Shown here: positions 1-36,696 of the stretch, in pieces | Layout: every line of letters starts with the position of its first letter | Numbering within the stretch: the first letter of the stretch is position 1 | From: a virus | Lineage: Duplodnaviria > Caudoviricetes | Virus record (IMG/VR): IMGVR_UViG_3300012953_000083 | Span: 1 to 36,696 of that record | DNA length: 36,696 nt | Direction: 5' to 3' (one strand) | Notes under the pieces: generated by a model | What the model was told of the DNA's origin: nothing | Databases searched by the model: none | Seen by the model: the letters and a program-made list of their open reading frames with translations, nothing else | Program-made: the position numbers and the translations under genes

Positions 1-72
1 AACCTTATCAGCTCAACATATAAAGAACCGGACAAACTCCCTATCAAGAAGATTCCAGATGAGGACAATTAG
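1..72 (+). CDS. Probable C-terminal end of terminase small subunit (partial)
   Basis: Frame 1 open from base 1 (NLISSTYKEPDKLPIKKIPDEDN*) to TAG at 70-72; lies upstream of terL; a TerS-like N-terminus runs off the other end of the window. Confidence 0.5.
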   Translation, partial: NLISSTYKEPDKLPIKKIPDEDN

Positions 73-278
73 AATGACAAGGCGGACGCACACGGACGCA
101 AGAAAAAAGACGATATTCGACCCCCCTAAAATTCGCAGCGAGGGGGATATATATGTAAACTATATAACTAAATTTTTTTTATTTTTTTTGAATTGGATTT
201 TCCCCCATTTAATCTTATTCAAAACGGCAGCAGTGTTTCACACTTTCTCCTCGTCTATCACTGCTGCCACCAAAAGAC

Positions 279-1811
279 ATGAAATATAAAGCAGAAGAAG
301 AAAAACAATTAATGTCTGATCTTTGGTCCTTAAACATCAAAGATAATCCTTATAATTTTGTAATGTATGCTTTCAGTTGGGGAGTAAAAGATACCCCCCT
401 TGAAAACTTTACCGGTCCTAGAAAGTGGCAAGAAAAAATTTTAAAAGATATAGCCTTACATATACAAAGAAACGAAACTATTGATTTACCTGAAATGTTT
501 AGACTTGCAGTAGCAAGTGGTAGAGGAATAGGCAAATCAGCATTAGTCTCATGGATTATTTTATGGGTGTTATCTACTAGATTAGGAGCAACTGTAATTG
601 TTACAGCAAACACTGAACAACAATTAAGGTCTAGGACTTGGGCGGAATTAGGCAAATGGGTTACTTTATCTGTTAATTCTCATTGGTGGGAAAAGACAGC
701 AACAGCAATAAGACCTGCTAAGTGGTTTGATGAAAGACTAACTAACGATCTTAAAATAGATACAGGTTACTATTATGCTCAAGCTCAACTTTGGTCTGAA
801 GAAAATCCAGATGCCTTTGCAGGAATACATAGTTCTTATGGTGTTTGTTTAATAATGGACGAGGCTTCAGGTATTCCTACGCCAATATATAGCGTTAGCG
901 AAGGGTTTTTTACTGAGCCAACAAAAGACAGGTATTGGTTTACTTTTTCTAACCCAAGAAGAAATACAGGACCTTTCTTTGACAGCTTTCATAGTAAGCG
1001 TAGTTTTTGGCAAAACGAACAAATTGACTCTCGAACGGTAGAAGGGACGGACCAAAAATTATTTCATAGTATGTTAGAGCAATACGGTGAAGAATCTACT
1101 GTAGCAAAAGTAGAAGTATTAGGAGAGTTCCCTAATTATGATGATGACACGGTTATTCCATTAGATTTATGCAGATCAGCTCAGGCAAGAGATGTTGCTG
1201 TTACTGTAAATGAGCCTTTAGTTTGGGGTGTAGATGTAGCTAGATTTGGCGGAGATAATTCAGCTTTATGTAAAAGGCAGGGTAATACTGTTCTTGAAAT
1301 TAAAACTTATAATTCTATGGATTTAATGGCTTTATGTGGAGCATTGAAAAATGAATATGACGATCAAACTACAATGACAAGACCTGCTGAAATATTGATT
1401 GATGTAATTGGGTTAGGAGCAGGTGTAGTTGATAGGCTGACAGAATTAGATATGCCGGTAAGAGGTATTAATGTAGGTGAAGCTCCGTCAAGCAAAAAAA
1501 ATTATTTAAATCTTAGAGCTGAACTTTGGTTTCAAATTAAAGACTGGCTATCAGCTAGAGATTGCAAACTACCTGCAGATGATGAATTGGTCGCAGAACT
1601 TGTATCACCAATTTATAAATACAACTCAGCAGGAAAAATAAAATTAGAAAGCAAAGAAGAAATGAAAAAAAGAGGAATTAAATCTCCTGACAAAGCTGAT
1701 GCACTTGCTTTAACTTTTGCCGGTACTTCGGCTGCATTAGGTGGCAGCTCCTCGTTTATGGGTTATAATTTCAAACGACCGTTAAAATCAAAAATACTAA
1801 GAGTAGGTTAA
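279..1811 (+). CDS. terL: Terminase large subunit
   Basis: Walker A ASGRGIGKS, Walker B CLIMDEAS, FSNP coupling motif, RNase H-like GVDVARFGGD and SPDKADALALTF. Confidence 0.97.
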   Translation: MKYKAEEEKQLMSDLWSLNIKDNPYNFVMYAFSWGVKDTPLENFTGPRKWQEKILKDIALHIQRNETIDLPEMFRLAVASGRGIGKSALVSWIILWVLSTRLGATVIVTANTEQQLRSRTWAELGKWVTLSVNSHWWEKTATAIRPAKWFDERLTNDLKIDTGYYYAQAQLWSEENPDAFAGIHSSYGVCLIMDEASGIPTPIYSVSEGFFTEPTKDRYWFTFSNPRRNTGPFFDSFHSKRSFWQNEQIDSRTVEGTDQKLFHSMLEQYGEESTVAKVEVLGEFPNYDDDTVIPLDLCRSAQARDVAVTVNEPLVWGVDVARFGGDNSALCKRQGNTVLEIKTYNSMDLMALCGALKNEYDDQTTMTRPAEILIDVIGLGAGVVDRLTELDMPVRGINVGEAPSSKKNYLNLRAELWFQIKDWLSARDCKLPADDELVAELVSPIYKYNSAGKIKLESKEEMKKRGIKSPDKADALALTFAGTSAALGGSSSFMGYNFKRPLKSKILRVG

Positions 1812-1814
1812 TTT

Positions 1815-4016
1815 ATGGAATACAAGAAAACTGATGATAGCAGTTATGATGAAGAATTATTACAAGGTGTATTAAAATCTGAATTAGATGATGCTAAAGA
1901 CTACATAGACTCAATCGGTCAAGAAAGAGCAGAATCAACACAATATTATTTAGGAGAGTCACCAACTGGCGGTAGTGATATGTCTTCTGAATATGTCTCT
2001 ACAGATGTTAGAGATAGTGTTTTATTTATGCTGCCTTCTTTAATGAGAACTTTTTTTGGAACTAAAAAAGTAGTCGAGTTTATACCTAATGACCCTCAAG
2101 ATGTTCCAGTAGCAAAACAACAATCAGATTACATTAACTATATTGTTACTCAAAAAAATAATGGGTTTAAAGTTTTATATGATGTTTTTAAAGATGCACT
2201 AATTAGAAAAACTGGTTTTGCTAAAGTGTTTTTTGACAGCTCTTTAACAACTAGCACACACAGTTACACTGATTTATCTATCATGCAATACGAAACATTA
2301 ATTGCAGATGAAAATGTTGAGGTTATGGACTCACAAGAAATCATGGGAGATTTTAGTGTTATAGATGAAGCTACTGGTGAAGAAATATCAGAGCAACAAG
2401 TTATAGGTTATGACTTAACAATTAGAAGAGTAAAAGAAAAAAATGATGTAATCATTGAATCAATACCTCCGGAAGAAGTATTAATTTCAAGAAATGCTAG
2501 ATCACTAAAAGAAGCTAGTTATGTTGCTCATAGAAGAATTGTTACGCTTTCTGATTTGGTTTCTATGGGTTACGACAAAGAAGAAATGGAAGAGTATCAG
2601 GGTAACGAAGAGTTTATTGATGCTGAGGACGAAAGACAGGCAAGAAATCCTTTTTCAGAAATGACTACACCTGATCGACCGGACGGAAAAGATATTTTAT
2701 ACATTGAACACTATATTTATTTTGACAAAGATGATGACGGTATAGCAGAGCTAATTAAAGTTTGTACTGTTGGTGGTGGTTTAGAAATAATTAATTGCGA
2801 AGCGATTGATGATTTGCCTATAGTAATGTTTTGTCCTGACCCTGAACCTCATACTGCTATAGGTTCTTGTCCTGCTGACTATTTAAAACCTATCCAAGAT
2901 GTTAAATCTCAAATTGTTAGAGACAGTTTAGATTCATTAGGTCATTCAATTTTTCCTAGAATGGGAGTTGTTGAGGGTCAAGTAAACATAGATGATGTTT
3001 TAAACAACGATATAGGGCAACCTATAAGAATGAGACAGGCAGGAGCAGTTCAGCCTTTTTCAATACCTTTCGCCGGTAAAGAAGCGTTCCCTTTTCTACA
3101 ATATTTAGATGAACAAAAAGAAAATCGCACAGGTGTTTCTAAAGCAGCCGCAGGATTAAATGCAGATGCTTTACAATCAAGCACAAAGGCGGCAGTTAGT
3201 TCTACTATGTCTGCAGCACAGGGAAGAATAGAATTAATTAGCCGCCATTTCGCTGAAGGCATGAAAGATTTATTTAGTTTAGTAAATAATCTTGTGGTTA
3301 AAAATCAAGATCAAGCTGAAATGGTTAGATTAAATAATGATTTTATTGAAGTTGACCCTAGATATTGGGACGCTGATAAAGACATGGTATGTAATGTTGG
3401 AATTAGCAAATCAAGTGATGAAGAAAAATTAAATGTTTTACAGCAAGTAGCAGCTAAACAAGAACTTATACTTCAAAGTTTAGGAGCTAATAATCCTTTA
3501 GTAACTGGTCAACAATACTCCAACACTATATCTAAAATTATAGAAATGGCAGGTTTTCCTGATGCTCAAGAGTTTATAAATACAAAAGTTCCGCCACAAC
3601 CTCCGGCTCAAGAAGACAGTAAGCCGTCTGCTGAAGAACAATTAGCAATAGCTGAAACTATGAAAGCACAAGTATCAGCAGAAAAACTAAAAGTTGATGC
3701 GGAAACTGACAGAATGAAAATTATTATGGAAGACGATTTTGATAGAGATAAGTTTGAAGTTGAAACTCGTATTAAGATGGCAGAACTTCATGCACAGTAT
3801 GGAGACTCTAGGGTTAATTTAGCTGATGTAGAAAAAATAATGGAACGAAGCAACAATGACTTTAGAACTGCACAAAAAATAGAAGCACAAGGATTGTTTA
3901 AAGAACCAACTCCTGCTCCTACCGGACAAATGCCTCAACAACAACCTCAACCTCAGCAATCTCCTATGCCACAAATGATGCAAGAGGGAGGACTAAATGA
4001 AGAGGGACTTACCTAA
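1815..4016 (+). CDS. Portal protein (P22-like podovirus type)
   Basis: 733 aa directly after terL; motifs VSTDVRDSV..LPSLMRTF, FKDALIRKTG, ENRTGVS typical of this portal family; P/Q-rich tail. Confidence 0.92.
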   Translation: MEYKKTDDSSYDEELLQGVLKSELDDAKDYIDSIGQERAESTQYYLGESPTGGSDMSSEYVSTDVRDSVLFMLPSLMRTFFGTKKVVEFIPNDPQDVPVAKQQSDYINYIVTQKNNGFKVLYDVFKDALIRKTGFAKVFFDSSLTTSTHSYTDLSIMQYETLIADENVEVMDSQEIMGDFSVIDEATGEEISEQQVIGYDLTIRRVKEKNDVIIESIPPEEVLISRNARSLKEASYVAHRRIVTLSDLVSMGYDKEEMEEYQGNEEFIDAEDERQARNPFSEMTTPDRPDGKDILYIEHYIYFDKDDDGIAELIKVCTVGGGLEIINCEAIDDLPIVMFCPDPEPHTAIGSCPADYLKPIQDVKSQIVRDSLDSLGHSIFPRMGVVEGQVNIDDVLNNDIGQPIRMRQAGAVQPFSIPFAGKEAFPFLQYLDEQKENRTGVSKAAAGLNADALQSSTKAAVSSTMSAAQGRIELISRHFAEGMKDLFSLVNNLVVKNQDQAEMVRLNNDFIEVDPRYWDADKDMVCNVGISKSSDEEKLNVLQQVAAKQELILQSLGANNPLVTGQQYSNTISKIIEMAGFPDAQEFINTKVPPQPPAQEDSKPSAEEQLAIAETMKAQVSAEKLKVDAETDRMKIIMEDDFDRDKFEVETRIKMAELHAQYGDSRVNLADVEKIMERSNNDFRTAQKIEAQGLFKEPTPAPTGQMPQQQPQPQQSPMPQMMQEGGLNEEGLT

Positions 4017-4179
4017 AATTTTTCATATCGAGGCAGTAGCCGAAGATTATATTTTAATAGGAACAGATATTAGAGCAAGAAACAGAGAGGAAGCTGAACA
4101 AATTATGAAACTAACTTTTAGAGATAAAGTTAATAAGCAGACAAGATTTTTTTTAATAAGTGAAAATATTTTGCACTAA
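3997..4179 (+). CDS. Hypothetical protein (60 aa)
   Basis: GGAGG SD upstream; TAATG-coupled to next ORF. Confidence 0.6.
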   Translation: MKRDLPKIFHIEAVAEDYILIGTDIRARNREEAEQIMKLTFRDKVNKQTRFFLISENILH

Positions 4180-4271
4180 TGGGTGAATGGATTTTATATT
4201 TTTATTTAGGTACAGCTTTTATTTTAATTAGTTCTGTACATTTTTTTAATATGATACACGGAGTATTTTAA
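4179..4271 (+). CDS. Small membrane peptide (30 aa, MGEWILYFYLGTAFILISSVHFFNMIHGVF)
   Basis: Not in ORF track; fills the gap exactly with TAATG overlaps at both ends; single hydrophobic segment. Confidence 0.55.
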   Translation: MGEWILYFYLGTAFILISSVHFFNMIHGVF

Positions 4272-4534
4272 TGCCAAGTAGAGATAACAGATTAAAAAGA
4301 TTAGGTCTATCAGGCTATAATAAACCTAAGCGTACACCTAAGCACAAAACTAAATCTCATGTAGTTGTGGCTAAAGATGGAGACAAAATAAAAACTATTA
4401 GGTTTGGTCAGCAAGGAAAAACAGGTGACAAAACTATGACAAGTAGAGCCAAGTCTTTTAAAGCAAGACATGGAAAGAACATTAAGCGAGGCAAAATGTC
4501 TGCTGCTTATTGGTCCAATAAAGTAAAATGGTAA
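4271..4534 (+). CDS. Basic phage protein (87 aa) of a type common in marine phages
   Basis: Motif PKRTP.H..KSHVV.AK.GD..K.IRFGQQG..SFKARH..SAAYWS.KVKW; GGAG SD. Confidence 0.8.
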   Translation: MPSRDNRLKRLGLSGYNKPKRTPKHKTKSHVVVAKDGDKIKTIRFGQQGKTGDKTMTSRAKSFKARHGKNIKRGKMSAAYWSNKVKW

Positions 4535-4544
4535 GGAGGTAACT

Positions 4545-4700
4545 ATGCCAAAGCGTGGATTATATGCAAATATAAATAGAAGGAAAAAGAAAGGAATTAG
4601 TAGAAGCAAAAAAAAATCTACTATTAGTCCTAAAGCGTATGCAAACATGAGGGCAGGATTCCCAAAAAAGGGAAAGAAAAAAACAACTAAAAAAGCATAA
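4545..4700 (+). CDS. Highly basic 51-aa peptide (MPKRGLYANINRRKKKG...)
   Basis: Not in ORF track; AGGAGGT SD at 4534-4540; K/R-rich. Confidence 0.75.
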   Translation: MPKRGLYANINRRKKKGISRSKKKSTISPKAYANMRAGFPKKGKKKTTKKA

Positions 4701-4705
4701 ATACT

Positions 4706-4759
4706 ATGGCGTATCACAATAAAAAAAAGAAAAAGAAAAAAAAGAAAGTTAAAAAATGA
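4706..4759 (+). CDS. Poly-lysine 17-aa peptide MAYHNKKKKKKKKKVKK
   Basis: ATG 4706, TGA 4757-4759 overlapping the holin ATG (ATGA); G bases fall at codon position 3, keeping Lys codons; no clear SD. Confidence 0.5.
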   Translation: MAYHNKKKKKKKKKVKK

Positions 4760-5145
4760 TTGATAAGTTAATAGACCCAGTGTCTAAAATAGTTGATAAG
4801 TTTGTTAAAGATAAAGACTTACAAGCCAAATTAGATCATGAGTTACAAACTTTATTTCACGAAAGAAATTTAGCACAAATAGAACTGCTAAAAGAAGATG
4901 CTAAGTCTTCTTCAGCTTTTCAAAAAAACTGGCGACCTGCGGTTGGGTGGATATGTGCTTTAGCTATGGCATATCACTTTATTTTACACCCAATAATTTT
5001 AACAATATTAACTGCGACAGGCTATGTCGTTGAGCTTCCGGATTTTGATTTTGCACAACTTAGTACAATCTTAATGGCTATGTTAGGTATGAGTTCACTA
5101 AGATCATACGACAAACATAATCTTTTAAAAGAAAAGAATAAATGA
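4756..5145 (+). CDS. Holin (3TM, GTA-holin-like family)
   Basis: WRPAVGWICALAMAYHFILHP and MLGMSSLRSYDK motifs; near endolysin. Confidence 0.85.
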   Translation: MIDKLIDPVSKIVDKFVKDKDLQAKLDHELQTLFHERNLAQIELLKEDAKSSSAFQKNWRPAVGWICALAMAYHFILHPIILTILTATGYVVELPDFDFAQLSTILMAMLGMSSLRSYDKHNLLKEKNK

Positions 5146-5336
5146 TGTTTTTAACTGAGATAGAAATAACAACTAGCTCAGGTGAAAAGCAAGTTCATGA
5201 GGGACCAATTATTACAGCTAATACCTTTGAAGAAGCACAAGAATTAGCAATAGAAATGAATCCTGAATTAGAAGTTGTAGGAGAATATATGGACAGCATA
5301 GGAAATGGATATGGACTGGGATTTTTCAAATTTTAG
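5142..5336 (+). CDS. Hypothetical acidic protein
   Basis: ATGA-coupled to holin. Confidence 0.6.
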   Translation: MMFLTEIEITTSSGEKQVHEGPIITANTFEEAQELAIEMNPELEVVGEYMDSIGNGYGLGFFKF

Positions 5337-5694
5337 ACCTGAAGAACTTGCTTGTCGTCATACCGGACAAGAAGGAATTAAGTATGAGTTAATGGTGGCT
5401 TTACAAAGTTTAAGAGATGAAATGGGATTTCCTTTTATTATTACATCTGGATATAGAAGCCTAGAACACCCTATTGAGGCAAAAAAGAAAACAGGCGGTA
5501 CTCATTCTTTAGGACTAGCAGTGGATATATTGTGTTCTGACAAACAAGCATTTAAAATAGTTACTAATGCTGCAAAACATGGGTTTACTGGAATAGGTGT
5601 AAATCAAAAAGGCAGCATAGATCAAAGGTTTATTCACTTAGATATAGCAGGAATTAAAAATGGTAAAGTTCGTCCCAAAATTTGGAGTTATTAA
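5305..5694 (+). CDS. Endolysin, peptidase M15 family Zn peptidase
   Basis: F.PEELAC, ITSGYRS, H..GLAVDI and FIHLD motifs. Confidence 0.92.
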   Translation: MDMDWDFSNFRPEELACRHTGQEGIKYELMVALQSLRDEMGFPFIITSGYRSLEHPIEAKKKTGGTHSLGLAVDILCSDKQAFKIVTNAAKHGFTGIGVNQKGSIDQRFIHLDIAGIKNGKVRPKIWSY

Positions 5695-5697
5695 ATA

Positions 5698-5937
5698 ATG
5701 GAAATAACAAGTTATTTAGTCTGGAATGTAATTTTAAGTTTAATTATTGCTCCAATATTCTATGCAATTAGACAAAATACAGCAGAAAACAAAAGAATAG
5801 ATATTCTTATAAATAAAACTAGAGAAGAAATGGCAAGGTCTTATGTAACAAAACAAGATTTAGCTGAGGATATAGATAGGGTTATTTCAAACTTAGAAAG
5901 ATTAGAAAGCAAAATTGATAGGATAATTGGAACTTAA
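5698..5937 (+). CDS. Membrane-anchored coiled-coil protein (lysis-associated?)
   Basis: N-terminal TM segment followed by heptad-rich region; follows endolysin. Confidence 0.6.
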   Translation: MEITSYLVWNVILSLIIAPIFYAIRQNTAENKRIDILINKTREEMARSYVTKQDLAEDIDRVISNLERLESKIDRIIGT

Positions 5938-5939
5938 AT

Positions 5940-6212
5940 ATGGCAAGTGAAAAAGATATAAGAGCTTCTAATGAAGCTGAAGCATTATTGGGTAGCGAAG
6001 TTTTTAACAAAGCCGTTATGCAATTAAAAGAAGAATACACGAACAGGTGGATTAATTCTGATATAGAAAAAGACAAATCATTAAGAGAAGCAATCCATCA
6101 AGCAATAAAGATTCTTCCTGAAGTCGAAAGGCATCTCCGCATTATTGTAGAGAAAGGAAAAATAACCAAATCTCAAATAGACAAACTAAGAGGGATTTCA
6201 AGAGTAACTTGA
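5940..6212 (+). CDS. Hypothetical head-module protein
   Basis: 90-aa ORF directly upstream of scaffold. Confidence 0.65.
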   Translation: MASEKDIRASNEAEALLGSEVFNKAVMQLKEEYTNRWINSDIEKDKSLREAIHQAIKILPEVERHLRIIVEKGKITKSQIDKLRGISRVT

Positions 6213-6239
6213 CACTTTTACATAAAATTAAGGTAAAAT
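6209..6239 (+). promoter_or_regulatory. Possible promoter for scaffold/capsid
   Basis: TTGACA (6209-6214) and TAAAAT (6234-6239), but a 19-nt spacer. Confidence 0.35.
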
Positions 6240-6258
6240 TGTCATACATAAAATATAG

Positions 6259-7266
6259 GTGGAAAATATGACCAACAACGCCAAGCCGAATGGTTTTGAA
6301 ACTGATATAGATAAAGCAACAGATGTTTTTTTATCTCAACTATCTCCTGAAGAGGAACAAGTAGAAGAGGTGGAAGAAGAATCTGTGGACGCTGAAGAAT
6401 TAAATACTGAATCTGAAGATGAAATTATTGAAGATAATGAAACAGAAGAAGAAGTTGAAGATGATGAAGCTGAAGAAGAAGAACTAGATGACCAAGTAGA
6501 ATCTGAAGAGGACACCGAACCTCAAGTATTTGCCGTTAAAGTTAATGGAGAAGAACTTGAAGTTACCGAAGATGAACTCGTCAAAGGCTACAGTAGGAAT
6601 AGGGATTACACTCGCAAGACACAAGAATTAGCAAGAGAGAAAGCTGACTTTCAATCTACTAAAGAAAGTATCGAAGCGGAACGAGAAGAATTAAAGATGT
6701 TGTTGCCTAGAGTAAAAACTGTTTTAGAGCAGGGTTTAGGGCAAGAGCCGGATTGGAATACTTTAAAAGAAACCGATCAAGTTACATACTTAACAGAAAA
6801 AGCTAATTGGGACGAACATAAGGCTAGAATACAAGCTGTTCAAAATGAAATGGATAAAGCTAATAAAGAATCTCAAGAAGAATCTTATAGGCAAATGACA
6901 GCTCAGATTGAAGAAGGCAGAAAAGCTCTAGCTGAAGCGGTCCCTGAATGGACGGACGAAAAGATTGCTGCTGAAGATAGAGCAGAAATGTTAAAGAACG
7001 CCGAAAGATTAGGTTTTACTAAAGATGAAATTGGAGCGGTTACTGATTACAGAATTATTCTTTTATTAAGAGAGGCTATGTTACATAACAAACAGGCTGA
7101 AACTATTAAAAAGAAACCAACTGTAGCAAAAGCAAGAAGAAAAGTTGCTAGAGCAGGTAGTACCAACTCAGCTAGACCAACAACAAAGTTAAAGAAAACT
7201 CGTGAACAGGTGGCTAAAACAGGCAAGGTGTCTGATGCAGCCAAATTTTTTGAACAAATAATTTAA
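6259..7266 (+). CDS. Capsid scaffolding protein
   Basis: Acidic N-terminus, VKVNGEELEVT..EL.KGY.R..DYTRKTQELA motif; precedes capsid; start may be ATG 6268. Confidence 0.88.
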   Translation: MENMTNNAKPNGFETDIDKATDVFLSQLSPEEEQVEEVEEESVDAEELNTESEDEIIEDNETEEEVEDDEAEEEELDDQVESEEDTEPQVFAVKVNGEELEVTEDELVKGYSRNRDYTRKTQELAREKADFQSTKESIEAEREELKMLLPRVKTVLEQGLGQEPDWNTLKETDQVTYLTEKANWDEHKARIQAVQNEMDKANKESQEESYRQMTAQIEEGRKALAEAVPEWTDEKIAAEDRAEMLKNAERLGFTKDEIGAVTDYRIILLLREAMLHNKQAETIKKKPTVAKARRKVARAGSTNSARPTTKLKKTREQVAKTGKVSDAAKFFEQII

Positions 7267-7282
7267 CTAAAGGAAAAATATC

Positions 7283-8215
7283 ATGGCTAAAGTAACAAAC
7301 TCGTTTACTTCATATGATGCTACTTCTAACAGAGAAGATTTGTCCAATGTGATCTACAACATAGACCCAACTGCTACTCCATTTATGAGTGCGATTGGAA
7401 CTAAAAATGTTTCTAATGTTGTCTTCGATTGGCAAACTGAAAATTTACCTACTCCATCTGGAACAGGTCAATTAGAAGGTTTTGAACTTTCTCGTTCAGC
7501 AAGTACATCAACAACTAGGGAGTCCAATGTGGCTCAAATTTCATCAAGAGACGCTACCGTTTCTGGTTCACAAGATGCAAGTGACCCTGCAGGTAAAAAG
7601 CAGGAACTAGCACACCAAATGGCTCTAATGTCAAAAGCATTAAAAAGAGACATGGAAGTTGCATTGTGCCAAAACACAGCTAAAGCATCTGGTAACAATA
7701 CTACTGCAAGACAAACTCGTTCATTCGAGGCATGGATTTCTAGTAATGTTTCAAGAGGTACTGGTGGTTCTAACGGTAGTTCATCTGCCGCAGCTACAGA
7801 CGGTACTCAAAGAAGTTTAACTGAAACTCTCTTAAAAGGTGTTCTACAAACTATGTTTACTAACGGAGCAGAGCCTAAAATGGCTATTGCCGGTCCAGTA
7901 AACAAAGGTGTTATCAGTGGATTTACTGGTAGAGCTTCTGCTAGACAAAACATTGATGCTCAAACTGTAGAAGCATCTGTTTCTGTTTACTCTTCTGATT
8001 TTGGAGAACTAAAAATAGTTCCTTCAAACAGATCAAGAGACAGAAGTCTTTTATTAGTTGACCCTGAGTACGCTAAAGTATCTTATCTTAGAAATTTCCA
8101 AACTATGGATATTGCTAAGATTGGTGATGCTGACACTCAGCTTGTTCTTGCCGAATACGGTTTAGAAATGAGCAACGAAGCAGCTCACGGTATAGTTGCT
8201 GACTTATCTACTTAA
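7283..8215 (+). CDS. Major capsid protein (DUF5309/SU10-like)
   Basis: NREDLSNVIYNIDPTATPF, LKRDMEVAL, AKIGDA..LAEYGLE..NEAAHG; followed by a hairpin. Confidence 0.92.
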   Translation: MAKVTNSFTSYDATSNREDLSNVIYNIDPTATPFMSAIGTKNVSNVVFDWQTENLPTPSGTGQLEGFELSRSASTSTTRESNVAQISSRDATVSGSQDASDPAGKKQELAHQMALMSKALKRDMEVALCQNTAKASGNNTTARQTRSFEAWISSNVSRGTGGSNGSSSAAATDGTQRSLTETLLKGVLQTMFTNGAEPKMAIAGPVNKGVISGFTGRASARQNIDAQTVEASVSVYSSDFGELKIVPSNRSRDRSLLLVDPEYAKVSYLRNFQTMDIAKIGDADTQLVLAEYGLEMSNEAAHGIVADLST

Positions 8216-8245
8216 TAATAGATAAATCGGAATACTGATTAGATT

Positions 8246-8271
8246 AGAGGGTAAGAATTTACTTACCCTCT
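8246..8271 (+). terminator. Hairpin/terminator after capsid gene
   Basis: AGAGGGTAAG-6nt-CTTACCCTCT perfect 10-bp stem; weak U-tail. Confidence 0.65.
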
Positions 8272-8284
8272 TATCTTAAAAAAA

Positions 8285-8575
8285 ATGGCAAAGACAACAT
8301 TAGTAAATTTAAAAACAGGTTTTAAGTCTCAGTTTTCTACTGAGGACAACAAGTCTGTACTGCACACAACTCAAGATGTGTCAGGTATAATTAAACACGC
8401 TCAACATTTAGGCGAACAAAAAGCCGGAAAAGACTTTCGTCATGTTGCAGAAATACCAATGGTGGTTTATGAAAAAGCGTTGTTAGAAGGTTGGGCGAAT
8501 GATGACGATAAATGGAAACAATGGTTAAATAACAGAGACAATGAATGTTTTAGAAGTTGGAAGGGCAAAGTATGA
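8285..8575 (+). CDS. Hypothetical virion-module protein
   Basis: FRHVAEIP.VV..W..WLN.RDN..FR motif typical of the gene after the capsid. Confidence 0.75.
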   Translation: MAKTTLVNLKTGFKSQFSTEDNKSVLHTTQDVSGIIKHAQHLGEQKAGKDFRHVAEIPMVVYEKALLEGWANDDDKWKQWLNNRDNECFRSWKGKV

Positions 8576-9225
8576 CTTATGATGAATTAAAAACACAGGT
8601 AGCCAGTTATTTAAATAGAGGAGATTTAACTTCTCAAATGGACATTTTTATTAGCTTAACTGAATCAGATATAAATAAAAAAATTAAACACCAAGATATG
8701 ATGAAAAGAGCTGTTGCTAAAGCAGACTCAACATCACAATATATGCAATTACCGGCTGATTGGATTAATTGTATAAATATAGAATTAAACACTGCAGATC
8801 ATAAAGTATTGATGCAGCAATCAATAGAGTCATTAGACCTAAAAAGAATGTCTATAAATAATACAAAAGGAACGCCTCAGTATTATGCAATATCAGATGA
8901 CGCTATTGAACTTTGTCCAACACCGGACAAAGATTATGAGTTACAATTAACATATTATGCAGATGTTCCTGCTTTAAGCTCTACTAACACTACAAACTTT
9001 GTTAGTACAAATTATCCGGACATTTACATATATGGTTGTTGTAAACACGCTTCTATTTATTTAATGGAAGACGAAAGAATCAAACTGTTTGAGAACCTTT
9101 TTGATAAGGCTCTTGAAGAAGTTAGATTACAACAAGAAAGAGCGTCTTTTGGTAAGGGTTCTCTTCTTAACAGAAGAAGAACTTACGGAAAGGCAGGAAA
9201 AAAAACTTATTATTTTAATAACTAA
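8572..9225 (+). CDS. Head-tail adaptor / tail tubular A-like protein
   Basis: MTYDELK..VA.YLNR.DL, GTPQYYA, NYPDIYIYG motifs; ATG 8572 overlaps upstream stop. Confidence 0.8.
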   Translation: MTYDELKTQVASYLNRGDLTSQMDIFISLTESDINKKIKHQDMMKRAVAKADSTSQYMQLPADWINCINIELNTADHKVLMQQSIESLDLKRMSINNTKGTPQYYAISDDAIELCPTPDKDYELQLTYYADVPALSSTNTTNFVSTNYPDIYIYGCCKHASIYLMEDERIKLFENLFDKALEEVRLQQERASFGKGSLLNRRRTYGKAGKKTYYFNN

Positions 9226-9236
9226 AGGAGTTTATT

Positions 9237-9620
9237 ATGGCAGGATTTTCTGACTTTTTAGAAACAGCAGTATTGAATCATGTTTTTGGTGGTTCTTCCT
9301 ATACTGCTCCAAGCACTTTGTATGTAGCACTTTATACTGCTGCTCCAAGTGACACAGGCGGAGGAACTGAAGTTTCTGGTGGAGCTTATGCTCGACAAAC
9401 AGGAACATTTACTGTTTCTGGCGGAACTGCATCTAATACAGCAGCGATTGAATACGCTACAGCTACAGCAGACTACGGTACTGTTGTTGCCGTTGGAGTT
9501 TTTGATGCTTCTTCTAGTGGTAATTTATTAGCTTATGGCACTTTAACCACAAGCAAATCAGTTTCTACAGGAGATGTATTTAGATTTAACGCTTCAGCAC
9601 TAGATATAACGCTTACATAA
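9237..9620 (+). CDS. Tail-associated structural protein
   Basis: SDFLE..VLNHVF..LYVALYTAAP.DTGGGTEVSGGAYARQ motif; AAGGAG SD. Confidence 0.8.
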   Translation: MAGFSDFLETAVLNHVFGGSSYTAPSTLYVALYTAAPSDTGGGTEVSGGAYARQTGTFTVSGGTASNTAAIEYATATADYGTVVAVGVFDASSSGNLLAYGTLTTSKSVSTGDVFRFNASALDITLT

Positions 9621-9631
9621 GAAGGTAGCTA

Positions 9632-11176
9632 ATGTCTAGCATTGGTTACGGACTGTATAATTATGGTATTGCTGATTACGGCACACCTACTTATCATTTT
9701 GGAGAGGCAACTATTTCTGGAACTTCAGGAATATCGCCTTCTCCAAGTCTTGTATATACATTAACAAATGAAACAATAAATGCTGTTGCAGGAATTTCTG
9801 CAGTTGGCAATCACATTTTTAATGTAACAAGCTCCATATCTGCTGCATCAACTATGCCAAATGCAGGTACAAGACTTGCTGTTGGTGTACCTTTACCAAT
9901 GGTACAAAATAGCGGTTGGTTAGCTCATGGCACTCAAGTAGATCAAGCAGAATCATACATACAAGTAGATTCAGGTTTTAATTCTTTTGCAAGTCCAATT
10001 TTTATTGGTGTCTCAGCAACTACTCAATCTTCTGGTTTAACAGCTTCAGGAATACAAATAGATTTAGGAGCTTCGACAATACCGGCAGTAGCAAACTTTA
10101 CTTCTATTGGTACACAAATTGATTTAGGTATTGCAGGAATATCTGCAGCAAGTGATTTCCCTAATATAATAGGAATACAAATAGACTTGGGAGCTTCAGC
10201 AGATTGTATTGAAGTTTCAAACTTGGGAACTGATACACCTTTATTTCCTAACTTAACTAAAACTATAACTACTAATGGTTATTTTGTAATAGATGGCGTT
10301 AATCAGCCAACTCTTAATTTGGCTAGTGGTTATAATTTTAAATTTGATGTTTCAGATTCTACTAATGCAAACAACACTTTTAGTTTTGCAAAAATACAAG
10401 ATGGCATAAACAACACAAATGCTTGTAAAATTTTTGTCTTAACTGATGCTTCTGGAAATGAGTATTTACAAATGTCAGGAGCTTCTGCCCTTACTACAGG
10501 TGGAGGAGCAGCAACAAACGAATTAAGAACTTTATATCATTACACAGGAGATTCTGGAACATCTCCTACCTACACAGGTTCAGCGTGGGCGTATGTTTAT
10601 CCAACTCAAGCTGTCACAGTAGATTCTAGCGTTACGGCTACAGTTTCTTATCAATTAGTAAGTGGATATTATGTGCTAACAATTAATGGCAAACCTGTTT
10701 ATCAATATTCTGGCGATACTAAATTAACGGCTAATGGAGTAGGCACAAATTGGAAAGCATTTAAAAGTGATGGCACATTACAAAACACAACTCCTTCAGG
10801 AGCTATGACTTCAGGAATTATTTATACAACAAATGTAACTAGAAGCGGTACAGCAGGAACTAGCGGAGCTTTTGTGCAATACTCTCCAAGCTCAACAGAT
10901 GATTTGGATTTATTTTATTATTCTGAAGAGAATATTAATTATGGAAGTTCTGTTGATGTTTCAAGACAATATGCAGGTATTGAATCAGTATTAGCTTTAG
11001 TTGGACCTCCTGCGGAAATGGTTGCTGCAAGTGGCATGAATTCAGCAGGAGTAAGAAGATTCTTTGGAGTTTCATTAATCAATGGCGATAGTGGATTAAG
11101 CTCTGAAGGTGTTATAAAATGGATAGAGCAAAATAATCCTAATACAGTTTGGGAAGAAAAAACTATTGCAGCATAA
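9632..11176 (+). CDS. Virion structural protein with inserted domains
   Basis: S/G/A/T-rich with repeated (G/T)QIDLG; central insert with two Yx(Y)xGD motifs. Confidence 0.75.
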   Translation: MSSIGYGLYNYGIADYGTPTYHFGEATISGTSGISPSPSLVYTLTNETINAVAGISAVGNHIFNVTSSISAASTMPNAGTRLAVGVPLPMVQNSGWLAHGTQVDQAESYIQVDSGFNSFASPIFIGVSATTQSSGLTASGIQIDLGASTIPAVANFTSIGTQIDLGIAGISAASDFPNIIGIQIDLGASADCIEVSNLGTDTPLFPNLTKTITTNGYFVIDGVNQPTLNLASGYNFKFDVSDSTNANNTFSFAKIQDGINNTNACKIFVLTDASGNEYLQMSGASALTTGGGAATNELRTLYHYTGDSGTSPTYTGSAWAYVYPTQAVTVDSSVTATVSYQLVSGYYVLTINGKPVYQYSGDTKLTANGVGTNWKAFKSDGTLQNTTPSGAMTSGIIYTTNVTRSGTAGTSGAFVQYSPSSTDDLDLFYYSEENINYGSSVDVSRQYAGIESVLALVGPPAEMVAASGMNSAGVRRFFGVSLINGDSGLSSEGVIKWIEQNNPNTVWEEKTIAA

Positions 11177-11194
11177 ATTTATAGGTAATTAAAA

Positions 11195-12418
11195 ATGGCA
11201 GATACATATACAACTAATTTAAACTTAACTAAACCTGAAGTAGGTAGTTCTACTGATACTTGGGGAACAAAGTTAAATACAGATTTAGATACCCTTGATG
11301 GTATTTTTTCTGCTACTGGAACAGAAATAAATGTCAGATTTAATTCAGCAAACTTTGACGATAATAAAAGAGCAATATTTGGAAATGGAGATGATATGCA
11401 CATATATCACTCAGGCACAGATTCAATTATTCAAGATGTTGGGCAAGGTAATTTAAAATTATTAGCTTCAAATCTATCCATAAATAATTCCGGAGATACT
11501 CAAAGCTATTTAACAGCTAATGATGGAGGCGATTTAATTCTTTACAAAGCCGGTTCAGAAAAAGCTAGAACTAGCACAGATGGTTTTAATGTCACAGGCA
11601 GAGGAACTTTTACTGCTTCTGATTTTCAAATTAAAGCAAGTAATGGTACAGATGAGCCGTGGTTTTTAAGAGCAAAAGCTGGTGGCAATTTAGCTTTACA
11701 CAAAAACGGAACAGGAGATGTTGTAGAAATAACTGCTTCTGGTATTCCTTACAGCAGTTTGACAGGAACTCCAACAATCCCAACGAATAATAATCAGCTT
11801 ACGAATGGAGCGGGATATGTCACCACAAACACAACTTATTCTGCGGGAACAGGACTTGCTTTAAGTGGTACGACATTTAGTGTGAATTTAGCTTCTGGAA
11901 ATGCTTTATCTTCTGGAAATTGGATTAGAAGCACTGATGGAGAAAATAGATTTTATTTTACTCACAGTGGCACTACTTATTTTGGGTCAGGAAGCGAGTA
12001 TGTCTTTAGAAATGCTAGTGATGTTGATCGCTTTATTATTGATAGTGCAGGTAGTGGATTCTTTGATGGAAATGTCACAGCTTATTATTCAGATGAAAGA
12101 TTAAAAGATAAACAAGGCAAAATAGAAAATGCTTTAGACAAAGTTTCAAAAATAGAAACTTTTTATTTTAAAGAAAATGAATTAGCAAAATCTTTAGGAC
12201 ATGATAACGACAAAATGCAAGTGGGAGTTTCAGCACAATCTGTGAAAGCAGTATTGCCTGAGATTATAGATTTAGCTCCTTTTGACATTGATGCAGAAAC
12301 TAAAGAATCTAAATCTGGCGAAGATTATATGACTGTTGATTATGCAAAATTAACTCCATTATTAATAGAAGCAATCAAAGAATTAAAAGACGAGCTTAAA
12401 GAATTAAGAGGAGTCTAA
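11195..12418 (+). CDS. Tail fibre with C-terminal intramolecular chaperone (peptidase S74)
   Basis: N-terminal LTKPEVGSSTDTWG; C-terminal SDERLK..QVGVSAQ.V..VLPE..VDYAKLTPLLIEAIKEL. Confidence 0.9.
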   Translation: MADTYTTNLNLTKPEVGSSTDTWGTKLNTDLDTLDGIFSATGTEINVRFNSANFDDNKRAIFGNGDDMHIYHSGTDSIIQDVGQGNLKLLASNLSINNSGDTQSYLTANDGGDLILYKAGSEKARTSTDGFNVTGRGTFTASDFQIKASNGTDEPWFLRAKAGGNLALHKNGTGDVVEITASGIPYSSLTGTPTIPTNNNQLTNGAGYVTTNTTYSAGTGLALSGTTFSVNLASGNALSSGNWIRSTDGENRFYFTHSGTTYFGSGSEYVFRNASDVDRFIIDSAGSGFFDGNVTAYYSDERLKDKQGKIENALDKVSKIETFYFKENELAKSLGHDNDKMQVGVSAQSVKAVLPEIIDLAPFDIDAETKESKSGEDYMTVDYAKLTPLLIEAIKELKDELKELRGV

Positions 12419-12419
12419 A

Positions 12420-12980
12420 ATGGCTTTACAAACTTCAGGAGCTATTTCACTTAATGACATTCATGTTGAAGCAGGAGGTACATCTGGAACTTCAGCATCA
12501 ATAAATGATGCAGACATTAGAGGATTAATTTCTAAAGGTTCTGGTGTACAAATGTCATTCAATGAATGGTATGGAGCAAGTAATGTTGTTCAGTATTCAG
12601 CTCCTATTGTTACAAGCAGTCAACAATTTATAAAAGCAGTATATACAGGATTTTTTATGAATCCTTCTCCAACTATTCTTTTAAATCCTATGGGAACTCT
12701 TAATGGCTCTACAGGACAATGGTCTATTGGAGGTCTTGGTATTAAAGGCATAACTACACAAATAAATTCTGGTACCACATCTCCTTGGTATTTACAAATA
12801 CATGGTACTTTAACTGCAAGTAATTGGACTTCAATCACTTATCAAACAAGTTTAGGAACAGCTACTCTTCCGGCTTCTGCTTTTACTTATTCAACAGGCA
12901 GTGCCATGAGTTCTACTGCTCATAATTATACAAATGGAGCATCACATATAATTAATGGCACAGTCACTATTACAATATAA
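12420..12980 (+). CDS. Tail-fibre-associated protein / putative adhesin
   Basis: MALQTSGAISLNDIHVEAGG..IRGL..FNEWYG N-terminus typical of genes after S74 fibres; variable-looking beta-rich C-terminus. Confidence 0.7.
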   Translation: MALQTSGAISLNDIHVEAGGTSGTSASINDADIRGLISKGSGVQMSFNEWYGASNVVQYSAPIVTSSQQFIKAVYTGFFMNPSPTILLNPMGTLNGSTGQWSIGGLGIKGITTQINSGTTSPWYLQIHGTLTASNWTSITYQTSLGTATLPASAFTYSTGSAMSSTAHNYTNGASHIINGTVTITI

Positions 12981-13132
12981 TGAACGATAAAAACAAACAA
13001 TTAAAAGAAATTCATAAATTACCTGATGGAGAAATTGTTATTCCATTTGAAGATGCAGACAAACTTCCACCACAAGATAATCCTTATCAAATAAATCCAT
13101 ATAATCCTATAACACCATCAGAGGAAATCTAA
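12980..13132 (+). CDS. Small hypothetical protein (50 aa)
   Basis: Not in ORF track; TAATG-coupled; fills gap exactly. Confidence 0.55.
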   Translation: MNDKNKQLKEIHKLPDGEIVIPFEDADKLPPQDNPYQINPYNPITPSEEI

Positions 13133-13837
13133 ATGATATTTACAATGGAAAATATAAAAATGATTAATTTGGATAATGAATTTCAATTAACAGTTTTATC
13201 AGCAAAAAATGGACAACTTATAAGCAGACACGAACTTGATGAACAACCATCTTTTGACAAAATAGAATACCTTGATGATTACAAAATAAATAAATCATTA
13301 ACAAATTATTTATTTATGGAAGGTAAAGTTAAAGTTTCTTATGAATGGGAAGCAGATGAAATAGCAGAAACAGATGTAGATAAAATTGAAGAATTATATG
13401 CAGATAATCCGGAAGATTCTTATAAAAACACAACTAGAACAGATAATTTTTATGGCTATGAAATAGATATGAAAGGGTATGTAAAAGAATGGCGAGAAAG
13501 GTCAACAAATTATGAGTTAGCAACAAATAAAGCAAGTATCGAATCAATGCAAGATGACACCATTATTATTTGTTGTTTGCAAAATGACTATGGTTTTAAA
13601 TTTTACAATGTTGATCTGCAACCAAATGAAACAATAGAAACTGAAAAACTTGGGAACATTAATTATTTATTAGTCGGCAACAAATGTGAAATTACAGTTC
13701 CTTCCCCAGATGTAGTCGGAGAAGAATTTAAATATGACTTTAATCAGTATGACTGTAAAAAATTATCTAGCAAAAAATGTTTTATAAAAAATGTTAGCGA
13801 CAAAGTTTGTCGTGTTGTGATGATATGCAAATCATAA
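13133..13837 (+). CDS. Hypothetical acidic protein (accessory)
   Basis: 234-aa ORF with GAGG SD. Confidence 0.7.
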   Translation: MIFTMENIKMINLDNEFQLTVLSAKNGQLISRHELDEQPSFDKIEYLDDYKINKSLTNYLFMEGKVKVSYEWEADEIAETDVDKIEELYADNPEDSYKNTTRTDNFYGYEIDMKGYVKEWRERSTNYELATNKASIESMQDDTIIICCLQNDYGFKFYNVDLQPNETIETEKLGNINYLLVGNKCEITVPSPDVVGEEFKYDFNQYDCKKLSSKKCFIKNVSDKVCRVVMICKS

Positions 13838-14580
13838 AAGCTTTAAAGTTTGTTAGAGCTTATACTTTTTCAAAAAGTTATATATCAGCAGATTTAAATA
13901 TTATTATGGATATGGTTAATAGTTTAGATAATAATTGTGATAAAAAATTAAAAAAAAAATTTAATCAAAATCCATATTCAAAACTTTTCTATAAACAAGA
14001 AAACCTAAAAGACACTGTTTTAAAATCAAGATACAAAAAAGGCACATTAGGAGCAGAGTTAAAAACATTTTGGAAAAATAATTCAGATGATTTATTTCAA
14101 AAAAATTACAAAATTTCACAAACCAAAGGCAAAAAAAATATTAAATATGTGCAAGGTTTTATTAACGAACATGACCTTATTCATTGTGTAAACAATCTTG
14201 ACTCTACTCCTTTAGCAGAAATATCTGTTTTAGCATTTACATTAGGTAAAGAGTTTCGTTGGAGTTTCTTTTTTATTTTACTATCTAGTTGGCTTATGGC
14301 ATTTAAAAACTCTTTTGGTAAAAAAAAAATACAAGGCAGTCTTTTTTTTAGAATAAAATATACCCCAGTTATTAGTGTTTTTAGATTAATAAAAGAAGGT
14401 TATAAAAACGGCAGAAAAACAAAATGGTTTTTAACTGTTGATTGGCATAGCTATTTAAGAACACCAATAGAAGAAGTTAGAAAAGAATTGAACATTAAAA
14501 AGTTTCCAGTTTGGGAAGAAATAAAACCCTTATGGTATGAGCTTTTAACTCATTATAAGAAAACAAACATTAAGGTATAA
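13825..14580 (+). CDS. Coq4-like metal-binding protein
   Basis: GTLG, HDLIH-x11-E motif, and C-terminal EGY..G..W..P.EEVRKELNI match the Coq4 family; ATG 13825 preferred to TTG 13807. Confidence 0.75.
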   Translation: MQIIKALKFVRAYTFSKSYISADLNIIMDMVNSLDNNCDKKLKKKFNQNPYSKLFYKQENLKDTVLKSRYKKGTLGAELKTFWKNNSDDLFQKNYKISQTKGKKNIKYVQGFINEHDLIHCVNNLDSTPLAEISVLAFTLGKEFRWSFFFILLSSWLMAFKNSFGKKKIQGSLFFRIKYTPVISVFRLIKEGYKNGRKTKWFLTVDWHSYLRTPIEEVRKELNIKKFPVWEEIKPLWYELLTHYKKTNIKV

Positions 14581-14586
14581 TTAATA

Positions 14587-16098
14587 ATGGCATTAGTACC
14601 AATAACACCTCCTGCAGGAATAGTAACAAACGGAACTGAGTATTCTAATACTGGGCGTTGGGTAGATGGTAATTTAGTTAGATTTGAAAACGGAGCTATG
14701 CAGCCGATAGGTGGGTGGAATAGATTTAAAGAAACACCTTTAGTTGGAACTCCTACTGGTATGTATGCTTACAATACTAATACAGGTAAATCAGTTATAG
14801 CAATCGGCACAAGAGAAAAAGTATATGTTCAATATAACAACATTTGGTATGACATTACTCCTACTGGTTTTATAAATGATTCTTCTGCTTCTCCATTAGG
14901 ATATGGAGCTTACACTTATAATGTTGAAAATTACGGAGATGCTCGTTCACAATCAGGATTAGATTTTAACACTAAGTCTTTTTCTTTTTCTAACTGGGGT
15001 GAATATTTAATATTTTGTTCCGGTTCAGATGGAAAAGTTTATCAGTGGCGACCTGATTCCGGTTCAGGCAGTCCAGATGCAACAGGCATACAATTAGCAA
15101 ATGCTCCAATAGGAAACACAGCTTTATTAGTATCTAATGAAAGACATTTAATTTGTTTTGGTTCTGCAAATGACCCAAGAAAAGTAGCATGGTCTTCAAG
15201 AGAAGCAAACACAGTATGGACCGCAGCCTCAACAAATACAGCAGGTGATTTAAATATACCAACAGGTGGAAGAATACTTGGAGCTGAAAAATGGAATTCA
15301 GATATTATTATATTTACAGATACCGGAATAAATAAAATGTATTACACCGGAAGTCCTTTTATATATGGCATACAAGATGCCGGTACATCTTGTGCAACTG
15401 CTTCAATTAGGTCTGTAGTATCAACTGGTAATTTTTTAGCTTGGTTTGGTGAAAATGGATTTTTTATGTATGACGGTGGGGTTAGAGAAATACCTTGTGA
15501 TGTGCATGATTACATATTTGATGACTTGCATTACCCATACAGAACTGTAACTTGCGGAGGACATAATAGTAATTTTTCAGAGATAATTTGGTTCTTTGCT
15601 GCAGGTAGTAGTAAAACCCCAAACAAATATGTTATTTGGAATTACAATTCAAACACTTGGTCCGTTGGAGAAATGGACCGTACAGTATGGTTAGATCAAG
15701 GAGTTAATGATTTTCCGTTAGCTTGTTCATCTAATGGCACAGTTTTTGAGCATGAAAGCACAACTTTATTTAACAGTGAAGGCTTAGGAAATAAAAAACC
15801 TTTTTGCACTTCTGCTCCTTTAGAAATAGCAGGTGGAGATAAAGTATCTCATGTATCGCAATTAGTAACAGACGAAGAAAGTAAAAATGTTTCAGCATTA
15901 ACTATATCTATGAAAGGTAGATTTACTCCTAATGGACCAGAAACGGATTTTGGGAGCTTTTCTTTTAATAACAGTGATGGGTACACGGATTGCAGAATTA
16001 CGGCTAGACAGGTCTCTATGACGGTCACAGGCGTTACTACAGAAACATACAAAGTAGGAAATATTAGAGCTGATGTGCAAACTAGAGGCAGGAGATAA
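14587..16098 (+). CDS. Tail nozzle / tubular B (P22 gp10-like stabilization protein)
   Basis: 503-aa beta-rich protein; PPAGI..GT.Y...RW.DGNLVRF N-terminus; position before ejection genes. Confidence 0.8.
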   Translation: MALVPITPPAGIVTNGTEYSNTGRWVDGNLVRFENGAMQPIGGWNRFKETPLVGTPTGMYAYNTNTGKSVIAIGTREKVYVQYNNIWYDITPTGFINDSSASPLGYGAYTYNVENYGDARSQSGLDFNTKSFSFSNWGEYLIFCSGSDGKVYQWRPDSGSGSPDATGIQLANAPIGNTALLVSNERHLICFGSANDPRKVAWSSREANTVWTAASTNTAGDLNIPTGGRILGAEKWNSDIIIFTDTGINKMYYTGSPFIYGIQDAGTSCATASIRSVVSTGNFLAWFGENGFFMYDGGVREIPCDVHDYIFDDLHYPYRTVTCGGHNSNFSEIIWFFAAGSSKTPNKYVIWNYNSNTWSVGEMDRTVWLDQGVNDFPLACSSNGTVFEHESTTLFNSEGLGNKKPFCTSAPLEIAGGDKVSHVSQLVTDEESKNVSALTISMKGRFTPNGPETDFGSFSFNNSDGYTDCRITARQVSMTVTGVTTETYKVGNIRADVQTRGRR

Positions 16099-16325
16099 TG
16101 GCTAGAAAAACTTTTTCACAGCCTAAAGAAACTTACGATAAGAATTATTTTTCATACTTAATATCTGAGCTTGAATCAATGACAGGTTTAACTTTAAGTA
16201 AGGGCGAAAGAATAGAAATAAATGCAGGAGATCAAACAGAGTTAGTGTTGGTGTCTCCTAATGGAACTAAATATAAATTAACTGTAAATGATGCAGGAAC
16301 AATCAGCACAACAACAGTCGTTTAA
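16098..16325 (+). CDS. Small virion protein
   Basis: LVLVSPNGTKYKLTVND.G motif; TAATG coupling. Confidence 0.7.
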   Translation: MARKTFSQPKETYDKNYFSYLISELESMTGLTLSKGERIEINAGDQTELVLVSPNGTKYKLTVNDAGTISTTTVV

Positions 16326-16686
16326 TGAGTGGGAGAGCAAATGGAAATTTGCTAAACCCTTTATAGAGAAAGCTGTAAAAAGACAGGACCTCTACTCAAT
16401 AGACGATATTGAGTGTAGAATAAGAGATGGAGTTTTCCTATTATGGGTAGGAAAAAAGTCAGCTATGGTAACTGAATGTATTGAGTTTCCACAAATGAAA
16501 ACAATGAATTTGCTTTTTTGTGGTGGAAATTATCAGGAGTTAGAATCCATGATACCTTCAATAGTGGCTTTTGCTAAAGCGTGTGGAATTAAACGCTTAC
16601 ATGGTGGAGGTCGTTTAGGGTGGCTTCGTAAAATTCCAAAAGAATTAGGCTTTAAGTCTGAATATGTAATATCAAAGGATATATAA
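16288..16686 (+). CDS. Hypothetical protein, GNAT-like fold suspected
   Basis: LW..KSA.VTE..FPQ..L.GG..FAK..G..GGR.GWLR pattern; sits before ejection proteins. Confidence 0.6.
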   Translation: MMQEQSAQQQSFNEWESKWKFAKPFIEKAVKRQDLYSIDDIECRIRDGVFLLWVGKKSAMVTECIEFPQMKTMNLLFCGGNYQELESMIPSIVAFAKACGIKRLHGGGRLGWLRKIPKELGFKSEYVISKDI

Positions 16687-16689
16687 ATT

Positions 16690-17763
16690 ATGAGTAAAGG
16701 CAAAACAGTAGTACACGAGTCATCAAAACAAGAATTTCCTGAATGGCAAAAGAAAGGTTTTGAATATCTTTTAAATCAAGGTATGGAAATTAATGAAACT
16801 CCTTTTACACCATACACAGGAGATACAGTAGCTCCGTTTACTGCAGATGAATTAGAAGCACAAAATCAATTTAGAAATATTAACGCAACCATTAAAGGAT
16901 ATGACCCTGTTGCTAGAATGTACGGAGAAACTCAAAACCGTATAGATTTAGGCAATCCATATCAAATGAATCCTAATGCTATAAACACTGATTATGGAAG
17001 AAATAATGTAAGGGAGATTGGAAGCGTATTAGATAGAAATGTTGGTTCTTATATGAACCCATATACAGACAATGTTATTAATAAAGGATTAACTGACATA
17101 AATAAATATAGACAAATGGCTCTTCAATCAGATCAAGATGCAGCTATTGGCAGTAATGCTTTTGGTGGTTCAAGATCAGCTTTACTGGAATCAGAAACAA
17201 ATAGAAATTTTGGCGACCAAGCGTCTGATTTTATTACCGGAGCAAGAGAAAGTGCTTACAATGATGCTATGGCTAATATTAGAGGAGACATGGACGCTGC
17301 TCAATTTGATGCCGGAGTAGATCAAGACTTGTTAGCTAGAAGAAATGATATGGCTTATAACTTGGGCATGAGAGATGATGACAATATGAGGTACAACACA
17401 GACCTTATGAATGACTTTACTACTAGACAAGCTGCATTAGATGAATCAAAAAGAAATTTTGACTACGGAGCTTACAACGATTTATTAGATACTCAATTTA
17501 TGAGTGCAGATGATTTGAATATGTCTGGTAATTTACAAAGAGGATTAAATCAGGCTGAGTTAGATGCAAGATACAATGAATTTATGAGGGAACAAGATCA
17601 ACCTTATACAAATCTTGCAGCTTCAACCAGTGCTATTTCAGGAGTGCCAGTATTAATTAATTCATCTGGAACTAGAACTTCACAACAAAAATTAGGCTTA
17701 GGTGATGCTTTAGGTTACTTTGCAAACTTAGGCGGTAGTTATGCTAGAGGCAGGAGCAGATAA
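16690..17763 (+). CDS. DNA ejection / internal virion protein
   Basis: YMNPY..V, AFGGSR motifs; N/Q/D-rich helical composition. Confidence 0.75.
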   Translation: MSKGKTVVHESSKQEFPEWQKKGFEYLLNQGMEINETPFTPYTGDTVAPFTADELEAQNQFRNINATIKGYDPVARMYGETQNRIDLGNPYQMNPNAINTDYGRNNVREIGSVLDRNVGSYMNPYTDNVINKGLTDINKYRQMALQSDQDAAIGSNAFGGSRSALLESETNRNFGDQASDFITGARESAYNDAMANIRGDMDAAQFDAGVDQDLLARRNDMAYNLGMRDDDNMRYNTDLMNDFTTRQAALDESKRNFDYGAYNDLLDTQFMSADDLNMSGNLQRGLNQAELDARYNEFMREQDQPYTNLAASTSAISGVPVLINSSGTRTSQQKLGLGDALGYFANLGGSYARGRSR

Positions 17764-18944
17764 TGGCTTATACACAGGACGGAAGACAAACATCTATTTT
17801 TAGTGACATAGGTGCAGCATTAAATTCAGCTTTAGGTAATAAACAATATGACCCTAGATATAAATTAAACCCTGAGTTTACAAGTGATAGAAAAAGAAAT
17901 GCAGCTATTCCTAAATACATATTAAAAACTGATGAAGAATTATTGGCAGATGAAAAAGTTAAAAATGCTACGGTAACTGCTCAACCCAATTTACCTGATG
18001 GTGTTCCTAAATTATTTGAGGCAGGACAAATTACAGACCCTTCTAAACTAGGTGATGTTCGTCTTGGACCTTTAGATTTAGGAGGAAAGTCTGTTGATGA
18101 TTATTTGATGAATGACAAACTTCAAATGATGAACAGTAATGTTTCTAATATGATGGGACAAGGCGGAACAACTTTAAATTATAATGCTCTTAACAATGCT
18201 ATGGCTCAAAATATTAATCCTAACGCTGCAGCAATTAATGAATATGTAAATCAGAACGCTTTTGCTCCTTCTCCTTCAGCTCCTTCTAAAACTCCATTTG
18301 AAGATAAGCGAACTAGGTTTGGTAATTTTATGGCTACGATTGGTGGTGACGATTACAAAACCGCAGAAGAATTAAATAATATGTCTGAAAAAGATAGAGA
18401 GGCTTATTTAAAACAAAGAGACAAACAAATGTACGGTGGTATAGCTGAAGCTATTGCTATAGGAGACGATCAATTTAACAGAAGAAATGTTAATGAAGGT
18501 GTAGCTTTAAGAGAAAAAAATGAAGCAGCTAGAGTTAAAGCAGAAAAAGAAAGACAGGGCAGACTTTCTAAAATTGAATATGGAGCTTCTTCTATACAAA
18601 ACGACCCAAGATATACAGAACAACAAAAACAAATAATTTTGAAGGACCCAAGTTTATTAGAAGAATATGCTAATGAAAATATATCTGGATTAGATGCTAA
18701 GAATATACAAGATCGAGTGTTTGCTAGTCAATACAATATGAATTTAGCTGATTTGGAACGAATAAAACAAGTTAAAGCACAATACCCTGACAGTGATGTA
18801 AAAGATATAATTAAAAAATTATCTGAAGCAGGAAAAATTAAAACTCTAAAAGGAATAAATTTAAGTTCGTTTGAAGAAGATTTAGTTGAATACTTAGGAA
18901 GATCACAAAGCATAGTTGAATCTGCAACTAAAGTTGGTAGTTAA
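17763..18944 (+). CDS. Internal virion protein (putative)
   Basis: TAATG-coupled; position between ejection genes. Confidence 0.6.
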   Translation: MAYTQDGRQTSIFSDIGAALNSALGNKQYDPRYKLNPEFTSDRKRNAAIPKYILKTDEELLADEKVKNATVTAQPNLPDGVPKLFEAGQITDPSKLGDVRLGPLDLGGKSVDDYLMNDKLQMMNSNVSNMMGQGGTTLNYNALNNAMAQNINPNAAAINEYVNQNAFAPSPSAPSKTPFEDKRTRFGNFMATIGGDDYKTAEELNNMSEKDREAYLKQRDKQMYGGIAEAIAIGDDQFNRRNVNEGVALREKNEAARVKAEKERQGRLSKIEYGASSIQNDPRYTEQQKQIILKDPSLLEEYANENISGLDAKNIQDRVFASQYNMNLADLERIKQVKAQYPDSDVKDIIKKLSEAGKIKTLKGINLSSFEEDLVEYLGRSQSIVESATKVGS

Positions 18945-18960
18945 AGATAAATCTTGAGAA

Positions 18961-21900
18961 ATGACTCTTGATGAATACATAGAATCTCTTGAAGTTGGAG
19001 AAAATAATATACAAACAGCTAGTCCTAAGCCTGTTGAAATAGCTGAGCCTGAGCAAAACAATACTTCTGCACAAAGCCTTGATGATTATATAAATTCTTT
19101 AGAAACAGAAGAAACAGCTAGAGATATTCTAGCTAATCAAAATATCAATAATAGAAATAATATAAATAATATAAATTCTTTACCTGCAATTACACCTCAA
19201 GAACCAAAAGACCCTAATGATGTTAGTTTTTTAGAAGATACTTTTAGAGTTTTTGGTGGAGCTGCTAGAGATACAGTTCAAGGAACTTCAGACTTAGTAA
19301 GAGATGTAACTGGAGGGTATGTTGATTTACCTGATCTTCCTGAAGTTGCTGAACCTACTAATATGTTAGGTAGTTTTGTAAGAGATGCAGCAGGATTTTT
19401 AGTTCCTTACACCGGTACATTAAAAGGCATACAAGCATTGTCAAAACTTAATAAATTGAAAAGATTAGACCCTGTTACAAAAGTTGGTAAATTAACTAAA
19501 TATACTTCAGCCGGTGTTATTGCTGAACAAATGGCGTTTAGTCCTGATGAAGAAAGATTATCAAACCTTATTCAAGAAGTAGCTCCTAATGAATTTACTG
19601 CATGGTTACAAGCAGATGATGACGACACTGTTGCTATGGGTCGTTTAAAAATGGCTGTTGAAGGAGCAGGAATGGGTCTTGCGGTAGAAGGTGTTTTAAA
19701 ATCTTTAGGAAAAATAAAAGGCAAGTTTAAAAAAGTGGACGACCGACCGGAAAAAGCGTCTGGAGAAATAGATAAAAATGCTAACAAAAGAGCGGCAGAC
19801 GAAGAGGTAGGTCCTCCTGACCCAAGAGTTGGTCCAAGAGTTCCTGAAGTAGTTGGTCCTACATTTACAGGAACAGGAAGCAGAACTCCATCTTCACCTA
19901 TCGGACCTACTCCAACACCTGACCCTAATAAAGCAGGTAATATAAATCTTGATAAGACTGGAACTGATAAAAAAACCAAACAAGAATATAAAGATTTGGC
20001 AGATGACAACGATCAATATTTTAATCAAAGAAGAGGTCGTCAAGAGTTTGGTAAAAACGGTGAAAAATTAAATGACCGTGCTAATGAGTTAGGTTGGACT
20101 GTTGATGACATTATTAATATCCCAAAAGGTACAGCTTTAAATGATGTAGAAATTACAAGAGTTAGACAGATAGAAAGAACTTTAGCTGAGGATTTAAAAA
20201 AAGCTAGAAAAATATATACAGATAGAATTGATAAAAACATAGCAACAGAACAGGACCATTTTAATTTTAAGAAAATGAGTAACGAAGTAGCAGCAGTGCA
20301 TGAGGTTAGTGCAGGAGTAAGATCAGAAGCAGGAAGAACTTTTAGGGCATTAAAAGAAATATCAAGAAACCCTGATGAAAAAATTAAAACTCAAGCACAG
20401 CAAGATTTTTTAGAAAATGCAAAAGGTACAAATTTAGACCCTGAAATAATAGCTAGAAATTTAGAAGCATTTGATGATGATGTTGACGCTGCAATAAAAT
20501 ATATAGCCGGTTTAGAAAATCCTACTTTACTAAATAAAATACAAGAGTTTTGGATTAACTCATTATTATCTTCACCTGCTACACATTTAGTGAATGTTTC
20601 TTCAAACGAACTTACAGCCTTAATGCGACCATTAGAATACTTTGGAGCTGCAGTAAAAGGTACACCTAGAATGCTTACTGGTGGAGAGCGAGTAACATAC
20701 ACTGAAGCTGCTGCAAGATTAGTTGGAACAATCTTAGGACATTTAGAAGGTTTAAAAGTTTTTGGTAAAACTGTAATTGATGAAAATGCAGTAATGGATT
20801 CAACTACAAAATTAGAACTAGCAAGACAAAAATCTATAGGCGGTATAGGTGGAACTATTGTTAGAACGCCAAGCAGACTATTAGTTGCCGAAGATATGTT
20901 TTTTAAAACTATTGCTTATCGACAAGAGATATGGGGACAAGCTATGAGAAAAGCTGCGAAAGAAAGAAAGGGTTGGAACTATGCTTCGCAACTGGTTAAA
21001 AAACATGGAGACGACCCTTTAAATTCTCCATTAGGAAAAGACATTGAGTTTGATGCTTTAGAAGTGGGAAGATACCAAACCTTTACAAACAAAGTAGGAG
21101 CGGTAGGTAGAGCTGTTAATAGTGTTAATAGAGCAGTCCCATTAGTAAGATTTATGCTTCCCTTTGTTCGTACTCCGGTCAACATTGTTAAGTATGCTGC
21201 AGAAAGAACTCCATTTGGTTTTTCTATGCAAAGATACAAAGACGCTATTGCAAAAGGAGGAGCTGAAAAAGATGTAGCTCAAGCTAAAATAATTATGGGT
21301 ACTTCTACAATGTTAGGCGTTGGATTATTAGCAAACTCAGGATTAATTTCTGGAGCAGGAGCCAGTATGGAAGGAGAGCCTCTTGATGGAGTAGGCATAC
21401 AAAACAGAAGACAAACCTCAGAAGGGTGGGAACCTTACTCAATTAAAGTAGGTGATAATTGGTATAGATATAATAGATTTGAACCTATAGGAATTTTATT
21501 TGGTATTGCTGCTGATTTAAATGAAGTGGGAAAATATATAAATAACACACAGGACGATACAAAAGATTTAGAGTTAGAAGCAAGTAAAGTTGCAGGAATG
21601 ATTGCTACTTCTGTTTCTAATAACTTAACAAATAAAACATTTATGTCTGGTCTTAGTGATGTAATAAAAGCTATATCAGACCCAACAAGATATTCTGAAA
21701 AATGGATTAATAGGTTTACTGGTTCTTTTGTACCTACAGTTTTTGCTCATGCAGGGCAATATGATGATGATGTTTTAAGAGATGCTAGATCAATAACAGA
21801 CACATTAATACAAAGACTGCCTTTATTTGGAGACCCTAAAACTGATCTTGCTCCAAGAAGAAATATCTTTGGTGAAATACAAACAAGGGACCCAAGCGTA

Positions 21901-22257
21901 GGCGGTCCTTTTACTCCTTATATGTATTCTGAGCCAAAACTTGGAGCTGAAATTTTTGATGAATTTTATAGACTTGGTTATTCTCCTCGTCTTCCTGCTA
22001 GAAATATAGATGGTATAAAATTAAATCCTTTCCAATATTCAAGACTGTTAGAAATAAACGGTGAGTTAAATACTAAAGATATTATGACAAATATTATTAA
22101 AGGTAGAGATTATTTGAATGCTACGGAAGGAGTTAAACAAGCTATATTAAGTAATGTATTAGAAGAGTTTAACGGAGCTGCAAAGCAACTTCTTTTAGCT
22201 GAAGACAAAGAACTAATGCAACAATATATAGAAGGCAGAGCAACTAAATACGATTAA
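18961..22257 (+). CDS. Large internal virion/ejection protein
   Basis: 1098 aa, last structural gene; NSLLSSPATH.VN, PFVRTPVNI, GWEPYSIK, Y.RFEP motifs. Confidence 0.75.
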   Translation: MTLDEYIESLEVGENNIQTASPKPVEIAEPEQNNTSAQSLDDYINSLETEETARDILANQNINNRNNINNINSLPAITPQEPKDPNDVSFLEDTFRVFGGAARDTVQGTSDLVRDVTGGYVDLPDLPEVAEPTNMLGSFVRDAAGFLVPYTGTLKGIQALSKLNKLKRLDPVTKVGKLTKYTSAGVIAEQMAFSPDEERLSNLIQEVAPNEFTAWLQADDDDTVAMGRLKMAVEGAGMGLAVEGVLKSLGKIKGKFKKVDDRPEKASGEIDKNANKRAADEEVGPPDPRVGPRVPEVVGPTFTGTGSRTPSSPIGPTPTPDPNKAGNINLDKTGTDKKTKQEYKDLADDNDQYFNQRRGRQEFGKNGEKLNDRANELGWTVDDIINIPKGTALNDVEITRVRQIERTLAEDLKKARKIYTDRIDKNIATEQDHFNFKKMSNEVAAVHEVSAGVRSEAGRTFRALKEISRNPDEKIKTQAQQDFLENAKGTNLDPEIIARNLEAFDDDVDAAIKYIAGLENPTLLNKIQEFWINSLLSSPATHLVNVSSNELTALMRPLEYFGAAVKGTPRMLTGGERVTYTEAAARLVGTILGHLEGLKVFGKTVIDENAVMDSTTKLELARQKSIGGIGGTIVRTPSRLLVAEDMFFKTIAYRQEIWGQAMRKAAKERKGWNYASQLVKKHGDDPLNSPLGKDIEFDALEVGRYQTFTNKVGAVGRAVNSVNRAVPLVRFMLPFVRTPVNIVKYAAERTPFGFSMQRYKDAIAKGGAEKDVAQAKIIMGTSTMLGVGLLANSGLISGAGASMEGEPLDGVGIQNRRQTSEGWEPYSIKVGDNWYRYNRFEPIGILFGIAADLNEVGKYINNTQDDTKDLELEASKVAGMIATSVSNNLTNKTFMSGLSDVIKAISDPTRYSEKWINRFTGSFVPTVFAHAGQYDDDVLRDARSITDTLIQRLPLFGDPKTDLAPRRNIFGEIQTRDPSVGGPFTPYMYSEPKLGAEIFDEFYRLGYSPRLPARNIDGIKLNPFQYSRLLEINGELNTKDIMTNIIKGRDYLNATEGVKQAILSNVLEEFNGAAKQLLLAEDKELMQQYIEGRATKYD

Positions 22258-22261
22258 TGTA

Positions 22262-22711
22262 ATGGGTAGATCGACCGAAAGGTTAGGAAGAAGTGGGGAG
22301 TTTGCAGTTGCTAGTCATTTAGCATTATTTTCAGATACGGTAACAATAGTTCCTCATGGTTCTCATGCTGATATTCTTTTTGAGCATGAAGATAAAATTT
22401 TAAAATGTCAGGTTAAAACGAAAAGCAACGAAAGGCTGTATGAAAAAAAAGGCGTTGCTAGAAGGATTGGTTGGCAGTTTGATCTTAGACGAGGGAGGCA
22501 TACAAAAGACCGTTATTACGGAGAGAACGGAGAAAATAGTATAGACATCTATGCTCTCTATTGTATGCCATTAAATATAATTACTTATATTCCCTCTAAT
22601 TATCCTGCTACTAAAATAACTTTATCTACTGAGCAGTTAAAAAATACTGACCCCTATGAATCGCTAATTAAATCAATTAATGATTTGAGCATCAATAACT
22701 TTAGCAGCTAA
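22262..22711 (+). CDS. PD-(D/E)XK endonuclease
   Basis: G..GE..VA, ADILF and CQVKT catalytic-type motifs. Confidence 0.75.
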   Translation: MGRSTERLGRSGEFAVASHLALFSDTVTIVPHGSHADILFEHEDKILKCQVKTKSNERLYEKKGVARRIGWQFDLRRGRHTKDRYYGENGENSIDIYALYCMPLNIITYIPSNYPATKITLSTEQLKNTDPYESLIKSINDLSINNFSS

Positions 22712-23818
22712 ATTAACATTACCTGAAGATATTTGCGGAGTAACTTCACCGTATCTTTGCATTGAAGCTAAACTTTTATGACCCAACAAAGCTCCAACTT
22801 GTCTTGTTGAAATGTTAGCTGATATACACATAGTAGCGAAGCTGTGCCTTAGATCATGTAACCTTATATCAGGGCAGTTACATTTATTAGTTATTTTTCT
22901 CCATAATTTATAAGGAGTTACTATTCCAGTAATAGTTTTTGTTTTAGGATTAATAGTAGATAATTTATTAATAACCTGCATAGCCGGTTCATTTAAATAA
23001 ATAACCCTTTCTTCTCCGGTTTTTTGTCCAGTCTTGTGATGCTCAACTGGAATAATAATTTTGTTATCTTTAATCCATTCCCAACGAGCTTTAGCTATCT
23101 CACCTTTTCTTGCTCCAGTTAATATAAGCAGCCATATAAACCCAACAGTTCTGTATCTTTCTGGATTATTTAATTCAATACTATTAAGCTCATTAAATAT
23201 TTTTGCTTTTTCTAAATCTGTATATGACCTTTTAATTTTAATATCAGGGTGAGCTTTTATCTTAGAGCCTACATTAAAATCAATTCCGTAAGTCTCTTCA
23301 TCTACAGCAAAATTTAACGAAGCAATAATCATCTTTAAAGTTTTGTTGGCTACGCTCTTACTGTGTTTTGTAGCTTTCTTAAAAACTTCTTTTATATTTT
23401 TTCTTTTAAGATCACTAACTACAATATTACCTGCAAGTGACTTAACCCAATTATTATAATTTCTTTGACAATCTTCTATGTGTTTTGTTTTTACATTTCT
23501 TGATTTGCAATCATCAATATAGTCATTAAATAATTGTTGATAAGTAACAGATATATTTTCAGCAGGGTCCGGAATAATTCCTTCTTGTATATCAATTAAT
23601 GTTTCGTACATTTTGATTGCTCTATTTCTAATAGAAGTAATGCCTTCATCTTTGTATTTAAGAGGTATGGTTTTAGTTTTTCTTTTGCCGTTTTCTGACC
23701 ACAACAGCATATAACTAATTACACCGTTACGATTTCTAATTTTTAATTTACTAAAAGATTTATCTGTTTTAATTTTTTCTTTGGTAGTAAATTGGTAGTT
23801 GTTTTTATTAGTATTCAT
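22673..23818 (-). CDS. int: Tyrosine integrase
   Basis: LLILTGARKGEI (R), HKTG (K), LHDLRHSFAT (HxxR), LLGH, QRY (Y); GAGGAG SD. Confidence 0.96.
   Translation of the reverse strand: MNTNKNNYQFTTKEKIKTDKSFSKLKIRNRNGVISYMLLWSENGKRKTKTIPLKYKDEGITSIRNRAIKMYETLIDIQEGIIPDPAENISVTYQQLFNDYIDDCKSRNVKTKHIEDCQRNYNNWVKSLAGNIVVSDLKRKNIKEVFKKATKHSKSVANKTLKMIIASLNFAVDEETYGIDFNVGSKIKAHPDIKIKRSYTDLEKAKIFNELNSIELNNPERYRTVGFIWLLILTGARKGEIAKARWEWIKDNKIIIPVEHHKTGQKTGEERVIYLNEPAMQVINKLSTINPKTKTITGIVTPYKLWRKITNKCNCPDIRLHDLRHSFATMCISANISTRQVGALLGHKSLASMQRYGEVTPQISSGNVNLAAKVIDAQIIN
23781..23805. repeat. Arm-type-like tandem repeat, copy 1
   Basis: TTGGTAGTAAATTGGTAGTTGTTTT; 23/25 identical to 24016-24040. Confidence 0.7.
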
Positions 23819-23844
23819 ATATTCTCCTCATGACTAATGGGTAT

Positions 23845-23873
23845 AAATTAGCACGATATTTGAGGCTGTGCAA
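23845..23873 (-). promoter_or_regulatory. sigma70-like promoter of integrase
   Basis: Minus strand TTGCAC-17nt-TAATTT with TGn extension. Confidence 0.55.
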
Positions 23874-24015
23874 CAAATATAAAAAAAAATTTAAGCCTAG
23901 CCTTATTAAATAAATACATATAATCTTCTTTTAAGGGAACTATCAGCAACTTAAATAAGATTAAACTTCCTTTATAATCTGCCAAAAATTAGCCTCGCAA
24001 ATTATTAATTATATT

Positions 24016-24040
24016 TTGGTAGTTGATTGGTAGTTGTTTT
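24016..24040. repeat. Arm-type-like tandem repeat, copy 2
   Basis: TTGGTAGTTGATTGGTAGTTGTTTT, 1 nt from the tRNA CCA end. Confidence 0.7.
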
Positions 24041-24041
24041 A

Positions 24042-24117
24042 TGGTGAGTCCTCAGAGGCTCGAACTCTGGACCCTACCCTTAAAAGGGGTATGCTCTACC
24101 AACTGAGCTAAGGACTC
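24042..24117 (-). tRNA. tRNA-Lys(UUU)
   Basis: 76-nt cloverleaf: GAGTCCT/AGGACTC acceptor, GCTC/GAGC D stem, TACCC-CT TTT AA-GGGTA anticodon arm, CAGAG-TTCGAGC-CTCTG T arm, encoded ACCA. Confidence 0.97.
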
Positions 24118-24157
24118 ACGAAAATTTTTATATTCGGAATCCTATAAAAAGTACAGC

Positions 24158-24376
24158 TTATTTTTTTAGAACTAAATCTATTTCCATTTCTAAATAATGG
24201 ATAGCTTTTCTAAGATCATCTACTCTTGAGCCTTTGTCCCTTGATATATATTTAATAGCATTACCGCAGCAATATGAAAGGTTATTACCTAAAATAAATT
24301 CTATTGGCTCTATAGGTAGTTCTTTGTAATGATTACCGGCTACTTGTTTTTGTAGTACCTTCTTTTTTTTGGTCAT
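24158..24376 (-). CDS. DUF3310 family protein
   Basis: QVAGNHYK..IEPIEFI..GNAIKYISR..DLRKA.HYL; AGGAG SD before ATG 24376. Confidence 0.88.
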   Translation of the reverse strand: MTKKKKVLQKQVAGNHYKELPIEPIEFILGNNLSYCCGNAIKYISRDKGSRVDDLRKAIHYLEMEIDLVLKK

Positions 24377-24470
24377 TTTTCTCCTTGTCTTTTCTAAAAA
24401 TTTTATCAAAGTTTTCCTCAAATGTTTTTTTATCAACACTAAAAGGGCGTGGTCTATCTCCTTTACTCAT
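24333..24470 (-). CDS. Small phage protein (MSKGDRPRP...FEENFDKIF)
   Basis: TAATG-coupled start at 24470; motif resembles small proteins of marine phages. Confidence 0.6.
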   Translation of the reverse strand: MSKGDRPRPFSVDKKTFEENFDKIFRKDKEKNDQKKEGTTKTSSR

Positions 24471-24607
24471 TACATCTGAGACAATATGGCTATTAAAATT
24501 ATATTTGTAATAATAACCTGAATACAAAGAATAGTATGATACCAAACCCATCTATGCTCATAGAGGTTTTTAACATTTGGTTTTAATTCTTCGTCCGTAT
24601 AACTCAT
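24470..24607 (-). CDS. Small membrane protein (45 aa, ..RWVWYHTILCIQVIITNIILIAIL)
   Basis: Not in ORF track; ATGA and TAATG overlaps at both ends; C-terminal TM segment. Confidence 0.6.
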   Translation of the reverse strand: MSYTDEELKPNVKNLYEHRWVWYHTILCIQVIITNIILIAILSQM

Positions 24608-24909
24608 TTAGTTCTTCGTAAAACAAAAACATTCTTTGCTTCATTAACAGTCAAATCATTTTCTTCCGCTAACCAAGTTAATTTCTGTCTTGGAAAAGAT
24701 TTTTTATCCACAATACATCTCATAACTATTTCTTTTTTCTTAACAGTATCTAAGCAATTCCATTGTGCTATTTCTTTCGTAGTTCTGCCACAAATACAAG
24801 TGTCATTTTCTGGTGTTAAATAAGTTAAAGTACAAACTGATATGCAAGGACAGTCTTCAAGAGAAGAACTCTTGCCTTCCATCTTCAAACTATCTCTAAC
24901 TGTTTTCAT
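24604..24909 (-). CDS. DUF1289-like Cys-rich protein
   Basis: PCISVCTL...C.CGRT..EIAQW motif. Confidence 0.75.
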   Translation of the reverse strand: MKTVRDSLKMEGKSSSLEDCPCISVCTLTYLTPENDTCICGRTTKEIAQWNCLDTVKKKEIVMRCIVDKKSFPRQKLTWLAEENDLTVNEAKNVFVLRRTK

Positions 24910-25030
24910 TTTAAAATCTTAATTTTTAAGAGTGAAAAAAAAATTTAATTTAATTTATTTAATCTGCTCTACTTGTTTTTTGTAAAACAATTAAGTTATC
25001 ATATCATCTTACGAGGACAAATTACTACTT

Positions 25031-25225
25031 ATGAGCAAAGAAAAAATATATTACGACAGGAAAAGTTGTGCGGAAAGGTTGGGTGGAATATCAGTAAAAA
25101 CATTAGACACATGGAGATACAAAGGCGAAGGACCTGATTTTCATAAGTTTGGAAATGCAATTAGATATTCTGAAGAAGATATAATTAAGTACGAAAATTC
25201 AAGAAAAATTATACAAGAAAATTAA
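25031..25225 (+). CDS. Excisionase/AlpA-like HTH protein
   Basis: AERLG.ISVKTL.TWR..G.GP.F.K.G..IRY motif. Confidence 0.85.
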   Translation: MSKEKIYYDRKSCAERLGGISVKTLDTWRYKGEGPDFHKFGNAIRYSEEDIIKYENSRKIIQEN

Positions 25226-26016
25226 TGCCGGTTACGAGTCATGCAAAAGTTAGTCCTTCTGGATTAACGAGATCAACGAAATGTTCTGCTTCTATAAAAG
25301 CAAGTGAAGGCTATCAAAGTACAGGAAGTTATGCTGCATGGGAGGGAAGTGTAAATCACGAAATGAACGAGATGAGATTATTGGGAAATTTAGAAGGCAT
25401 AGATTTTCATGAGTATTGGTTAAATAAGGAAGTGGAATATGAAGGACATATAGTTACTGTAGATCAGACTATGATAGATGCTTCCGATATGTATTGTGAA
25501 TATGTTGTTAAAAGAAGCAGCGAAGAAGAAGGCAGTAAATTATTAATTGAAGAAAAATTAGATGGCTCAGAAATACACCCTGACTTATGGGGAACAACAG
25601 ATATTTTAATATTACAAAAAGATAAAATAATAATAATAGATTACAAAGCCGGTAAGTACCCAGTCGAAGTTGATATGAATTTACAACTTAGAGCTTATGG
25701 TCTTATGGCATTATCAAGATACTCCGATAAGAAAAGTGTTGAGACAGTTATTGTGCAGCCTAGAAGTTGGCACAAAGACGGTCCGATCAGAAGCACTACT
25801 ATATTTTCTGATGACTTAGCTAATTGGGGTTTGGATTGGCTAAAGCCAAAAATAGAAGCGTGTTTCGTAGAAGAACCTGAGTATGTAGCAGGAAAGCATT
25901 GTCATTTCTGTCCACATAAACCGGACTGCGAAACACATAAATTATATTTAACTAGCGAGGAGCATGATGAAGAAAAGCGAAAGCGAACAATCGCCGCAAT
26001 CAACGGCAAAAAATAA
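25225..26016 (+). CDS. Cas4-like PD-(D/E)XK exonuclease (DUF2800-like)
   Basis: HA.VSPS..C, WGTTD, IIDYKAG, NLQLRAY, G.HC.FCP...C. Confidence 0.87.
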   Translation: MPVTSHAKVSPSGLTRSTKCSASIKASEGYQSTGSYAAWEGSVNHEMNEMRLLGNLEGIDFHEYWLNKEVEYEGHIVTVDQTMIDASDMYCEYVVKRSSEEEGSKLLIEEKLDGSEIHPDLWGTTDILILQKDKIIIIDYKAGKYPVEVDMNLQLRAYGLMALSRYSDKKSVETVIVQPRSWHKDGPIRSTTIFSDDLANWGLDWLKPKIEACFVEEPEYVAGKHCHFCPHKPDCETHKLYLTSEEHDEEKRKRTIAAINGKK

Positions 26017-26326
26017 AACTCCGTGTTTTAATTACACGGAAAATGGAAATGAGGTTGTAGTTTATGACGAAGACCTCAAAGACGAATTGATAGATATTAG
26101 TATTACAGCTAACCCAAAAAAATTAGCTGAAATTATTATGTGGTCTATCAACACTTTGGGACAGTTAAACGCTGACCCTGAAACGATTACTCTAAAGAGG
26201 AGAACTCAACAGATTAATCAACTGGATAACGCTTTGTCGATATTACAGACTCAATCATTAGAACTCTTGAAGTCTGAGTTATCGCCTAGAGCAGTTTTAA
26301 AAACAACTAACATAACAAAGGAGTAA
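25964..26326 (+). CDS. Hypothetical protein
   Basis: GAGGAG SD; within replication operon. Confidence 0.65.
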   Translation: MMKKSESEQSPQSTAKNKTPCFNYTENGNEVVVYDEDLKDELIDISITANPKKLAEIIMWSINTLGQLNADPETITLKRRTQQINQLDNALSILQTQSLELLKSELSPRAVLKTTNITKE

Positions 26327-26328
26327 TT

Positions 26329-27105
26329 ATGTCTTTAGCTGATATACAAAAAGGTAGTCAAATAAAACCTGTTAAATTTATTTTATATGGACCAAGCGGC
26401 ATAGGTAAAACAAGTCTAGCTGCACAAATGGAAAACCCAGTCTTAATTCAAACTGAAGATGGCATGGCAGGTATCGAGAATGATGACAACATTTGGTCTT
26501 TCCCAGTCTGTAAAACTTATGATGAATTTATGTCTAGGCTCACGGCAATAAGAGATGAAGAACACGATAGAAAATCTTTAATAATAGATTCACTTGATTG
26601 GTTAGAAACCCTTGTCTTTCAAAAGGTTTGTGACATTGGAGGGAAGGGTCATGTTGAGGATTTTGGATATGGTAAAGGCTATGCTTTAGCAGGAGATCAG
26701 ATGACAGAAATTCTTGAAGTCTTAAATGATATAAGAGACAAAAGAAAAATGAGAGTCTGCATGATTTGTCATGTTGAATTAAAGCGTATTGAAATACCTG
26801 ACATGAACCCTCATGATAAATACCAATTAAAATTACATAAAAGAGTTGCTGCAAAAGTGAGTGAGTTTGCTGATGCAATTTTCTTTTACAATTACAAATA
26901 TGGACAAGTAAAAAAACAAGCTGACAAAGGGCAAATGGTTACAAAAACAACTATGTCACAAGACAGATATATTTTTACTAGAGAAACTTCCGCTCATGTA
27001 GGGAAGAATAGATACAACTTGCCTGACGAAATCAAGCTCGAAAGGGAGACAGGTTGGAAGATTTTAAGTACAGCTATGAAGGAGGGGTTAGGCATTGGAA
27101 AATAA
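26329..27105 (+). CDS. Sak4-like AAA_24 ATPase / recombinase
   Basis: LYGPSGIGKTS, QTEDG, IIDSLDWLE, GYGKGY, KNRYNLP. Confidence 0.9.
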   Translation: MSLADIQKGSQIKPVKFILYGPSGIGKTSLAAQMENPVLIQTEDGMAGIENDDNIWSFPVCKTYDEFMSRLTAIRDEEHDRKSLIIDSLDWLETLVFQKVCDIGGKGHVEDFGYGKGYALAGDQMTEILEVLNDIRDKRKMRVCMICHVELKRIEIPDMNPHDKYQLKLHKRVAAKVSEFADAIFFYNYKYGQVKKQADKGQMVTKTTMSQDRYIFTRETSAHVGKNRYNLPDEIKLERETGWKILSTAMKEGLGIGK

Positions 27106-27259
27106 TTACAATGAGCATTGGTTCCCTGAGATTGAAGATGAACTTAAATGTGATGAGTGCGGTAAAGGTGAGCCGGTGGCAAGGGTGTCACACTTACTGG
27201 TCTGCATTGATTGTTTTAAAATAGATAAACCAAAATTAAGCGAGGTAAAAAATGGTTGA
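27095..27259 (+). CDS. Small Zn-finger protein (54 aa)
   Basis: Not in ORF track; TTG start after GGAGGGG; CDEC...CIDC. Confidence 0.6.
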   Translation: MENNYNEHWFPEIEDELKCDECGKGEPVARVSHLLVCIDCFKIDKPKLSEVKNG

Positions 27260-27851
27260 TTTAAGTAATAAGTTTGGCGGTGGATTTAATCCTGACGCTG
27301 AAGCTGAGGTGGATAATTCTTTCAAAGATTATCCGGACGGAAGATACACACTAGCGTTTGCAGGTATTGATGAGCTAAATGATTTAGTCTCAAAAAGCGA
27401 AAAGAATAATGGTGTAGTTTATGATGCTATTGAGATTGAATTTGAAGTTCAAGAAATAGACATTATGAACAAGAAAGAAAGGTTTATGGTCAGTTGGGAC
27501 AAGGAGGGAAGTGAAGACCCTCAGTCTCATTCCATAGCTATTTCTGGTCAGGCAAATTTATTTAATTGCTTGTTATCTATGGGTCTTGAAAGAGATGCTG
27601 TCATGACTGCCAAAGAGAGTGATCTTATTGGTAAACTTACTACCTGTCTTTTGAAGAAAGGCAAGTATGCAAAGAATGACGGAACTGAAGGAACCTCATT
27701 TAAAATAGATAGCGGTTGGCATGGTAAAAACTGGGAAGCTGTAGGCGGTGAAACAGTTAAGCTAGAGGAAGAAACTAAAGCAGTTGAACCTGCTGTAGTT
27801 AAGGCTGAAGAACCTGCAAAACCTGACATGAATGATGAGATTCCGTTCTAG
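27252..27851 (+). CDS. Single-stranded DNA-binding protein (putative)
   Basis: PDGRY motif, acidic tail ending DEIPF; follows Sak4-like gene. Confidence 0.75.
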   Translation: MVDLSNKFGGGFNPDAEAEVDNSFKDYPDGRYTLAFAGIDELNDLVSKSEKNNGVVYDAIEIEFEVQEIDIMNKKERFMVSWDKEGSEDPQSHSIAISGQANLFNCLLSMGLERDAVMTAKESDLIGKLTTCLLKKGKYAKNDGTEGTSFKIDSGWHGKNWEAVGGETVKLEEETKAVEPAVVKAEEPAKPDMNDEIPF

Positions 27852-27859
27852 GAATTTAA

Positions 27860-28225
27860 TTGTTTGATATAAAAAATAATAGACCCTCCCTGTGCGGACA
27901 TTGTTTGTGTCCGGCAGGAGCGGTCTTGTTTGAATACAAAAAAAAATATTATGGTGTGTGTAATAAGATGGAACATATAGATAAAATAAAAGAAAGGATT
28001 GAACGAGGAGAAAAATTAGAGAGAACAGCTAATTTAAATTATGAAAGTGTGGGTTATGCGATAGCACAAACAAAAGAAACTTATATAAAGTTTGCGAATA
28101 AACATAATACCTACGAGCTGCACAAATGGGAGTCGAACGACAGGCGAAAATTTTTTGAGTTATTAGTCCTCCATTATCTTGATTGCGAAAAAGCAAAAGC
28201 AAGTAATGGTGTGGCTAATGATTGA
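27860..28225 (+). CDS. Hypothetical protein with CxxC..C..H
   Basis: RPSLCGHC..YGVC...H; precedes primase. Confidence 0.65.
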   Translation: MFDIKNNRPSLCGHCLCPAGAVLFEYKKKYYGVCNKMEHIDKIKERIERGEKLERTANLNYESVGYAIAQTKETYIKFANKHNTYELHKWESNDRRKFFELLVLHYLDCEKAKASNGVAND

Positions 28226-30092
28226 TTTTTCAAAGATATTTAATGAAAAGGAAGTTTTAAATCCAACATTAAAATATAGACACGAAAGCTCAGACATTAC
28301 TGATCTAGTAAAACAGATGAATAATGACGGTCTGCGAGTTACTAATATAAATACTACTGGAGAGATAACTAGGTGTCCTGTTAATGCAACTTTAAATACA
28401 AGACCTGATAAGGGCGTTGGAGAAATGTCCGGTTGGTACACCTATAATGAAACAGACGGACATTTTATCTGTGTTTATGGTAATTGGCGTACTAACCAAC
28501 AATGGAAGTTTTATTCTCATTCAATGAGAGAACTTAACTCAGTTGAAGTTGCTGAGTTAAATAGGAAAATTGAAGAGAACTTGCAAAGGAGTAAAGAAGA
28601 ACGCCAAAAAAGGCATGATGAGACTGCCGAGCTTTGCAAGGAAAGACTTAAAAATTCTAAAATATCTACGGAACATGAATACCTAAATAAAAAAGGGTTA
28701 AAAAATAATTATGGATTGACTGAGATTAACGGTTCATTAATCTGTCCGGTGTATTCTACCAGAAATACATACAAAGAATTGAGAAGCCTACAATATATAA
28801 CTACAAAGAATAAAAGGTTTGTTTCTGCTTCTGAAGTTAAGTCAAATATTTTTACAATCGGCATAGATTGGGAGCAGTGGAACACTTATAAAAGTATTGT
28901 TGTTACTGAAGGTTTGGCTACTTCAATATCAGTTCATGAGTGTACTGGTCTTCCTGTTGTATGTACTTTTTCAGCTAACTTTGGACAAGCAGCATTAGAA
29001 AATATTAGAAAATTTTATGACGGAGAATTGTTAATTGCTTTTGATAATGATGACAATGGAGTAGGACAGCAACGAGCAAGAGAAATTATTACTAATATTT
29101 CAAATTGTAAGTCTCGTATTCCAAGTACAAAAGGAGACTACAACGACATACATATTAACGAAGGAGCTGAGGCAGTTAAGAAGCAAATTATTATTAAACA
29201 TAATTTTAATTTACAGCAATACTCTATAAAGAATTTTACACAGGACCCTCCGCCTAGAAGATGGTTAGTAAATAATACTATGGAGCTGTCAAAAATTTCT
29301 TTGCTTTGTAGTATTGGAGGCATAGGAAAATCAGGCTTATGTTTGAGGCTTTGTTTAGATGTTAATAACGGTTATGGTAAATTTTTAGGAAACAATATTT
29401 CAGTGCAAGGAAATTGTGCCGTCCTGTCGGCTGAAGATGATGCTGAAGAAACCGGACGAAGATTAACTTTGATTGACAGTACAAGAAGTTATTTACAGAG
29501 TGAATATGATACTTATGTTTTGACTGTAGCTGACATGGGTAAACCCCTTACTTTGATTAAAGAAGATTTAGCTAACGGACTTCATATCACAGACCAAGCT
29601 GAGGACCTCAGAGAGAGCCTCAGACAGATAGATGATCTCAAGTTGATAGTTATAGACCCTATCCAGTCGTTCGTCTCAGGAGACATGAATAACAACAGCA
29701 CAGCACAGCTTTATTCTCAGTTCTGCTCGTCTATTGCTAGTGAGTTTGGTTGCAGCGTGTTATCCATACATCATTTAAACAAGAGTGCTATCTCAGAAGG
29801 CAATACGAACTCAGTATTAAATGCACGGTCCAGTGTGAGAGGAGCTACCTCGTTAGTCGATAGCCATAGAGCAGTGCAAATTTTATATCTTGATACAGAA
29901 GAAAACACAGAACGAATATGTTTTGAACAGGGTATTGAATATCACCGTATGGCAGTAGTAAAAGCAGCTATGGTTAAATCCAATAGCGAAGGTGATATGA
30001 GCATTAAAACTTTAATCAGAAGAGGCTTTAATTTAGATGTAATTGACGAAGAAAATTCTACCGGAAATATAAATGACATTGATTGGAAATAA
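28218..30092 (+). CDS. Primase-helicase (TOPRIM plus AAA_25/RepA-like helicase)
   Basis: SLQYI, VTEGLAT, AFDND, GDYND; GGIGKS, LSAED, IVIDP, IHH.NK, RGATS. Confidence 0.92.
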   Translation: MIDFSKIFNEKEVLNPTLKYRHESSDITDLVKQMNNDGLRVTNINTTGEITRCPVNATLNTRPDKGVGEMSGWYTYNETDGHFICVYGNWRTNQQWKFYSHSMRELNSVEVAELNRKIEENLQRSKEERQKRHDETAELCKERLKNSKISTEHEYLNKKGLKNNYGLTEINGSLICPVYSTRNTYKELRSLQYITTKNKRFVSASEVKSNIFTIGIDWEQWNTYKSIVVTEGLATSISVHECTGLPVVCTFSANFGQAALENIRKFYDGELLIAFDNDDNGVGQQRAREIITNISNCKSRIPSTKGDYNDIHINEGAEAVKKQIIIKHNFNLQQYSIKNFTQDPPPRRWLVNNTMELSKISLLCSIGGIGKSGLCLRLCLDVNNGYGKFLGNNISVQGNCAVLSAEDDAEETGRRLTLIDSTRSYLQSEYDTYVLTVADMGKPLTLIKEDLANGLHITDQAEDLRESLRQIDDLKLIVIDPIQSFVSGDMNNNSTAQLYSQFCSSIASEFGCSVLSIHHLNKSAISEGNTNSVLNARSSVRGATSLVDSHRAVQILYLDTEENTERICFEQGIEYHRMAVVKAAMVKSNSEGDMSIKTLIRRGFNLDVIDEENSTGNINDIDWK

Positions 30093-30093
30093 T

Positions 30094-30193
30094 TTTCTGA
30101 CCGTATGGGTGGTCACAAGCGATAGTGTTTCTGACCGTATGGGTTCCCTCACTGACTTATATATACATATATATAGGAACGCTGAGGCGTTCC
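30094..30193. other. Putative replication origin
   Basis: 17-bp direct repeat TTTCTGACCGTATGGGT at 30094 and 30128, (AT)n tract ~30157-30175, hairpin GGAACGC-TGAG-GCGTTCC at 30176-30193; directly after primase-helicase. Confidence 0.6.
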
Positions 30194-30324
30194 CTATATT
30201 ATTGAAAGGTTTTACAAGTAAGTTTTATAACTATAATTACTACTTACTATCAAAACGAATCCTTAATAATAAATCTTTTATCACTACTCTTATATCTCGA
30301 ACGAAAGGACAAAGGAGATTATTG

Positions 30325-30681
30325 ATGAATGATTCTGAAAGAGGTTACAAGTTTTTAAAGTCTTTCATATTAAGTAAACAAAACGAACTACAAGAATTTG
30401 CGACAAGATCAAGATTGAACGGTCTCATAGTGTTAGAGGTGGGGTCGAAAGGCAGGGAGAATTTATTTTCCTTTGAAGAACTATGCGACACCATTCCTCG
30501 TCATGTGGGGAGTAGGTCAAGTGTATTAAAAATATTAAATGAATGTGTTGAGAGAGGTTTCTTTGTCAAGACACAAAAGGGAGATGATAAAAGGTTCAGA
30601 CAATACGAATTGCATGATGATTATAAACAATGGTTTATTAATTACATTGAACTAGCAGGTTATGAAAGGAAAGATAAATAA
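30325..30681 (+). CDS. Winged-HTH (MarR-like) protein
   Basis: AAGGAG SD before ATG 30325; SRSSV.KIL.E.VE.GF..K...DDKR. Confidence 0.7.
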   Translation: MNDSERGYKFLKSFILSKQNELQEFATRSRLNGLIVLEVGSKGRENLFSFEELCDTIPRHVGSRSSVLKILNECVERGFFVKTQKGDDKRFRQYELHDDYKQWFINYIELAGYERKDK

Positions 30682-31105
30682 ATACTGGTGGATAACCTCA
30701 GCTCACACAGAAATAAATACGCCATTTATTAACTACGGAACAGCATTAAAATATAAGAACTTTAACAAGTTAAAATTTGTAGTTTGGAAAATGTTTAGGT
30801 CCAAACTAGATCACCCTGAATTATCAGCAAGAGATAAGATAGTCTTCTGGTGTATTTGCGAACGGCTGAAGGGCAGTTCTTTTTCTTGTTGGGATAGTTA
30901 TTCATATCTCGGCAAAATGCTTTCTATGAACCGGAAAACGATTGCTAAGGCAGTAGATAATTTATCTGCTAACGGCTTGATAATGATTGCCGTTGAAGGA
31001 GAGAAACCAACAGCCATGAAAACACTACCAAGTCAGCAGCGAGTAAAGAAACATATTTTGATTATTGGCTTAGGTCATTTTATGGGTAGAGAACTGGAGA
31101 GCTAA
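30662..31105 (+). CDS. Winged-HTH DNA-binding protein
   Basis: LSARDKIV..SY.YL.K.L.M.RKTI.KAV..L...GLI. Confidence 0.7.
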   Translation: MKGKINKYWWITSAHTEINTPFINYGTALKYKNFNKLKFVVWKMFRSKLDHPELSARDKIVFWCICERLKGSSFSCWDSYSYLGKMLSMNRKTIAKAVDNLSANGLIMIAVEGEKPTAMKTLPSQQRVKKHILIIGLGHFMGRELES

Positions 31106-31123
31106 TCGAATAATCAGCTCTCC
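31096..31123. terminator. Hairpin between convergent operons
   Basis: GGAGAGCT...AGCTCTCC (11 bp with a G-U pair on the minus strand). Confidence 0.65.
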
Positions 31124-31130
31124 TTCTTAA

Positions 31131-31403
31131 CTAATTTGTACGGGGGGAGTTCTCTCTAATTTCAGACAGACTTTGTGTCTGGAATCTAGTTAAGATTTGT
31201 TTTTCTACATATCGCATAAGGGCATTAGCAACATTCATTTCTACTTGATTTAAAACCAAGTCATTATCTTTAATTGCTTTGCTATTTTTTACTAAATGAA
31301 AACCTATCTTGAGTTTAAGTTCTTCAAGATATTCCGGAAGGTTTCTCTCTTGTGCTTCATCTAATAAATCACCTATGACAAGTGCTAGTTCGTGGTTATT
31401 CAT
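31131..31403 (-). CDS. Hypothetical protein
   Basis: AAGGAG SD before ATG 31403. Confidence 0.65.
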   Translation of the reverse strand: MNNHELALVIGDLLDEAQERNLPEYLEELKLKIGFHLVKNSKAIKDNDLVLNQVEMNVANALMRYVEKQILTRFQTQSLSEIRENSPRTN

Positions 31404-31411
31404 AATCTCCT

Positions 31412-31588
31412 TCATGAGTTGATTGCCCTATGAATTACCCTCAACTCTTTTGCATAAGATTTTAAATCTTCTACTCTATCTTTAGGGACTATAACCTTAA
31501 CACTAACTAACCCTGCTTTTTGAGTGTTAATTAAATACTTATCTTGTGCTTTCTTTTTTGCTTCTTTGTTTTTAAATGGAAAAGTCAT
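31412..31588 (-). CDS. Small basic protein (58 aa), possibly ribbon-helix-helix
   Basis: Not in ORF track; TAATG-coupled; GLVSVKVIVPKDRVEDLKSYAKEL. Confidence 0.55.
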   Translation of the reverse strand: MTFPFKNKEAKKKAQDKYLINTQKAGLVSVKVIVPKDRVEDLKSYAKELRVIHRAINS

Positions 31589-32076
31589 TAGCTTTCCTCC
31601 TTTTCTTCCATGTTGCCTGTCATGTATTTTATATAAACATTTTCTTCATTCATAACTCTGTAAATTTCTTTCATATCATCAACTATCATTTTGTTTTCCT
31701 CAGCTAAATCTAATTCATCAATGTAACATTTGGTCCCGCAAGGCGTTCCATAAGGAGCAAAGTTGCTTGTAAAATCAGTGCCACCTGCCATCTCTCTAAC
31801 ATGAAGTCTCTTTGCTTTTGGTCCTAATGGACTTTCAGGTTTTTTCTCAGCTACCAACCAAATAGAATAATATGTTTCCTCTCCTTCTGCTTTGTTTTGT
31901 CGTTGTTGAGAGATATTAAAATTATGTTTGTTAGCTACTGATACAAACCTATTTTTTTCAGCAAAATTTAGATTTCTAACACAGTCATTTATTTCCATTT
32001 TCAATAGAGTTTCTAACACTTCATCTGTCTTAGTTAGCTTTCGTTCTATTCCTTTTTCTATTTTAAATTTACTCAT
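31588..32076 (-). CDS. Hypothetical protein (FKIEKGI N-terminus)
   Basis: 162-aa ORF with SD. Confidence 0.7.
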   Translation of the reverse strand: MSKFKIEKGIERKLTKTDEVLETLLKMEINDCVRNLNFAEKNRFVSVANKHNFNISQQRQNKAEGEETYYSIWLVAEKKPESPLGPKAKRLHVREMAGGTDFTSNFAPYGTPCGTKCYIDELDLAEENKMIVDDMKEIYRVMNEENVYIKYMTGNMEEKEES

Positions 32077-32209
32077 TTCCTTTCTCCTCAGTTGTTATAA
32101 ATATTTTTTTTTCGTTCTTACTTGCAAAAGTAGTTTTGCCAACACCAGTTGGACCATAAATAATTAATTTTGGTTTTTTAATTGCTCTTCCAAACATTGA
32201 TTTTTTCAT
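32069..32209 (-). CDS. 46-aa P-loop mini-protein resembling the Sak4/AAA_24 N-terminus
   Basis: MKKSMFGRAIKKPKLIIYGPTGVGKTTFASKNEKKIFITTEEKGNE; GAGG SD, ATGA-coupled. Confidence 0.7.
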   Translation of the reverse strand: MKKSMFGRAIKKPKLIIYGPTGVGKTTFASKNEKKIFITTEEKGNE

Positions 32210-32316
32210 TTCTTTTTCCTCGTTGTCTTTTTAATTTTAGTTTTTGGTTTTGGTTTCTGTTTTAAATCAGCAACTAATTTCATGTGTTCCTTCATGGTCA
32301 TAACTTTTTTTGTCAT
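32206..32316 (-). CDS. Small basic peptide (36 aa)
   Basis: ATGA overlaps at both ends. Confidence 0.5.
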   Translation of the reverse strand: MTKKVMTMKEHMKLVADLKQKPKPKTKIKKTTRKKK

Positions 32317-32801
32317 GATCTTCTTAGTGCCTCCTTCATTACAATATGTTGAAGAATATCTAACTTATCATCAAGGTCCTTGTCTTTTTCAGAGTACCCA
32401 TTTTTTACCCTGTTACTAAACATAGCAATAATTACTGTGTCCCAAGCATTTTTAATATCTTGAGAACTATAATCTCCAAGTTTTTCTTCAAAACTTTTAA
32501 CAGTTCTTTTGGTTATGTCTTTGCTTGTTTCATTAAACAGTTCTTTGTCTGTCTGAGCCTTAACTCTTTTAATAAATTTATCGAAAGCTGCTTTTGAGTC
32601 TTTGCTTTTTTCATCTTGAAAAGATGATTTGTTTCTAATTTCCAGTGCCTTAATTCTGGATAGCTCATCATTCAACTTGTCTGATTCTGCTATTAATTTA
32701 TCAAAACTTTTACTGGACATTAAATGCTGCTCCTCAGCTAACTCTCTGTCTATCGCATAAAGTCTCTGCTCAATCCATTCCTTGTCATAATTGTCATTCA
32801 C
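32313..32801 (-). CDS. Hypothetical protein
   Basis: GGAG SD before GTG start. Confidence 0.7.
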   Translation of the reverse strand: MNDNYDKEWIEQRLYAIDRELAEEQHLMSSKSFDKLIAESDKLNDELSRIKALEIRNKSSFQDEKSKDSKAAFDKFIKRVKAQTDKELFNETSKDITKRTVKSFEEKLGDYSSQDIKNAWDTVIIAMFSNRVKNGYSEKDKDLDDKLDILQHIVMKEALRRS

Positions 32802-32816
32802 AATTTTCTCCGTTAG

Positions 32817-32951
32817 TTAATCAATAATGAGATGGCTTTTTATCCATTCTTCATTAATTCCTTGCTCTTTAAGTTTCTTTCTTAAACCTTCCTCAAATTG
32901 CTTTTTGGCAAGTTTAGAATCTACTTTCTTGTTTTGTTTTCTATCTATCAT
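32817..32951 (-). CDS. Small hypothetical protein (44 aa, MIDRKQ...)
   Basis: ATGA-coupled; not in ORF track. Confidence 0.5.
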   Translation of the reverse strand: MIDRKQNKKVDSKLAKKQFEEGLRKKLKEQGINEEWIKSHLIID

Positions 32952-33109
32952 TCCTTAACCTCAACTTCATCTGTTTCACCTTCTAACTCCCAATTTAACT
33001 CTTCATTTTCAGCTATTTTTTCAGCCTCCTCTAAAGTGTAAGCATCAATAAAACAATACTCTTCACGAGAATATTCTCTAGTCGCTATAAATCTTTTTTT
33101 CTTAATCAT
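32948..33109 (-). CDS. Small acidic protein (53 aa)
   Basis: GAGGTG SD, TAATG-coupled; A.TLEEAEKIA motif. Confidence 0.6.
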   Translation of the reverse strand: MIKKKRFIATREYSREEYCFIDAYTLEEAEKIAENEELNWELEGETDEVEVKE

Positions 33110-33375
33110 TACGCCACCTCTTTAATTTGATTTAATACTTCGTAAATTGATTTTTGAACATACTTAGGAAAATCCTTAATGCCTTCATCTTCAGGATAGA
33201 TTTCAACATAGTCAAAATCTTCACCATACCAGTCTTGAATTTCAATCCTAAATGTTGGGTCGTCTTTATGTTCATAAAAATCGTGAACTACTAAGTCTGT
33301 TTGGTCTAAGTCCCAATGCCATACATCTTCACCATCTTTTGTGTTTATATAAAATTCTCTAAATCTTTCTTTCAT
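33109..33375 (-). CDS. Acidic hypothetical early protein
   Basis: GAGGTG SD, TAATG-coupled; D/E-rich. Confidence 0.7.
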   Translation of the reverse strand: MKERFREFYINTKDGEDVWHWDLDQTDLVVHDFYEHKDDPTFRIEIQDWYGEDFDYVEIYPEDEGIKDFPKYVQKSIYEVLNQIKEVA

Positions 33376-33719
33376 TACGCCACCTCTTTATTTTGTTTTA
33401 AGTCTTCCAGTTCAAAACATTTTAAAAAATCATCTAACAGCTCAACCAGTTCATCTTTGTCTGATACTGATAATTTTTTTATGTCTCCTTCATAACCAAT
33501 AAACTCTGGCACATCTTCTCTTGATACCCAGTCAAAAAATTCTCTTGAATATTTAGATGCAAAATCTTTGTCTCTAAAAAATCCTAAAGTGTTTATGTCT
33601 GTTGGATTAAAGTATGTAAACAGCTCCATTTGGTCTGTATGTTTTGCAAAAGAATACTCACAGATCATTTGAATAATTGTAAGTTCCTGCATAGAAAATA
33701 ATCTTTTTCTATCTATCAT
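33375..33719 (-). CDS. Hypothetical early protein
   Basis: AGGAG SD fits ATG 33719 rather than 33734; directly downstream of hammerhead 3. Confidence 0.7.
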   Translation of the reverse strand: MIDRKRLFSMQELTIIQMICEYSFAKHTDQMELFTYFNPTDINTLGFFRDKDFASKYSREFFDWVSREDVPEFIGYEGDIKKLSVSDKDELVELLDDFLKCFELEDLKQNKEVA

Positions 33720-33752
33720 TTTATCTCCTGCCATGTTTCAGGCGTTTAGTTT

Positions 33753-33826
33753 GTCTAAGAACCTGACTAATAATCGAAACTTAAATTAATCAGGTTTTCG
33801 GATATTGAATCCATCTTCAGTTAGAC
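33753..33826 (-). ncRNA. Type I hammerhead ribozyme HH3
   Basis: GUCUAA CUGAAGA U GGAU-UCAAU-AUCC GAAA ACCUGAUUAAU..AUUAGUCAGGU UC^UUAGAC; predicted cut 33759/33758. Confidence 0.88.
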
Positions 33827-34149
33827 TTTGCTTCCTCTCCTGCTTTGCTGTATTGATAAAAAGGTGAATACTCACTTACCCAGTAAGCGGCGGCAATTTG
33901 TTGAGCTGTATAGTCAACGCTGTAGCCGTTGAAATAAGTTTCTATAACATCAATCATTTTTGCCATATCTAAAACCAAACAATCAAACAAAGCGGACTGC
34001 TTGTCCTCCTCCGTAAAATAATCATCTTCCGGATTGAAACTATCCCATGAGGTCTTATCAAAATTATCTGCCCATAAAAGCAGGTCTTCTGGGACCCATT
34101 CTGCAATCACTTCATTGTGGTTGTGATCGTGAATATTATCTATCTTCAT
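33817..34149 (-). CDS. Acidic hypothetical early protein
   Basis: AGGAG SD; D/E-rich; its stop codon is the UGA of the HH3 core. Confidence 0.7.
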   Translation of the reverse strand: MKIDNIHDHNHNEVIAEWVPEDLLLWADNFDKTSWDSFNPEDDYFTEEDKQSALFDCLVLDMAKMIDVIETYFNGYSVDYTAQQIAAAYWVSEYSPFYQYSKAGEEAKSN

Positions 34150-34157
34150 TTTGTCTC

Positions 34158-34415
34158 CTATAGTTTGTAAAGGTCGTTACAAGAAATTAACTTAGCGTCC
34201 ATATAATTAGCAAAACTATCAGCTTCTAAATTTTGCTGATCTACAGTTTTATTTAATACTGGATAATCGTTTACACTAATTAAAGTAAGACCTTTGTAAA
34301 AAGTTTCAATCTTAGCTTTATAGTCAATACCAAATGTATCATCTGCTAAAACCAAGAAAGAACAAGTCTTTTGATCTTGATTAGTGTAAGAAAGTAATCG
34401 CATATATTTATTCAT
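34158..34415 (-). CDS. Hypothetical early protein
   Basis: GAGGAG SD; first gene after internal promoter. Confidence 0.7.
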   Translation of the reverse strand: MNKYMRLLSYTNQDQKTCSFLVLADDTFGIDYKAKIETFYKGLTLISVNDYPVLNKTVDQQNLEADSFANYMDAKLISCNDLYKL

Positions 34416-34464
34416 TTTGTCTCCTCGCTGTTGCGAATTTAGTTAATTAAAATATCTAGGACGG

Positions 34465-34494
34465 ATAGTAGCATATTTTTTTTGGGAGTTGCAA
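34465..34494 (-). promoter_or_regulatory. sigma70-like early promoter with extended -10
   Basis: TTGCAA-18nt-TACTAT with TGn extension; embedded in an imperfect inverted repeat. Confidence 0.7.
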
Positions 34495-34526
34495 CTATCC
34501 GCCTAAAATTAATTTTTATTTCTCCT

Positions 34527-34604
34527 TTATCTTCCAATCCATGCAGCAAAAATAAATGCAGCAATTATGCCTACCCAAAAATATAAAAGAAAAATAACCT
34601 CCAT
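34527..34604 (-). CDS. 25-aa membrane peptide
   Basis: MEVIFLLYFWVGIIAAFIFAAWIGR; TAATG-coupled. Confidence 0.5.
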   Translation of the reverse strand: MEVIFLLYFWVGIIAAFIFAAWIGR

Positions 34605-34786
34605 TATTTCACCCCCTTTGTTTTTTGACACGCTTGAAAAAATTTTCCTGAATCAAATTTATTATTATTTTCACCAAACACCTCGCAAAGATTTCCAATC
34701 AATTTAGTGGTGTCCAGTCCTTCATGCTCGTAACTATGAGCTTCTCTGATCGCTTGAGCGATTAAAATATAATCTTTTCTACTCAC
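34604..34786 (-). CDS. Hypothetical early protein (MSRKDY..IA...FD...F..AC)
   Basis: GGAGG SD, GTGA overlap. Confidence 0.7.
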   Translation of the reverse strand: MSRKDYILIAQAIREAHSYEHEGLDTTKLIGNLCEVFGENNNKFDSGKFFQACQKTKGVK

Positions 34787-34962
34787 GATGCCTCCATTTC
34801 AGATTTAAAAAAGAACATAATTGCTCCGCCTATTTCTCCTTCGTCAGCTCTTAGAGTTTCCTCTATTACATCTTCTGAAAGAGTTGATAAAAAAACCCAG
34901 TTTGTGTGACCGTAGTATTCCAAACATTGAGCATCTATCATTTCCATTTTATTTATAGTCAT
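34783..34962 (-). CDS. Hypothetical early protein (59 aa)
   Basis: Not in ORF track; AGGAG SD in the post-HH2 leader. Confidence 0.65.
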   Translation of the reverse strand: MTINKMEMIDAQCLEYYGHTNWVFLSTLSEDVIEETLRADEGEIGGAIMFFFKSEMEAS

Positions 34963-34996
34963 ATTTTCTCCTGCCTTTCGGCGTTTATTTGTTTAT

Positions 34997-35051
34997 GTCT
35001 ATGACGCTCCTTGCGGAGCGTTTCGGATATTAAATCCATCATCAGATAGAC
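34997..35051 (-). ncRNA. Type I hammerhead ribozyme HH2
   Basis: GUCUAU CUGAUGA U GGAU-UUAAU-AUCC GAAA CGCUCC-GCAA-GGAGCG UC^AUAGAC; predicted cut 35003/35002. Confidence 0.92.
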
Positions 35052-35057
35052 TGATAT

Positions 35058-35960
35058 TTATGCGGCGTTTTTCTTCTCCTCTTTCGCTTGTAGTGATCTT
35101 AAAAAATTGACTGACTTCTGTGCCTTGCTAAACGCTGTTTTAAGAGCGTTTTTGTCTTCCTTGATAACCTTTATCCAGTTATTCAAATATTTGGCGTGAT
35201 CGTCTCTTATGACCTTCTCAATGTTTAATATTTGAGATAAGAAGGCGGAGCCAATTTCAGCTATCAATTCTTCTCTGGCATACCTCTCAGAACCAAACCC
35301 ACCGGAGAGGTCTCTGTCTTCCCTGCTAGGGTGTCCGGTCCAGTGTGTCAGCTCATGCAACAGCGTTGAGTAATATGCGGTGTCAGTGAAAAAGCTATCT
35401 ATTGACGGCATAGTGATCTGATCTGCTGAAGGTCTATAAAAAGCAGCATCTCCGCCAATATGAATTTTTGCCTGTGTATTAGCAATAAATTTCTCAGCGT
35501 TTTTGATAGTCAACTTTTTAAGCTCCGGAGTCATAACCTTTTTAGCTTCTGGTACTTCGTAACCTTCAATTTGCTCAGCATTAAAAACCGTTGAGGTTTT
35601 CTCGAACCAAACAATCGGAGTCCCTCCTCTTGCTTTCAATTCTTCTTGAGCGTCTGTCAAGTTTCTAGTCTTTTCCAGTTGGCTGAAAAATGTGACCGTT
35701 CTACCTTTTGAACCTTTAATAATTTTGTGACCTTTGTCACTCCATTGTTTAAAAGTTCCCCATTCATTTGAGCTGAAACCTGACATTGACAACCAAAATT
35801 GATTCATGCCTTGATATTCCTTCTTAGAAGAAATATTTTTTTGCGGTCCTGCTGTAATCCATTGTTTGGTCCAGTCAGCTCCGGCGGTTTCCATTAACTC
35901 AATGATCTTGTTTTGCATCTCCGCAAAATGTTGATCTTTTTTGTTTACTTTCTTAGTCAT
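35058..35960 (-). CDS. ardC: ArdC-like antirestriction protein (ssDNA-binding N-domain plus zincin-like domain)
   Basis: YQGMN..L, WGTFKQW...G..I.KG.KG, VFNAEQ, AFYRPSAD.I.MP, HELTHWTGH, YAREELIAE. Confidence 0.92.
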   Translation of the reverse strand: MTKKVNKKDQHFAEMQNKIIELMETAGADWTKQWITAGPQKNISSKKEYQGMNQFWLSMSGFSSNEWGTFKQWSDKGHKIIKGSKGRTVTFFSQLEKTRNLTDAQEELKARGGTPIVWFEKTSTVFNAEQIEGYEVPEAKKVMTPELKKLTIKNAEKFIANTQAKIHIGGDAAFYRPSADQITMPSIDSFFTDTAYYSTLLHELTHWTGHPSREDRDLSGGFGSERYAREELIAEIGSAFLSQILNIEKVIRDDHAKYLNNWIKVIKEDKNALKTAFSKAQKSVNFLRSLQAKEEKKNAA

Positions 35961-35990
35961 TTTTTCTCCTGCGTTTAAGCGTTTATTAAT

Positions 35991-36040
35991 GTCTATGACG
36001 CCTCTCGGCGTTTCGCTGATTTACAGCTCTTCAGATAGAC
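35991..36040 (-). ncRNA. Type I hammerhead ribozyme HH1
   Basis: GUCUAU CUGAAGA GCUG-UAAAU-CAGC GAAA CGCC-GAGA-GGCG UC^AUAGAC; canonical core; predicted cut 35997/35996. Confidence 0.95.
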
Positions 36041-36345
36041 TAGAATTGCTGTATTACATATCCTCCGCAATCAGTTTCTAAAACTGTGGTCACATCTTTT
36101 ATGCTCTCCAATGTTGAATAAATTGTGCTTGTTCCATTGATTGAATAATCAGCAATCAATTCATCAACATTTTTATATTCCGCATAATCACAACAAATGG
36201 CAATCACATCTAATTCTAAATTTTCCAATTCAGACAAATGCTCGTACAAAGCTTTCAACCCTTCTCTTGAAAAGTTGTTGGCATATTGTCCTGAGTTTCC
36301 AAATTCATTAATGAATTGATTTTCGTTTAAAGTTTTATAAATCAT
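36040..36345 (-). CDS. First early gene; acidic hypothetical protein
   Basis: FSREGLKALY..L..LELDVIAICCDYAEY; AGGAG SD. Confidence 0.75.
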   Translation of the reverse strand: MIYKTLNENQFINEFGNSGQYANNFSREGLKALYEHLSELENLELDVIAICCDYAEYKNVDELIADYSINGTSTIYSTLESIKDVTTVLETDCGGYVIQQF

Positions 36346-36396
36346 TTTTTTTCTCCTGCCGTTTGGCGTTTGTTAATGTCTATATGTGCATTTAAT

Positions 36397-36415
36397 ATTA
36401 TCTGTCCTAGATAAT
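36397..36415. promoter_or_regulatory. Palindromic operator-like site in the putative early promoter
   Basis: ATTATCT-GTCCT-AGATAAT; 16/19 match to the reverse complement of 34451-34469; minus-strand TTGATT overlaps its edge. Confidence 0.55.
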
Positions 36416-36544
36416 CAACCCCTATAATGAAAATAATTTTTATCAAAATGCTATTAAATGCCGGAAAACTATATATAATGGGGGTTACAGCCTGAAAAAA
36501 AAGTTTAAAATAAATTTCAATTAGTGACATAAAAGCAACTATTA

Positions 36545-36696
36545 ATGACTGAAAAAGATAAAAAAGAACCTAAAAAAGCAGGTAGAAAAGCAATAAATAT
36601 TGATCTTGATGAGGTCCGGAGACTTGCCGGACTGGGACTGTCAGAACGCCAAATCGCTGTTCAACTGGGCGTTTCATGGTCAACGCTTCACAGAAA
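36545..36696 (+). CDS. terS: Terminase small subunit, N-terminal HTH (partial)
   Basis: MTEKDKKEPKKAGRKAINIDLDEVRRLAGLGLSERQIAVQLGVSWSTLHR; runs off the end; would precede terL on a circular map. Confidence 0.75.
   Translation, partial: MTEKDKKEPKKAGRKAINIDLDEVRRLAGLGLSERQIAVQLGVSWSTLHR

Follow-up and report, generated by a model that had tools for sequence, protein, structure and literature searches.

The early mRNA of phage T7 is cut by host RNase III at double-stranded stems, which leaves 5'-phosphate and 3'-OH ends. A self-cleaving form of processing has been put forward for prophages, where clustered hammerhead ribozymes flank single genes and where cleavage was observed in vitro and in E. 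coli for arrays other than the one described here (Perreault 2011, PMC3088659). In three of those arrays, every copy was shown to be active in its native polycistronic RNA, and the anti-restriction gene ardA is flanked by a triple array. The self-processing of polycistronic phage mRNA into gene-length units is an already published hypothesis for clustered prophage hammerheads (PMC3088659). Since 2011 there has been no settled answer to what self-cleaving ribozymes do in bacteria and their phages, and a 2019 review still called the purpose of such ribozymes undefined (PMC6765202). Among engineered elements, RiboJ combines a hammerhead and a hairpin that normalise 5' untranslated regions (UTRs), and uncleaved mRNA was modelled there as decaying faster (PMC7536230).

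The window analyzed here, a whole stretch of 36,696 nucleotides from a virus of the Caudoviricetes (IMG/VR record IMGVR_UViG_3300012953_000083), contains three hammerheads within 2.3 kb, in a phage context that includes portal, terminase, and integrase genes. Judged by its sequence, each of the three sites is a complete type I hammerhead motif, and each occupies a gene junction in an accessory operon on the minus strand. Together they enclose a single gene, followed by a block of four to five small ORFs. This layout has been described in prophages since 2011, and the window is a new example of it and no new kind of element. It shares with the arrays of Perreault 2011 several hammerheads on one strand of a polycistronic phage region, placed at gene junctions, the flanking of an anti-restriction gene, and a suggested role in producing gene-length mRNAs (PMC3088659). 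Unlike in those arrays, all three copies here are of type I, the bracketed gene is ArdC-like and unrelated to ArdA, and the copies belong to a metagenomic phage subfamily in which stem I (6 bp, GUCUAA-like) is nearly fixed, stem II has 4 bp, the loop follows U-N-N-N-U, and As flank stem I. Strings of this subfamily had 0 sequence matches in the part of the supplements of Perreault 2011 (PMC3088659) that was covered.

The first motif, HH1 (36040-35991, minus strand; GUCUAU CUGAAGA GCUG-UAAAU-CAGC GAAA CGCC-GAGA-GGCG UC AUAGAC), has stems I, II, and III of 6, 4, and 5 bp and a predicted cut at C35997/A35996. It begins at the final base of the stop codon of the ORF at 36345-36040, and its end is 30 nt before the ATG (35960) of the ArdC-like gene. 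HH2 (35051-34997, minus strand; GUCUAU CUGAUGA U GGAU-UUAAU-AUCC GAAA CGCUCC-GCAA-GGAGCG UC AUAGAC), with stems of 6, 4, and 7 bp and a predicted cut at C35003/A35002, begins 6 nt past the stop codon of the ArdC-like gene, and 34 nt separate its end from an ATG at 34962. HH3 (33826-33753, minus strand; GUCUAA CUGAAGA U GGAU-UCAAU-AUCC GAAA ACCUGAUUAAU...AUUAGUCAGGU UC UUAGAC) has stems of 6, 4, and 12 bp, a predicted cut at C33759/U33758, and an end 33 nt before a Shine-Dalgarno-linked ATG at 33719. It shares 10 nt with the end of the ORF at 34149-33817, and the stop codon of this ORF is therefore the core UGA.

The core strand C3-U4-G5-A6-N7-G8-A9 was complete in HH1, HH2, and HH3 (CUGAAGA, CUGAUGA, and CUGAAGA, respectively), with cleavage triplets of GUC, GUC, and UUC. 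GAAA and a C at position 17 were found in all three copies, and U16.1 pairs with A15.1. The topology was of type I throughout, with stem I open and stems II and III closed by loops; the sTRSV hammerhead has the type III layout. Stem II directly adjoins A9 in HH1, and an extra U lies between A9 and G10.1 in HH2 and HH3. The preliminary description had already placed three hammerheads at these positions, on the minus (coding) strand and in gene junctions, with CUGANGA and GAAA cores, GUC or UUC triplets, a stem II swap, a stem I U-A to A-U swap, and a UNAAU loop II; all of these held upon re-reading, and the unit lengths of 994 and 1244 nt given there are correct as cut-to-cut distances. The extra U of HH2 and HH3 is absent from that description.

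A type I descriptor of our own was run on the window, with dinucleotide shuffles of the window (n=300) as the control. It matched HH1, HH2, HH3, and one weak site (34851-34764). Under strict thresholds (stems of at least 6/4/5) a match of any kind occurred in 0 of the 300 shuffles, and loose thresholds yielded a mean of 0.027 matches per shuffle. Similarly, a covariance model (R1), trained on 90 hammerheads from IMG/VR contigs other than the window, excluding its nearest relatives, and run with filters off, gave scores of 55.0, 55.9, and 53.5 bits for HH1, HH2, and HH3 (E about 1e-15 to 1e-16), and the next best of its 13 listed matches on the window reached 10.2 bits. The weak site, with minimal stems (4/3/4) inside a coding region and no R1 report at E<=10, was rejected as a chance match. 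Additionally, a hairpin at 34520-34440 (GGCGGAUAG...CUAUCCGUC, followed by CUAGAU) was considered as a decayed hammerhead and rejected, having no core and a failing A15.1-U16.1 register; it looks like a promoter/operator site instead.

No hammerhead match to Rfam was obtained for the whole window at gathering, or for 33000-36696 at E<=10. When RF00163 (Hammerhead_1) was run alone, HH1 aligned to all 45 model positions with 27.1 bits (E of 2.9e-6) against a gathering cut-off of 34, and HH2 and HH3 were not reported. The window copies resemble RF00163 in core, helices, and topology, and they differ from it in their scores and in the U inserted after A9 in two of them. Some relatives within this phage subfamily exceed the RF00163 cut-off, at 36-37 bits. 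The gathering threshold of 34 bits is a score set by curators and not a biochemical feature. A 14.6-bit match of RF02276 (type II) overlapping HH2 was dismissed as chance-level.

The missed gathering scores and the extra U in two copies could signify inactive look-alikes or decayed relics, and no cleavage was seen in four of the 18 consensus hammerheads tested by Perreault 2011 (PMC3088659). We regard this reading as very unlikely given the intact core letters in all three copies, the compensatory changes between orthologues, the strong covariation in the family, and the tolerance of extra bases at the A9/G10.1 site in a studied viroid hammerhead (PMC3705267). According to that review, a U at this site raised the trans-cleavage rate of the CChMVd (+) hammerhead 3-4 fold. 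Like HH2 and HH3, the viroid ribozyme has a single added nucleotide at this place in the core; unlike them, it is of type III and the addition is an A (PMC3705267). The phage copies are of type I with an extra U, and in orthologues the site has an A or no insertion.

The pattern with this stem I was found in 93 IMG/VR stretches, some of which had four copies. Stem II of at least 4 bp together with stem III of at least 5 bp, pairing that the pattern does not require, was present in 63 of 73 distinct matches, compared with 25 of 14,600 shuffled interiors used as the control. In the family alignment (90 members), changes on both sides were observed in 14 of 16 pairs. Between HH1 and its counterpart in an 83%-identical relative, G002, three compensatory stem II pairs differed, along with N7 and loop letters. 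The family double changes and the compensatory pairs between HH1 orthologues both back the stem covariation claimed earlier. The HH2 copies of three genomes differed only in the inserted base (U, none, or A), and an extra base between A9 and G10.1 occurred in four of 101 distinct family members. Among 99 distinct members, 94% had an A at -1 of stem I and 92% had one at +1; HH1, HH2, and HH3 have both. The U at both ends of loop II was nearly invariant across the family. These terminal Us and flanking As hint only indirectly at the tertiary contact of stem I with loop II on which fast cleavage depends.

The predicted minimum-energy fold of HH1 and HH3 was the hammerhead fold, both alone and with flanks. 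For HH2, the lowest-energy prediction (-19.2 kcal/mol) was a rival hairpin involving the inserted U, against -18.8 kcal/mol for the hammerhead fold, which accounted for about 10% of the ensemble. When flanks were included, the HH2 core was predicted to be covered by a hairpin (AUCAG/CUGAU), which was present in all three relatives. Such folds raise the question of conditional cleavage, in which the ribozymes would be switches set by upstream translation, alternative folds, or ions, and would tune the level or timing of ArdC instead of cutting constitutively. Besides the near-isoenergetic fold of HH2 and the core-covering hairpin kept in three genomes, the first 10 nt of HH3 are translated up to a stop codon that is the core UGA, the stop codon of the upstream ORF falls within the ribozyme in 103 of the 144 family cases called (by a crude ORF caller, with some loci overlapping on the same contig), and regulated cleavage of phage hammerheads was raised by Perreault 2011 (PMC3088659). 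However, no ligand-binding or sensor element was visible, HH1 and HH3 fold cleanly, and the energy models leave out tertiary contacts; switches of this kind appear improbable.

The operon is preceded by a promoter-like site (36390-36418, minus strand; TTGATT, a 17-nt spacer, and TTAAAT) with a predicted start at A36383. The spacer holds an operator-like palindrome, TTATCTAGGACAGATAA (36414-36398), and the site is conserved in the relative G001. It is a weak consensus match and went unlisted in a consensus promoter scan, which requires an A at position 2 of the second hexamer that TTAAAT does not have. The first gene, ORF101 (36040-36345, minus strand), of unassigned function, is the sole gene of the predicted first unit. 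It had no Pfam or PHROG family, and its relatives (28 of 28 candidates at E<=0.001) ranged down to 40% identity and came partly from marine surveys. The gene flanked by HH1 and HH2 (35058-35960, minus strand; 300 aa) is ArdC-like, an anti-restriction gene, with matches to PF08401 at 1.9e-21, PF18818 at 3.7e-47, and phrog_7245 at 2.5e-70. The block between HH2 and HH3 (33817-34962, minus strand) includes ORFs of 59, 60, (41), 85, and 110 aa with no assigned function, and the remainder of the operon after HH3 (31131-33719, minus strand) has about ten small ORFs and no further hammerhead. The label of an early operon appears plausible from the ArdC-like gene, the small unknown ORFs, and the operator-like palindrome in the promoter.

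A leader of about 38 nt, on the minus strand in each case, follows every ribozyme and also the predicted operon promoter. Leader A (36346-36383) lies directly after the promoter and before ORF101, with no ribozyme body in front, and is composed of AUAGAC, an A-rich stretch, GCC..GGC, and AGGAG. Leader B (35961-35996), the 5' end of the 3' product of HH1, is a near-copy of leader A. The leader after HH2 (34963-35002) reads AUAGAC...AAACGCC-GAAA-GGCAGGAG...AUG, and the one after HH3 (33720-33758) reads UUAGAC AAACUAAACGCC-UGAAACAU-GGCAGGAG AUAAA, followed by the AUG at 33719. All four start with (A/U)UAGAC, and AAACGCC..GGCAGGAG is common to all. The leader hairpin has only 3 bp and is supported by one C-G to U-A double change, at matching positions of two leaders. 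A flush 5'-terminal hairpin on the cleaved product was absent from all four window leaders and present in related lineages. In G002, the promoter-proximal leader does not begin with AUAGAC.

We consider it probable that the hammerheads self-cleave the polycistronic transcript and thereby uncouple the stability and translation of each block from its neighbours. Transcription would start at A36383 from the repressor-type promoter, and each ribozyme would fold past the stop codon of the upstream ORF and cut after C17, at 35997/35996, 35003/35002, and 33759/33758. The upstream piece would keep its stop codon and end in the ribozyme body (stems II and III) with a 2',3'-cyclic phosphate. The downstream piece would retain only six ribozyme bases, starting as 5'-HO-(A/U)UAGAC and continuing into the conserved 30-34-nt leader in the order of an A-rich stretch, a small GCC..GGC hairpin, AGGAG, and AUG. 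The AUAGAC leader is also the predicted beginning of the transcript nearest the promoter, so that a single standard 5' UTR would head all four units (387, 994, and 1244 nt, and about 2.6 kb) whatever lies upstream. Variable accessory cassettes could then presumably be gained or lost without disturbing the next gene, in a RiboJ-like manner. The preliminary figure of about 390 nt for the first unit agrees with the 387 nt between A36383 and the HH1 cut, a distance measured from a start that is itself only predicted. A second promoter/operator-like site with the same operator motif was found inside the HH2-HH3 block, within the 1244-nt unit, and the transcript map may therefore be less simple than stated at first. 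This site could supply 5' ends without ribozymes. It counts against the proposed self-processing, as do the sub-threshold Rfam scores, the competing folds of HH2, the weak promoter match, the 3-bp leader hairpin, and the deviating promoter-proximal leader of G002.

The proposed scheme is like T7 RNase III processing in that a polycistronic early phage transcript is cut at intergenic structures into gene-length mRNAs, and unlike it in that the RNA here would cut itself, leaving a 5'-OH and a cyclic phosphate. The 5'-OH ends may resist decay, as the preliminary description proposed. Like RiboJ (PMC7536230), the layout has a hammerhead before a ribosome site and a hairpin between the predicted cut and the ribosome site, and it would give the mRNA a constant 5' end; unlike RiboJ, the elements here are natural and of type I, in which the body would stay on the upstream fragment, and the hairpin is only about 3 bp. 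The resemblance is best taken as a functional analogy and not as common descent.

The same cuts could release RNAs with 5'-OH and cyclic-phosphate ends from between hammerhead pairs, to be joined into circular or spliced RNAs such as a 994-nt ArdC circle. The stem I strands of HH1 and HH2 are identical, so the 5' end made by HH1 could pair into the body of HH2, and with the type I topology an excised piece would carry the catalytic body at its 3' end. This fate is highly improbable: the stem I strands mismatch across HH2 and HH3 here and across the third and fourth hammerheads around gene family F19 in G001, no ligase gene was noticed among 29 ORFs scanned, and circular or spliced products of clustered prophage hammerheads were sought and not detected by Perreault 2011 (PMC3088659).

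Further insight into the proposed self-processing came from the relative G001, which is 92-96% identical to the window in this region. In G001, the promoter leads directly to the AUAGAC leader and then to ArdC, and ORF101 and HH1 are missing. The break of this indel lies inside a shared ATAGACATTAA, exactly between two leader repeats. The same leader after every ribozyme and after the promoter, together with this break between leaders, makes it likely that the ribozymes regenerate a standard 5' leader. The window and G001 thus provide a clean natural comparison, differing by one gene plus hammerhead unit before the same ArdC-like gene, whose leader is predicted to be ribozyme-made in the window and promoter-made in G001. 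These layouts bear directly on whether phage hammerheads act as 5'-UTR insulators.

Copies of ribozyme plus leader within one genome were about 72-80% identical over about 110-130 nt. F19 was located between two hammerheads in both G001 and G002, at different places of the operon, and the synteny of the window with G001 breaks just after the leader of HH3 and resumes just past the fourth hammerhead of G001. Joints of phage mosaics fall at gene borders anyway, and their coincidence with ribozymes is by itself weak evidence. All of these observations, as well as the indel between leader repeats and the inconstant neighbour genes of the hammerheads, would also be expected if the units acted mainly as DNA, as dispersed repeats of about 90-130 bp through which recombination shuffles accessory cassettes, with self-cleavage a side property or one that serves cassette spread. 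Repeats used only for recombination would have no need of all catalytic letters or of compensatory stem II and stem III changes. A role mainly as DNA is unlikely. It is compatible with self-cleavage and insulation and not exclusive of them.

Self-processing may tentatively be extended to a view of the hammerhead-plus-leader units as natural plug-in insulators, where a cassette of gene plus hammerhead inserts between a promoter and the next gene and the repeated leaders are recombination joints. Ribozyme cleavage would then recreate the exact 5' end (AUAGAC...) once given by initiation, so the downstream anti-restriction mRNA would be unchanged. If true, phage hammerheads, which have long lacked an explanation, would have a definite purpose open to testing. 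The pair of the window and G001 is our example of leaders as joints for gain and loss.

In a search for close cultured relatives, 33000-36696 had no blastn match in the phage collection, and the portal protein matched cultured and uncultured phages only below 45% identity. Among 185,579 species genomes, the family pattern was found in only six stretches, all in metagenome bins. A constant partner gene was considered and rejected: only two of the 113 ORFs downstream of family members were ArdC-like, and most had no Pfam family, the rest including ArdC-N, DNA polymerase A, and SLT. The copy number also varied among relatives, with three, at least three, and five hammerheads.

Three type I hammerhead motifs were found on the minus strand at gene junctions: HH1 at 36040-35991, HH2 at 35051-34997, and HH3 at 33826-33753. 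Each consists, in order, of a 6-bp stem I, CUGANGA, a 4-bp stem II, GAAA, stem III, U-C, and the return strand of stem I. The stem II loop has five bases in all three, and stem III has 5, 7, and 12 bp in HH1, HH2, and HH3, respectively. The details of the motifs in the preliminary description were all correct on the minus-strand sequence; it did not include one extra U between A9 and G10.1 in HH2 and HH3. A type I descriptor identified HH1-HH3 in the window together with one minimal match within a coding region, and 300 dinucleotide shuffles of the window produced no match to the descriptor at the observed stem lengths.

A covariance model (R1) was built from 90 hammerheads of other IMG/VR contigs, drawn from 95 distinct sequences no longer than 80 nt; longer sequences were not used, a doubtful coding match (locus L014) was dropped, and the five sequences belonging to the closest relatives of the window were left out. 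With filters off, R1 scored HH1, HH2, and HH3 at 55.0, 55.9, and 53.5 bits, respectively, and nothing else in the window exceeded 10.2 bits. Changes on both sides were observed at 14 of the 16 pairs of the 90-row alignment, where the percentage of paired rows is not itself evidence because the rows were chosen by a pairing descriptor. Among related genomes, the HH1 orthologues are distinguished by three compensatory pairs in stem II and by different bases at free positions, and HH2 is identical in three genomes apart from the inserted base. These patterns argue against the rival explanation that the hammerheads are dead motifs.

Folding predictions gave the hammerhead as the minimum-energy structure of HH1 and HH3, whether or not the flanks were included. 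In HH2, the hammerhead fold was predicted to be 0.4 kcal/mol less favorable than a hairpin using the inserted U, and a hairpin covering the core was predicted when the flanks were included. The inserted position is U, A, or nothing in the HH2 orthologues. According to the passages of PMC3705267 on the CChMVd (+) hammerhead, that ribozyme has an extra base at the same core position, where a U raised the rate of trans-cleavage. The competing hairpins of HH2 count in favor of a second, less likely rival, conditional cleavage by the hammerheads.

The Rfam search proposed in the preliminary description gave less support. No hammerhead was matched in the whole window at the gathering score, or in 33000-36696 at E<=10. 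When the type I model RF00163 was run alone, HH1 aligned over the full model with a score of 27.1 bits (E 2.9e-6 for this genome), below the 34-bit cut-off, and HH2 and HH3 were not reported. Some sister sequences passed this cut-off, at 36-37 bits. Twenty RF00163 rows at E<=1 were obtained over three records, 17 of them from G008 (the record behind locus L024), which had 14 matches at E<=1e-4. Since sister sequences pass the cut-off and one related record carries 14 matches, the hammerhead family of the window is, on sequence grounds, a branch of the catalogued RF00163 family. The G008 matches all lie on one strand, from ~10.9 to 35.3 kb of a 39.8-kb phage contig, in an array much larger than that of the window.

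A family pattern composed of the stem I letters of the window and two core strings, with no demand on stems II and III, matched 93 stretches in IMG/VR, several of them with four copies in ~1.4 kb. Stems II and III reached >=4 and >=5 bp, respectively, in 63 of 73 distinct matches, as compared to 25 of 14,600 with shuffled interiors. The descriptor applied to all loci yielded 151 instances and 101 distinct sequences, and neighboring copies included other stem I sequences such as GCCUAA/UUAGGC, GUCUGA/UCAGAC, and GCAAGU/AUUUGC. As a fixed feature of the family, loop II begins and ends with U. In addition, the base immediately 5' of stem I is A in 94% of 99 distinct members, and the base immediately 3' of it is A in 92%; HH1-HH3 share all of these features.

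Crude ORF calls, over loci some of which overlap on the same contig, placed the stop codon of the upstream ORF within the ribozyme in 103 of 144 called cases (loci L001-L092). These included 50 at the UAA of stem I GUCUAA, 24 at the core UGA, as in HH3, and 21 in loop II. Among members not selected by the pattern, a stop codon occupied stem I positions 4-6 in 23 of 33. Additionally, in other lineages of the family the six ribozyme bases that stay on the 3' cleavage product are followed 4-6 nt later by their complement, as in UUAGAC-aaucaa-GUCUAA and, in one case with both sides changed, AUUUGC-aaag-GCAAAU, so that after cleavage the RNA could form a new hairpin beginning exactly at its 5' end. 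Of 102 distinct products, 19 had such a hairpin, where shuffled leaders would be expected to give 2.2 (loci L001, L002, L003, L011, L012, L015, L032, L044, L047, L053, L056, L077, and L083); none of the four leaders of the window has it.

Every hammerhead of the window's lineage is followed by a kept leader, the stretch between the predicted cut and the next AUG, which reads (A/U)UAGAC, an A-rich stretch, AAACGCC-loop-GGC, AGGAG, and AUG, with the AUG 36-40 nt from the predicted cut. The same leader stands at the operon head, where no ribozyme precedes it and it follows a promoter-like site composed of TTGATT, a 17-nt spacer with the palindrome TTATCTAGGACAGATAA, and TTAAAT. This site was called by eye as a weak consensus match, absent from the list of the promoter scan. 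The A of AUAGAC, A36383, is the seventh base after TTAAAT. Further downstream, a 9-bp hairpin (GGCGGAUAG...CUAUCCGUC) occupies 34440-34520 (-), its loop and 3' arm reading TTGCAA, 18 nt, and TACTAT; it is followed at 34452-34468 by a 14/17 copy of the operator-like palindrome of the head promoter. The region is kept in the related records G001 (94%) and G002 (85%), and by its sequence looks like an internal promoter/operator before the ORF at 34415-34158. A weak Rfam ceN93 match (25.6 bits, cut-off 60) corresponded to this hairpin.

Four related records were compared, with maps that rest on assumed circular joins. The survey of related phages suggested in the preliminary description found further hammerheads: G002 (~83% identical) has five within 3.2 kb, with HH1, HH2, and HH3 each represented by an orthologue, and G001 (92-96% identical) has at least three, on a contig without ~310 nt inside ArdC. 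ORF101 (36345-36040), upstream of HH1, is absent from G001 along with HH1, and there the promoter joins the leader and ArdC directly; the window and G001 switch partners inside the shared ATAGACATTAA. In both G001 and G002, a pair of hammerheads encloses gene family F19, whose position in the operon is not the same in the two records. Taken together, these comparisons suggest 'gene + hammerhead + leader' as the moving unit. They also count in favor of a less likely rival in which the hammerheads are recombination modules without an expression role. Two hammerheads of G002 (locus L039, 3709-3775 and 4283-4353) are variants, one with a longer, bulged stem II (R1 24.4 bits) and the other with a U-U pair at 10.1-11.1 and an A at position 17 (40.9 bits). 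The rate of cleavage may vary among the hammerheads of a single operon.

In the preferred mechanism, cleavage by the ribozyme is predicted to leave the next gene with a 5' end identical to the one that the first gene receives from the promoter. Transcription would start from ~36383, and the RNA would cut itself at HH1, HH2, and HH3. Upstream fragments would retain their stop codon and end in a folded ribozyme body with a cyclic phosphate, while downstream fragments would begin with a 5'-OH followed by the standard leader. The outcome would be four messages whose fate is independent of their neighbors, a predicted arrangement that can be likened to the RiboJ insulators as described in parts of PMC7536230. 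The start site, the cleavage, and any effects on stability or translation are predictions.

The mRNA self-processing advanced in the preliminary description is the standard hypothesis on a new, small example, because it was reported in 2011; cleavage here is predicted. The relevant passages of that report (Perreault 2011, PMC3088659) describe multiple prophage hammerheads that often flank single genes or short blocks, implying that long phage transcripts are processed into gene-length mRNAs. Three prophage arrays cleave in vitro and one also in E. coli (PMC3088659). Circle formation is a further rival, and the same passages state that circular or spliced products were sought for prophage arrays and not seen. 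A 2019 review describes the purpose of hammerheads as still undefined (PMC6765202). A literature search combining self-cleaving hammerheads, phage, and anti-restriction found PMC3088659 alone, where a triple array in Agrobacterium is described as flanking ardA. The bracketing of the ArdC-like gene (35960-35058) by HH1 and HH2 is a parallel worth noting but no rule, because on the crude ORF calls only two of the 113 ORFs directly downstream of family members, from partly overlapping loci, were ArdC-like; several were DNA polymerase A of one lineage, and most had no Pfam family.

The window is an entire IMG/VR virus record of 36,696 bp, classed as linear, with a CheckV estimate of 100%. The plus strand carries genes for the large terminase, SU10-type portal, scaffold, and internal virion protein, as well as a replication block of exonuclease, Sak4-like ATPase, and primase-helicase. 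The closest matches of the portal in the phage collection share less than 45% identity, and the ORF101 homologues come partly from marine surveys. A tRNA gene at 24045-24117 (-) (68.1 bits) lies between the integrase, which it adjoins, and a DUF3310 gene; nothing else in the window reached an Rfam gathering score. A block of small ORFs of no assigned function, which also contains the ArdC-like anti-restriction gene, extends from ~36400 to 31131 (-). At the right end, an ORF at 36545-36694 (+) with weak helix-turn-helix matches runs off the window, and an open frame at 2-289 (+), just upstream of the large terminase, enters the left end in matching phase. The two are probably one small-terminase-like gene split by the record ends, and given these matching-phase frames at both ends, the record is probably circularly permuted and complete.

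A 62-aa ORF at 36342-36530 (-), which spans the promoter, operator, and leader A, is probably not a gene, because it matches intergenic DNA of G001. The match of a 46-aa ORF at 32069-32209 (-) to the profile AAA_24 (Sak4-like ATPase; E 6e-8) is confined to profile positions 1-32, and this ORF may be a gene fragment; a full-length AAA_24 gene is at 26329-27105 on the plus strand.

Follow-up and report, generated by a model that had tools for sequence, protein, structure and literature searches.

Within an early anti-restriction operon on the minus strand of an uncultured marine temperate phage, a short translation leader recurs: three copies lie directly behind putative hammerhead ribozymes, and a further copy stands at the operon start with no ribozyme upstream. 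The question raised by this locus is what hammerheads do in a phage operon, and why the RNA pieces that they would release should begin in the same way as the primary transcript. The analysis covered the whole stretch of 36,696 bases (the window), in which the following features bear on the answer.

36384..36418, minus strand: predicted early promoter, TTGATT-17 nt-TTAAAT-6 nt, read by eye
36343..36383, minus strand: leader L0, AUAGAC-AUUAAC-AAAC-GCC AAAC GGC-AGGAG-A7-AUG; no upstream ribozyme; hairpin predicted, Shine-Dalgarno (SD) sequence unpaired
36040..36345, minus strand: ORF1 (101 aa), matching no family and behaving like a movable cassette
35991..36040, minus strand: HH1, type I hammerhead (descriptor, fold, Rfam), cut predicted between 35997 and 35996
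35958..35996, minus strand: leader L1, AUAGAC-AUUAAU-AAACGC-UUAAAC-GC-AGGAG-A5-AUG; hairpin degenerate
35058..35960, minus strand: ArdC-like anti-restriction gene, 300 aa (Pfam, PHROG)
34997..35051, minus strand: HH2, type I hammerhead (descriptor, Rfam), cut predicted between 35003 and 35002
34960..35002, minus strand: leader L2, AUAGAC-AUAAACAAAU-AAAC-GCC GAAA GGC-AGGAG-AAAAU-AUG
34413..34441, minus strand: fifth leader of the same build, CGC-AACA-GCG-AGGAG-ACAAA-AUG, behind a strong stem-loop at 34455-34507
33753..33826, minus strand: HH3, type I hammerhead (descriptor, fold), cut predicted between 33759 and 33758
33717..33758, minus strand: leader L3, UUAGAC-AAACU-AAAC-GCC UGAAACAU GGC-AGGAG-AUAAA-AUG

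The leader repeat is not a product of chance. The pattern AAACGC-N(2-12)-GCAGGAG is matched four times in the window, each time on the minus strand, and never in 100 dinucleotide-preserving shuffles. A first-pass annotation of the locus had described four leaders, L0 to L3, and all of them are present at the places and on the strand it gave. Its set was incomplete in that the fifth leader, at 34441-34413, had been overlooked.

L1, L2 and L3 start exactly at the predicted scissile bonds (GUC^AUAGAC, GUC^AUAGAC and UUC^UUAGAC, respectively). HH1, HH2 and HH3 each contain the core CUGANGA ... GAAA and a U-H before the cut, and the descriptor arranges three helices round this core; loops close stems II and III, and stem I is left open. 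Minimum-energy folds gave the three-way junction for HH1 and HH3 and an alternative structure for HH2. In narrow Rfam searches (66-71 nt), RF00163 matched full-length HH1 at 27.1 bits (E = 2.2e-5) and HH2 at 19 bits (E = 0.011), neither reaching the gathering score of 34 bits; searches of the whole window and of the 3.7-kb region returned no hammerhead match. Among 26 aligned units, pairing survives the substitution of both partners at 7 of 15 pairs; these seven lie in stems II and III, and stem I was kept constant by the search pattern. On these features HH1-HH3 look like real hammerheads, and self-cleavage is predicted. HH1 and ORF1 overlap by one base, with which the stop codon ends and the ribozyme begins. 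One extra U follows A9 in HH2 (at 35038, between A9 and stem II) and in HH3 (at 33813), and both are absent from all four metagenome runs compared. A scan of cellular genomes gave 33 matches, three of them true hammerheads, and no host was found.

As the first-pass annotation had it, L0 is not preceded by a ribozyme: the CAU before its AUAGAC does not provide an N-U-H cleavage triplet. L0 was also considered as the target half of a ribozyme cut in trans, and this was rejected, the base two before the junction being A and not U. The promoter-like TTGATT-17-TTAAAT would set +1 at 36383, the A of AUAGAC. A sigma-70 scan reported no minus-strand promoter upstream of L0; the geometry of TTGATT-17-TTAAAT is repeated in a relative (G001, locus L043). 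Overlapping the predicted promoter is the palindrome TATCTAGGACAGATA (36399-36413), an exact match and likely an operator.

A small hairpin between the cut and the SD, as in RiboJ-type insulators, is predicted in L0, L2 and L3 and is weak in L1. The claim that every leader has such a hairpin thus held for three of the four, L1 being degenerate with two pairs at best. The SD is single-stranded in the predicted folds of all four, and the leader folds gave z scores of -1.6, 0.0, -3.5 and -2.9, the 3-bp hairpin being energetically marginal. Of the five first cistrons in the window, four carry an abutting hairpin of three G+C pairs, a feature that all 12 listed internal starts lack (Fisher p = 0.010, calculated on 4/5 versus 0/7).

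The same arrangement recurs in other lineages. Hairpin-SD leaders follow hammerheads in G001, G002, G003, G004, L075/L076/L135 and L077, and in three lineages they stand behind promoter-like sites with no ribozyme (the window with G001; G004; L081/L093). Their common build is a 5' end, an A-rich stretch, a 3-bp G+C hairpin and AGGAG, and GCC-GNRA-like loop-GGC-AGGAG is found behind hammerheads whose stem I reads GCACUA, GCACUU, CUACUA or CCCA. The hairpin-SD pattern matched 15 times in 388 kb, against 0.45 in shuffles. The stem is GCC/GGC in 15 of 19 leaders, with loops of 4 to 8 nt that are often GNRA-like (GAAA, GCAA); in a MAFFT alignment of these 19 the loops fall out of register. Eleven family leaders collected with a pattern that did not demand a third pair have C-G at that position in seven cases, U-A in two and no pair in two (the L1 type). 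Paired changes from GCC/GGC to GCU/AGC and to CGC/GCG preserve the stem; this covariation is weak evidence, because much of the hairpin set came from patterns demanding pairing.

An SD and start codon lie within 45 nt of the cut in 49 of 83 distinct viral-contig hammerheads, versus 8 of 101 control windows, and this is a general rule for this hammerhead family. The leaders are 55% A. Most of these hammerheads, which share a stem I family, have a leader of another kind; in G002, no hairpin is present in the ArdC leader behind its hammerhead, and a different leader of roughly 200 nt stands at the operon start. Searches for further relatives returned little: the 3.7-kb region had no match in a DNA search of a phage collection; the leader pattern with TAGAC matched 69 viral-contig loci, with G001 and G002 as the only relatives and the rest chance or coding motifs; and the pattern with ATG matched at least 122 loci across 31 of 64 parts of the viral contigs, only G002 and G004 being relevant among the matches listed. 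A look-up of RNA runs returned none that contains the region.

These data are consistent with a model in which each of the four repeats forms the 5' leader of its own message piece and serves as a standard expression slot, a reading to which we assign a probability of about 0.5. Type I hammerheads would cut the polycistronic early-operon RNA, and their geometry would leave the upstream piece with the ribozyme body at its 3' end while the downstream piece keeps only six bases (AUAGAC or UUAGAC). The downstream piece would open with a short A-rich stretch and the 3-bp G+C hairpin, after which comes AGGAG, unpaired and 5-7 bases ahead of the AUG. The first gene of the operon would receive the same leader from a promoter starting at the A of AUAGAC, and the 5' ends would carry a tri-phosphate or a hydroxyl, never a monophosphate. 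With a shared leader made by cut or by promoter, first cistrons would all take up ribosomes through one common short leader, regardless of the upstream sequence and of the ORF behind it. The analysis documents the sequences, their conservation, their association with first cistrons and the breakpoints described below; cleavage in vivo, the start of transcription and any effect of the leader on translation or stability are what we infer from this arrangement, and an insulator reading is plausible. The first-pass proposal that cleavage gives internal genes nearly the 5' UTR of the primary transcript stands to the extent that one leader module is found in both settings, and recurs in other lineages.

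The leaders also coincide with the borders of movable genes, which had been overlooked. A 387-bp unit of ORF1 plus HH1 is bounded by two leader copies, L0 and L1, and is missing from the relative G001 and from two metagenome variants (contigs, runs X8 and X9). ORF1 alone, at 100% amino-acid identity, is found in another phage (L423-L425) between unrelated flanks, with an unrelated leader on one side and a different hammerhead on the other. Leader and ribozyme punctuation coincides with gene-cassette breakpoints. Because the same punctuation recurs, it would be the site at which single ORFs are gained, lost or replaced. More tentatively, and less likely than not, the locus might be a natural plug-and-play slot evolved by phages, in which a type I hammerhead and a fixed leader, its mini hairpin stacked on the SD, free the expression of any inserted ORF from its neighbours, start messages from ribozyme and promoter alike, and so permit phages to exchange single anti-defence ORFs one reading frame at a time.

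The cassette borders also bear on an alternative in which the likeness of the leaders is history only: cassettes would have been copied and recombined through short intergenic repeats, with no selected role beyond that of an ordinary Shine-Dalgarno sequence. L1 and the one promoter-proximal leader of G001 (L043) have the same sequence, the ORF1 and HH1 unit is polymorphic exactly between two leader copies, and plain SD-start repeats (15 and 19 nt) border further indels. The degenerate hairpin of L1 and the hairpin-free ArdC leader of G002 point the same way, and recent duplication could account for the likeness of the repeats within the window's own lineage. However, the hairpin-SD block is kept in lineages in which ArdC is only ~50% identical and the hammerhead stems are fully different, the hairpin leader is restricted to first cistrons in the window, and the paired changes to GCU/AGC and CGC/GCG keep the stem. 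We regard shared history as an unlikely explanation on its own.

A second alternative is that the SD-adjacent hairpin is the site of a trans-acting factor that controls the first cistrons jointly, either an early-gene translational repressor or an N-like peptide bound to a hairpin of the boxB type. The near-invariance of the stem and the frequency of GNRA-like loops would suit such a site, the hairpin presumably resembles the boxB hairpin of lambda, and each regulated entry point has the motif, those behind operator-like palindromes among them. Against this, the length of the loop varies from 4 to 8 nt and no candidate protein emerged from the operon, where 13 small proteins were scanned and 12 had no family match at threshold. 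The ArdC-like protein itself was matched by Pfam ArdcN (1.9e-21), MPTase-PolyVal (3.7e-47) and PHROG 7245 (anti-restriction protein, 2.5e-70). We consider joint control by a trans factor rather improbable.

It is very improbable that the leader serves the ribozyme by helping or tuning its folding: the stem I sequence common to all units would allow cross-pairing in principle, and L2 can pair through its 5' end with its own start region (z = -3.5), but the leader is present without any ribozyme in three lineages, L0 lacks a U before the cut-site base, variants without ORF1 and HH1 still carry the AUAGAC leader at the promoter, and loop II-flank complementarity across 69 units (2.97 and 3.38, versus 3.08 and 3.27 in permuted sets) shows no excess that would indicate a pseudoknot. 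The earlier suggestion that L0, through its AUAGAC, competes for HH1 stem I gives way to a simpler account, in which that sequence is part of the direct repeat bounding the 387-bp ORF1 and HH1 cassette that is present or absent in the population.

If the repeats act as standard expression slots, the closest engineered counterpart is RiboJ, in which a self-cleaving hammerhead sheds upstream RNA and a small hairpin precedes the SD, making the 5' UTR independent of upstream sequence. RiboJ was engineered from a satellite-RNA hammerhead that remains on the downstream RNA, and its hairpin is longer. The phage element is alike in combining a hammerhead with a small hairpin before the SD, as predicted here from sequence, and differs in that only 6 nt would stay downstream and the hairpin has three pairs. 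It would work like an insulator part and stand outside the RiboJ family, since the ribozyme body is predicted to leave the downstream RNA. If the leader does equalise expression, it would provide a natural precedent for engineered ribozyme insulators and a source of compact parts leaving only 6 nt on the message, and would account for the exchange of fast-turning anti-defence genes with no need to retune their expression. The locus offers a concrete, testable answer on the role of hammerheads in phage operons, and it comes with natural controls: leaders with and without a ribozyme, hairpin alleles that preserve pairing, and population variants that differ by one cassette.

Clustered hammerheads that flank single genes or short blocks of non-constant identity have been described in prophages, for which processing into gene-length mRNAs was proposed (Perreault et al. 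2011, PMC3088659). As in those prophages, an anti-restriction gene lies directly behind a ribozyme, ardA there and an ArdC-like gene here. The hairpin-SD leader, its promoter-side copy and the breakpoint pattern are found here and not in the main text of PMC3088659, in which the words "ribosome" and "translation" do not occur and leaders are not treated (its supplementary figures may show some). Within the library that it covered, our literature search turned up no paper about standard leaders downstream of phage hammerheads.

Partial parallels exist in other systems. Type I hammerheads in the 5' UTRs of RNA viruses are reported to be needed for translation initiation (PMC13725137); they likewise sit immediately before an ORF, whose translation is linked to self-cleavage. 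Those viruses have eukaryotic hosts and cap-independent initiation, with no SD, operon or promoter-made twin of the leader. The plastid intercistronic expression element (PMC2230500) is also a short element that yields stable, translatable monocistronic pieces, but belongs to another domain of life and relies on protein-assisted processing with no ribozyme. The PeSL mobile regulatory cassettes of T4-type phages (PMC2839356, PMC4122927) are similar in that short conserved intergenic motifs recur across a plastic early region and mark where small ORFs have been inserted, deleted or replaced between close relatives. A PeSL consists of an early promoter and a terminator stem-loop, whereas the punctuation described here combines a ribozyme with a translation leader and lies within one operon. 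Promoter- or operator-like sites precede L0 alone and perhaps the fifth leader: the stem-loop upstream of the fifth leader (34455-34507) contains an operator-like palindrome at 34453-34467, and the orthologue of this leader in G002 reads CGC UACG GCG-AGGAG.

All four leaders of the minus-strand anti-restriction operon read in the window sequence as the first-pass annotation had given them. The pattern AAACGC-N2-12-GCAGGAG, which includes the SD (AGGAG), has four matches in the window, 4/4 on the minus strand, and none in 100 shuffles. The 5′ ends of L1, L2 and L3 fall at the predicted scissile bonds of type I hammerheads (HH1, HH2 and HH3), and the operon-start leader does stand without a ribozyme, its junction (CAU/AUAGAC) not being an N-U-H site. 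A mini hairpin had been claimed for every leader; one is predicted in L0, L2 and L3, and that of L1 is degenerate.

36383-36343, minus strand: leader L0, predicted operon start
35996-35958, minus strand: leader L1, after HH1
35002-34960, minus strand: leader L2, after HH2
33758-33717, minus strand: leader L3, after HH3
22673-23818, minus strand: integrase
24045-24117: tRNA
36545-36694: HTH gene, running off the right end of the record

The record, complete by estimate at 36,696 bases, has portal and replication genes on its plus strand, and the operon begins near 36383, divergent from the HTH gene. Because this gene is read as resuming at the left end, the record is taken as circularly permuted. 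The operon's first product is a 101-aa protein (ORF1) without family match. Its ArdC-like anti-restriction protein matches Pfam ArdcN (1.9e-21), MPTase-PolyVal (3.7e-47) and PHROG 7245; the remaining products are a run of small proteins, almost none of which had a family match in Pfam and PHROG searches.

By descriptor, HH1-HH3 comprise stem I (GUCUAU/AUAGAC or GUCUAA/UUAGAC), a CUGANGA core, stem II, GAAA, stem III and UC before the cut. The three-way junction is the predicted minimum-energy fold of HH1 and HH3; for HH2 an alternative structure is predicted. Wide Rfam searches (whole window and a 3.7-kb region) returned no hammerhead, and searches on 66-71-nt stretches gave full-length RF00163 matches, one at 27.1 bits (E 2.2e-5) and the other at 19 bits (E 0.011), both below the gathering score of 34. 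The stem I and core pattern occurs at 98 loci in viral contigs, and 7/15 pairs are kept through both-side changes when HH1 is aligned with 25 units of that scan. Together, the modeled folds, sub-gathering matches, viral-contig units and paired changes are evidence that HH1-HH3 are real ribozymes. Viral contigs held 83 distinct true units and prokaryotes, at one genome per species, 3 among 33 matches (L390-L422); in the collections scanned, the GUCUAW-stem family is essentially viral.

One extra U lies between A9 and stem II in both HH2 (35038) and HH3 (33813), minus strand. It is missing in 4/4 metagenome runs compared and in the close relative G001, and in a second close relative, G002, the HH2 site carries an additional A; the extra base may tune cleavage.

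Promoter-like sites, with no ribozyme, likewise precede the leader in the window, G001, the viral fragment G004 and loci L081 and L093. In the window, TTGATT-17-TTAAAT, read by eye, predicts +1 at 36383; a sigma-70 scan of the window did not list this site. TTGACC-17-TAAATA precedes the leader at the G004 operon start, and L081 and L093 carry TTGTCA-17-TATAAT with a palindromic spacer, directly before ArdC.

G001 has three hammerhead-leader units and, immediately ahead of ArdC, a promoter-proximal leader identical to L1. Of the four hammerheads in G002, three are followed by a hairpin leader; the G002 ArdC leader lies behind the remaining one and has no hairpin, which shows, as judged from sequence, that the hairpin would be dispensable before ArdC. 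A different leader, of roughly 200 nt, opens the G002 operon. This stretch (L163, about 5440-5700) is non-coding, is unrelated to the window leader and may be a structured RNA. Among 11 leaders of the window, G001 and G002, collected with a search pattern that did not require a third hairpin pair, this pair is C-G in 7 and U-A (GCU...AGC) in 2; the 2 that lack it are L1-type leaders.

Once L2 is cut free, its 5′ end, AUAGACAU, is predicted to pair with AUGACUAU, which lies at the L2 start codon (34933-35002, minus strand; minimum free energy -6.6 kcal/mol, z = -3.5), and L1 has a weak version of this predicted pairing. The same 12 bases, ATGATAGATAGA, open two ORFs, at 33719 and 32951; in G001 a hammerhead-leader unit is directly joined to the counterpart of the latter.

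In more distant phages the hairpin-SD block is kept despite entirely different hammerhead stems.

G003, two units, stem I CUACUA and GUCUAU: GCC AAAA GGC AGGAG; GCC GAAA GGC AGGAG
L075, L076 and L135, stem I GCACUA: GCC GCAA GGC U AGGAG
L077, stem I GCACUU: GCC GAAA GGC AGGAG AAAAU AUG
G004, G+C-richer fragment, stem I CCCA/UGGG: two hammerhead and hairpin-SD units

The hairpin-SD pattern matched 15 times across 388 kb from these loci vs. 0.45 in shuffles, with about 5 of the 15 looking like chance or coding matches; the 3-bp stem is weak, and parts of the comparative leader set were found by patterns demanding pairing. In the GUCUAW family, an SD and open start codon lie within 45 nt of the cut in 49/83 distinct true units vs. 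8/101 control windows (at 20-39 nt in 45 of the 49), and the leaders are 55% A. Since each lineage has its own repeated leader, and in some of these the 5′ strand of stem I recurs downstream, so that a 5′-terminal hairpin could form by refolding, the mini hairpin is, on sequence comparison, one lineage-specific solution within a common post-cleavage layout.

In other phages (loci L164, L173, L199 and L226) hammerheads number 3-4 per 1.5 kb, and every one of them is followed by UUAGAC-AAUCAA-GUCUAA, in which the stem I 3′ strand and the downstream partner copy could form a 5′-terminal hairpin. A promoter-like site, TTGACA-17-TAnnnT, lies directly behind a hammerhead in L171, L172, L193, L194, L216, L227 and the fourth units of L164 and L173; read-through RNA would there be cut just before the new start.

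Within the window, 4 of 25 AGGAG-N4-9-AUG sites abut a hairpin with three G+C pairs: L0, L2, L3 and a fifth leader, whose G002 orthologue reads CGC UACG GCG.

34453-34507: strong stem-loop inside the operon, holding TATCCGTCCTAGATA, then a U-rich run and the fifth leader
34441-34413, minus strand: fifth leader, CGC AACA GCG

Internal starts (those listed, mostly overlapping or coupled) gave 0/12 by eye, and the hairpin test as run gave 4/5 first cistrons vs. 0/7 internal starts (p = 0.010), the first-cistron status of 34415 having been assigned post hoc. TATCCGTCCTAGATA, the second operator-like palindrome, is a one-mismatch copy of that in the predicted promoter (36399-36413), and the stem-loop may act as an operator, as a terminator within the operon or as another entry point.

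Hammerhead cleavage leaves a 2′,3′-cyclic phosphate and a 5′-hydroxyl, and the body of a type I ribozyme stays with the upstream product. Downstream pieces would begin with a short, largely unstructured leader, the SD predicted to be free beside a small hairpin. Their 5′ ends, like that of the primary transcript, would not be monophosphates, and the promoter-made message would mimic the cut ones. The hairpin could keep the SD accessible, stack on the SD helix, hinder 5′-end-dependent decay or bind a factor. In this proposed working the element would resemble RiboJ-type insulators and PeSL cassettes; a defining feature of each is absent here. It is filed as a variant among phage hammerhead clusters already described. 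In prophages, hammerheads clustered around single genes, ardA among them, have been reported and processing proposed, in a paper whose main text leaves out ribosomes and translation (Perreault et al. 2011, PMC3088659). Our literature search found no account of standard leaders behind phage hammerheads.

When the window is aligned with G001, L0 and L1 both match a single G001 leader and the stretch between them is absent; by coordinates, their starts are 387 bases apart. Metagenome contigs were matched to the window at 85% likeness; joints below 95% may stem from other organisms. The contigs have joints at corresponding places, with three skips and one replacement relative to the window.

35997 to 36385: 387-base skip (runs X8, X9)
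34144 to 34411: 266-base skip of an 85-aa ORF, bounded by a 15-nt repeat of the SD-start region (X2, X5, X9)
33105 to 33372: 266-base skip of an 88-aa ORF, bounded by a 19-nt repeat of the SD-start region (X2, X5)

Because SD-start repeats bound the latter two, plain SD repeats also serve as cassette borders. The runs with these two skips are other marine metagenomes. Loose contig ends at 33715, 33762, 34952, 34986, 36041 and 36349 are start codons, stop codons or ribozyme edges. Three other contigs (L423-L425) carry ORF1 at 100% amino-acid identity; in them DNA likeness extends from about 4 nt before the AUG to the stop codon, with an unrelated leader upstream and a different hammerhead (stem I ACCUA/UAGGU) downstream.

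Follow-up and report, generated by a model that had tools for sequence, protein, structure and literature searches.

Hammerhead ribozymes flanking phage genes have been known since 2011, when clustered hammerheads were described around single prophage genes and a role in the processing of single-gene mRNAs was proposed (Perreault 2011, PMC3088659). According to the available text of that work, three arrays gave the expected cleavage products in vitro and one did so in E. coli, while circles were raised as a possibility and were not detected (data not shown there). Type I motifs are likewise already known in phage DNA (PMC13725137), and a 2017 review, in the portion available, treats the role of prokaryotic hammerheads as an open question (PMC6155905). 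In animal retrozymes tandem type I hammerheads give rise to circles (PMC7229834). Listings of the open-access literature showed no paper describing circular mRNAs that a DNA phage makes by means of ribozymes. The locus described here adds to this record a case in which hammerheads bracket ardC.

The window, i.e. the whole stretch of DNA analysed, is a phage record of 36,696 bases with Pfam and PHROG matches to a terminase, an SU10-type portal and capsid, an integrase and a primase-helicase. Its capsid relatives all display less than 60% identity and have mixed hosts. A tRNA gene on the minus strand (24045-24117), whose anticodon is UUU according to the Rfam alignment, adjoins the integrase gene (22673-23818), and its 3′ part has no exact match in genome_contigs. 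Among the tail genes, a 257-aa ORF (13807-14580, plus strand) shows a Coq4-like Pfam match (7.5e-8). The small minus-strand genes at the right end of the record form the block that holds ardC and three hammerheads, designated HH1, HH2 and HH3. From its position and gene content, this block is probably the early region.

Three type I hammerheads and the ardC unit

HH1, HH2 and HH3 occupy positions 35991-36040, 34997-35051 and 33753-33826 of the minus strand, respectively. Each of these type I hammerheads displays the CUGANGA and GAAA elements and is cleaved, as predicted, at a UC site; of its three stems, II and III are closed and I is open. Stems I/II/III comprise 6/4/4 bp in HH1, 6/4/6 bp in HH2 and 6/4/11 bp in HH3; the cores are located at 36034, 35045 and 33820 and the cuts are predicted after 35997, 35003 and 33759. 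All three copies have the core elements C3-A9, G12-A15 and U16-H17, and an extra U follows A9 in HH2 and HH3. A strict structure scan of both strands recovered three complete type I hammerheads in the window and none in each of 100 dinucleotide shuffles. Rfam did not detect HH1-HH3 in the window at E ≤ 1, and eight related loci were also without a match at the gathering score; thus the identification of the hammerheads rests on the consensus and the shuffles. Self-cleavage at the three sites, as predicted from the consensus, is likely.

Stem I is formed by GUCUAU/AUAGAC in both HH1 and HH2, and the structure scan confirmed the coordinates and sequences that a sequence-only reading of this DNA had given for the pair. 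The stem I of HH3 was also confirmed as GUCUAA/UUAGAC, so that in the HH2-HH3 unit the junction pair is a mismatched A.A. The minimum-free-energy fold corresponds to the hammerhead in HH1 and HH3. In the minimum-free-energy fold of HH2, a competing AUCAG/CUGAU hairpin of similar energy, established between the 5′ arm and the ribozyme's own core, takes the place of stem I. The ribozymes overlap the upstream stop codon at HH1 and HH3 and lie 6 nt away from it at HH2. At HH1 the stop codon, which overlaps stem I, belongs to the first ORF (36040..36345, minus strand, 101 aa), for which no Pfam or PHROG family was matched, and the ORF upstream of HH3 ends at the UGA of the HH3 core.

The gene bracketed by HH1 and HH2 (35058..35960, minus strand) encodes a 300-aa protein with ArdcN and MPTase-PolyVal domains and an intact HEXXH motif. 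Its earlier naming as ardC was borne out by Pfam (ArdcN, 1.9e-21; MPTase-PolyVal, 3.7e-47), by PHROG 7245 (2.5e-70) and by a full-length match over both domains to PDB 6I89 (E = 1.7e-38). From this family match a putative anti-restriction role is assigned to the phage ArdC. Double cleavage at the predicted cuts would release a unit of 994 nt (35003..35996, minus strand), and the size and content previously ascribed to it agree with those cuts, since it comprises the leader with its SD, the whole ardC ORF and the 5′ part of HH2. The unit is single-copy in the region scanned. An endless ORF on a circle of this unit was ruled out, as a length of 994 nt is not divisible by three and stops are found in all frames.

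A leader follows each predicted cut on the minus strand, measuring 36 nt behind HH1 (35961..35996), 40 nt behind HH2 (34963..35002) and 39 nt behind HH3 (33720..33758). All leaders belong to one family (AAACGC..GCAGGAG) of 36-40 nt at the three cuts with the ATG next, and the copy behind HH1 reads AUAGAC..AAACGC..GCAGGAG, the last element holding the SD. The HH2 leader precedes a 59-aa ORF (34783-34962, minus strand) and the HH3 leader precedes the minus-strand ORF starting at 33719. The latter gene and the one starting at 32952 (minus strand) share the same short opening sequence, and the three-gene block that separates them is missing from the relative L014. A fourth leader copy (36346..36383, minus strand) begins with AUAGAC, the 3′ arm of stem I, has no hammerhead upstream and precedes the first gene; it may be a site where transcription starts with an end resembling the processed ones, or what is left of a hammerhead that has been deleted. 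A scan with the leader pattern gave mostly single matches. In two relatives, a type III-like hammerhead variant is positioned ahead of the cluster's first gene (L001:4640-4725 (+) and L506:3890-3960 (+)). The core of this variant measures 8 nt (CUGAAUGA), its GAAA is preceded by two additional A residues, and its stem I covaries between the two loci; in the available text of PMC3088659, an insertion after A6 alone is associated with low activity.

Two operator-like palindromes with 5-bp spacers were recognised by eye, one in the putative promoter upstream of the cluster (36398..36412) and a second copy (34453-34467) at a putative internal promoter, TTGCAA-18-TACTAT, also found by eye within the HH2-HH3 unit (34453..34494, minus strand). 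The spacing of the putative internal promoter is the same in L001, and the palindrome at 36398-36412 is exactly inverted relative to the corresponding L001 site. A promoter scan returned 14 sites against 21.4 expected by chance, with neither putative promoter among them. Immediately upstream of the putative internal promoter, L001 also carries an additional type I hammerhead (L001:6620-6685 (+)) whose stem I is different; no start codon lies close behind it and the copy is absent from the window.

Stem I around ardC homologues and across the family

The ardC loci were sampled from 489 viral and 535 metagenome matches, the best 80 being taken from each set; they were not de-replicated and form 87 clusters among 138 loci. 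The 90 of these 160 with 800 nt visible on each side were counted and scanned for hammerhead types I-III. Within this best 80 + 80 sample, hammerheads are found on both sides of ardC in 4 loci, only upstream in 3, only downstream in 7 and on neither side in 76. A matched stem I around ardC homologues had been set beforehand as a test of the proposed circular mRNA, and the sample largely went against it: the pairs are mostly unmatched, with a match in one of the four bracketed loci, and 10 of the 90 loci are one-sided. The matched locus is L001, the closest relative among the matches listed, whose ArdC is 88% identical. Its upstream hammerhead retains the stem I match although stem II and the leader have changed. 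The bracketing pair of L004 displays a U.U mismatch at the junction pair, while L027 and L434, of one lineage, combine a type I hammerhead upstream with a type II hammerhead downstream of ardC, which cannot rebuild a ribozyme. In L490 and L500, which are not fully visible, ardC is bracketed with a mismatched stem I.

A pattern blind to stem I hit 131 loci in 4 of the 64 parts of IMG/VR, and the 80 with flanks were analysed. The full three-stem structure was present in 69 of these 80 hits, compared with one hit in 2.16 Mb of shuffles, and extrapolation of this one pattern to IMG/VR gives about 2,600 stored stretches. After loci with identical ribozymes were dropped, 54 loci remained, 21 of them with several type I copies. 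Their 43 neighbouring pairs include 15 with an identical stem I and 26 with full cross-pairing, while 38/54 non-neighbouring pairs and 499/9,118 pairs between loci (5%) cross-pair. In an order-permutation test, 19/31 neighbours cross-paired against 17.5 for permuted orders (P = 0.22); this adjacency test is weak for arrays in which every neighbour has to match, as non-neighbours then match too. Ten of the 21 arrays are fully cross-compatible and eight contain no compatible pair. In a stem-I-anchored set of 79 loci, 11 of 30 neighbours cross-pair. In the stem-I-blind set, cross-pairing is no commoner among neighbours than among non-neighbours. An asymmetric G.U tolerance favouring the circle-forming cross was not found (forward versus reverse, 26 versus 24 of 43 and 11 versus 12 of 30).

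Identity within genomes reaches 0.79 for stem I, 0.47 for stem II and 0.50 for stem III, as against 0.47, 0.40 and 0.32 between loci. This within-genome uniformity of stem I is the best evidence for the putative circle. In orthologue-like pairs, the change per position is 0.05 for stem I, 0.33 for stem II and 0.23 for stem III (10 non-independent pairs); a larger set of 95 such pairs is dominated by one lineage. By rough arithmetic on the rate ratio, slow evolution of stem I would be enough to give the match within genomes. In 13 related loci GUCUGA is unchanged beside a mismatched GUCUAA. Stem I preferences also extend over the whole family, with G at position -6 in 130/144 and A at position -1 in 122/144 copies.

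When all hammerhead types were scanned, 32 of 55 independent loci contained a single hammerhead, 14 of these with at least 3 kb visible on both sides. Mixed-type arrays (I/II/III) number six, and in four of them (L216, L246, L175 and L209) type III comes first and type I copies follow. For 90 of 99 unique type I copies, the predicted cut precedes by 12-80 nt (median 26 nt) an ATG with at least 30 open codons, against 14.4 expected in shuffles. What stays constant across the family is the placing of a cut immediately ahead of a gene, and not the enclosure of a gene by a matched pair. In genome_contigs hammerheads were found in 36 of 115 loci, many on short metagenome-bin contigs that may be mis-binned phage DNA, and these loci were not taken as evidence on hosts.

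Probable linear processing, possible circles and likely gene exchange

The explanation favoured here, with a probability of about 0.7, is processing of the transcript by the ribozymes into linear mRNAs, each with a 5′-OH, a short leader of the standard kind and, behind a hairpin, a 3′ end with a cyclic phosphate. The three hammerheads would cut a phage transcript that spans several genes and is probably early; they would do so during transcription, and each piece would present a 5′-hydroxyl and a standard 36-40-nt leader just before the start codon. ardC would be delivered as a single-gene linear mRNA, and the translation of each gene would be independent of its neighbours. Two benefits may be envisaged, namely 5′-OH ends that would be poor substrates for the 5′ sensor of RNase E and a cyclic-phosphate 3′ end that would lie behind the stem III hairpin. 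RNase E is described as cleaving a 5′-hydroxylated substrate inefficiently, together with much 5′-independent cleavage, and E. coli apparently does not phosphorylate hammerhead-made ends, a point cited as unpublished in the available text of the same paper (PMC4191395). Part of the protection sought may therefore come without a circle. The HH1/HH2 stem I match would, under linear processing, be inherited from a duplicated ribozyme-plus-leader unit with a stem I that is slow to change, and circles would be a by-product, perhaps a small fraction. The leader of the first gene, which has no ribozyme here and a type III-like variant at the same place in relatives, was counted for linear processing. 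The uniformity of stem I within genomes and the match kept in L001 are evidence against it.

A functionally important circular ardC mRNA, closed by self-ligation or by host RtcB and with the matched stem I kept for closure, is considered improbable. The geometry put forward by the sequence-only reading holds on paper, as the ends of the 994-nt unit could rebuild a full type I hammerhead in a forced fold that costs 1.5 kcal/mol, and its match in L001, the status of stem I as the most uniform part within genomes and the circularisation of animal retrozymes all speak for closure. The ensemble prediction of end-to-end re-pairing, however, is 0.09 for the 994-nt unit and 0.03 in L001, partly because the 5′ arm of HH2 pairs with its own core after the 3′ product departs. 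This hairpin could be two-edged in the model, hindering self-ligation and yet shielding a ligated circle from re-cleavage; a circle that rebuilds the ribozyme would otherwise be able to cut itself again. RtcB needs only the end chemistry and joins such ends whatever the stems, so the matched stem I is no evidence for the RtcB route, and the phage record has no RtcB match. In animal retrozymes self-ligation amounts to only 1-3% compared with 30-80% with RtcB, in the part of that study available (PMC7229834). The negative result of Perreault 2011 and the bracketed ardC relatives (best 80 + 80), with their single match, the U.U pair of L004 and the mixed types of L027 and L434, also weigh against the circle. 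Thus the geometry and its retention in L001 stood, whereas a matched pair kept around ardC in most bracketed relatives did not.

The broader proposition is that a DNA phage uses tandem type I hammerheads of its own to produce coding circular mRNAs, ardC included, and that some lineages hold stem I uniform across an array so that every excised gene closes; it is likewise regarded as a long shot. A 9-ribozyme array (L211:4454-8712 (+)) has 8/8 compatible neighbouring pairs while stems II and III differ, with a predicted end re-pairing above 0.5 for 5/8 units, and is a stronger circle candidate than the ardC locus. In L211, L549 and L576 the arrays comprise 6-9 type I hammerheads that all use the same 3′ arm but differ in stems II/III, and these three are the best candidates for a test of circularisation. 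A 5′-terminal snap-back hairpin was rejected as a family-wide block to re-ligation (17/143 against 11.2 expected; mean pairing 0.33 versus 0.32). In L174/L081, L089, L112 and L138 the 5′ arm is repeated directly behind the 3′ arm that the cut would free, so that a lineage-specific 5′-terminal hairpin results.

At the DNA level, homology with relatives breaks in or at the ribozyme-leader repeats: that with L001 begins at 36041, in stem I of HH1, that with L506 ends at 36010, in the HH1 core, and the L014 block ends at 33715, at the HH3 leader. The genes flanked by HH1-HH3 vary among relatives: the order of genes D and J in L001 is reversed in L014, and the window lacks J. The repeats are therefore likely to act as exchange points, and recombination there is a likely route of gene swapping between phages. 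Reducing ribozyme-plus-leader mainly to a repeated DNA module, with genes as exchangeable cassettes and RNA cleavage as a secondary property, would extend these breakpoints and the PeSL precedent of T4-type phages (PMC2839356) to the function of the element. This extension is doubtful, as cores and three stems are kept while stem sequences diverge, in a structure that the search pattern did not require; recombination would favour identical sequence and not structure, and many copies are single. Cleavage might instead be regulatory or destabilising, depending on whether the gene upstream is being translated and curtailing the lifetime of early messages or shutting them off. The position of each ribozyme at or over the stop codon of the preceding gene and the competing fold of similar energy in HH2 speak for such a role, but the cut always leaves the downstream SD and start codon intact and a competing-hairpin flank occurs in only 4/99 family members, which makes this role unlikely. 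Linear processing thus remains the preferred explanation of the locus.

Comparison with described systems

The ardC locus is a compact test case that combines an assayable gene and matched stems with naturally mismatched (L004) and mixed-type (L027) relatives, and therefore allows linear processing to be separated from circularisation. It also belongs to a large hammerhead family that escaped Rfam in the loci tested. Were functional circles to be real, the locus would provide an example from nature of a DNA phage mRNA made circular by ribozymes. The presence of a second anti-restriction family beside hammerheads, ardC after ardA, hints at a benefit of processing for genes that are required immediately upon entry, a hint limited by the 76 of 90 ardC relatives fetched (best 80 + 80) that have no nearby hammerhead. 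The ArdC protein itself resembles the structures in PDB 6I89 and 6SNA in having both domains and the HEXXH motif; here it is phage-encoded and known from sequence.

The PeSLs of T4-type phages are similar to the present repeats in being short repeated expression elements between accessory genes that are associated with module exchange. In the available description, a PeSL consists of a promoter and a terminator and gives DNA mini-circles (PMC2839356), whereas the repeat here consists of a ribozyme and a translation leader. Like the ardC locus, retrozymes have a pair of hammerheads of one type, and the ends left by the two cuts could together restore a single ribozyme. They are, as far as the available text describes them, eukaryotic tandem repeats of 170-400 nt (the size being that of animals) with circles shown in vivo (PMC7229834). 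In contrast, the ardC unit is 994 nt long, protein-coding and single-copy, HH1 and HH2 differ outside stem I and the core, and the compatible pair is not conserved around ardC in relatives (1/4 bracketed loci; best 80 + 80). The arrays of Perreault 2011 are alike in placing several hammerheads in the intergenic gaps around single genes or short blocks of varying gene content. From the text available, one of the arrays tested flanks the anti-restriction gene ardA, while the gene bracketed here is ardC, of a different protein family; and, unlike those arrays, all three ribozymes of the present locus are of type I and share a common leader.
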